From assembly GCA_021325135.1 (NCBI GenBank), contig JAJPHT010000050.1:1-40410 (forward strand): a stretch of DNA of 40,410 bases, written 5' to 3'. Below, piece after piece: positions 1 to 40,410 of the stretch (the stretch's first letter is position 1; every line of letters begins with the position of its first letter). The translations under genes and the position numbers were made by a program. The notes below the pieces were generated by a model. The model did no database searches, was not told the DNA's origin, and saw only the letters and a program-made list of their open reading frames with translations. The stretch comes from Pseudomonadota bacterium (lineage in GTDB: Archaea > Thermoplasmatota > SW-10-69-26 > JACQPN01 > JAJPHT01).

Positions 1-200
1 CCTCTGGTCCATCAGTTGTCTGACAAGGCAATGCTGAGCAGCTACGCCGCAATCGATAACGGCTGAAAGCATCTAAGCCGGAAACGAACCCCAAGACGAG
101 GCAGTTGACTTCCCATAGAAGATGGGGTTGATAGGACGGGGATGTAAGCACCAAGCTTCGGCGAGGTGTTCAGTCCGCCGTTACTAATCGGTCGTTGTCG
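1..200 (+). rRNA. rrl: 23S rRNA, 3' end (partial)
   Basis: Conserved LSU 3' motifs GCTGAAAGCATCTAAG and GTTGATAGG...GATGTAAG...TACTAAT; 3' boundary approximate. Confidence 0.95.
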
Positions 201-363
201 TCGAAACGTGTAACTCAACCCTCAAACAGGTTGCGTGTGTGGACGCGAGCCCGCAAGGGCAAGCGGCCGCGTATGGCCGTCGGATCGCAATCCGGCGAGC
301 ATATGCGGATTCACATGCAGGTACGCTGAGCGTATTCTGCCTTCCCAGGAAAAGGGAAGGTGG

Positions 364-485
364 TTTGACGGCCATAGCGGCGGGGTTCACCCGGTCCCAT
401 TCCGAACCCGGCAGTTAAGCCCGCCCGCGTATTCGTCGTGTACTGGAGTGGGAGACCCTCCGGGAAAGCGAGTACGCTGTCACCC
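364..485 (+). rRNA. rrf: 5S rRNA
   Basis: GGCCATAGCGG...CCCATTCCGAAC...GTTAAGC...TACTGGAGTGGGAGACC...CTCCGGGAAA...CGCTGTC; flanked by complementary GGGAAGGTGG/CCACCTTCCC; ends approximate. Confidence 0.95.
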
Positions 486-591
486 ACCTTCCCCTTCCAC
501 TTCCATTCTCTTCTGCTCCAGCGGAGCGGCTTCTTCACGGGCCGTGCGGCCCGGCAAAACGTTGAATCGCGCCCTTTCCATGCGGGTGCCC

Positions 592-1065
592 ATGCCTGAG
601 CTGCGCGAGGGCGATCGCGCGCCCGACTTCACGCTGCCCGACGACGCGGGGCGTCCGGTGAGGCTCTCCGACTTCCGGGGGCAGCCTGTGGTGATCTACT
701 TCTATCCCGAGGACGACACGCCGGCCTGCACGGTGCAGGCGTGCGGGTTCCGCGACGAGATCGCGCGCTTCGAGGAGCTCGACGCGGTGGTGATCGGCGT
801 GAGCCCGGACCCTGTGGAGGCCCACCAGCGCTTCCGCGCGAAGCACCGGCTTCCGTTCATCCTGCTCTCGGACCCCGAGAAGAAGGTCATCGCGAAGTAC
901 GGCGCGTGGGGCGAGAAGAGCATGTACGGCCAGACGTTCGTGGGCCTCATCCGCAGCACCATCGTCGTCACGCCCGAGGGGCGCGTGGGCGGGATCTTCC
1001 GCAACGTCCGCACCGAGGGGCACGCGGCGCGGATGGCGGAGGCCGTCCGGAAAATGACGCGATGA
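592..1065 (+). CDS. bcp: Peroxiredoxin Bcp/PrxQ
   Basis: GDRAPDFTL, YFYPEDDTPACTVQACGFRD (CxxxxC); ATG 592 lies ~25 nt after a promoter-like AAAACGTTGAAT. Confidence 0.93.
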   Translation: MPELREGDRAPDFTLPDDAGRPVRLSDFRGQPVVIYFYPEDDTPACTVQACGFRDEIARFEELDAVVIGVSPDPVEAHQRFRAKHRLPFILLSDPEKKVIAKYGAWGEKSMYGQTFVGLIRSTIVVTPEGRVGGIFRNVRTEGHAARMAEAVRKMTR

Positions 1066-1073
1066 AGGCGCCC

Positions 1074-1097
1074 GGGGGCTTCGCCCCTCGAACTCCC
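1074..1097 (-). repeat. Short GNA-triloop hairpin GGGAGTTCGAGGGGC-GAA-GCCCCC between convergent genes
   Basis: Palindrome seen directly; similar motifs at 12316, 12411 and 16494. Confidence 0.6.
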
Positions 1098-1098
1098 G

Positions 1099-1545
1099 TT
1101 AGGTTCGCATCCCCATGATGAACGCGTGCGCGCCCTGGAGGATGCGCCGTGGCCCCTCGAAGCTGACGCGCGCGAGCGCCTGCGGGTAGGGGAGCCACGC
1201 GAAGCCGGAGTGCTCGTGGCTGATCTTGACCTCGCGCGTCTGCGCCTCGATGAGGTAGAAGCGGACGTCCTTCTCGACCAGGGTGTGGCCGCGGCGGAAG
1301 CGGTAGTCGGTGTCGTCCTCGAAGCCGGCCAGGAGCCGCTGCGCCCCGATGGGGATGCCTGTCTCCTCGGCGACCTCGCGCTGCGCGGCCTGCACGTCGG
1401 TCTCGCCCGCCTCGACGTGCCCCTTGGGGAAGCCCCAGTTGCCGCCTCCGTAGCGGAGGAGCAGGTACTCGGGCCCCTCGAGCGTCGTGGCGTACACGAC
1501 GGCGCCCGCGGAGCGCTCCTTGACCCGCTTCCTGGGTGGCGACAT
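1099..1545 (-). CDS. NUDIX hydrolase, Ap4A-hydrolase-like
   Basis: WGFPKGHVEAGETDVQAAQREVAEETG Nudix box; SAGAVV and SHEH motifs. Confidence 0.9.
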   Translation of the reverse strand: MSPPRKRVKERSAGAVVYATTLEGPEYLLLRYGGGNWGFPKGHVEAGETDVQAAQREVAEETGIPIGAQRLLAGFEDDTDYRFRRGHTLVEKDVRFYLIEAQTREVKISHEHSGFAWLPYPQALARVSFEGPRRILQGAHAFIMGMRT

Positions 1546-1636
1546 GGGTCTGACCCAAAGTCATGGGGGCGACCCTACAAAACCCATTTGATCCGGGTCC
1601 CGGGGGCGCCGCGCGCCCCCGGAGGAAGAGATCGGA

Positions 1637-2875
1637 TCAGTAGCCCTTCCACTTCAGCGCGCGGGCCACGCGGTCCACCGCGACGGCGTACGCGGCCGTG
1701 CGCATGTGGACGCCGTGCTTCTTGCTCGCGTCGTGCACGTCGTGGAAGCTCTTCACCATGCGCTCCTCGAGGCGCTCCTGCACGAGCTTGAGGCTCCACG
1801 GGTACTCCGTCTTGGCCTGGAGCTGCTCGAACCAGGAGACGGTGACGCCGCCCGCGTTGGCGAGGATGTCGGGGATGACGAACTTCCCGTTCTTGAACAG
1901 GATGTCGTCGGCCTCGGGGAGCGTGGGCCCGTTGGCGGCCTCGGCGACGATCTTCGCCTTGATCTTGGCCGCGTTGTCCTTGGTGATCTGCCCCTCCAGC
2001 GCGGCGGGGACGAGGAGCGTCACGTCCAGCGTGAGCAGGTCGTCGTTGGTGATCTCCTTGGCGCCGCCGAAGCCCGCGACCTTGCCGGTCTTCTCCTTGT
2101 GCTCGACGAGCTTCGCGACGTCGAAGCCGCTGGGGTTGTAGATGGCGCCGTGCGAGTCGCTGACCGCCACGACCTTGCTGCCAGGCAGGAACTCGTTCGC
2201 GAGCACGGCGACGAAGCTCCCCGCGTTGCCGAAGCCCTGGATCGCGATGGTCGCCCCGTTGGTCGGGATGCCCTTCGCCTTGAACGCCTCGCGCGTCGCG
2301 ATCATGCAGCCGCGCGCGGTGGCCGTGTCGCGGCCCAGCGAGCCGCCGATCTCCACGGGCTTGCCGGTGATGACGCCGGGCTCCTGGTGGCCCACCTGGC
2401 GGTTGTACTCGTCGAGGAACCACGCCATGGTCTGCGAGTTCGTGTAGACGTCGGGCGCGGGCACGTCGGTTTCCGGGCCCACGACGAGGCTGATGGCCCG
2501 CGCGTAGCCGCGCGTCAAGCGCTCCAGCTCGCCCTGGCTCATGCTCTTGGGATCGCAGATGATGCCGCCCTTGCCGCCGCCCAGGGGCAGGTCCATGACG
2601 GCCGTCTTCCACGTCATCCACGCCGAGAGCGCGATGACCTCGTCCTCGCTCACCTGCGGGTGATAGCGGATGCCTCCCTTGTAGGGCCCGCGCGCGTCCT
2701 GGTACTGCGAGCGGAAGCCCTGGAACACCTTGATCTCGCCGTTGTCCATGCGGACGGGGATCGAGACCTTCAGCACGCGCTTGGGGCTCTTCAGCACGGC
2801 CCGCGCGCCGGCGTCGAGCCGGATCACGTCGGCGGCGATGTCGAACTGCTTGTTGGCGACTTCGCGGGGATTCAT
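1637..2875 (-). CDS. gdhA: Glutamate dehydrogenase (Glu/Leu/Phe/Val family)
   Basis: GPYKGGIRY, LPLGGGKGG, DVPAPD, QGFGNAG, PDILANAGGVTVS. Confidence 0.95.
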   Translation of the reverse strand: MNPREVANKQFDIAADVIRLDAGARAVLKSPKRVLKVSIPVRMDNGEIKVFQGFRSQYQDARGPYKGGIRYHPQVSEDEVIALSAWMTWKTAVMDLPLGGGKGGIICDPKSMSQGELERLTRGYARAISLVVGPETDVPAPDVYTNSQTMAWFLDEYNRQVGHQEPGVITGKPVEIGGSLGRDTATARGCMIATREAFKAKGIPTNGATIAIQGFGNAGSFVAVLANEFLPGSKVVAVSDSHGAIYNPSGFDVAKLVEHKEKTGKVAGFGGAKEITNDDLLTLDVTLLVPAALEGQITKDNAAKIKAKIVAEAANGPTLPEADDILFKNGKFVIPDILANAGGVTVSWFEQLQAKTEYPWSLKLVQERLEERMVKSFHDVHDASKKHGVHMRTAAYAVAVDRVARALKWKGY

Positions 2876-3026
2876 GGTCAAGGTGCTACTCTCCCTATCC
2901 TGGGGTGGCTCGGCATGGCCAGCGACGGGCTTAATGCTGCTGCCTTCCGCCCTCGCGGAGCGACCGCGACGGGGGCCCACGAAACGTTGAAGAAGGGCTG
3001 GCGGGGTGCAGGCGGCGGTAGGCGCC

Positions 3027-3338
3027 ATGTCCCCGGACGGCCACGAGCAGGATCTTTCCCAATATTATGCTCAGCGCAACGTGGAGGCCATCATCCTCCT
3101 CAAGGTGGACACGCAGCGCGCCGACGAGATCGCCAACCACCTCACGCGCCTCCCCGAGATCCGCCACTCCTACCTGGTGACCGGCGAGGACGACATCGTC
3201 ATCAAGGCGCAGTTCGGCTCCTACAAGGACCTGAAGAACTTCATCATCAAGACCCTCGCGCCCCTGGAGGGCATCATCGACACCAAGACGATGATGGTCG
3301 TCACGACGTACAAGGAGAACGGGAAGATCATCGAATAG
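3027..3338 (+). CDS. Stand-alone Lrp/AsnC ligand-binding (RAM) domain protein
   Basis: YLVTGEDDIVIK and EGIIDTKTMMV; no HTH; divergent from gdhA. Confidence 0.85.
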   Translation: MSPDGHEQDLSQYYAQRNVEAIILLKVDTQRADEIANHLTRLPEIRHSYLVTGEDDIVIKAQFGSYKDLKNFIIKTLAPLEGIIDTKTMMVVTTYKENGKIIE

Positions 3339-3404
3339 GCAAAACCTCGCTGCGCTCGGTTTTGCCTTCACGTCGCTGCTGTTTGTCTCTTTTTCTTGCA
3401 GCGG
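3337..3404 (+). terminator. Hairpin AGGCAAAACC...GGTTTTGCCT followed by T-rich tract
   Basis: Inverted repeat 3337-3367 then GTTTGTCTCTTTTTCTT directly after the Lrp stop codon. Confidence 0.5.
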
Positions 3405-3430
3405 TGGCTGGGGGTCCTTCGGACCCCCGG

Positions 3431-3583
3431 CGACCGCGGATTCCGATCAGAATTGCCCTTAGGGGGCGCTCCGCGAGGCGCTTCGCGCCTCGCTCCGGCC
3501 CCCTACAAGGAATCCGGACAATTCTGATCGGACTCCGCGGTCGGTGATGGGCCTCTGCTGGCGCTCGCGATGGGTGGGGCCTT
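3431..3583. repeat. Dispersed palindromic element, copy 1 (REP/MITE-like)
   Basis: 25-bp outer inverted repeat (3431-3455/3519-3543) with nested stems; inverted second copy at 40268-40410. Confidence 0.9.
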
Positions 3584-3695
3584 CCCTCGACGACCGCCGC
3601 CGGGGGTCACGTGTGGCGGACGAACGCGGGAGGCGTCGTCGTGGAACGACGAACGGGCGAGGAGGTTCTTCTCCCCGGAAGGCCAAGGAGGGGCG

Positions 3696-4196
3696 ATGGG
3701 ACCTTCGGCGGAGCCTCCTGGGAAGGCCCCTCCCGAGGCCGTCCACGCCGAGAAGGTCGTGAGCGACGTCGCGCAGGCGACGCCCGCGGAGAAGAAGGCG
3801 CTCGCCATCGACCACAAGCTCGTCATGAGCGAGGTCCAGCTCCTGCTCGCCGAGAAGCGGACGGCGTTCGCCTTGCTGCGCACCGGCGTCACGGTCGCGC
3901 TGGTGCCGCTCTCCCTGTGGACGGTGCTCGTCGCCACGAGCAGGCTCTACAACGTCCTCGACGTGATGTGGCTCCTCGTGCCGCTCATGGCGATCGCCGT
4001 CGCGCTCTTCGCGCTGGGGCTCTACCTGGTCGTCCACGCGCTGCTGCACGTCCGCCACATCGAGAACGTCATGCTGGGCCTGCGGCAGACGGACACGCTT
4101 CTGGAGACGCTCCTCTTCCGCGAGGTGGGCGCCCGCTACCTGCCCAGCTTCCGCGTGCTGCGGCGCTTCCGGCGCGGGTCCAAAGGGGCCAGTTGA
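3696..4196 (+). CDS. DUF202-like membrane protein
   Basis: LLAEKRTAFALLRTG motif, two hydrophobic helices, AAGGAGGGG upstream of ATG. Confidence 0.7.
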   Translation: MGPSAEPPGKAPPEAVHAEKVVSDVAQATPAEKKALAIDHKLVMSEVQLLLAEKRTAFALLRTGVTVALVPLSLWTVLVATSRLYNVLDVMWLLVPLMAIAVALFALGLYLVVHALLHVRHIENVMLGLRQTDTLLETLLFREVGARYLPSFRVLRRFRRGSKGAS

Positions 4197-4236
4197 AACG
4201 TCGGCGGCGCTGCGGCGCGCGAGACGAGGCGGTTTT

Positions 4237-4446
4237 CTACGGCGCGCCGAACAGCCCCGTGTAGCTCAGCACGAGGACGAGGATTGCCACGGCCATGAGG
4301 CCGTACATGACGAGCATGCTGCGCTTGCGCTTCTTGGTGAGCTCGTCCATCTTCGCCTCGCACTCGGGACTGCACGTCTTGTCGCCGAACGCGACGGCGC
4401 GCGTGCAGATGACGCAGTGGCTGTGGTTGGGGATCTGGACCGTCAT
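4237..4446 (-). CDS. DUF2116-family Zn-ribbon membrane protein
   Basis: HSHCVIC...CSPEC, basic patch, C-terminal TM helix; follows pyrH. Confidence 0.85.
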   Translation of the reverse strand: MTVQIPNHSHCVICTRAVAFGDKTCSPECEAKMDELTKKRKRSMLVMYGLMAVAILVLVLSYTGLFGAP

Positions 4447-5139
4447 CTAGCGGCCTCCGGTGACGAGGGAGCCGTGGAAGTCCGTGCGCCCCAGGAGCGC
4501 GCCCTCCAGCGCCTTGAGGTCGCGCCCGTCGACGACCGCGCACTCGATGCCGCTGCGCGCGATCATCTTGGCGCCCAGCGCGTCGACGACGCCCGTGCCG
4601 CCCGCCTTCGCGTCGCCGCCGCCCGTGATGCGCACGAGGTCCTCGGCGGTGAGGCGCGGCAGGTGCTTCGCCGCGGGGTCCTTGCGCGGGTCCGCGCTGT
4701 AGACGCCGTCCACGTTGGTCGCGATGACGATGCGCTTCGCGCGCGCCGCGTCGCCCAGCATCACGGTCACGGCGTCGGTGGTGTGGCCCGGGTGCGTGCC
4801 GCCCATGACGACGATGGGGTAGCTCCGGGACGCCAGCAGCGCCTCGTCGAAGGAGAGGGGCGGCTTGGGGTACGCGTGCGGGAGCGAAGAGAGGAGCACG
4901 CGGGCGTTGATGCGCGTGACGGCGATGCCGATCTCGTCCAGGGTCGTCTCGGGCGCGCCCAGCGCGCGGGCGCCCTGGATGTAGGTGCGCGCGACGGCGC
5001 CGCCGCCCACGACCGCCAGCACGCGCCGCTGCGTGGAGACGCGCTCCAGGACGGCCGCGATCTCGCGGGTCAGGGCCACGTCCACGCCGTTCTCCTTCAC
5101 GAGGAACGAGCCGCCGAGGCTGACCGCCACCGCGTCCAT
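4447..5139 (-). CDS. pyrH: UMP kinase, archaeal type
   Basis: SLGGS, VVGGG..AR.YI, MGGTHPGHTTDAV, ATNVDGVYSADP. Confidence 0.95.
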   Translation of the reverse strand: MDAVAVSLGGSFLVKENGVDVALTREIAAVLERVSTQRRVLAVVGGGAVARTYIQGARALGAPETTLDEIGIAVTRINARVLLSSLPHAYPKPPLSFDEALLASRSYPIVVMGGTHPGHTTDAVTVMLGDAARAKRIVIATNVDGVYSADPRKDPAAKHLPRLTAEDLVRITGGGDAKAGGTGVVDALGAKMIARSGIECAVVDGRDLKALEGALLGRTDFHGSLVTGGR

Positions 5140-5234
5140 GGAGCGGGGCAGGAGGGGGCCTGTCTTGAGGTTTCCGGGCAGCTTCAGCCCGCCCTCCCGG
5201 AGCGTGCCTTGCTGGAGCGCGCCAAGCCGCCCCC

Positions 5235-5522
5235 GTGTCCCCCCTCGACCGTGCCGCCATCGGCATCCTGCTGGGCCTCCTGGAGCGTGACGAGATGCGC
5301 ATGCGCCAGATCGTGGCCGCCTCGGGCGCGCCGCACCGGCGGGCGCGGGAGGCGCGGGCGCGCCTGGAGGCCTTGGGCCTAGTGGGCACCGAGCATCGCG
5401 GGCAGGGGGCCGTCCGCATCGCCCGCGTGCGCCTCACGCCCCGGGGCCGCAGGGTCGCGCTCCTCCTCGCCCAGGCGCATCGCCTCCTGGCCGAAACGTT
5501 CTTATTGGGAGCCTGGCCCTGA
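5235..5522 (+). CDS. Small winged-helix (MarR-like) protein
   Basis: LEALGLV...VRLTPRGRRVA wing pattern; GTG start. Confidence 0.5.
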   Translation: MSPLDRAAIGILLGLLERDEMRMRQIVAASGAPHRRAREARARLEALGLVGTEHRGQGAVRIARVRLTPRGRRVALLLAQAHRLLAETFLLGAWP

Positions 5523-5635
5523 CCCCTTGTCATGGCCGGTCCGTGCTGCCTGGCATAGTCTTCTGGCCCCCTCGCGGGGCCCCCTGCCAGCCTGCCGACC
5601 GACCTCCCTTCCCCCTCCCTTCCGAGGAATCCACC

Positions 5636-6910
5636 ATGGCCGATGGCCGCCAAGATTCGCAATCCACCGATCGCGCGCGCTACGAGTTCAAGCGCAAGCT
5701 CGAGGAGCTTCGCAACATCAAGGGCAGCGCGACGCAGCTCATCTCGCTCTACATCCCGCCAGGCCGCCAGATCCACGAGGTCATGGCGCAGCTCCGCTCC
5801 GAATACTCGCAGGCCTCCAACATCAAGTCGAAGGCCACCATGAAGAACGTCACGGGCGCCCTGGAGAGCGCCATGTCGACGCTCAAGAACTTCAAGGACC
5901 CCGGCGACCACGGCATCATCATCTTCGTGGGCCACCGCGCCATCGGCGCCGAGAAGACGAAGATGTTCTCCCACGTCGTCGTGCCGCCCATGCCCATCTC
6001 GCTCTACAAGTACCACTGCGACAGCGCCTTCTTCCTGGAGCCGCTGGAGGGCATGCTCAAGGAGCACAACAACTACGGCCTCGTCGTGCTGGACCGCCAG
6101 GAGGCCACCATCGGCTTCCTGCGCGGGCAGGCCATCCAGGTCGTCACCAACATGCAGTCCATGGTGCCCAACAAGCACGCGAAGGGCGGCCAGTCGGCCC
6201 GCCGCTTCGAGCGCATCACCGAGGACATCGCGGACAAGTGGTTCTACAAGATCGGCGAGATCGCGACGGAGATCTTCAAGCCCGAGCTTGAGAAGGGCGA
6301 ATTGAAGGGCATCATCGTGGGCGGCCCGGGCCCCACCAAGGAGTACTGGCTGGAGAACCAGTACATGGACCACGAGCTGCACAAGCGCATCATCGGCCAG
6401 CCCGTGGACACGGGCTACACCGACGAGTACGGCCTGCGCGACCTCGTCGCCAACGCGGCGCCCCTCCTCCGGGACTTCGGCCTCATGGAGGAGAAGGACA
6501 TCATCAACCGCTTCATGCGCGAGATCGGCAAGACCGACGGCGGCCTCGCGGCGTACGGCGAGGCGCAGGTGCGCAACGCGCTCATCATCGGCGCGGTGGA
6601 CCAGCTCATCCTCTCCGAGAAGCTGCGCAAGGTGCGCCTCGTCATGAAGTGCGAGTCGTGCGGCTGGACCAAGGAGGAGACGACCGCCGAGGACCCGCTG
6701 GAGTTCGAGAAGCGCTACGGCAACTGCCCCTCGTGCGGCCAGCAGACCGTCGCCATCGACCAGGAGACGGACATCGTCGAGGAGCTTTCCGAGCTCGCCG
6801 AGAGCATGGCTTCCAAGGTGAAGATCATCTCGGGCAACTCCGACGAGGGCGAGCTGTTCTTCAAGGCGTTCGGCGGAATCGGCGCCATCCTCCGCTTCAG
6901 GGTCGCGTAA
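5636..6910 (+). CDS. prf1: Peptide chain release factor aRF1
   Basis: LISLYIPP, NIKS, YHCD, GGQS, FGGIGAILRF; CxxC...CxxC minidomain. Confidence 0.97.
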   Translation: MADGRQDSQSTDRARYEFKRKLEELRNIKGSATQLISLYIPPGRQIHEVMAQLRSEYSQASNIKSKATMKNVTGALESAMSTLKNFKDPGDHGIIIFVGHRAIGAEKTKMFSHVVVPPMPISLYKYHCDSAFFLEPLEGMLKEHNNYGLVVLDRQEATIGFLRGQAIQVVTNMQSMVPNKHAKGGQSARRFERITEDIADKWFYKIGEIATEIFKPELEKGELKGIIVGGPGPTKEYWLENQYMDHELHKRIIGQPVDTGYTDEYGLRDLVANAAPLLRDFGLMEEKDIINRFMREIGKTDGGLAAYGEAQVRNALIIGAVDQLILSEKLRKVRLVMKCESCGWTKEETTAEDPLEFEKRYGNCPSCGQQTVAIDQETDIVEELSELAESMASKVKIISGNSDEGELFFKAFGGIGAILRFRVA

Positions 6911-6997
6911 GCGACCCGGATCAAGGAGGATGGCGCGAGAGGCCGGGCCGCAGCCCGGCCGGATCGGCGCCATCCTCCGTTTCAGGGTCGCGTAAGC
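6878..6997 (+). repeat. Direct (35 bp, 1 mismatch) and inverted duplication of the aRF1 3' end
   Basis: ATCGGCGCCATCCTCCGYTTCAGGGTCGCGTAAGC at 6878-6912 and 6963-6997; partial reverse complement at 6911-6936. Confidence 0.9.
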
Positions 6998-7095
6998 CTC
7001 GGCTTGACCCGTGCACGCCAGGCGAACGAAGGCGCGTAGCCTCGCGGCTGTAGGCCCGCCAACGCGATGAGCGCGGCGTGGGCTGCGCTGTCCGC

Positions 7096-7368
7096 ATGAA
7101 GGCCGTTCTCGTCTCCCTGCTCCTCGTCGCGGTGCCCATGCTGGCCCTCGTCCAGCTCGCCAGCGCGTGCCCGGACCCGGACTTCGGCTGCGATCCCGTC
7201 CCTGGCATCCACCCCGGCCCGCTCCCGGTGCCCCACGTCACCCAGTGCACCGAGGTCACGGCGCCCGCCCAGTGCGGCTACAACCTCGTCTGCGTCGGCG
7301 TGGACGCCTCGGAGAGGTGCGTCCGCGACCCCTGCGGGCCCCCCACCGTCTGCACCCTCGACCCGTAG
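7096..7368 (+). CDS. Small secreted Cys-rich protein (8 Cys)
   Basis: MKAVLVSLLL...ASA signal peptide; GC3-rich codons. Confidence 0.7.
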   Translation: MKAVLVSLLLVAVPMLALVQLASACPDPDFGCDPVPGIHPGPLPVPHVTQCTEVTAPAQCGYNLVCVGVDASERCVRDPCGPPTVCTLDP

Positions 7369-7631
7369 GTGGCTTGAACCGGTGCCCAGGGGCGACGTCG
7401 CCCTGCCCAAAGGATGATGGCCCCTGCGCGCCGACACCTGGGGCATGGGAACCGATACCCATCGCCCCGGATCCTGGAAGGCCCACGACCCGTTCTCCAC
7501 GGGCCACGCGCACGACGACATGGCGCACGCAGCGGGCCCCGGCGTCCGCCCGGGCACGAGAAGCCGCCTCATGGAGGCGAGAGAAAGGATGGCGCGGCGC
7601 GGCAAGTAGTCGCGCGCCGCAAGATGCGTCT

Positions 7632-7877
7632 TCAGCCGCCGTAGGTCGAGTTGCCCGGCATGGCGGTGCTGTTCCCCGAGACCGTGCTGTTGTCGCTCGG
7701 GGTCATGTTCGTCTCACCGGTGGTGTTCGTCTCGTTGGTGGTGGGGGTGACGGTCACGTTCCCCTCCAGCTGGTTCCCGGTGGAATTGGTCGACTGCTGC
7801 GTGTTGCTCGTGCAGCCCGCGGCCACCACGGCGGCCAGGAGGCTCACGATGCCGAAGACGAAGAGAGTCTTGCGCAT
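7632..7877 (-). CDS. Small Thr/Asn/Ser-rich lipoprotein
   Basis: Lipobox AAGC; N-x-S/T sequons; promoter-like GGAACGCTCAAG upstream. Confidence 0.75.
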   Translation of the reverse strand: MRKTLFVFGIVSLLAAVVAAGCTSNTQQSTNSTGNQLEGNVTVTPTTNETNTTGETNMTPSDNSTVSGNSTAMPGNSTYGG

Positions 7878-7984
7878 CGAGCCCCCTGGGGCGCGCAACC
7901 AAGCTTGAGCGTTCCATGTCAACCGGCGAAGCGTGCCGCGGGGGGCGCGAAACGTTCTTCAACGGGGGCCCCGCTCGCCGCCCG

Positions 7985-9736
7985 ATGGCCGCGCCCCACG
8001 ACCCGCTGGGCAGCTTCCGCGACGAGGCGATCTTCCTCCTGGAGGAGGCCCTTCACAGCCTCCGTCAGGAGGAGGCCCGCGCGCAGGTCCGCGCCCAGCT
8101 GGCCCCCGCGCCCCAGGGGAAGGGCGACTTCACCTACGCCACCTTCCCCCTGGCCAAGGCGCTGCGCCAGGCGCCGCCCGCCATCGCGCAGCAGATCGTG
8201 GCGGCGCTGCCCGCGAGCCCGCGCCTCGCGGCCAAGGCCGAGGGCCCCTACGTCAACTTCTCCGTGGAGCCGGAGGCGCTCGCCAAGGCCACGCTGGAGG
8301 CCGTCTCCTCGCTGGGGGTGCGCTACGGCACGCACCCCGCCACCGGGCAGACGATCATCGTCGAGCACACCAGCGCGAACCCCAACGGCCCCTTCCACGT
8401 CGGCCGCGCGCGCAACCCCATCGTGGGCGACACCACCGCGCGCGTGCTGCGCGCCGCCGGCCACGACGTGACGACGGAATATTACGTCAACGACATGGGC
8501 AAGCAGGTGGCGATCCTCAGCTGGGGCCTCAAGAACCTGAAGCCCTCCGACGTCGCGCCCACCGACCGCCAGAAGGTCGACCACCAGAACGTGGGCTACT
8601 ACCAGAAGGCCAACGAGCTGCAGGAGAAGGACGCCAAGATCGCGGCCGAGATCGGCGCCTCGCTCCACCGCTTCGAGGGCGGGGACCGCGCGACCGCGCA
8701 GTCGTTCCGCGAGGCCGTCACCCTCGTCCTCACCGGCATGCGCGAGTCGCTCGCGCGCCTCAACGTCCACATGGACCGCTACTCGTGGGAGAGCGAGTAC
8801 GTCTTCAACGGCGCGGTGCAGCAGGTCGTCGAGAAGCTCAAGAAGGTCCCCATCGCGCACCAGGACGAGACGGGCTCGTGGTACCTCGATCTCTCGGGGT
8901 ACGGCATCGCGGGCCGCAGCAGCCGCTGGACGTTCCTGCGCAAGGACGGCACCTCGCTCTACACCACGCGCGACCTCGCGTACCACCAGGACAAGTTCTC
9001 CCGCGCGGGCCGCGCGGTCAACGTGCTGGGCGAGGACCACAAGCTGACCGTGCAGCAGCTTGACATCGCGCTCGATCTTCTCGGGGTCAGCCGCCACCCC
9101 GACGTGCTCTGGATCAGCTTCGTCTCGCTCCCCGAGGGCAAGATGAGCACCCGGAGGAACCGCGTCGTCTTCATCGACGACCTCATGGACGAGGCCGTCG
9201 CGCGCGCGAAGGAGGAGGTGGCGAAGCGCCGCCCCGAGCTTCCCGAGGCCGAGCAGGACCTGATCGCGGAGACGGTGGGCATCGGCGCCCTGCGCTTCAA
9301 CATCGTGAGCGTCCAGTCGGAGAAGAGCATCACCTTCCGCTGGGAGGAGGCGTTGAGCTTCGAGGGCGACAGCGCGCCCTTCGTCATGTACGCGCACGCC
9401 CGCGCCGCCTCCATCCTCAAGAAGGCCGCCGAGGAGGGCGCTCAGCCCCACGCCAACGCGTCGCTCCTGCGCGAGCCCAGCGAGCGCGCGCTGGTCACGG
9501 CCATCGCGCGCTTCCCGGGCGCCATCCGCGTCGCGGCCGACGAGCTGAAGCCCCACGCCATGGCGGGCTACGCCGTGGACCTCGCCAACGCGTTCAACGC
9601 CTTCTACCGCGACTGCCCCGTGATGCTCGCCGACGCGCAGCTTCGCGGCGCGCGCCTCGCGCTGGTGGCGGCCGCCCGGCAGACGCTCGCGAACGCGCTG
9701 GGCATCCTGGGCGTCGTCGCGCCCGAGAGCATGTGA
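7985..9736 (+). CDS. argS: Arginine--tRNA ligase
   Basis: VEHTSANPNGPFHVGRARN, KMSTR, YAHARAASIL. Confidence 0.97.
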   Translation: MAAPHDPLGSFRDEAIFLLEEALHSLRQEEARAQVRAQLAPAPQGKGDFTYATFPLAKALRQAPPAIAQQIVAALPASPRLAAKAEGPYVNFSVEPEALAKATLEAVSSLGVRYGTHPATGQTIIVEHTSANPNGPFHVGRARNPIVGDTTARVLRAAGHDVTTEYYVNDMGKQVAILSWGLKNLKPSDVAPTDRQKVDHQNVGYYQKANELQEKDAKIAAEIGASLHRFEGGDRATAQSFREAVTLVLTGMRESLARLNVHMDRYSWESEYVFNGAVQQVVEKLKKVPIAHQDETGSWYLDLSGYGIAGRSSRWTFLRKDGTSLYTTRDLAYHQDKFSRAGRAVNVLGEDHKLTVQQLDIALDLLGVSRHPDVLWISFVSLPEGKMSTRRNRVVFIDDLMDEAVARAKEEVAKRRPELPEAEQDLIAETVGIGALRFNIVSVQSEKSITFRWEEALSFEGDSAPFVMYAHARAASILKKAAEEGAQPHANASLLREPSERALVTAIARFPGAIRVAADELKPHAMAGYAVDLANAFNAFYRDCPVMLADAQLRGARLALVAAARQTLANALGILGVVAPESM

Positions 9737-9773
9737 GGAAACGCTCAAGCGTGGCATCCCCCGTGACGGCCCC

Positions 9774-10271
9774 ATGGCCGACCAGCCTCCCGCCACCGAC
9801 CCCTCGAACCCGCGCGTGAAGATCCAGACGACCGCCGGCGACATCGTGGTGGAGCTTTTCGCGAAGGAGGCGCCCGTCTCGACGCAGAACTTCCTCGCCT
9901 ACGTGCGCGAGGGGTTCTACGAGGGGCTCATCTTCCACCGCGTCATCAAGGGGTTCATGATCCAGGGCGGCGGCCTCGACGCGTCGGGCAAGCAGAAGAA
10001 GGGCAAGAGCCCCATCAAGCTGGAGATCAACTACCCCACGCTCCAGCACTGGAACGGCGCCCTCGCCATGGCGCGCACCAACGACCCCAACAGCGCGACC
10101 TCGCAGTTCTACATCTGCCACGGCCCGCAGCGCGGCCTCGACAAGAACTACGCCGTCTTCGGCGTGGTCCGCGAGGGCATCAAGGTCGTGGAGGCCATCG
10201 CGACGACGCCCACGGACCGCAGCGACCGGCCCAAGAGCGACGTCACCATCCAGAAGGCCACCGTCCTCTGA
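9774..10271 (+). CDS. ppiA: Cyclophilin-type peptidyl-prolyl isomerase
   Basis: FHRVIKGFMIQGGG, AMARTNDPNSATSQFYI, YAVFG. Confidence 0.93.
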   Translation: MADQPPATDPSNPRVKIQTTAGDIVVELFAKEAPVSTQNFLAYVREGFYEGLIFHRVIKGFMIQGGGLDASGKQKKGKSPIKLEINYPTLQHWNGALAMARTNDPNSATSQFYICHGPQRGLDKNYAVFGVVREGIKVVEAIATTPTDRSDRPKSDVTIQKATVL

Positions 10272-10308
10272 GGGAAAGAGGGAAGCCAGGGCGCGCGCCT
10301 GCCCGCGC

Positions 10309-11070
10309 GTGGCCGACTGGAACGCGCAGACCTACGACGAGCGGCACTCCTGGGTGTGGAAGCGCGGCGAGGGCGTCGTGGAGCTTCTCGCGCCCCGGAA
10401 GGGCGAGCGCATCCTGGACCTGGGCTGCGGCACCGCGCACCTCACGGCGAGGATCGCGGCCTCGGGCGCGGAGGTCCTCGGCCTCGACGCGTCCCCCGCC
10501 ATGATCGGGAAGGCCAAGGCCGAGCACCCGGGCCTCGACCTGCGCGTCGCCGACGGCCGCGACTTCCGCCTGGAGGCGCCCGTGGACGCGGTGTTCTCCA
10601 ACGCGGCGCTCCACTGGATGCAGCCGCCCGGCGCGGTGGCCGCGTGCGTCGCGCGGGCCCTCAAGCCCGGCGGCCGCTTCGTCGCCGAGATGGGCGGCAA
10701 GGGCAACCTCCGGACGCTCCTGGAGGGCGTGCGCGCGGCCATCCTCGCGGCGGGCGTCGAGGCGCCCCGCGTCGAGGACGACCTCTACTTCCCCAGCGCC
10801 GCGGAGTACGGCTCGCTCCTGGAGGCCCACGGCTTCGAGCTTCGCCAGGCGGTCCTCTTCGAGCGCCCGACTCCGCTGGAAGGGGGCGAGGCGGGCCTGC
10901 GCGCGTGGGTCCACCAGTTCGGCATGCACCTCTTCCGCGTCGTGCCCGAGGCGCAGCGCGACGCCGTGATGGATGATATCACGAAGCGGCTGCGGCCGAA
11001 GCTCTGGGACGGCGCGCAGTGGGTCGCGGACTACCGGCGGCTGCGCTTCGTCGCGGTCAGGACGCCGTGA
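10309..11070 (+). CDS. Class I SAM methyltransferase (Tam-like)
   Basis: ILDLGCGTA, DAVFSNAALHWM, ADYRRLR. Confidence 0.9.
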   Translation: MADWNAQTYDERHSWVWKRGEGVVELLAPRKGERILDLGCGTAHLTARIAASGAEVLGLDASPAMIGKAKAEHPGLDLRVADGRDFRLEAPVDAVFSNAALHWMQPPGAVAACVARALKPGGRFVAEMGGKGNLRTLLEGVRAAILAAGVEAPRVEDDLYFPSAAEYGSLLEAHGFELRQAVLFERPTPLEGGEAGLRAWVHQFGMHLFRVVPEAQRDAVMDDITKRLRPKLWDGAQWVADYRRLRFVAVRTP

Positions 11071-11276
11071 GCCGCCACGGATGTCCGACGCCGCCCAGCG
11101 CGCACGCGCCTCCGGCGCTGAGAGCCCGGGGTTCGCGCAGGGCCACGCGGGCGCGGCCCCCGAGTCGGCCGCGAGGGCGGCAGGAGCAGAAGACACGGGA
11201 CGACGACGTTCCTCATGGGAAGCCCCTCTCCACCCGGCGCCGCGGCGCGTGATGGGCCTTCAACGAGGGCGTCGCT

Positions 11277-12242
11277 TCAGATCTTCAGCGAGCCGCCCGT
11301 CAGCGCGAAGCGCGCGAGGAGCGCCTCGATCTGGATGCGCTCGTTGGCCCCTTCCACGAGGCGGAAGTCGGCCTCGCCCACGCGCTCCACGAGGTCGACC
11401 TTCACCTTGTCGGGCACGGTGAGGTCGAAGACGGTGCGGTGGATCTGGCGGATGATGTCCTCGCCCGAGAGGCCGTAGCTGATGAGCAGCTCGTCGAGCT
11501 TGTCGCGCGCGCCCGCGAAGTTGCCGGAGAGGGCCAGCTCCAGCATGGCCTTCACGTCCTCGGGCCGCGCGGTCGCGGTCGTGGTGAACACGCTCTCGGC
11601 GGTCACGGCCCTGCCGCCCGCGCTGGCGACCTGCATGGTGTTGACGACGCGGCGCATGTCGCCCGCGGCGACGTAGAGCAGCGCCTCCAGGCCGTCGGGC
11701 TTGACCTCCAGCTTCTCGGCGTTGGCGACCTTGCGCACGAGCTTCGTCATGTCCTGCTTGCTGTAGGGGCGGAAGCGGAAGAGCGCGCACCGGCTCTGGA
11801 TGGGGTCCATGATCTTGCTGCTGTAGTTGCACGAGAGCACGAAGCGGCAGTTGCCCGCGTACTTCTCCATCGTCCTGCGCAGGGCGGCCTGCGCGTCGTT
11901 GGTGAGGCTGTCCGCCTCGTCGAGGAAGATGATCTTGAAGGGCACGTCCGCCGAGTGGCTGGCGGTGCGCGCGAAGTCCTTGATGCGCCCGCGCACGACG
12001 TTGATGCCGCGCTCGTCGGAGGCGTTGAGCTCCGCGAAGTTGTCGCGCCACGACTCGCCGTAGAGCTCCTTGGCCAGCGCCACGGCGGAGGTGGTCTTCC
12101 CCGTGCCGGGGGGCCCCGCGAAGAGGAGGTGGGGCAGGTTCCGCGTCGCGACGTAGGCCTGGAGCCGCTTCGTGATCTCCTCCTGGCCGATGATGTCCGA
12201 CAGCTTCTGCGGCCGGTACTTCTCGACCCAGATCTCTTCCAT
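11277..12242 (-). CDS. rfcS: Replication factor C small subunit
   Basis: WVEKYRP, GPPGTGKTT, ELNASDERG, LDEAD, SRC; no intein; TATA-like CTTATA ~27 nt upstream. Confidence 0.97.
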   Translation of the reverse strand: MEEIWVEKYRPQKLSDIIGQEEITKRLQAYVATRNLPHLLFAGPPGTGKTTSAVALAKELYGESWRDNFAELNASDERGINVVRGRIKDFARTASHSADVPFKIIFLDEADSLTNDAQAALRRTMEKYAGNCRFVLSCNYSSKIMDPIQSRCALFRFRPYSKQDMTKLVRKVANAEKLEVKPDGLEALLYVAAGDMRRVVNTMQVASAGGRAVTAESVFTTTATARPEDVKAMLELALSGNFAGARDKLDELLISYGLSGEDIIRQIHRTVFDLTVPDKVKVDLVERVGEADFRLVEGANERIQIEALLARFALTGGSLKI

Positions 12243-12315
12243 GATGGCGCGGGCAGGGTCCGCCTGCGGTATAAGATTGACCGGGGGCGCTGTCTTTTCC
12301 TCTGCCTCTCGCGCT

Positions 12316-12434
12316 GGGGCTGCGCCCCTTTCCCCCGCCACAACCCGAACCCACGAACCACCGGACCAGAGTCTTCCTTTGGTTCGGTGGTTCGTGGGTT
12401 CGGGTTGTGAGGGGGTTTGGGGGACGCGTCCCCC
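12316..12434. repeat. Composite palindrome with 8-mer-periodic arms and outward GC hairpins
   Basis: 30-bp inverted repeat 12339-12368/12380-12409 flanked on both sides by GGGGG-WWW-GGGG hairpins. Confidence 0.85.
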
Positions 12435-12517
12435 AACGAGAAGCGCTCTCCTTCCGCACACGGTTGCGGGTGAATCCTGAAGCGGGGGCAGCGCGTGCCG
12501 CAGCCCGAGGCTTCCCC

Positions 12518-13357
12518 ATGCTCCGTCCTGTCGCGATCGCGCTTGCCCTCCTCATGGCAGCGCCCCTTGCCGCCGCCGCGGCGCCGGGGGCCGCGGGGTG
12601 CCCCACCGATCCGCAGGCGCTCGCGCAGAAGGGGTGCGCGCTGGGCGTCCGCGACCCCACGGGCGCGTGCTCCGCGACGGCGCGCTACCGCAGCGGCGTG
12701 GGCTACTGGGGCGTCCGCTCGTCGTGCGAGAAGGGCGGGAAGTCCGTCTCGGAGGAGGGGTGGGGCAACGCCACGGACCTCGCGGTGAACCACACCCTGT
12801 GGATCCCCGCCAGCCAGGCGGGCATCCCGGACGCGCGCGCCAACGGGACGTTCCACTGCGCGCTGGACGGCGGCGGCTGCGCCCTCGTGGGCGGCGAGGG
12901 CCCGGGCCCCGCGGCCGTGGCGTACAACGCGACGCCCCACTGGACCGTGGACACCATGCCGCCCACGCTGGCGCTGGCGTGGAACGGCACCGTCGCCGCG
13001 GGCGACCTGGACGGCGACGGCGCGCCTGACCTCGTCGCGACCGGGGGCTGCTCCAGCGTGAACGCGACGGCGTCGCCCCCGTGCGGCCCCGACGGGCAGG
13101 CCCACCTCGCGGCGCGGCGCAACAGCACCGGCTTCTTCGACATCACGTACCGCGCGAAGGGCGGGGCCGCCGCGGGCTCGGGCGTCTCCGACGGCCGCGG
13201 CGAGGGCGCGCTCCTGGGGGCGTTCGCGACGAAGGACGGCGCCCTCGTGCTGGACGCGTTCGCCTTCGCGCAGGGGCAGGCCGCCGGCTGCGTCGTCGAG
13301 GCCAAGCCCGGCGCCGCCCCCGTCGTCTCGTGCTTCCCCTGGCCGCAAGGCCCTTGA
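12518..13357 (+). CDS. Secreted Cys-containing protein with one FG-GAP/VCBS-like motif
   Basis: Signal peptide; AGDLDGDGAPDLV Ca-binding motif. Confidence 0.7.
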   Translation: MLRPVAIALALLMAAPLAAAAAPGAAGCPTDPQALAQKGCALGVRDPTGACSATARYRSGVGYWGVRSSCEKGGKSVSEEGWGNATDLAVNHTLWIPASQAGIPDARANGTFHCALDGGGCALVGGEGPGPAAVAYNATPHWTVDTMPPTLALAWNGTVAAGDLDGDGAPDLVATGGCSSVNATASPPCGPDGQAHLAARRNSTGFFDITYRAKGGAAAGSGVSDGRGEGALLGAFATKDGALVLDAFAFAQGQAAGCVVEAKPGAAPVVSCFPWPQGP

Positions 13358-13396
13358 GCCGCGACCGGGTTGCCGTGGCCGGAGGCTGGAAGCATC

Positions 13397-13633
13397 GTGT
13401 CCAAGACCCTCGTCACGGCCGCCCTCGCGGCCTCGCTTGCGATCATCGCCTTCGCGCCCGCCGCCTCGGCGAACCCCCTCACCGACATGCAGTGCGGCTC
13501 CCTCGGCGGCTGCTGCCCCACCGCGATCTCGTGCCTCTGCGACGGCCCGAGCACCGTGCTGGGCTGCGTCGAGAAGGTCGTCGGCCCCACGCCCGACCCC
13601 TGCACGATCCTGGACTGCCTGATCTACCCGTAG
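13397..13633 (+). CDS. Small secreted Cys-rich protein (8 Cys)
   Basis: GTG start, signal peptide ending AASA; mature part C-CC-C-C-C-C-C. Confidence 0.7.
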   Translation: MSKTLVTAALAASLAIIAFAPAASANPLTDMQCGSLGGCCPTAISCLCDGPSTVLGCVEKVVGPTPDPCTILDCLIYP

Positions 13634-13696
13634 GCCGGGCCGCCGCCAGCGCAGCGTTGATGGTCCGGGCGCGCGGTCGCCGCGGCGAGGCTGCCC

Positions 13697-15634
13697 ATGC
13701 GCGCCGCGCCCCTTCTCGTCCTCTGTCTTCTGGCCGCCGGCTGCGTGTCGCTCCCCGGCGCCACCACCGAGCCCCCCGCCAACCCGGCCCCCGCCCTCGT
13801 CGCGCAGGGGGCCGCGCTGCGGCAGGCGGGCGACGCCGTCTTCGCCACGTGGAGCGGCAACGTCACCGAGCCCATCCCGGGCCAGACGGACGCGCTCCCC
13901 GTGGGCGCGCCGGTGGCCGACCCCACCGCGACGGCGGGCAAGGGGGACTCCAAGGACTTCACGTTCCCCGCGGGCGCCACCATCCTGGAAGGCTGGCTCA
14001 ACTGGAGCGACTCCAAGGCGCTCCTGGGCTTCCGCATCGTGAACGACACGGGCCGGACGTGGTGCGGCGCGCCCTTCCCGGACAACAGCAGCGTCGCGCG
14101 ATGCTTCGCCACGTTCTACCGCCCGCCCCCCGGCGATGCGTCGAAGTGGAAGGCCACCGTCTCGCCCCTGGGCGGCTCGCCGGGCGCCGCGGTGCCCTAC
14201 ACGCTGACGATCTCGTTCCGCAACGCGACGCTGCCCCTCCTCGGGAGCCCCGCGCCCTACGGCGGCGACGCCCTGCTCCAGTTCGGCGAGCCCACGCTGG
14301 TCTCCAAAGACAAGCACACCGGCGAGCCCAGCATCGCGGTGACGCCCAAGGGGGCCATCTACGTCGCAGCGCCCACCGGCGCGCAGGAGTCGCTCTTCCG
14401 CAGCACCGACGGGGGCAAGACGTTCGCGTTCGTCCCCATCCACGCCAACCCCACCTCGGACCCGGGCAGCGAGTTCGCCACGGGCGGCGGCGACAGCGAC
14501 GTGGCCGTCTCCGGGGAGAACGATATCTATTTCGCGGACCAGCAGGGCGGCAGCGCGGAGACGGTGAGCGCCAGCCACGACGGCGGCGCGACGTGGTTCA
14601 CGCAGCCCGCCGCCGCGGGCCCGCCCTCCACCGCGGGCGTCCCCAACCCGGGCGCGCCCGTGGGGCTCCCCGGGACGCCGGTCTTCAGCGCGGACCGCCA
14701 GTGGATCGTGACCGACGGCAGCAACAACGTGTGGCTCGCGTTCAACAGCCAGCAGGGCGCCACCGTCGTCCACTCGGCGGACGGCGGGCGCACGTGGCCC
14801 CAGCGCGGCACCATGGCCGAGGACAACTGCGCGCGGGGCAACCTGGTCCGCACGCCCGCGCAGCCCGGCCTTCTGCCCGACGTGGGCTCCGTGCCCTCGG
14901 GCGTCGGCGGCATCCTCTACTACGCGGGCTGCGACGACAAGGGCCCTGGCGTCGGCGTCTCCACCGACGGCGGCCTCTCGTGGACGTGGCACCCGGTCGC
15001 GCAGCGCGACGGCAAGACCGAGACGGGCTTCGGCTTCGTCATGCACATCTTCGTCATCGCCACCGCGGACGCCGCGGGCAACGTGTACGTCGTGTGGACC
15101 GACGAGGCCGAGACGCCCGACGCCCACGAGGCGCCCCCAGGCGGCCCTCTCGGAGTGAACGTCTGGCTCGCCAGCAGCACGGACCACGGCAACACGTGGA
15201 GCAAGCCCAAGAAGGTGAACCAGCACCCCGGCACCTACGTCGAGGCGTGGGTCACCGCGGGCGCCAAGGGCCACGTCGCGGTGGCCTACTACGGCACCAG
15301 GGCCGCGCCCAACCCCGAGCGCGCGCTGGGCGAGTGGTACCCCATCGTGGCCGAGACGGAGGACGCCACCGCTGCGGAGCCCGTGTGGCACGAAGCATCG
15401 ATGACCAAGGACTTCGTCCAGTACGGGCCCGTGTGCATGAGGGGGAGCGCGTGCGGCAACGCGAGGAATCTGCTGGACTTCTTCCAGATCCAGTCCGACA
15501 AGGCGGGCATGCTCCACGTCGCCTACGTGGACGGCCGCGACGGCGGCAGCGCGCGCCTCTCCAACGTCATGTACGTCGGCCAGACCGGCGGCCTCTCCCT
15601 GGGCGGCCCCAGCGTGGACAAGAACGGTGGCTGA
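13697..15634 (+). CDS. Lipoprotein with BNR/Asp-box (sialidase-fold) beta-propeller
   Basis: Lipobox AAGC; S-x-D-x-G-x-T-W/F boxes (STDGGKTF, SHDGGATW, SADGGRTW, STDGGLSW, STDHGNTW); GEPS and RNLLDF motifs. Confidence 0.85.
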   Translation: MRAAPLLVLCLLAAGCVSLPGATTEPPANPAPALVAQGAALRQAGDAVFATWSGNVTEPIPGQTDALPVGAPVADPTATAGKGDSKDFTFPAGATILEGWLNWSDSKALLGFRIVNDTGRTWCGAPFPDNSSVARCFATFYRPPPGDASKWKATVSPLGGSPGAAVPYTLTISFRNATLPLLGSPAPYGGDALLQFGEPTLVSKDKHTGEPSIAVTPKGAIYVAAPTGAQESLFRSTDGGKTFAFVPIHANPTSDPGSEFATGGGDSDVAVSGENDIYFADQQGGSAETVSASHDGGATWFTQPAAAGPPSTAGVPNPGAPVGLPGTPVFSADRQWIVTDGSNNVWLAFNSQQGATVVHSADGGRTWPQRGTMAEDNCARGNLVRTPAQPGLLPDVGSVPSGVGGILYYAGCDDKGPGVGVSTDGGLSWTWHPVAQRDGKTETGFGFVMHIFVIATADAAGNVYVVWTDEAETPDAHEAPPGGPLGVNVWLASSTDHGNTWSKPKKVNQHPGTYVEAWVTAGAKGHVAVAYYGTRAAPNPERALGEWYPIVAETEDATAAEPVWHEASMTKDFVQYGPVCMRGSACGNARNLLDFFQIQSDKAGMLHVAYVDGRDGGSARLSNVMYVGQTGGLSLGGPSVDKNGG

Positions 15635-15635
15635 T

Positions 15636-16352
15636 TCACGTCGAGGGAATCGCGCCCAGGATGGCCGCGTCGTCCACGGGGCCGCCGGGGACCAGCTGGA
15701 GCACGTAGCCGTGCGTGACCGCGACGCCCAGCATGGTGCGCAGCGGCGTCCCGAACGCGGCGTGCGCGGCGACGCCGCCCGCGATGGGCTCGGCCAGCGA
15801 GTGCGTCGCGATGCCCATGGCGAGGCCCGTGACGCTCATGACGGGCGAGCCCGAGTCGCCCGACGAGACGTGGCCCGCCCACGAGAGGAAGTCCACCGGG
15901 GGCGCAAGCTCGGGGTCGACGCGGGCGCGGGTGGCGTCGGAGCCGCTCGTGTCCACGCCCCAGCCGTAGAAGGCGTAGGCCGCGCCGGGCACGTCCGCCA
16001 TGGCCGCGCCGGTGGGGCCGCCGAAGTGGAGCATCGTGGGGTTGACGAGCCCCTGGTCCGCCGCGTCCACCTGGATCAGGGCGAAGTCCGCGCCGAGGCC
16101 CGCCGCCTCCTGCACGACCACGGTGCCGAACTCGCCCAGGCCGGCGACCGACTCGCGCCCGCCCAGCGTCGCGCAGTGGCCCGCCGTGCTGACGTAGAAG
16201 GTGCCGTTCGCGTCGCGGAAGACCCACCCCATGGTGCATCCGTTGGCCAGCTGCGCGCCGGGGCGGATCTCCACCGACGAGGCGACGCCGGGCGCTGCGG
16301 CGGTCAGGATGGCAGCAGCAAGGAGCGTGATCGCGATGGCCTTCCCCAGCAT
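15636..16352 (-). CDS. Secreted trypsin-like (S1) serine protease
   Basis: Triad motifs TAGHC, DFALI, GDSGSP; signal peptide. Confidence 0.88.
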   Translation of the reverse strand: MLGKAIAITLLAAAILTAAAPGVASSVEIRPGAQLANGCTMGWVFRDANGTFYVSTAGHCATLGGRESVAGLGEFGTVVVQEAAGLGADFALIQVDAADQGLVNPTMLHFGGPTGAAMADVPGAAYAFYGWGVDTSGSDATRARVDPELAPPVDFLSWAGHVSSGDSGSPVMSVTGLAMGIATHSLAEPIAGGVAAHAAFGTPLRTMLGVAVTHGYVLQLVPGGPVDDAAILGAIPST

Positions 16353-16406
16353 AACAGGGGGTCACGGCCTGGCCGTGCAAAGGGGTTGCGCTCCAGGAGG
16401 CCCGCT

Positions 16407-16517
16407 CGGGCTCCGCCCGTTGAATCCCCGAATCTCCGAATCGCCGAATCTCCGCCCCCGGTGATTCTGAGATTCGGAGATTCGGGTTTCCCCGGGGGGA
16501 AAGGGGGCGGAGCCCCC
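16407..16517. repeat. Composite palindrome with GAATCNCC tandem arms and flanking cGGAg hairpins
   Basis: 4x GAATCNCC (16422-16453), inverted GATTCNGA/G arm (16463-16490), CGGGCTCCGCCCG on the left and GGGGGC-GGA-GCCCCC on the right. Confidence 0.85.
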
Positions 16518-16671
16518 GAAAGGAAGCGAGAAATGCAAGACGCTCAGCGCGCACAGTCCTTCTCATCGGGAGACGCAAATCCCCTCAATGCCGTGTTCGG
16601 CCTCGTCATCGCGTCCCGCGGCGATGGGCGCGCCCCATACTTGAAGCCTGGCCGCCCCCGTGGCGCCCCTG

Positions 16672-16902
16672 ATGGCCACGGTCGCGGTGGAGGTGGACCG
16701 GCAGGAGGCCGGCGTGCTGCTGGCGCTGGTGCGGGCGCGTCTCGCGGAGGTCGAGCGCATGGTGCAGAACCTGGAGGAGGCGGAGGGCATGGACCTCCAG
16801 CGGCACAACGCGATCAAGACGGCGCGGCCGCAGCTTGACCTCCTGGAGATCCTCGTCATGAAGCTGGAAGGGGCAGGCAGGGAGCTGGAAGGCCGGCGGT
16901 AG
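16672..16902 (+). CDS. Small helical hypothetical protein
   Basis: Clean ORF with GC3 bias and amphipathic helical pattern. Confidence 0.65.
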   Translation: MATVAVEVDRQEAGVLLALVRARLAEVERMVQNLEEAEGMDLQRHNAIKTARPQLDLLEILVMKLEGAGRELEGRR

Positions 16903-16981
16903 GGCCGCTTCGGCGCGGGCGCGCATCGGCGCGTGTGGCGCCCAGGCAAGTGGCTTGGCGCCTCCCGGGCTCGCGCGGGCC

Positions 16982-18415
16982 ATGCAGACCCCTGCATCGA
17001 TCCGCGGCGTCCTGGCCCTCGGCCTCGTGGGCGCCCTCATCGCCATCCCGACCGCCGCCGCGTTCCCCCTGGGGGTGGACGCCGGCAGCGTGGGCGAATT
17101 CGACTCCGCGGGCGGCCACGCGGCCTTCGCCCAGACGTGGGTCGGCCCGTGGATGCGCTCCTCCGGCTGGGGCGGCTTCGAGAACGACCTGCGCGCCGCC
17201 TCGGACGCGGGCGCGACGCCCGTCGTCCTGTGGAACTACTGGGGCGACGCCATCACGCCAGGCTGCGTGCAGAACGGCTGCAACGGAATGTCGCGGGGCG
17301 AGTGGGACGCCATGGCGTCGACCCTCGCGCAGAAGGCCAACGCCGTCCTGGGCGGCCGCACGTTCTACGTCGTGCTGGAGCCCGAGTTCAACAAGGGCGG
17401 CATCACCGGCTGGGCGCCCTTCGATGGCTATCTTGCCGACCAGGCCAACCTCATCCGGAGCCAGGCGCCCGGCGCCAAGGTGGTCCTGGGCTTCGGCTCG
17501 TGGGGCGGCTACGAGTCGTTCCCCCGCGCCGCGGCGGCCTCCGACCTCGTGGGCTTCCAGTTCATGCGCGCCTCCACGCGGGACGCGCCCTCCGACGCGC
17601 AGGCCCCCTCGGGCGCCATGATCTCCACGGCGCAGACGCTCCGCGGCCTCTTCGCGAAGCCGGTGCTGGTCTTCGACGTGGCCATCGCCAGCTACGGGGG
17701 CTGGGAGTGGGTCCAGCAGGCGGCCTTCCGCGACCTGCAGGCGCGCAGCGGCGACCTCGCCGCGGCCGGCATCGTGGGCGTCGTGTGGCGCTCCGTGCAC
17801 GACATCTCGGGCGCCATCGGCTACTACGGGCCCGCCGAGAACAGCTTCGGCGTCAAGCGCGCCGATGGCAGCGCCAAGAGCGCGTGGCCCGACCTCGTCG
17901 CCCTCTCCCAGGGCGGCGGCGCCCCCGCGCCCTCCCAAGGGCTGTCCTTCGCCAGCGTCCACGGCAACGAGTGGTGGATCGAGGCCACCGTGACCGGCGG
18001 GCCCTCGTGGGTGAGCGCGCGCGTCGACGGCGGCCCCTGGATGGCCATGCAGCCCACCTCGTGGGGCACGTGGGGGCTTTCCGCGCACGCGCCGGCCGGC
18101 TCCCTGGTGGAGCTCCAGGCCGGAGGAGGCGGCGCGGCGACCATCACGGACTTCCGCGTGTGGTCCGGGTTCAGCGCGGGCTTCGCCAACGTCAAGGGCA
18201 ACGGCTGGTGGGTCCAGGCGGACGTCTCCGCCAACGCGCCGCTGGTGGACGTCAGCGCGTCCGTCAACGGCGGCCCGTGGACGCCCCTGGCCCTCCAGTG
18301 GTGGGGCTCGTGGGGTGCGACGGTGCAGGCGCCGGCCGGCTCCTCGGTGCAGCTTCGCGCCACGTCCGCGGCGGGGGACACCATGCTCTCGCAGGCGTAC
18401 CCCTGGTCCGGCTGA
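16982..18415 (+). CDS. Secreted glycoside-hydrolase-like protein with two C-terminal Trp-rich (expansin D2/CBM63-like) repeats
   Basis: Signal peptide; VVLEPEFN; tandem GNxWW...GGPWxxM/LxxxxWGxW...APAGSxVxL domains. Confidence 0.7.
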   Translation: MQTPASIRGVLALGLVGALIAIPTAAAFPLGVDAGSVGEFDSAGGHAAFAQTWVGPWMRSSGWGGFENDLRAASDAGATPVVLWNYWGDAITPGCVQNGCNGMSRGEWDAMASTLAQKANAVLGGRTFYVVLEPEFNKGGITGWAPFDGYLADQANLIRSQAPGAKVVLGFGSWGGYESFPRAAAASDLVGFQFMRASTRDAPSDAQAPSGAMISTAQTLRGLFAKPVLVFDVAIASYGGWEWVQQAAFRDLQARSGDLAAAGIVGVVWRSVHDISGAIGYYGPAENSFGVKRADGSAKSAWPDLVALSQGGGAPAPSQGLSFASVHGNEWWIEATVTGGPSWVSARVDGGPWMAMQPTSWGTWGLSAHAPAGSLVELQAGGGGAATITDFRVWSGFSAGFANVKGNGWWVQADVSANAPLVDVSASVNGGPWTPLALQWWGSWGATVQAPAGSSVQLRATSAAGDTMLSQAYPWSG

Positions 18416-18608
18416 CGCCCTTGGGCAAGGCGCGTGCCCCAAACGACGTCCTCGGGACCCTCCGAGGCATCGTTTGACAACCATGGTCGGCGGATTCCGG
18501 CAGATCGACGGTGTTTCGATCGCGGCAACGGCAGGCCGCCGACCCTCAAACCTTTCATCCAATGTCTTTATCCACCTCCGGGCCCACGCTCCGTCCCGAG
18601 GCCTGGGT

Positions 18609-19523
18609 ATGACGCGGCTGACCGCCCTCCTGTTGGGCATCCTTCTCCTCGCCCCGCTTGCCAGCGCGGGCGCCTCGCCGGCGACGCACGTCGCCGTCAA
18701 GGCGCCCTCGCCCGCGGGCCGCGCGCTGGACGACGCGAAGGCCCTCGCCTCGCACGCCTCGGAGGGCGTCTCGGCCGCCGCGCGCGGCGCGGGCGCCCTG
18801 GCCAGCGGCCTGGGCCACGCGCTGGCCTCGGCCGCCGCCGCGGTGGGCTCCCTCGCCAAGGGCGCCCTCCTCGCCGCGGGCCGCGCCCTCGCCGCCCTGG
18901 GCGCGCTCCTGGGCGGCCTCCTCGCGCGCGGCGCCAAGTGGTCCTTCGAGCACCCCGAGCAGGCCACCGACGCCGCGGGCGCCGACGTCAGCCTCGCCAT
19001 GCTCCTCTGGGTCGCCAAGCGCCTCGGCGCCTTCTCCTTCCTCGCCCCCCTCTACTCGCGCCTCGCGCCCAGCCAGATGCTGGAGAACGACGCGCGCAAC
19101 GCCGTCTACGAGCACGTCAAGGCGCACCCCGGCGCGCACCCCAGCGCCATCGCCGAGACGCTCAACCTCGGCTGGGGCACCGTCGTCTACCACCTGGGGA
19201 AGCTCGAGGCGACGAAGCTCGTCACCAGCCGCAACGCGCACAACCGCCGCTGCTACTTCGCCCTCACCAGCGACCTCGACGTGGACGCGCGCACCGCCGT
19301 CGCGGCCATGAGCACCGACAAGGCGCGCGCCATCGTGGACGTCGTCCGCGCAAGCCCCGGCATCAGCCAGAAGGACCTCTCCGAGCGCCTCGGCATCAGC
19401 CAGGCCCTCGCCTCGTGGCACGTCAAGCGCCTCGTGGAGAGCGGCGTCCTCACCGTGGGCCGCGAGGGCCGCAGCAACACGCTGCGCGTGGCGGGCCACG
19501 TGCCCGTGCTCGTCGCGGCGTGA
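18609..19523 (+). CDS. Membrane-associated double winged-HTH transcriptional regulator
   Basis: PLYSRL...LENDARNAVYEHVKAHPG...VVYHLGKL and PGISQKDLSERLGISQALASWHVKRL; hydrophobic Ala-rich N-terminus. Confidence 0.85.
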   Translation: MTRLTALLLGILLLAPLASAGASPATHVAVKAPSPAGRALDDAKALASHASEGVSAAARGAGALASGLGHALASAAAAVGSLAKGALLAAGRALAALGALLGGLLARGAKWSFEHPEQATDAAGADVSLAMLLWVAKRLGAFSFLAPLYSRLAPSQMLENDARNAVYEHVKAHPGAHPSAIAETLNLGWGTVVYHLGKLEATKLVTSRNAHNRRCYFALTSDLDVDARTAVAAMSTDKARAIVDVVRASPGISQKDLSERLGISQALASWHVKRLVESGVLTVGREGRSNTLRVAGHVPVLVAA

Positions 19524-20516
19524 TCAGCGGGCCGACGCGACCAGGTCGGCGAACGCCTCCGAAATGGGCAGACCGGCAAGCTCCTCCGCGAAGCCGAACG
19601 CCCCCATGCCGTTGGCCTCCAGGAAGACGTGCTCGCCCTGGGGCGTGACGATGAGGTCCATGGCGGCGTAGGCGAAGCCCAGGGCGCGCGCGGTGGCGCG
19701 CAGGCGCTCCGCGAGCCCTCCTGGCAAGGCGTAGGGACGGCACCTCCAGCGCGCGCGGTCGAGCGCGCCCTCGTGGCGCGGGTAGCGGCGCCAGTCGACC
19801 TTTGTCTCCTCGTCCTCCTGCGAGAGGATCTCCACCGCCATCACCGTCTCGCCCACGACGTAGGCGCGCGCCTCGGTGGCCTTCTCGACGTACTCCTGCG
19901 CCGCCAGCGGCGCGAGGTGCGCCTGGGCCAGCGCCTCGCCCGAGAGGTCCTCGGGGCTGACGCGGTGCGTGTAGAGGACCCACTCGTTTCCCGCGCCCTC
20001 GCCGATGCGCGGGAAGGGGTGGCTCACGCGCTTCACCGCGAGGCCCGAGGGGTGCTCCTTCGCGAAGGCCTCGATGGCGCCCGCGTCGTTGGAGACGAGG
20101 GAGCGCGGTGTCGCGACGCCCGCCCGCGCCGCGGCGCGAAGCTGGAACGGCTTGGACTCGCCCAGGAGGTACGCGTCCAGCGGGTTGACCCACAGGCGGT
20201 CGCGCGTGAGCTGGTGGAGCGCGATGAGGGAGGAGAACCACTCCTCCGTCGCGAACCGGCGCGCGTGCTCCGCCACGGGGGGCGGCTGGAGGACGAGGAA
20301 GTGGTTCACGAACGCGCGCGCGTCCTCCAGCGCCACGCGCCCGTCTGGCGTCTGCACGGAGCCGCCGACGCGCTCGCCGTCCACCTCCAGCGTGAGGCGG
20401 TTGCGCGACGGGTCCGACAGCTCGAACCCGAGGACGGGGATGCCCCGCGCCCGGATCGCGTCGATCATCCGGCGCGAGTACGGGTCCTGGTGCAGGGTGA
20501 AGACGATGGCGGCCAT
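19524..20516 (-). CDS. ATP-grasp RiPP maturase (graspetide synthetase, MvdC/MvdD-like)
   Basis: WVNP...ESKPFQLRAAARAGVATPRSLVSND, QEYVEKATEARAYVVG, VDWRR, DLIVTPQGEHVFLEAN. Confidence 0.88.
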   Translation of the reverse strand: MAAIVFTLHQDPYSRRMIDAIRARGIPVLGFELSDPSRNRLTLEVDGERVGGSVQTPDGRVALEDARAFVNHFLVLQPPPVAEHARRFATEEWFSSLIALHQLTRDRLWVNPLDAYLLGESKPFQLRAAARAGVATPRSLVSNDAGAIEAFAKEHPSGLAVKRVSHPFPRIGEGAGNEWVLYTHRVSPEDLSGEALAQAHLAPLAAQEYVEKATEARAYVVGETVMAVEILSQEDEETKVDWRRYPRHEGALDRARWRCRPYALPGGLAERLRATARALGFAYAAMDLIVTPQGEHVFLEANGMGAFGFAEELAGLPISEAFADLVASAR

Positions 20517-20547
20517 GAGAAGAAGGAGAAGGGGCGCCGGAGCGCCC
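20517..20547 (-). terminator. Intercistronic hairpin GGGCGC-TCCG-GCGCCC plus pyrimidine tract
   Basis: C(UCCG)G tetraloop stem followed by CTTCTCCTTCTTCTC between precursor and ligase. Confidence 0.45.
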
Positions 20548-20557
20548 GGGGATCGGC

Positions 20558-20662
20558 TCAGCTCGTGTGCATGAGGTAGACGTTGTCCATGAAGTTGGAC
20601 AGGCCCGGGAGGGGCTGCTTCGGCTGCTCGGCCCAGCGCATGGAGAGGGGGACTTCGTTCAT
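20558..20662 (-). CDS. Putative RiPP precursor peptide MNEVPLSMRWAEQPKQPLPGLSNFMDNVYLMHTS
   Basis: 41 nt upstream of the ATP-grasp gene on the same strand; GC3-biased codons; AGAAACGTTATG promoter ~26 nt upstream; PLSMRW leader-like motif. Confidence 0.7.
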   Translation of the reverse strand: MNEVPLSMRWAEQPKQPLPGLSNFMDNVYLMHTS

Positions 20663-20687
20663 GCGACCCCAGCAACCGGAGCGCCCC

Positions 20688-20700
20688 GCATAACGTTTCT
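20688..20700 (-). promoter_or_regulatory. BRE/TATA-like promoter of the precursor gene
   Basis: AGAAACGTTATGC matches the AAACGYT motif seen ~25 nt upstream of argS, ppiA, bcp and azlC. Confidence 0.6.
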
Positions 20701-20844
20701 GCGTAGAGAGGGTGCGGCTTCCGAGACGCCCGGCGCGCGGCCTTGACGAGTCCGGATCGCCTGGACTCCTGTGGAGGACCCCGCGGGATGCGCCGCCGCA
20801 TCGCTTATGCCGCCCCCTCCAGGTGGCGCTGCGGAGGCACACCC

Positions 20845-21090
20845 ATGAAGCTCTTCTCCGTCGCCCTCGTCGCGCTCTTCGCCCTCGCGGCCCTCGCCAG
20901 CGTCGTCCCGTCCGCCAGCGCGATGCCGCCCCTCTGCCAGTCCGACACCGTGGCCGTGGGGACCCTGGAGGTCGTCACGATCCGCCACGGCGCCGAGTGC
21001 GGCGCCTACCCCATCACGGTCTACGAGTGCACGCCCAAGTACGGCGAGGCCGCGCCGCTCCACTGGGACTGCACCGGCACCAACCTCTGA
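20845..21090 (+). CDS. Small secreted Cys-rich protein (4 Cys)
   Basis: MKLFSVALVALFALA...SASA signal peptide; GGAGG upstream. Confidence 0.75.
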   Translation: MKLFSVALVALFALAALASVVPSASAMPPLCQSDTVAVGTLEVVTIRHGAECGAYPITVYECTPKYGEAAPLHWDCTGTNL

Positions 21091-21096
21091 GCGCCT

Positions 21097-22047
21097 TCAC
21101 CCCACGGCCTCGGCGCCGAGCCGCTCCGCGATCCGCTCGTCGAACCAGTGGCCGTACACGTGGAAGCGCCGCGGGTGCACCACCTCGACGCCCGCGACGC
21201 CTTTGATATCAAGGAGGCTCCTCGTGACCTCCTCCACCTCGCCCGCGGAGGCGAGACTCATGGAGGCGTCCACGATGCGGTAGGGCAGGCCCAGGCCAAG
21301 CTCGGAGGGCGTCGCGATCTGGAGCAGGTCGGGCCGCAGGCGGCGCACCTCGCGCGCGACCTCGCCGGGCTTCGCGTCCTCGACGAGCCCCACGAGGAAG
21401 CGCGCCAGCACCGCGCCGCTCCAGCGCGTGAAGTCCAGGACCGGGATGCTCCACACGGCGCCGCCCGCGACCAGCGCCTCGTAGCGGCGGCGGAACGTCT
21501 TGACGCTCACGCCCGCGCGCGAGGCCGCCGCGGCCAGGGGGTCGCGCGCCGCGACGCGCAGCGCCTGGAGGATGCGCCAGTCCAGCGCGGTGGCCTTCGC
21601 CGAGCACGCGGGCGCGTCGTGGGGGATGCACGGTTCGAGCTCGTCCACGCCCGGAATGCGGCGCACGGCGGCCTCGCGGCGCGCCAGCGCGGCGGGCGAC
21701 TCGTGGGCGACGTGGATGGCCATCCAGGGGCCCACGTTGTCCGCGACGACGAGCACGCCGTCCACGAGGTCCAGCGCGCGCAGGACGCCCTCCTTGGCGC
21801 GCGGGTCGTCGACGCGCAGCGTGCCTCCCCCCATGCGGGCCCCGAAGAGGCGCACGTTGGGCACGACCTCGAAGCCCAGGAGGAAGCCGTCGCGCTCCCA
21901 GCGCCGCAGCCGCGCGCGCACCGTGCCCGGGTCGACGTGCAGGTCCTTGGCCAGCGCCTCGGCGCACAGCCTCGGGTCGAGGCTGCCCCACCAGAGCACC
22001 TGCTCCCGCGACATGGCGCGGAGGATCGACGCGTCCAGGGCGTCCAC
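21097..22047 (-). CDS. Lrp/AsnC-family regulator with two HTH-RAM modules
   Basis: VDALDASIL...TVRARLRRW..DG and ALDWRILQALR...GVSVKTFRRRYEAL. Confidence 0.8.
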   Translation of the reverse strand: MDALDASILRAMSREQVLWWGSLDPRLCAEALAKDLHVDPGTVRARLRRWERDGFLLGFEVVPNVRLFGARMGGGTLRVDDPRAKEGVLRALDLVDGVLVVADNVGPWMAIHVAHESPAALARREAAVRRIPGVDELEPCIPHDAPACSAKATALDWRILQALRVAARDPLAAAASRAGVSVKTFRRRYEALVAGGAVWSIPVLDFTRWSGAVLARFLVGLVEDAKPGEVAREVRRLRPDLLQIATPSELGLGLPYRIVDASMSLASAGEVEEVTRSLLDIKGVAGVEVVHPRRFHVYGHWFDERIAERLGAEAVG

Positions 22048-22083
22048 GGCGGTGGATCGGGCGCGCGGGCCAAAGAAGCTGCG

Positions 22084-22116
22084 TCCCTTTCCCGGAGCGC
22101 CGCGCCGGAAAAGGGA
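22084..22116. promoter_or_regulatory. Palindromic candidate operator between divergent regulator and hydrolase
   Basis: TCCCTTTCCCGG-N9-CCGGAAAAGGGA, 1 mismatch. Confidence 0.45.
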
Positions 22117-22195
22117 ACCTGGGGCGCGCCCGCGGGCTTTCCGCGGCCCTCCGCGCCCGAAGCCTGGATGGCCGCGCGAAGCCTTCCAAGCTTGC

Positions 22196-23047
22196 ATGGC
22201 CACCATCCTCGCCAACGGGACCAAGCTGGATTTCGAAGACCGCGGCCGCGGCGACCCCGTCGTGCTGGTGCACGGCGACGTCGGCGACCGCAGAAGCTGG
22301 GTCGCGGTCGCGCCGGTCTTGGCGCGCTCGCACCGCGTCCTCGCCTACAGCCGGCGGCACCACTGGCCCAACGAGGCCATCCGCCCCGGGGAGGGCAGCC
22401 TCCTCGACGTGCACGCGGCGGACCTCGTCGCGCTGCTGGAGGAGGCGGGCGCCGCGCCCGCGCACCTCGTGGGCCACTCCTTCGGCGCGTGCGTCGCGAT
22501 GCTCGTCGCCCGCGACCGGCCCGACCTCGTGCGCTCCCTGGTGCTCGTGGAGCCGCCCATGCTGCCCCTCGTCATGCGCGTGCCCCCGACGCCCGAGGAC
22601 CTGGAGCGCCTCGCGAAGGACGATCCCCTGCTCTCGCGGGCCGTGGACGAGCTCATGGCGCGCTGCCTTGCGCCCACCATCGCGGACTTCGCCCGGGGCG
22701 ACGTGCCCTCGGGCATCGCGCGCTTCCTGGCCTACCACGGCGAGCGCCAGGCGGCGGACCCCGCGCGCCTCGCGCAGGCGAACGACAACGGCGCCGTCAT
22801 GGCCGGGGCCCTGCTGGTGGGCCACTTCAGCCCGTTCACCGAGAGGGACGCGCGCTCGATCATGGCGCCGACGCTCCTCGTCACCGGATCGCAGAGCCCG
22901 CCCTACCTACGCCGGCTCGCGGAGCGCCTCGTCGCCCTCCTCCCCCGCGCCGAGCGCATCGACCTGCCCGGCGTCGGGCACTTCCTCCCCGAGGAGGCCC
23001 CCGAGGCGTTCGGCAAGGCCGCGCTGGGCTTCCTCGCGCGCCGCTGA
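22196..23047 (+). CDS. Alpha/beta hydrolase
   Basis: VVLVHG, GHSFG nucleophile elbow, GVGHFLPEEAP. Confidence 0.9.
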   Translation: MATILANGTKLDFEDRGRGDPVVLVHGDVGDRRSWVAVAPVLARSHRVLAYSRRHHWPNEAIRPGEGSLLDVHAADLVALLEEAGAAPAHLVGHSFGACVAMLVARDRPDLVRSLVLVEPPMLPLVMRVPPTPEDLERLAKDDPLLSRAVDELMARCLAPTIADFARGDVPSGIARFLAYHGERQAADPARLAQANDNGAVMAGALLVGHFSPFTERDARSIMAPTLLVTGSQSPPYLRRLAERLVALLPRAERIDLPGVGHFLPEEAPEAFGKAALGFLARR

Positions 23048-23239
23048 GGCCGCCCGCAGGATCGGCCCCACGGGGACCACGCGCAGGGGCCAGCCCGGCG
23101 CGGCGATGCCGAACGTCTCCCCCGTCGCCTCGTCGAGGATGACATCAGAGCCGTCGAGGCGCTCGCCCAGCCTGCGATATCGGTCCCCGGCGCGCAGCAG
23201 GCGCCACGCGCCAAGCTCGCTCACGATGCGCAGGCTCAC
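22907..23239 (-). CDS. Hypothetical protein (WR...DxxTG...PGWP motif)
   Basis: GTGA overlap with upstream ORF; shares a motif with it; 3' part overlaps the hydrolase gene. Confidence 0.45.
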   Translation of the reverse strand: MSLRIVSELGAWRLLRAGDRYRRLGERLDGSDVILDEATGETFGIAAPGWPLRVVPVGPILRAASAAREEAQRGLAERLGGLLGEEVPDAGQVDALGAGEEGDEALREPA

Positions 23240-23673
23240 GCGAGGGCCACCTCCACGCGCGTCTCCTCCTCGTCGGGCCGCAGCACGCGGAGCGTCTGCC
23301 CCGTCGCGTCGCGGTGGATGCCCACGAGGTCGCCCGCCGCGGTGCGAACGGCGCGCCACGAGCCCTCCGCGAGGCGCAGCTCGGCCTCGCCGCGGGGCAG
23401 CGCGCCCACCGGCCAGCCCGGAGGCGCCACCGAGAGGACCTGCCCGTTGCGCGTGTCCAGGAGCGAGCGGATGACGCCGCCCTCCAGCGCGGCCACCCTC
23501 CAGGGCGAGGCTTCGGCGCGCACGCGGAACGCGCCCCCGTCCATGCCGGCGACGAACGCGTTCGCCGCGCGGAGCCTCCGCATGGCGGCCGCCTGGGTGA
23601 GACCGCCCGCGAACCGGTCGCAGGCGATGGGGTCGTCGACGGGCCACGCAGGTCGGAGGGCGTCCATTGCCAT
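23236..23673 (-). CDS. Hypothetical protein with two internal WR...DxxxG repeats
   Basis: ATG downstream of an AT-rich promoter-like region; internal repeat. Confidence 0.55.
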   Translation of the reverse strand: MAMDALRPAWPVDDPIACDRFAGGLTQAAAMRRLRAANAFVAGMDGGAFRVRAEASPWRVAALEGGVIRSLLDTRNGQVLSVAPPGWPVGALPRGEAELRLAEGSWRAVRTAAGDLVGIHRDATGQTLRVLRPDEEETRVEVALA

Positions 23674-23776
23674 CGGAGCCGCCACACTCGGTGCATAATC
23701 ATCAGAGTTTCCATGTTCCAGAATAATATGACCTCGCGGCGATGCCTCGATAGCATAATCCCATGCGCAGGCCGCA

Positions 23777-24081
23777 TCAGGCGGGCCAGACGAGCCGGAG
23801 GAGGGCCAGCGTCGCGGCGCCCACGAGGAGGGGGACGTAGAACGTGCGGCGCCAGAGGAGCGTCGCTGCCGCGGGGAGGGCGGCGATGACGTACTGCCAG
23901 CGGACGTCGGGCGCGGCGCCCAGGTGCAGCACGCCCACCAGCGTCCCCGCCACGACGACGGGGAGCCACGGCAGGGCGCGCGCGAGGGGTCCGGGCGGCG
24001 CGCGGCCGCGCAGCCACGCCTCGGGAGCGAGACGCAGCAGCGCCGAGACGCCGCCCGCGCCCAGGACGAGGAGCCACTCAC
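23777..24081 (-). CDS. azlD: AzlD-like membrane protein (no in-frame ATG/GTG start; possible lesion)
   Basis: EWLLVLGAGGVSALLRLAP...; directly follows azlC. Confidence 0.6.
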
Positions 24082-24758
24082 CCTGCGCGCTTCCACCCCC
24101 ACGCGAACGCCAGCGCGGGCGGCACGACGAGCACGGCCCACGTCCCGAAGCCCAGGAGCGCCGCCGCGCCGCCCAGCGCCAGCGCGACGAGGCCCGCGAC
24201 GAGACGCTCCCGCGTGTCGGCGAAGATGCCGAAGAGGCCCACGAAGATGCCCGGCAGCGCGTAGTCGAGGCCCCACGGCCTGAGGTCGGGGAGATGCGTC
24301 CCAAGCAGCGCGCCCAGCGCGGTGCTGCCCACCCAGAGGAGCCAGAGCGTGAGCGAGACGAGGATGAGGCCCCACGGCGTGACGCCCGCCTCGCGCGACC
24401 ACGCGGCCTGCAGCGCGTAGGACTCGTCCACCGTGCCCAGCGCGAGCGCGACGCGGTGCAGCGGCCCGGCGCGCGCCTTGCGCCCCATGTCCACCGTCGC
24501 GGCGCTGAGGAGGAAGTAGCGCGCGTTGATGAGGAGGACCGTGCCCACGACGGAGGCCAGCGCAGCGCCCGCCGCCACCAGGCCCACCGCGGCGAACTGC
24601 GCGCCGCCCGCGAACACGACGGCCGAGAGCGCGACGGCGGCCCCCGGGGAGAAGCCCGCCGCCACCGCGGCCGCGCCGAAGAGGGCGCCCAGGGGCGCGA
24701 TGCCCGGCGCCAGCGTGAGGGCGCGGGCGACGGCCTGCGACGCCACGCTGCGGGGCAC
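24078..24758 (-). CDS. azlC: AzlC-family branched-chain amino acid exporter
   Basis: VFAGGAQF, LINARY, VDESYAL, WGLDYALPGIF. Confidence 0.9.
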   Translation of the reverse strand: MPRSVASQAVARALTLAPGIAPLGALFGAAAVAAGFSPGAAVALSAVVFAGGAQFAAVGLVAAGAALASVVGTVLLINARYFLLSAATVDMGRKARAGPLHRVALALGTVDESYALQAAWSREAGVTPWGLILVSLTLWLLWVGSTALGALLGTHLPDLRPWGLDYALPGIFVGLFGIFADTRERLVAGLVALALGGAAALLGFGTWAVLVVPPALAFAWGWKRAG

Positions 24759-24815
24759 GCGCGCGGATGGCCCGCTGAGGGGCTTGAACGTTTGCCGCGA
24801 ATGGCCGATCGTTCG

Positions 24816-25730
24816 TCAGCGCCGCCGCGTGCTCTCCTCGACGCCCTTAACTAGCGCGCGCAGCGTGAGGTTGACCGGCGTGTCGACGCCCCGCGCGAGG
24901 CCGCGCTGCACGATCTCGCCGCAGATGGCGTCGATCTCGGTGGGCCGCCCGCGCTCCACGTCCTGGAGCATGCTGCTCTTGTTGCCCGCGGTCAGCTCCG
25001 CGACGCGGCGCGCGCGGGCCAGCATGTCGTCGCCGGGCAGCGGCGCCTCCTCGGCGCGGGCGACGTCCACGGCCTCCTCCACGACGCGCTGCATCAGCTC
25101 GCGCAGCGCGGGCACCTGGAGGAGCGCGCCGTTCCGGAGGCCCGTGATGGCGGTGAGCGGGTTGATGGCGGCGTTGACGACGACCTTCGCCCAGACCTCG
25201 CCCACGATGGAGTCGCTGAATTCGACCTCGAGCCCGGTCTTCGCGATCTCCGCCGCGAGGCGCCGCGCGGCGTCGCGCTCGCCCGCGGGGCTGCCCACGC
25301 GGAAGTAGCCGACACCTGCGTGCTCGACGTGGCCGGGCTCGACGAAGGTGACGCCGTGGGTCGTGACGGCGGCGAAGACGCGCCGCGGGTCCACCGACTG
25401 CGAGATCGTCTCGACGTTGCCCAGGCCGTTCTGGAAGGAGAGCACCTGCGTGCGGGCGCCCAGGAGCGGCGCGGCGTCGCGCATCGCCTTGGCGGTGTCG
25501 TAGGCCTTCACCGAGACGACCAGCAGGTCGGGCACGGCGGCGTCCTCGGGGCGCGTCGCGACCTTGGGCCTCACCGCAAGCTGCGTGCGGCCGGTGACGA
25601 GAAGCCCCTGGCTCGCGACGACCGCCGCGTGCTCGCGTCGCGCGAGGAGCGTCACGTCGTGCCCCGCGTGCGCAAGGAGCGCGCCCAGCCACGAGCCCAT
25701 GGCGCCCGCTCCCAGGATGGCGACGCGCAC
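24816..25730 (-). CDS. panE: Ketopantoate reductase
   Basis: GAGAMG, VKAYD, QNGLG, WAKVVVNAAINPLTA, SSMLQDV, TEIDAICG. Confidence 0.95.
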   Translation of the reverse strand: MRVAILGAGAMGSWLGALLAHAGHDVTLLARREHAAVVASQGLLVTGRTQLAVRPKVATRPEDAAVPDLLVVSVKAYDTAKAMRDAAPLLGARTQVLSFQNGLGNVETISQSVDPRRVFAAVTTHGVTFVEPGHVEHAGVGYFRVGSPAGERDAARRLAAEIAKTGLEVEFSDSIVGEVWAKVVVNAAINPLTAITGLRNGALLQVPALRELMQRVVEEAVDVARAEEAPLPGDDMLARARRVAELTAGNKSSMLQDVERGRPTEIDAICGEIVQRGLARGVDTPVNLTLRALVKGVEESTRRR

Positions 25731-25733
25731 GCG

Positions 25734-26648
25734 CTACGCCTCCGGAAGCTCGGCGTCCCGCGCGAGGGCCGCGAGGCGCGGGCCCGGGTAGCCGGTGAGG
25801 GGGCGGAAGACGGGGACGCCCGTGAGCCGGTCATCCGGCGCGTGCGCAAGCTGCTCCTTGACGCCGTCCGCCAGCACGAGGGCCTGGCACTTGTGGAGCG
25901 CGAGGTGCGGCGCCACGGCCTCCAGGCGCGCGGCGCGCGTCCCGCCCGCGACGGGGTGGATGCGCAGGCCCGGGACCCAGGGCGCGAGGGGCGCGAGCCA
26001 GCCCTCGGCGGCTTTGATATCATGGGCGAAGAAGAACAGCGCGGCGCCGCGCTTGCCCATGAGCCAGCCGGCGTGCGCGGCGCGGGCGTCCTCCACGAGC
26101 ACGCCGACGCGCCCCTGGCTTCCCAGCGGCAGGCCGCCCGGGCCCTTCACCTTGCGGCGCCAGACGTAGGCCACCTCGTCGCGTACCTCGACGTGCGCCT
26201 CCCACGCGGGGTCGTCCAGGTCCACCGTGGGCTTGCGCGCCGCGAGGTCGTCCAGGATGCGCGAGGCGCAGGCCTTGGCCACGTCGAGGCTGGTGAACGA
26301 GTGCTCGCCCGCGCGCTTCACGCGCACCGCGAAGGAGCCCCCCTCGGGAAGCTCGGCGCGCGCCACGTCCAGCACCTTCGCTGCGATCTCGGCGGGGTCG
26401 GCGCGCGTCTCCAGGGCGGGGCTCGCGCTCACGATGCCGAACGTGTGCCGCAGCGCGTCCAGCGCGCCCTCCACGTCCTGCGCGCGCACGAGGATGCGCC
26501 CCTGCTCGCGGGCGACCTCGGCCTCCACGCCGCGGCGGAGGAGCTGGTCCTCGATGCACGAGACGAGGCGGCGCTCGAACTGGGAGCGGACGCTGCGGCT
26601 CTTGATGCCGATCTCGCCGTAGCGCACCAGGATCGGGGGCCAGGCCAC
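25734..26648 (-). CDS. ThiI-like THUMP-domain protein with degenerate PP-loop
   Basis: ILVRYGEIGIKS, FGIVSAS, FAVRVKR, GPGGLPLGSQG, LMGKRG, VFRPL; SGGxDS absent. Confidence 0.85.
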   Translation of the reverse strand: MAWPPILVRYGEIGIKSRSVRSQFERRLVSCIEDQLLRRGVEAEVAREQGRILVRAQDVEGALDALRHTFGIVSASPALETRADPAEIAAKVLDVARAELPEGGSFAVRVKRAGEHSFTSLDVAKACASRILDDLAARKPTVDLDDPAWEAHVEVRDEVAYVWRRKVKGPGGLPLGSQGRVGVLVEDARAAHAGWLMGKRGAALFFFAHDIKAAEGWLAPLAPWVPGLRIHPVAGGTRAARLEAVAPHLALHKCQALVLADGVKEQLAHAPDDRLTGVPVFRPLTGYPGPRLAALARDAELPEA

Positions 26649-26723
26649 GGCTCCGCATCCCGGCTCTCCGTATATGAAGGGTGACAGGGAAACGCTCTTG
26701 CACGCGGAAGGCGACGCGCGGCC

Positions 26724-27362
26724 ATGCGCCGCGCCGCGTGGATCGCCCTCGCCCTGTGCGCCACCTTCCTGGCCCTCGCCGAGATGGACCACGTGCGCTG
26801 CGTCACCGTCTCCATCGCCGCGCAGCCCCCGCCGGAGCCCAGCTGCGCGACGACGTATGGCCCGCGCCTCGCCCTCCCGCTGGGCATCCTGGCGCTGGCC
26901 TCCGGCGCCGCGACCCTCCTCCTGGCCCGGCGCGATGGCACGCGCGTCGTCGTGGCCCTCGCCGCCGCGCTCCTCGTCGTCCCCGCGCTCATCGTCCTCT
27001 CGGGGTGGGCGAGCGTCGGGTTCCACGTCCAGATCGCGCAGCCTCAGCCTGACGGCGGGACGTACTGCACGGGCCCCGGCGCCGTGCGGCCCCTCCCCAT
27101 CTACCTCCTGAGCGCGCCCACCTGCCTGCGGGCCGCGGAGGCCGTGCGCCTGGGTCTCCTCGCGGTGGCCGCGTGCCTCGCCGTGGGCGCGGTCGTCCTT
27201 GCGCGCCGCTCGTGGGCCTTCGCCGCCGCGGGGCTCGTGCTCGTCGCGTTCGCCGCGGACCTTCTCGCGCAGCCCCTCTACGCCGCGGGCTGGGCCCTCC
27301 CTCTCATGGCGGCCGGCCTCCTGGCCGCGGGCGCGCGCCGCCTCCCGCCCGCCCCGGCGTGA
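26724..27362 (+). CDS. Hypothetical multi-pass membrane protein
   Basis: Several hydrophobic segments, Cys pairs in loops; GAAACGCTCTTG upstream. Confidence 0.6.
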   Translation: MRRAAWIALALCATFLALAEMDHVRCVTVSIAAQPPPEPSCATTYGPRLALPLGILALASGAATLLLARRDGTRVVVALAAALLVVPALIVLSGWASVGFHVQIAQPQPDGGTYCTGPGAVRPLPIYLLSAPTCLRAAEAVRLGLLAVAACLAVGAVVLARRSWAFAAAGLVLVAFAADLLAQPLYAAGWALPLMAAGLLAAGARRLPPAPA

Positions 27363-27393
27363 GCCTCAAGTGCGGGCCCCGCCCTCGCGCCTC

Positions 27394-28014
27394 GTGGACT
27401 GGCCCGCCCTGGAGACGTTCGCCCGCCGCCCGCGCGACGCCCTCATGTGGCTCCCCCGCGCGGCGGACGTCGCGCGCATCGCCGCCGCGCTGCGCGTCGC
27501 GGGCCCCCGCGTCGCAGACGTCGGCGCGGGGACGGGCCTCCTCGCGGTGCTCCTGGAGCGCGAGGGTGTCGCGGTGGAGGCCACCGACGCGTCGCCCCCC
27601 GCCGTTCGATATCACCCCGTCGCGGCCCGCCCCGCGGACGCGCTCCCACCCTGCGACGCCGCCATCGTCTCGTGGATGGAGGCCGGGAAGGACTACCGCG
27701 AGGCCGTCGCGCGCCTGGCGCCCGTGATCGTGAACGTCTACGACGTGGAGGGGGGCTGCGGCGTCATGGGCGCCGTGGACTTCGCGCCCTTCGGCTTCGC
27801 GGAGGCCGCCTCGTGGCGCACGCCCTCCTTCGAGGACGCGGAGTTCGCGCTGGACCGCAAGGGGCGCCTTCAGAGGAAAGGGTACCCAGGAAATCGCATC
27901 GACGTGCTGACGCGCGATCCCGCCCTCGTGCCGCGCCTGAGGGCTGCCGCCCGGGACGCGCAGCCCAAGGGGCCCCTTCCCTGGGAGCGCGGCATGGACG
28001 AGGTGAGCCTCTGA
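27394..28014 (+). CDS. Class I SAM-methyltransferase-like protein
   Basis: VADVGAGTGLL motif I; VEATD; start uncertain. Confidence 0.7.
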   Translation: MDWPALETFARRPRDALMWLPRAADVARIAAALRVAGPRVADVGAGTGLLAVLLEREGVAVEATDASPPAVRYHPVAARPADALPPCDAAIVSWMEAGKDYREAVARLAPVIVNVYDVEGGCGVMGAVDFAPFGFAEAASWRTPSFEDAEFALDRKGRLQRKGYPGNRIDVLTRDPALVPRLRAAARDAQPKGPLPWERGMDEVSL

Positions 28015-29138
28015 GGCTCGTCCTCCACGTCGACCTGGACGCCTACTACGCCAGCGTGGAGGAGCTGGACCACCCCGAGTGGAAGGGGCATCCCCTGGTG
28101 GTGGGCACGCTACCCGACGAGGGGCGGGCGCGCGGCATCGTGACCACGTGCAACTACGCAGCGCGCGCCTTCGGCATCCGCAACGCCATGCCCATCAGCC
28201 AGGCGTGGCGGCTCTGCCCGGGCGCACGCTACGTGGAGCCGCGCTTCGAGCGCTACGCCGAGAAGTCCGAGGAGGTCTTCGCGATCCTGCGCGAGGCGGG
28301 GCCCGTGGAGCCCGCCAGCATCGACGAGGGCTACCTGGACCTCTCGGAGCGCTGCGCGACGTTCGAGGAGGCCATGGCCTTCGCCCGCGCGCTCCAGGAG
28401 AAGATATCGTCCGGGGCCGGCCTCTCGGCGAGCCTGGGCGTCGCGTCCAGCAAGCTCGTCGCCAAGATCGCCACCGACATGCGCAAGCCCCACGGCCTCA
28501 CCGGCGTGCCGCCCGGCGCCGAGGAGGCGTTCCTCGCGCCGCTCCCCGCGCGGAAGATCCCCGGCGTGGGCCCCAAGAGCGAGGAGCGGCTCTCGCTGCT
28601 GGGCATCCACACCTGCGCGGACCTCGCCGCCGCGCCCGCTTCGCTGCTCGCGCGCGAGTTCGGCGTCTGGGGACCGCGCCTCGCGGAATTGGCGCGCGGC
28701 GTCGACGGCTCGCCCGTGGAGACCACCTGGGAGCGCAAGAGCCTGGGCGGCGAGACGACGTTCCCCCGCGACAGCGAGGACCCTTCCGAGTGGCGCGCCA
28801 CGGTGGCAGACCTCGCGGAGGGCGCCGCGCGCTCGCTCTCGGAGGAGGGGCTCGTCGCGCGCACGGTCACGCTCAAGGTGCGGCTCACGGGCTTCGAGAC
28901 GCACACGCGGTCGCGCACGCTGCCGCGACCCACCGACGAGGCCTCCACGCTGCGGTCGACCGCGCTGGGCCTCCTCGCCGAGAACGAGCCGCCCCGCGCC
29001 GTGCGCCTCCTGGGCGTGCGCCTCTCGCACCTCTCGCCCAAGGAGGGGGGCCAGCGCGACCTGCGCGACTGGGACGCGGAGGTGCTGGGCGAGGCGCCCC
29101 GGTGGCGACCCAAGCAGCGGCGGCTCGACGAGGCGTGA
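28011..29138 (+). CDS. dinB: DNA polymerase IV (Y family), probable CTG start
   Basis: HVDLDAYYASVE, CNYAARAFGI, SIDEGYLD, AKIATDMRKPHG, IPGVGPK, VRLLGVRLS. Confidence 0.93.
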   Translation: MRLVLHVDLDAYYASVEELDHPEWKGHPLVVGTLPDEGRARGIVTTCNYAARAFGIRNAMPISQAWRLCPGARYVEPRFERYAEKSEEVFAILREAGPVEPASIDEGYLDLSERCATFEEAMAFARALQEKISSGAGLSASLGVASSKLVAKIATDMRKPHGLTGVPPGAEEAFLAPLPARKIPGVGPKSEERLSLLGIHTCADLAAAPASLLAREFGVWGPRLAELARGVDGSPVETTWERKSLGGETTFPRDSEDPSEWRATVADLAEGAARSLSEEGLVARTVTLKVRLTGFETHTRSRTLPRPTDEASTLRSTALGLLAENEPPRAVRLLGVRLSHLSPKEGGQRDLRDWDAEVLGEAPRWRPKQRRLDEA

Positions 29139-29207
29139 GCCGGCGCCAGGAACCGGGTTTGGACGAGCGGGCTTCTTAACCCCGCCGAGGGCTTCCCGCT
29201 GGGCACT

Positions 29208-31703
29208 ATGAGAGGCTTCACGGTCGTCCTACTCTGCGTCATCCTCCTCACCTGCGTCCCCGCCGTCCCCTGGACGCCCGCCGGCGTCGCGGACGCAGGA
29301 ACCGGGACCCCCACCTTCGCCGTGTACCCGGCGCCCTCCACCCTCCCCGAGGTGGACGCGGCGGGCGAGCCCAGCGTGGGCATCAACTGGAAGACCAACC
29401 CCGCGGGCGGCGGGACGGTCCTGTTCCAGGCGGACTCCACCACCTACAAGGTCCTCTTCAACGACGCCACGGTCCCGGCCACCGCGACGTGGTCCGACGT
29501 GTCCGCGGGCATCATCGTCAACATCGACCCCATCCTCTTCACCGACAGCACGCAGGGCCGCACCTGGGCCGGCGGGCTCGCCAGCGTGTGCTCGGACATG
29601 CTCTACACCGACAACGACGGCGCGTCCTGGACGCAGATGGGCAACGACTGCGCGGGCCAGGACCACGAGAGCATCGGCGCCGGCGCCTGGCACGGCAGCG
29701 CGCCCCTCCTCTCCACCTACGGCCGCGGCGTCTACTACTGCGCGCAGAACGGCGCCATCTACTGCACCACGAGCAGCGACGGGGGCGTCACCTGGAGCGC
29801 GCAGACCGCGGTCTCCGGCGACTGCGGCACGTTCAACGGCCACATCAAGGTCAGCGCCGACGGCACGGCCTACGTGCCCAGCAGCTTCTGCGGCACGATG
29901 CAGGGCGGCGGCGTCACGACCAACAACGGCGGCTCGTGGTCGAGCTATCACATCGCGGGCTCCAACGACGGCAACGGCCGCGGCTTCGACCCCAGCGTGG
30001 CCACGACGCCCGACAACACCGTGTACGAGGCGTGGTCCGATGGCAACAGCTACCACCCCTACGTCGCGCGCAGCACCACGCACGCCGCGTCGTGGGACCG
30101 CGTGACCGACCTGGCCAACACCGTGAGCCCGCCCATCGTGGCCTCCACCTTCCAGGCCGCCGTCGCGGGCGACAACGGGCGCGTCGCGGTCGCCTACCTG
30201 GGCACGCAGGTGGGCACGGCGGGCCTCACGCCCTACGACAACGGCTACCACGGCGTGTGGAACCTCTTCGTCTCCTACTCCTACGACGGCGGCCTCACGT
30301 GGAGCACCGTGAAGGTCACGCAGGACAGCGACCCCGTGCAGCGCGGCTGCATCTGGGACCTGGGCGGCAGCGACGCGTGCCGCAACCTGCTGGACTTCAT
30401 GGACGCCAGCGTGACCAAGGACGGCCGCGTCCTCGTCGCCTTCGCGGACGGCTGCCTCAACTGCACGACCGAGTCGCAGAGCACGCACGCCTACGCCACC
30501 ATCGCGCGCCAGAGCACCGGCAAGGGGCTCTTCTCCGCCTACGACTCCTCGGGCCCCAACCCGCCCGCCGCGCCCGTCCTCAACGCCACCGCGGGCAACG
30601 CGCAGGTCTCCCTCTCGTGGACGACGCCCGCCAACGGCGGCAGCGCCATCACGGGCTACAACCTCTACCGCGGCGGCGCCAGCGGCGGCGAGACGCTCTA
30701 CCAGAGCCTCGGCGTCGTGAACGCCTACAACGACACGGGCGTGACCAACGGTCAGACCTACTACTACAAGGTCGCGGCCGTGAACGCCGCGGGCGTCGGC
30801 GCCCTTTCCAACGAGCGCAGCGCCGCGCCGCAGAGCCCCAACGCGCCGCCCACCGCGTGCTTCACGCACGCGGAGACGGGCAGCAGCACAAGCGTCAACG
30901 GGACGTGCAGCAGCGACTCCGACGGGAGCGTCGCCTCCTGGGACTGGAGCTGGGGCGACGCCTCGGCGCACGGCAGCGGCGCCACGGCGAGCCACGCCTA
31001 TGCAGCCGGCGGCACGTACAACGTCACGCTCACCGTGACCGACAACCGCGGGGCCACCGGCTCCACGACGCAGCAGGTCACCGTGACGGGCCCGCCCAAC
31101 CAGGCGCCCAGCGCGTGCTTCTCGTCCAGCGCCGCGAGCCTCGTGGCGTCGTTCAACGGCACCTGCTCCAGCGACCCGGACGGCAGCGTCGTCTCCTGGT
31201 CGTGGGCGTTCGGCGACGGCGGCACCGGCAGCGGGGCCACGCCCAGCCACACCTACGCGGCGGGCGGCACGTACAACGTGACGCTCACGGTCACGGACAA
31301 CAACGGCGCCACGGGCAGCGTGACCCACGCCGTCAACGTCACCAGCGACCCGGACCCCTCGACGCCCACGCTCAGCAACGGCGTGGCGAAGAGCGGCACC
31401 TCCGGGGCGTCGGGCACCTGGCAGTACTACAAGATCCAGGTCCCCGCCGGCAAGACGCAGCTCAAGGTGGACCTCGCGTCCACGCAGAGCTGCGGCCTGC
31501 TCAGCTGCAACCCGGACCTGGACCTCTACGTGCGCCAGGGCGCGAAGCCCACGACGTCCGCCTACGACTGCTCGCCCCAGAGCGGCACCAGCACCGAGTC
31601 GTGCACGATCTCGGGCCCCGCCGCCAACTGGTGGTACGTGGGCGTGTACGTCTACTCGGGGAGCGCCTCGCTGAGCTACACCGTGAAGGCGACGTACACT
31701 TAA
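29208..31703 (+). CDS. Secreted BNR/Asp-box propeller + FN3 + 2xPKD + PPC-domain protein
   Basis: GEPS...RNLLDF propeller; LSWTTP...YYYKVAAVN (FN3); WxWGD/WAFGDG...HxY...VTLTVTDN (PKD); DLDLYVRQGAKPT (PPC). Confidence 0.88.
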   Translation: MRGFTVVLLCVILLTCVPAVPWTPAGVADAGTGTPTFAVYPAPSTLPEVDAAGEPSVGINWKTNPAGGGTVLFQADSTTYKVLFNDATVPATATWSDVSAGIIVNIDPILFTDSTQGRTWAGGLASVCSDMLYTDNDGASWTQMGNDCAGQDHESIGAGAWHGSAPLLSTYGRGVYYCAQNGAIYCTTSSDGGVTWSAQTAVSGDCGTFNGHIKVSADGTAYVPSSFCGTMQGGGVTTNNGGSWSSYHIAGSNDGNGRGFDPSVATTPDNTVYEAWSDGNSYHPYVARSTTHAASWDRVTDLANTVSPPIVASTFQAAVAGDNGRVAVAYLGTQVGTAGLTPYDNGYHGVWNLFVSYSYDGGLTWSTVKVTQDSDPVQRGCIWDLGGSDACRNLLDFMDASVTKDGRVLVAFADGCLNCTTESQSTHAYATIARQSTGKGLFSAYDSSGPNPPAAPVLNATAGNAQVSLSWTTPANGGSAITGYNLYRGGASGGETLYQSLGVVNAYNDTGVTNGQTYYYKVAAVNAAGVGALSNERSAAPQSPNAPPTACFTHAETGSSTSVNGTCSSDSDGSVASWDWSWGDASAHGSGATASHAYAAGGTYNVTLTVTDNRGATGSTTQQVTVTGPPNQAPSACFSSSAASLVASFNGTCSSDPDGSVVSWSWAFGDGGTGSGATPSHTYAAGGTYNVTLTVTDNNGATGSVTHAVNVTSDPDPSTPTLSNGVAKSGTSGASGTWQYYKIQVPAGKTQLKVDLASTQSCGLLSCNPDLDLYVRQGAKPTTSAYDCSPQSGTSTESCTISGPAANWWYVGVYVYSGSASLSYTVKATYT

Positions 31704-31738
31704 GCTCGCCCGCCCCCCTGCGGGCCTCGGGAGTCGCC

Positions 31739-33013
31739 GTGCGCGTCCGAGGCCCGCCCCTTCTTCTCTGCGTCCTTCTCGCCCTGCCCACCGTGGGCCT
31801 CGCCGCCACCGCGTCCACGCCGGCGTTCACCACGCACCCCGCGCCCCCGGGCTGGGCGGAGAGCGCCGGCGAGCCCTCCCTCGGCGTGGACCCCGCCACC
31901 GACGCGGCCCTCTTCCAGGCGTACACGCGCACCTACAGGGTGACGTTCGACGCCTCGGGCGCGGCGACCTGGAGCGACGTGACGCCGCCCCACGCGCTGG
32001 GCACGAACCTGGACCCCATGCTCTTCACGGACCCCGGGACGGGGCAGACCTTCGCGGGCGGGCTGGAAGGGGAGTGCAGCGTCTTCTGGAGCACGACGGA
32101 CGAGGGCGCCTCGTGGACGCCCGTGGGCAACGCCTGCGCGCCGCCCGCCGTGGACCACGAGACGATCTTCGCGGGCCCCGCGCACGCGCCGCTCACGGGC
32201 CGCATGGTCTACTACTGCGCGCACGCCGAGGTCGAGACGTGCTCCGCGAGCCCCGACGGCGGGCTCACCTTCGGCCCCTCGGTCCCCATCGGCGCGGGCA
32301 CGCACCCCTGCCTGGGCACCTTCGGCCACGGGCGCGTCGGCCCCGAAGGCACCGCCTACGTGCCCGCGGCCCACTGCCAGATCGGCGCGGGCGTCATGGT
32401 CTCCGCCACCGACGGCCTCTCGTGGACGACGACGATCCTGCCCGCCTCGCTGCCGCCGCCCGCGGGCTTCGATCCCGCCGTCGCGACGACGCGGGGCGGC
32501 TGGGTCTACGCCGCGTTCCAGGACGCCAAGGGGCGCGAGATGGTCACGCTCTCCAAGGACCAGGGCGCCCACTGGACCTTCCCCAGGGACGCCGCGGCGG
32601 GGCTGGGCCTCGCGACCACGACGTTCAACGCCCTCGTGGCAGGCGACGACGAGCGCGCCGCGGTCGCGTTCCTGGGCACGACGACGCCGGGCGACGCCTT
32701 CGCCGCGGGCTTCCCGGGCGCGTGGAGCCTCTACGTCTCGTTCACCTACGACGGCGGCCAGACGTGGACCGCCGTCCAGGCCAGCGACGGCCCCGTGCAG
32801 CGCGGCTGGATCTGCGCCGACGGCCTGACCTGCTCGGGCGGGCGCAACCTCCTGGACTTCATCGACGCCGCCATGGACGGCCACGGGCGCGTCCTGGTCG
32901 CCTACGCGGACGGCTGCGAAGGGTGCGCCGACCCCTCGGGCTCGCACCACGCGAAGGGGACCATCGCGCGCCAGAGCGGCGGGCTGGGGCTTCTGGCGGC
33001 GTTCGATGGCTGA
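31739..33013 (+). CDS. Secreted BNR/Asp-box propeller protein (paralog of upstream gene)
   Basis: AGEPSLG, DPMLFTD, DHETI, FDPAVATT, RNLLDF; GTG start with signal peptide. Confidence 0.85.
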   Translation: MRVRGPPLLLCVLLALPTVGLAATASTPAFTTHPAPPGWAESAGEPSLGVDPATDAALFQAYTRTYRVTFDASGAATWSDVTPPHALGTNLDPMLFTDPGTGQTFAGGLEGECSVFWSTTDEGASWTPVGNACAPPAVDHETIFAGPAHAPLTGRMVYYCAHAEVETCSASPDGGLTFGPSVPIGAGTHPCLGTFGHGRVGPEGTAYVPAAHCQIGAGVMVSATDGLSWTTTILPASLPPPAGFDPAVATTRGGWVYAAFQDAKGREMVTLSKDQGAHWTFPRDAAAGLGLATTTFNALVAGDDERAAVAFLGTTTPGDAFAAGFPGAWSLYVSFTYDGGQTWTAVQASDGPVQRGWICADGLTCSGGRNLLDFIDAAMDGHGRVLVAYADGCEGCADPSGSHHAKGTIARQSGGLGLLAAFDG

Positions 33014-33560
33014 GCTGGTCGTCCTCGCGGCGGGCGCCTCCACGCGCATGGGGCACCCCAAGGCGCTCACGCGCGTCGCGGGCGAGCCGGCGCTTGCGCG
33101 CATCGCGCGCGCGTGGCGCGACGTCGACGCCAGCGAGCCCGTGGTCGTCCTGGGCGCGCACTTCGACGCCGTGAAGGCCGCGCTGCCGGACCAGCGCGCC
33201 CGCTGGGTCCGCAACCCGCGCCCGGACGCGGGGCGCACGGGGAGCCTCCAGGCGGGGCTCGCCGCGACGAGGGGTGATTCCGTCGTCGTCTGGCCCGTGG
33301 ACCACCCCCTCGCGGGCGCCGCGACGCTGCGCCTCCTCCTGGCGACGCCCGGCGCGTGGGTCGTCCCCGAGCACGCGGGCCGCGGCGGGCACCCCATCCT
33401 CCTGCGCGGGCCCGCCCTGGCGGCGGTCCTCTCCGCGCCCGCCGCGACGCCGCTGCGCGACGTGCCGGGTCACGTGGGCATCGAGGTGGTCCGCGTGGCG
33501 ACCGACGACGCGGGCGTCCTGGCGAACCTGGACCGTCCCGAGGACGTCCTGGGGCTGTGA
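33006..33560 (+). CDS. MocA-like molybdenum cofactor cytidylyltransferase
   Basis: VVLAAGASTRMGHPKAL, PVDHP, GGHPI, NLDRPED; xdh-family context. Confidence 0.85.
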   Translation: MAELVVLAAGASTRMGHPKALTRVAGEPALARIARAWRDVDASEPVVVLGAHFDAVKAALPDQRARWVRNPRPDAGRTGSLQAGLAATRGDSVVVWPVDHPLAGAATLRLLLATPGAWVVPEHAGRGGHPILLRGPALAAVLSAPAATPLRDVPGHVGIEVVRVATDDAGVLANLDRPEDVLGL

Positions 33561-33601
33561 GCGGAAGGGTATTTGGGCCCTGCTGGTGGTGCCCGCCCCC
33601 C

Positions 33602-34420
33602 ATGGAGCCGGCACTTCTGCGCGAGGCCGCGGCCCTGGCCGAGGAGGGCGTCGCGTGCGCCCTCGCCGTGGTTGCGCAGGCCACGGGCTCCGTGCCCGGC
33701 AAGCCCGGCGCCACGATGCTCGTCGCCATCGACGGCACGAGCAAGGGCACCGTGGGCGGAGCCGGGCTGGAGGAGCGCGTGAAGCGCCTCTGCATCGAGG
33801 CCATCCGCAGCGGCGAAGGGGGCGTCCACGCGTTCGACCTCGCGGGCTGGAAGGAGGGCGCGCTGGACAGCGTGTGCGGCGGGAGCGTCACCGTCGCCAT
33901 CCACGTCGTGCGCCCCGTCCCGCACCTGCTGCTCATCGGAGGCGGCCACTGCTCCGAGGCCCTCGCACGCGTCTGCGACGTCCTGCGCTGGAGCTACACC
34001 GTCGTCGACTCGCGCCCCGGCTACGCCGACGAGGCGCGCTTCTCCCGCGCCCGCGCGCTGGCCACGCAGGCGCCCGCCGCCTTCGCGCGCGAGGCGGACC
34101 TCTCGCGCTTCAGCCATGCGTATGTCATGGGCCACTCGCACCACGAGGACGGCGACGCGGTCATCGCGCTGCTGGAGAGGGGCTTCGCGGGCCACCTGGG
34201 CGTCATTGGCTCGCGCAGCAAGCTCCACGCCTTCCGCGAGCGCGCCCGCGAGGCGGGGCTCCCCGGCTCCGCGTTCGACGCCGTGCATTCCCCCATCGGG
34301 CTGGACGTGGGCGCGCAGACGCCCCCCGAGATCGCCGTCGCCGTCGCGGCGGAGATCGTCCAGCAGATCCACCGCCAGAAGGCCCTTCCCCCATCCCGAT
34401 CCACCCGCGTGATATCATGA
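33602..34420 (+). CDS. xdhC: XdhC/CoxI-family molybdoenzyme maturation factor
   Basis: GSVPGKPGA, GTVGGAGLE, CGG, GVIGSRSK, SPIGLDVGAQTPPEIAVAVAAEI. Confidence 0.92.
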   Translation: MEPALLREAAALAEEGVACALAVVAQATGSVPGKPGATMLVAIDGTSKGTVGGAGLEERVKRLCIEAIRSGEGGVHAFDLAGWKEGALDSVCGGSVTVAIHVVRPVPHLLLIGGGHCSEALARVCDVLRWSYTVVDSRPGYADEARFSRARALATQAPAAFAREADLSRFSHAYVMGHSHHEDGDAVIALLERGFAGHLGVIGSRSKLHAFRERAREAGLPGSAFDAVHSPIGLDVGAQTPPEIAVAVAAEIVQQIHRQKALPPSRSTRVIS

Positions 34421-34926
34421 CGAAGCGACTGATGACCTTCCGCATCAACGGCGCCGAGCGCACGCTCGCGCTGGAGCCCCAGGCGATCCTCCTCGACGCG
34501 CTGCGCGAGGACGCGAACCTTACGGGCACGAAGCGCGGCTGCGACATGGGCACCTGCGGCTGCTGCGCCGTCATCGTGGACGGCGTCGCGCGCCTCGCGT
34601 GCCTCACGCTGGCCAGCACCGTGCAGGGCCGCGAAATCACTACCATCGAAGGCGTGGGCGCCGGCGAGATGGACCCCCTCCAGCGCGCGTTCCACGAGGA
34701 GGGCGGGAGCCAGTGCGGCTTCTGCACGCCGGGCTTCATCATGACGTCCAAGGCGCTCCTGGACCACACGCCCGACCCCAGCGAGCACGAGATCCGCGAG
34801 GCCATCAGCGGGAACATGTGCCGCTGCACGGGCTACGTGAAGATCATCGAGGCCATCCAGCGCGCGGCGGACGAGCGGCGCGGCGCGAAGAACCCCCTGA
34901 TCCACGTCGAGGGGGTCGCTCCTTGA
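34417..34926 (+). CDS. Xanthine-oxidase-family 2x[2Fe-2S] subunit (HcrC-like)
   Basis: GCDMGTCGCC...C, QCGFCTPG, CRCTGY. Confidence 0.93.
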   Translation: MTKRLMTFRINGAERTLALEPQAILLDALREDANLTGTKRGCDMGTCGCCAVIVDGVARLACLTLASTVQGREITTIEGVGAGEMDPLQRAFHEEGGSQCGFCTPGFIMTSKALLDHTPDPSEHEIREAISGNMCRCTGYVKIIEAIQRAADERRGAKNPLIHVEGVAP

Positions 34927-37412
34927 AACTGGACCCCACCCCCCGCGCGAAGGACGTCGTCGCCTACCCCGACGCCGGCACCGAGAACTGGGAGCCCTAC
35001 CGGATGCCCCTGGCGCCGGGGCACCACCCGCACTACCCCCCCAACGGGCTGAAGCTCCTGGGCAAGAGCGTGCCCCTCGTGGACGGCGCCGCCAAGGTCA
35101 CGGGGCAGGCCGTCTACACGGATGATATCAAATTGCCCAACATGGTGGTCGCGAAGCTGGTGCGCAGCGCCAAGGCGCACGCGCGCATCGCGAGCATCGA
35201 CGTCAGCGCCGCGGAGGCGATGCCGGGCGTCGTGGGCGTCCTCACGGGGCTGGAGATGCGTCCCGAGCAGCGCTTCGGCGTGCTGCCCCTCACCAAGGAC
35301 GAGCACCCCCTCGCGCTGGACAAGGTGCGCCACATCGGCGACCCCGTCGCCATCGTGTGCGCGGAGGACGAATGGACCGCCATCGAGGCGGCGAAGGCCA
35401 TCCGCGTCACCTACGAGGACCTTCCGGAATACCTCGACCCCGCCAAGGGGCTCAAGCCGGTCGCGGAGAAGATCCACGCGGAGATCGGAGTCGACGGGAC
35501 CAACGTGCAGAAGTACGTCGACCAGGTGTTCGGCCACCCCGAGGAGTTCCTGGAAGGGGGGCAGAGCGCGCTGGTGCTGCGGCGGCAGTTCCGCTTCAAG
35601 GGCGTCACGCACGCGTTCACCGAGCCGCACTGCGTGATCGCGCACCACCACCCCAACGGGCGGCTCACGGTGTGGAGCGCGACGCAGGTGCCCTACTACG
35701 TCCACCGCGCGCTGGCGGAGGTCACGGGCCTGCCCATGCACAAGATCCAGGTCGTGCGCCCCAAGGTGGGTGGCGGCTTCGGCGGCAAGAGCGACCCCTT
35801 CGGCTTCGAGATGGCGACGGCGCTTCTCGCCATGAAGGTCAAGCGCCCCGTGAAGCTCCTCTTCGACCGCGAGGAGAGCTTCATCAACAACCGCGGCCGC
35901 CACCCGACGGAGACCGAGATGGCGCTGGCGTTCGACGAGGCGGGCAGCATCACGGCGCTGGACATCCAGGCGGTCATCGACGGGGGCGCGTTCGCGAGCT
36001 TCGGCATCATCAGCACGTACTACAACGGCGTGCTGAGCATGGGGCCCTACAAGGTGCCCAACTTCACGTACAAGGGCCGGCGCGTCTACACGAACCACAT
36101 GCCCAGCGGCGCGATGCGCGGCCACGGCGCGGTGAACTCGCGCTGCGCGGTCGAGGTGCTCCTGGACGAGGCCGCCGAGCAGATGGGCATGGACCCCATC
36201 GACCTGCGGCTGCGCAACCTCATGCCGCCCTACTCGTTCACCCTCAACGACTTCCGCATCACCTCCAACGGCCTCAAGGAGTGCCTGGAGCGCGTGCGCG
36301 AGCGCAGCGGCTGGGACCACAAGCTCCGCCAGCTCCCCGTGGGGCGCGGCATCGGCCTGGGGTGCGGCTTCTACATCTCGGGCTCCAACCTGCCCATCCA
36401 CTGGGACATCGAGCCGCGGCGCTACCCCCAGAGCACGGTCCACATCAAGATCGACATGGACGCGGGCGTCACCGTGCACACCGGCGCCGCCGAGATCGGC
36501 CAAGGGAGCGACACCGTCGCCGCCATGGTCGTCGCCGAAGTCCTCGGCATTGATATCAACCGCGTGCGGGTCTACAGCGGCAACAGCGACACGGCGCCCA
36601 TCGACCTGGGCTCGTACAGCAGCCGCGTCACGTTCATGATGGGCAACGCCGCGCGCAAGGCGGCGGAGGACATCCGGCAGCAGCTCATCCAGGCGGCCGC
36701 GCGCAAGACCGGCCAGCAGATCGAGCACTTCGTCCTGGAGAACGAGCGCGTCGTCTCCCTTTCGAACCCCGAGTTCCAGATGAGCTTCGACGAGGCCGTG
36801 AAGGAGGCCATCGCGGGCTCGGGCGCGCTCGTGGCGAAGGGCACGTTCATCAGCACGCCCATGGGCGGGAAGTTCAAGGGCGCGACCGCGGGCCTCGCCC
36901 CCGCGTACAGCATGAACGCCTACGTGGCCGAGGTGGACGTCGACATCGACACCGGCGTCTGGCGCTGCAGGAAGGTGTGGGCCGCGCACGACTGCGGCAA
37001 GGTGCTCAACAGGCTGAGCGTGGAGGGGCAGATCGAGGGGTCCATCCACATGGGGCTGGGCCAGGTCATGACCGAGAGCCTGGAGTACCGCCTCGCGCAG
37101 CTTCGCACGTCGAACCTCCTGGACTACAAGATCCCCACGCCCCTGGAGATGCCCGAGGTGGAGTGCATCCTGGTGGAGAGCAACGACGCGGAGGGCCCCT
37201 TCGGCGCCAAGGAGGCGGGCGAAGGGCCGCTCCTGCCCATCCTGCCCGCGGTGGTGAACGCGCTCTACGACGCCGTGGGCGTGCGCCTCTACGACCTGCC
37301 CGTGACGCCGGACCGCCTCTGGGCGGCCATGCAGCGCAACGGCGGCGCGAAGAAGCCCGCCGGGTTCCGGCCGCAACCGATGGTCCGGCTGCGCGGGGGT
37401 GGCGAGGAATGA
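34923..37412 (+). CDS. Xanthine-oxidase-family Mo-binding subunit (4-hydroxybenzoyl-CoA reductase alpha-like)
   Basis: GGGFGGK, GAMRGHG, EIGQG, GSYSSRVT, GQIEG, AKEAGEG; TTG start overlapping upstream TGA. Confidence 0.92.
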   Translation: MKLDPTPRAKDVVAYPDAGTENWEPYRMPLAPGHHPHYPPNGLKLLGKSVPLVDGAAKVTGQAVYTDDIKLPNMVVAKLVRSAKAHARIASIDVSAAEAMPGVVGVLTGLEMRPEQRFGVLPLTKDEHPLALDKVRHIGDPVAIVCAEDEWTAIEAAKAIRVTYEDLPEYLDPAKGLKPVAEKIHAEIGVDGTNVQKYVDQVFGHPEEFLEGGQSALVLRRQFRFKGVTHAFTEPHCVIAHHHPNGRLTVWSATQVPYYVHRALAEVTGLPMHKIQVVRPKVGGGFGGKSDPFGFEMATALLAMKVKRPVKLLFDREESFINNRGRHPTETEMALAFDEAGSITALDIQAVIDGGAFASFGIISTYYNGVLSMGPYKVPNFTYKGRRVYTNHMPSGAMRGHGAVNSRCAVEVLLDEAAEQMGMDPIDLRLRNLMPPYSFTLNDFRITSNGLKECLERVRERSGWDHKLRQLPVGRGIGLGCGFYISGSNLPIHWDIEPRRYPQSTVHIKIDMDAGVTVHTGAAEIGQGSDTVAAMVVAEVLGIDINRVRVYSGNSDTAPIDLGSYSSRVTFMMGNAARKAAEDIRQQLIQAAARKTGQQIEHFVLENERVVSLSNPEFQMSFDEAVKEAIAGSGALVAKGTFISTPMGGKFKGATAGLAPAYSMNAYVAEVDVDIDTGVWRCRKVWAAHDCGKVLNRLSVEGQIEGSIHMGLGQVMTESLEYRLAQLRTSNLLDYKIPTPLEMPEVECILVESNDAEGPFGAKEAGEGPLLPILPAVVNALYDAVGVRLYDLPVTPDRLWAAMQRNGGAKKPAGFRPQPMVRLRGGGEE

Positions 37413-38383
37413 GCATGCTCCTTCCCCCCTTCGAGCTTCACGAGCCCACCACCATCGAGGAGGCCGTGCGCCTCAAGGAGAAGCTCCCCGAGGCGGACTT
37501 CGTGGCCGGCGGCACCGACCTGCTGCCCAACTACAAGTGGGGGCTCAACACCCGCAAGCACGTCATCAGCCTGCACCGCGTGGACGAGATGCGCGGCGTC
37601 TCCGCCGAGCGCATCGGCGCGAACGTCACGCTCACGGAGATCGAGAAGAGCGGCCTGCTCGCGCAGAAGCTCCCCGTGCTGCCGGAGACGGCGAGGCAGA
37701 TCGCCACGCCGCTCCTGCGCAACAGCGGCACGCTGGGCGGGAACCTCATGCTGGAGAACCGCTGCTTCTTCTTCAACCAGACGTACCTCTGGCGCAAGAG
37801 CGTCGACTTCTGCCTCAAGGCCGACGGGGCGCAGTGCCACGTCGTGCCGCAGAAGGAGACGTGCTACGCGACCTTCTCCGCCGACATGCCCGCGCCCCTC
37901 ATCGCGCTGGGCGCCAGCATCGAGCTGGCCAGCGCGCGCGGCACGCGGCACGTCAAGCTCGCCGAGTTCTACCAGGGCGACGGCATCCAGCGCAACGTGC
38001 GGCGCCCCGACGAGCTGGTCACGGGCGTCACGATCCCCAAGGAGGCCCAGCGCCTTCGCGCGACGTACCGCAAGCTGCGCCTGCGCGACAGCTTCGACTT
38101 CCCCGAGCTTGGCATCGCGGCCGCGGCGCGCTTCGAGCACGGCAAGCTCGCGGCGCTCCACCTGGTGGCCAACGCGCTGGAGACGACGCCGCGCGTGCTG
38201 GACTCCCTGGGCGAAGGGCTCCTGGGCAAGCCGCTCACCGACGAGGCCATCGCGCAGGTGGCCAAGGCCGCCGAGGACGCGGTGCGCCCCGTGAAGAACA
38301 CGAACCTCCCGCCCAGCTACCGCAAGGCGATGACGCGGGTCTATGTGCAGCGCGCGCTTACGGACCTGCGCGCGCACGCGTGA
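37409..38383 (+). CDS. FAD-binding subunit with [4Fe-4S] insert (HcrB-like)
   Basis: AGGTDL, GTLGGNL; RC..FNQ...WR....CLK..G..CHV......C insert. Confidence 0.9.
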   Translation: MSMLLPPFELHEPTTIEEAVRLKEKLPEADFVAGGTDLLPNYKWGLNTRKHVISLHRVDEMRGVSAERIGANVTLTEIEKSGLLAQKLPVLPETARQIATPLLRNSGTLGGNLMLENRCFFFNQTYLWRKSVDFCLKADGAQCHVVPQKETCYATFSADMPAPLIALGASIELASARGTRHVKLAEFYQGDGIQRNVRRPDELVTGVTIPKEAQRLRATYRKLRLRDSFDFPELGIAAAARFEHGKLAALHLVANALETTPRVLDSLGEGLLGKPLTDEAIAQVAKAAEDAVRPVKNTNLPPSYRKAMTRVYVQRALTDLRAHA

Positions 38384-38386
38384 GGC

Positions 38387-39163
38387 TCACGCCTCGACGA
38401 CGAGGACGCTGCACGCCGCGATGCGCGCGGCGGCCAGGCCGTCCGCGTCGCGCGGCACCACGAGGAGGCTCGCCTTGGCGTCGCGGGCGCGCGAGGCCGC
38501 CTCGGCGCCGGTGGCCGCGAGGGAGAGGACGGGAAGGCGCGCCCGGCGGGCGAGGCGCGTCGCCACGAGACGCATCGCCTCTCCGGAGGCGACGATGGGG
38601 CCCGAGCCCGGCGGCGCGCGGGCGAGGAGGACGCTGGCCTCCGCGCCCCGGAGGACGGCCTCCGCGACGCGGCCCACGCGCGGGCTGCCCGTCTCCGGGC
38701 GGCTGGCCGCGCCCAAGGCGATGAGGTCGGAGCCGTGGAGCTTGGCCGCGCGCAGGATCTCCTCCGCGGGCGAGCCCGTGGCGTCGTGCAGCGTCGCGCG
38801 CACGCCGATGCCGCTCAGCTCCGTCATGGCCTCGTCCAGGGCCGCGCGCTGCTGGGCCTCGTTGCGCTGCGCGTCGGCGTCCCGCGTCCACCATCCGAAG
38901 CCGCCCTCGTCGCGGGGCGTGAAGGCGGGGACGCGGATGCCCGCCACGATGGCCTGCGCGGACCAGTCGGCCGCGAGGCGGCCCGCCCACGCCAGCGCGG
39001 CGAAGGCGGCGGGCGACGCGTCCAGCGCGACGAGGACGCGCGCGACCAGGGGCGCGGGCGGCGCCATGGCGAACTCGCCCATGGACGCGTGGATGGTCGC
39101 CTCGACCCCGGGGCTGGTGAACACGCTGCGGGCGAACGGGTCGAGGGAGAAATCCTGGGGCAT
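38387..39163 (-). CDS. Universal stress protein
   Basis: VLVALDAS, GSPAEEIL, DLIALGA, GRVAEAVL, SVLVV; start uncertain. Confidence 0.8.
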   Translation of the reverse strand: MPQDFSLDPFARSVFTSPGVEATIHASMGEFAMAPPAPLVARVLVALDASPAAFAALAWAGRLAADWSAQAIVAGIRVPAFTPRDEGGFGWWTRDADAQRNEAQQRAALDEAMTELSGIGVRATLHDATGSPAEEILRAAKLHGSDLIALGAASRPETGSPRVGRVAEAVLRGAEASVLLARAPPGSGPIVASGEAMRLVATRLARRARLPVLSLAATGAEAASRARDAKASLLVVPRDADGLAAARIAACSVLVVEA

Positions 39164-39246
39164 GCTCAACCCGCCCCCAACGGCGGGCCCGGGTTTGAGA
39201 GGGAGGGGAGGGCGGATTCCGGCGCGCCGAAAGCCGGGGGCCCGGC

Positions 39247-40143
39247 TCAGGGCCCGCGGTGGACGAGGACCGAGGCGGTCGACTGGTGGCAGAGCGCGCT
39301 GGCGGTGCTGCCCATGACGGAGGAGGCGCCGAAGCCCCGCGCGCCCACGACGACGAGGCCCGCGCCCGATTCGCGGGCCATCTGCGCGAGGACGCGCCCC
39401 GCGGGCCCGCTGCGGCGCGCGAAGGCCACCCCGGGGCGGGGCGCGGGCAGGTCCATGGCGGAGAGCGTCGCCTCGTCCAGGAGGAAGCCGGGCTCCAGCG
39501 GCTCGATGGCGTGCGCGAGGGTCGCGGGGACGCCCCAGCCTTTGGCCAGGCGCAGGGCGAGCCGCGCGGCGTCCCGGCTCGCGCGCGAGCCGTCGACGCC
39601 CGCGAGGACCGAGCGCGGCGGCGGGTCGCCGCGGGCGATGAGCACGCTGGCGCGCGTGCGGTTGCGCACGCCGTCGCTGACGCTGCCCAGGAGCGCGCGC
39701 CCCGCGGGCCCGCGGCCGTGGGAGCCCAGGATGACGAGGTCGGCGCGCTGCGCGTCGGCGACGCGGGCGATCTCGCGCGGCGCGGAGCCCACGGGGAGGA
39801 CACCCTCCGCCTCGACGCCGGCGGCGCGAAGCTCGACGACGCCCGCGTCCAGGAGCCTGCGCCCCGCCGTCTTCACGGCCTCGTACTCGGAGGCCAGCGG
39901 CCAGGCCTGCCCGTAGGCGACGTCGTAGATCTGCGTGTAGGGCGGCGGCAGCGCGTGCGCGGCCACGACGGGGGCCTGGAACTCGCGCGCCAGGGCGATG
40001 GCCCACCGCATGGCCGCGCGCGAGGTCTCGGAGGCGTCCAGCGCCACGAGGATCCGGCGGAACGCGGGCGCGCTCCCGGCCGCTGGCTCGCCCCGGCCGG
40101 CCCCGAACGCGAGGCGGTCGATGGCGTCGGCGACGTCCTCCAT
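39247..40143 (-). CDS. Universal stress protein (two USP domains)
   Basis: ILVALDAS, DLVILGSHGRG...LLGSVS; second domain VLAGVDGS, VVGARG...MGST. Confidence 0.9.
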   Translation of the reverse strand: MEDVADAIDRLAFGAGRGEPAAGSAPAFRRILVALDASETSRAAMRWAIALAREFQAPVVAAHALPPPYTQIYDVAYGQAWPLASEYEAVKTAGRRLLDAGVVELRAAGVEAEGVLPVGSAPREIARVADAQRADLVILGSHGRGPAGRALLGSVSDGVRNRTRASVLIARGDPPPRSVLAGVDGSRASRDAARLALRLAKGWGVPATLAHAIEPLEPGFLLDEATLSAMDLPAPRPGVAFARRSGPAGRVLAQMARESGAGLVVVGARGFGASSVMGSTASALCHQSTASVLVHRGP

Positions 40144-40267
40144 GGCGTGCTGGTGGCTCTGGATTGGGGCGCTCAAGGTCTCGCCACCCTCCTGGAGGCC
40201 ACGCCTCGTGCGTCTCCCTGTCGCCGAACCCGTTCGGCGCTGCCCCCGTGCCCTGGTAGCCCAAGCA

Positions 40268-40410
40268 AGGTCCCGCCCATCGCAAGTGCCAGCAGAGGGC
40301 CATCCGACCGCGGATTCCGATCAGAATTGTCCGGATTCCTTGTAGGGGGCCGAAGTCGCCGCCGAAGGCGGCGACGGAGCGCCCCCTAAGGGCAATTCTG
40401 ATCGGAATCC
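40268..40410. repeat. Dispersed palindromic element, copy 2 (inverted relative to copy 1; truncated by window end)
   Basis: Reverse complement aligns to 3438-3583. Confidence 0.9.

Follow-up and report, generated by a model that had tools for sequence, protein, structure and literature searches.

We identified a two-gene cassette in the genome of an uncultured soil archaeon (Thermoplasmata; genome GC content 71.6%). It consists of a 34-residue peptide and a microviridin-type ATP-grasp enzyme, both encoded on the minus strand of the window, the 40,410-nucleotide stretch of DNA analysed here. Along this strand, the peptide open reading frame (ORF) is followed by a hairpin capped with UCCG, a pyrimidine tract and an ATP-grasp gene of 330 codons (Table 1). 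A sequence-only reading of the same DNA had described the ORF, the hairpin, the pyrimidine tract and the ligase motifs, and all are present where it placed them. It had also remarked that the operon lacks a transporter or peptidase; in agreement, neither adjoins the pair, either at this locus or in related loci.

Table 1. Features of the cassette, with positions in the window and the basis of each assignment
Feature	Position	Strand	Basis
Promoter-like A/T-containing patch, AGAAACGTTATG	20689-20700	-	Read from the sequence; putative promoter
Gene for the precursor peptide (34 codons and a stop), MNEVPLSMRWAEQPKQPLPGLSNFMDNVYLMHTS	20558-20662	-	ATG at 20662, TGA at 20558
Leader recognition segment, P5-L-S-M-R-W10-A-E12	20627-20650	-	Alignments; P5 and W10 invariant in 19/19
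Predicted core, S22-NFM-D26-NVYLMH-T33-S34	20561-20599	-	Family conservation
S22 codon, candidate nucleophile	20597-20599	-	Core prediction
D26 codon, sole acidic core residue	20585-20587	-	Core prediction
Intercistronic hairpin, GGGCGC(UCCG)GCGCCC, UNCG-type tetraloop	20532-20547	-	Fold energy
All-pyrimidine tract, CTTCTCCTTCTTCTC	20517-20531	-	Lies between hairpin and ligase ATG
Predicted graspetide-type ATP-grasp macrocyclase, 330 aa (P0001)	19524-20516	-	ATG at 20516; HMM, PDB search, fold, tree

The flanking genes differ between related loci, so that the pair itself is the unit. A divergent secreted protein with four cysteines was considered as a further part of the cassette and is regarded as synteny, as it is kept only in a genome of the same genus and is absent elsewhere. 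A search of viral contigs found only relatives at 30% identity or less, and thus gave no sign of a virus-borne cassette.

The sequence-only reading placed one boundary of the promoter-like patch a single nucleotide off, at 20688 instead of 20689. The TTAT within the patch is 28-31 nt ahead of the precursor ATG, where it would fit the archaeal TATA box of a leaderless or nearly leaderless transcript, and similar A/T patches occur 25-40 nt upstream of the peptide ATG at three other loci (L003, L055 and L005). Because a 10-mer of this A/T content is expected about every 130 nt at 71.6% GC (binomial estimate), the patch is suggestive only as a putative promoter.

The intercistronic hairpin is optional in the family. 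Here it folds with -14.2 kcal/mol (z = -2.58), and 3 of 200 shuffled sequences are equally stable. Seven other loci have hairpins of unrelated sequence at the matching position, and hairpins are found in 8 of the 11 loci with the precursor upstream on the ligase's strand; two close relatives, L055 (spacer of 15 nt) and L063 (spacer of 1 nt), have none. The pyrimidine tract stands directly before the ligase ATG, without a purine-rich ribosome-binding site, and C/T-rich tracts likewise come after the hairpin in L003, L011, L056, L057 and L058. The tract may act in weak termination or in the control of translation, and hairpin and tract together may increase precursor message relative to ligase message.

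Placement of the ATP-grasp ligase

Graspetide maturase models of NCBIfam gave the strongest matches to the ligase, with E-values of 3e-48 for TIGR04187 (GRASP_SAV_5884), 1e-38 for TIGR04184 (MvdD) and 9e-38 for TIGR04185 (MvdC), a margin of over 30 orders of magnitude to rimK_fam (2e-6) and LysX (9e-3). The scores fall under the curated cut-offs of every NCBIfam graspetide model (164.5 vs 350, 132.9 vs 475 and 130.2 vs 425 bits, respectively, for these three), and far under those of the MvdC and MvdD equivalogs. As judged by these comparisons, the enzyme is a divergent relative, related to but outside each curated NCBIfam graspetide family. At E <= 0.01, Pfam detected no MvdD pre-ATP-grasp domain and no ATP-grasp domain, and its sole match, R2K_2, was sub-threshold. 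It took NCBIfam, PDB and fold searches to place the enzyme.

All six matches in a PDB sequence search were graspetide ligases, including MdnC over residues 4-328, and the motifs SKPFQL, QEYVEK, VDWRR and FLEAN align with the corresponding motifs of MdnC. In the phylogenetic tree, the ligase is nested among ligases named MvdC or MvdD, in a clade of 19 rows with a local support of 99. Its AlphaFold2 model (pLDDT 88.4) has the three-domain fold of MdnC, including the N-terminal pre-ATP-grasp domain. Foldseek ranks 1-31 were occupied only by graspetide macrocyclases (AMdnB, MdnC, PruB, CdnC, MdnB and PsnB; TM 0.65-0.80), with values of 0.79-0.80 to AMdnB and MdnC over ~335 columns; LysX, ArgX and RimK followed at about 0.60-0.66. 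Whether the ligase belongs with graspetide synthetases or with RimK and LysX was one check suggested by the sequence-only reading, and HMM searches, tree and predicted fold all came down on the graspetide side. Thus, by sequence and by predicted structure, the ligase groups with the graspetide macrocyclases MdnC, MdnB, PruB, CdnC and PsnB, not with RimK or LysX. In sequence it falls in the MdnB/MdnC (MvdC/MvdD) branch of ATP-grasp enzymes rather than with RimK, LysX or CofF.

The secondary fold matches to LysX, ArgX and RimK (TM about 0.6) would also suit a different activity. The superfamily includes enzymes that add an amino acid or amine to a carboxylate, and such an enzyme would leave the peptide uncyclised, modified on Asp26 or on its C-terminal carboxylate, as a carrier or tailed product comparable to LysX-LysW or RimK-S6. 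A core with a sole acidic residue and the fairly conserved last two or three C-terminal residues would suit this reading. The RimK/LysX/ArgX family, by contrast, is marked by HMM scores above cut-off and by an acidic-tailed substrate (S6 or LysW), whereas the ligase scores far below (27.3 vs 143.4 bits for rimK_fam; 15.1 vs 275.6 bits for LysX) and the peptide has no acidic tail at its C terminus, its leader motif being of the graspetide type. A six-frame RimK search of the genome found a separate, true member on contig C27 (283 bits) and did not return the cassette ligase; in the same tree, the genome's own RimK/LysX-family gene lies far from the ligase (branch length 3.9). We therefore regard addition without cyclisation as very improbable.

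The precursor peptide and its leader

Related peptides adjoin a related ligase in about 20 loci, and all loci with a named source are from Thermoplasmata. Each related locus with readable DNA has a homologous ORF of 32-52 aa next to its homologous ligase. Amino-acid conservation of the short ORF begins exactly at the Met and holds across loci with ligases merely 37-55% identical. Recurrence beside the ligase and conservation from the Met are more than chance would produce, and, on this comparative evidence, the 34-aa ORF is a real gene. The expectation that automated annotation would miss the peptide proved wrong, as the 34-aa protein and several homologs have already been called publicly, as 'hypothetical protein'. 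Neither Pfam nor NCBIfam matched the peptide.

A peptide profile built from 13 family members, with a 40-aa member first, turned up additional peptides that had already been called as genes, with database-scale E-values between 1e-6 and 3e-8. In the reverse direction, a peptide-profile search reached a contig on which two tandem precursors are followed directly by the ligase start. The peptides of distant loci were missed by a first, strict regular expression for the leader and were found by manual reading of all frames. At L035, a same-strand upstream ORF without an acidic residue seemed at first to favour chemistry on the C-terminal carboxylate; it was rejected as not the homolog, because the true homolog, PFALEW...TTYCEMDGSEGDTYYY, sits on the opposite strand and recurs as P0124.

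We considered whether the short ORF might be something other than the substrate, either an ORF that arose by chance or an upstream ORF or attenuator that regulates the ligase gene, with the real substrate encoded elsewhere. Spurious ORFs are abundant at 71.6% GC, the hairpin that follows the ORF is attenuator-like, and codon substitutions, with synonymous and non-synonymous changes about equal, are uninformative on so short a gene. The conservation described above, which starts exactly at the Met despite the divergence of the ligases, argues against this explanation. Moreover, the peptide gene changes position between loci, being found upstream of the ligase gene, downstream of it or divergent from it on the opposite strand, and keeps its linkage throughout, which is incompatible with a cis-acting upstream ORF. 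L063 has two tandem precursor copies with differing cores, and tandem duplication with core diversification is typical of RiPP precursors. We found no further precursor copy of this peptide type in the genome. A role other than that of substrate is thus scarcely credible.

The leader P-x4-W, here PLSMRW, is invariant in 19 of 19 aligned peptides. These ligase-linked peptides support the proposal, made from the sequence alone, that PLSMRW is a divergent leader, and they show the conserved short ORF beside ligase homologs that the same reading had suggested looking for. The segment P5-E12 fits the published graspetide leader signature, 'Phhx(1,2)h plus aromatic' (PMC8939145), and resembles the microviridin PFFARFL. 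The locus thus has the linked short precursor with a conserved motif of proline, hydrophobic residues and an aromatic that is expected of a graspetide system. In tree and alignment, leader subfamilies track ligase subclades, a correspondence that has been published for graspetides (PMC8939145).

Complex prediction gave a score of 0.45, against 0.00 for the best control. Of 80 solved complexes, 58 reach the pass mark used, as do 2 of 110 mismatched pairs, and scores of 0.60 or less include only 7 of the 80 solved complexes and both passing mismatches. The runs share at least 52% of contacts, with a partner pLDDT of at least 52. As similar complexes have been solved (5IG9, 7MGV and 7DRM), the passing score may stem from memorised structures, and the support from the prediction is weak.

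Predicted core and ring

The core spans about 13 residues, SNFMDNVYLMHTS, with S22, T33 and S34 as possible donors, D26 as sole acceptor and no lysine. It is a minimal case of the graspetide combination of Ser/Thr/Lys donors with Asp/Glu acceptors. Four subfamily-A peptides have an almost unchanged core, SNFMDN[VI]YLM[HW]T, behind a variable linker. The pattern [ST]-x(3,4)-[DE] occurs in 19/19 cores vs 7.9 expected from shuffles, a count over related sequences that represent about five independent subfamilies. It is unusual for a core to have a single acidic residue and to lack lysine. The single Asp noted earlier as atypical is confirmed and is typical of this family, with a single acidic residue in 10 of the 19 cores.

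We propose that the pair is probably a self-contained two-gene graspetide (omega-ester peptide) cassette, predicted to form one ring on Asp26, probably with Ser22. The leader, centred on P5-x4-W10, would be the counterpart of the microviridin PFFARFL helix and would be bound by the MvdC/MvdD-like ligase. The ligase would then use ATP to activate the Asp26 side-chain carboxylate as an acyl phosphate, which would be attacked by a hydroxyl, most likely that of Ser22 (i to i+4), with Thr33 as the alternative. Microviridin has the same Ser-to-acid spacing of i to i+4 (S9-E13). The predicted product is a single macrolactone ring, formed with loss of 18 Da, and the sole acidic core residue sets the maximum at one ring. 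As the cassette lacks a dedicated protease and exporter, leader removal and export, if any, would rely on host functions.

Alternatively, the same system may form an ester between Asp26 and Thr33 (i to i+7), closing an 8-residue C-terminal ring, with Ser22 kept, for example, for substrate positioning. Many characterised graspetides have rings of 7-8 residues, and a Thr at +7 from the Asp can be read from the alignment in 12 of 19 peptides (in subfamilies A and B, both L063 peptides and L007). However, L005 lacks this Thr, and the downstream-type precursors have it at a shifted position, whereas all 19 peptides have a hydroxyl at -4 or -5, and most characterised graspetides have the hydroxyl donor N-terminal to the acid. 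We consider the Thr33 ester unlikely, and Ser22 is the donor that we prefer.

Relation to known graspetides and significance

The microviridin precursor MdnA and its ligases MdnC/MdnB (MvdC/MvdD; PDB 5IG9, 5IG8 and 7M4S) are similar to the present pair in several respects. The ligase matches MdnC end to end (E = 8e-26; TM 0.79) and has in common with the microviridin ligases the K, QE..K, DWR and FLExN motifs; the precursor is likewise short, with an N-terminal P-hydrophobic-...-R-aromatic leader and a C-terminal core. The two differ in that microviridin uses two ligases and the cassette one, and in that one Asp and no Lys would permit one ester and no lactam. The microviridin TxKxPSDx(E/D)(D/E) core, the tricyclic motif, is absent, PLSMRW matches PFFARFL only at the P, the R and the aromatic, the GNAT and ABC transporter genes of microviridin are lacking, and the host is an archaeon.

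In the cores modified by PsnB, CdnC and PruB, there are several acids and several hydroxyls, often in repeats, and more than one ring is formed. These ligases (plesiocin, 7DRM; chryseoviridin, 7MGV; and 9BOU, respectively) have the fold found here (TM 0.65-0.73) and are less similar in sequence than MdnC; their catalysis is leader-dependent, as that of the present ligase may be.

Predicted precursors in which no more than one ester bond is theoretically possible have been reported as clusters 281 and 1028 (Makarova et al. 2022, PMC8939145). These are bacterial (Shewanella, Massilia and Prevotella), and their leader and core are unrelated to those of the present family. Sequence strings of the family were not found in the accessible part of the supplement text of PMC8939145. 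Published graspetide catalogues contain archaeal rows for Methanolacinia paynteri and Methanoculleus sp. MAB1 (group 7, cluster 171), and MvdC/D-type ligases of archaeon GW2011_AR18 and Methanosarcina MTP4 are also catalogued. These entries are methanogens and DPANN, with no Thermoplasmata; precursors are assigned for two of them and are different from the present ones and longer (68 aa, core ...KKxDxETGEDxKGE). All appear as supplementary-table rows only, neither discussed nor characterised, and we found no experimentally characterised archaeal graspetide in the literature searched. As archaeal graspetide ligases are already in published supplementary tables, the cassette belongs to a known class. 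Given the sequence comparisons presented above, we conclude that the cassettes are a real and new family, with a predicted modification, within a well-known class of modified peptides.

The same genome encodes a second graspetide pair (L002, on contig C36), a 35-aa precursor and a ligase 41% identical to the one described here. It differs in its leader, PFLYAR, in a core, ATFDRETIKNEGQ, with several acids, Thr and Lys that would make multiple rings possible, and in a precursor stop that overlaps the ligase start.

By analogy with other graspetides, protease inhibition would be the first candidate bioactivity of the product. We also entertain, as a rather improbable reading, that the whole single-ring lactone peptide of 32-35 residues is active within the cell of the archaeon, where it might inhibit or regulate a host or viral protease, without dedicated cleavage or export, or, in a variant, that Thr33 takes part in chemistry new to graspetides. 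If so, an intracellular uncleaved peptide or a new Thr33 chemistry would set the family apart in function from the bacterial protease inhibitors, which are secreted. The family comprises ~20 very small precursors of 32-52 aa, each paired with one dedicated ligase and having a clear P-x4-W leader and, in half of the cases, a sole possible acceptor residue. With these properties, it is perhaps the simplest natural system in which to study how a graspetide ligase reads its leader and chooses a ring, and what roles such peptides may have in archaea.

Affiliation of the ATP-grasp ligase

Profile, structural and phylogenetic analyses placed the ligase with the macrocyclases of graspetides (omega-ester/amide RiPPs) and not with RimK, LysX or CofF. 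The top three NCBIfam models are graspetide maturases (TIGR04187, 3e-48; MvdD, 1e-38; MvdC, 9e-38); the amino-acid ligase models RimK and LysX gave 2e-6 and 9e-3. Every graspetide score is below its curated cut-off, which makes the enzyme a divergent relative outside the curated families, and Pfam barely detects the protein. All six matches in a PDB sequence search are graspetide macrocyclases, with MdnC aligned over residues 4-328, and the four motifs quoted in the sequence-only reading (SKPFQL, QEYVEK, DWR and FLEAN) are all there and line up with their counterparts in MdnC. Foldseek ranks 1-31 for the AlphaFold2 model (pLDDT 88.4) comprise AMdnB, MdnC, PruB, CdnC, MdnB and PsnB (TM 0.65-0.80), followed by LysX, ArgX and RimK (TM about 0.60-0.66). 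In a 112-row FastTree phylogeny, with the RimK/LysX-family protein of the same genome as outgroup, the ligase falls in a 19-row clade (local support 99) nested among ligases source-named MvdC or MvdD; as FastTree is a quick method, the deep branching should not be over-read.

All cassette features lie on the minus strand (Table), and the positions first read from the DNA proved correct to within one base. The N-termini of homologs (MTAIVFT, MSAIVFT, MTAIIFT) support the ligase start at 20516. Upstream of this start the frame stays open for 95 codons and crosses the precursor gene, which is read in a different frame; automated calling could therefore lose the precursor to a longer ligase gene. 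The expectation that automated annotation would miss the peptide was nevertheless not borne out: gene calling has picked up the 34-aa protein as well as several homologs, and 'hypothetical protein' is the label under which some are deposited.

Table. Features of the cassette, of related loci (L) and of neighboring genes
Feature	Position	Strand	Basis or remark
A/T patch AGAAACGTTATG	20689-20700	minus	sequence reading
Precursor ORF, 34 codons, MNEVPLSMRWAEQPKQPLPGLSNFMDNVYLMHTS	ATG 20662 to TGA 20558	minus	translation
Hairpin GGGCGC(UCCG)GCGCCC	20532-20547	minus	folds at -14.2 kcal/mol, z = -2.6
All-pyrimidine run, 15 nt	20517-20531	minus	sequence reading
Ligase gene, 330 codons	20516-19524	minus	translation
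Extended ligase frame, 425 aa, from ATG 20801	19524-20801	minus	
HTH protein	18315-19523	plus	convergent with ligase
Four-Cys protein, 81 aa	20845-21090	plus	divergent from precursor
HTH protein	21097-22224	minus	flanks cassette
Divergent 82-aa gene, same-genus genome	L003:2496-2744		beside cassette
Downstream precursors, sister clade	L036:2347-2505, L037:2668-2826, L038:1867-2013		
Precursor divergent from ligase	L035:1249-1374	minus	opposite strand
Tandem precursor genes	L063:2411-2878		2 nt apart
Second precursor of the host genome (contig C36)	L002:2433-2540	minus	35 aa
Ligase of that pair	C36:149411-150103		

The precursor peptide family

Whether the short ORF is a real peptide gene was formerly uncertain and is settled by comparative data, as a linked homologous ORF was found in every related locus with readable DNA. 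Conservation of the peptides starts exactly at the Met. In an alignment of 19 peptides, the invariant positions (19/19) are a Pro and a Trp with four residues between them, in agreement with the general graspetide leader signature of P, hydrophobics and then an aromatic residue, and with the microviridin helix PFFARFL (PMC8939145). Subfamily A (window, L003, L055, L063) has the core SNFMDN[VI]YLM[HW]T; a second core type, ...TDYVDWN..., occurs in L005 and in the second gene of L063; subfamily B (L011, L056, L057, L058 and proteins P0123 and P0127) has MEPTATRWMETRPQANLSGYSLDVILGHVTSL; and L007 and L035 carry a more acidic type, ...PFATEW...ATYSDMDESEPKDTFYW. Peptides of a sister ligase clade (L036-L038, P0130, P0131) read ...RPLVLLWSE...RITSLGDLYAGGWEGVYTY.

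In most loci the precursor gene is upstream of the ligase on the same strand. In the sister clade it lies downstream, with the RPLVLLWSE leader and a ...GDLYAGGWEGVYTY core, and in L035 it is on the opposite strand. L063 encodes two tandem precursors with similar leaders and different cores (SNFMDNVYLMWTG and TDYVDWNGIFFTSG), and the ligase starts 1 nt further; both core types are apparently served by a single ligase. The linkage is thus kept through upstream, downstream, opposite-strand and tandem arrangements, which excludes an upstream ORF acting in cis and is behavior expected of a RiPP precursor. In a reverse search of 5.8 billion clusters, a profile built on 13 peptides returned no more than 14 small proteins; those that had not gone into the profile had E values of 1e-6 to 3e-8, and one of them led to a contig on which the ligase comes directly after.

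No protease or exporter is among the neighboring genes in the window, where the sequence-only reading had noted none in the operon, or in the related loci read. Surrounding genes are not conserved, indicating that the precursor-ligase pair is the unit. Neither flanking HTH gene recurs beside related cassettes; the gene at 18315-19523 encodes winged helices of the HVO_0163 and MarR/ArsR types, preceded by what by eye resembles an N-terminal membrane or signal region, and the other has two AsnC/HTH_24 domains. The 81-aa protein carries four Cys and an N-terminus resembling a signal peptide, and shares 73% identity with the 82-aa protein of the same-genus genome; its gene was not found beside more distant cassettes and is therefore probably mere synteny.

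Predicted product and putative expression signals

The window core has, as first described, a single acid (D26) and the hydroxyls S22, T33 and S34; it contains no lysine. Of the 19 cores, 10 have just one acidic residue, and most lack lysine. A Ser or Thr lies at -4 or -5 from an Asp or Glu in 19/19 cores, compared with 7.9 expected from shuffled cores; as the cores are related and represent about five independent subfamilies, this spacing is a modest but real signal. Our favored prediction for the product is one ester, between Ser22 and Asp26. The main alternative is an Asp26-Thr33 ester, given that Thr at +7 from Asp is also common (12/19 as read from the alignment), but the hydroxyl at -4 or -5 is found in every core and favors Ser22-Asp26. 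Makarova et al. 2022 (PMC8939145) predict two families, both bacterial, in which no more than one ester can form.

One complex prediction of peptide and ligase, using alignments of both chains, weakly supported a contact, with a score of 0.45 (runs 0.43, 0.45 and 0.52; at least 52% of contacts agreeing, partner pLDDT at least 52); of three controls, the best scored 0.00. Among solved complexes 58/80 reach the pass mark, as do 2/110 mismatched pairs; only 7 of those 80 and both passing mismatches scored 0.60 or less. Because structures of similar complexes exist (MdnC-MdnA, CdnC, PsnB), the predictor may have passed the pair through memory of them, and we give the predicted peptide-ligase contact little weight.

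TTAT in the A/T patch lies 28-31 nt before the precursor ATG, with comparable patches in three other loci; this is consistent with leaderless transcription from an archaeal TATA box, and such composition is not rare by chance. GC-rich hairpins of unrelated sequence occur in the precursor-ligase spacer of eight loci and are missing from the 15-nt and 1-nt spacers of two close relatives, so that the element is recurrent but dispensable. We infer that the hairpin may set the precursor-to-ligase ratio. In the window and in the spacers of L003, L011 and L056-L058, the ligase start follows a tract of C and T alone and lacks a purine-rich ribosome-binding site. Unlike these ligase starts, subfamily-B precursor genes have GGAGG 13 nt before the ATG.

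Host and relation to cataloged graspetides

The contig also encodes an archaeal release factor with eRF1 domains 1-3, and the nearest relatives of the ligase come from MAGs named Thermoplasmata archaeon. Thermoplasmata archaeon BP_742 belongs to the genus of the host. The host genome is 3.77 Mb with 71.6% GC. Distribution is patchy: 6/401 sampled genomes of the phylum, the host included, have a ligase match at E <= 1e-20, and viral contigs contain only distant relatives. The host encodes a second, different pair on contig C36, in which the stop of the precursor MKRRTAPFLYARAERADLGPVGATFDRETIKNEGQ overlaps the start of a ligase 41% identical to that of the window; this pair is also present in the same-genus genome (L008).

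Archaeal graspetides are not discussed in the text of any paper in the literature searched. In their supplements, however, Makarova et al. 2022 (PMC8939145) list archaeal ligases from Methanolacinia, Methanoculleus, Methanosarcina and a DPANN archaeon, with precursors assigned for two; a DPANN ligase is entered there with no precursor cluster in the accessible passage. We observed a DPANN graspetide-like family in Pacearchaeota and Woesearchaeota MAGs and a metagenome contig (L042, L039, L014), with precursors of ~90 aa directly upstream of the ligase match; these peptides carry LPFGIQYLEKPK and have WPGTTGTGPSAKEDERYGENG as their C-terminal end. The leader and core strings of the Thermoplasmata peptides were not found in the accessible supplement text. 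Given that archaeal ligases are already cataloged and these strings are absent from that text, we conclude that the cassette is a new precursor-ligase family within the known graspetides.
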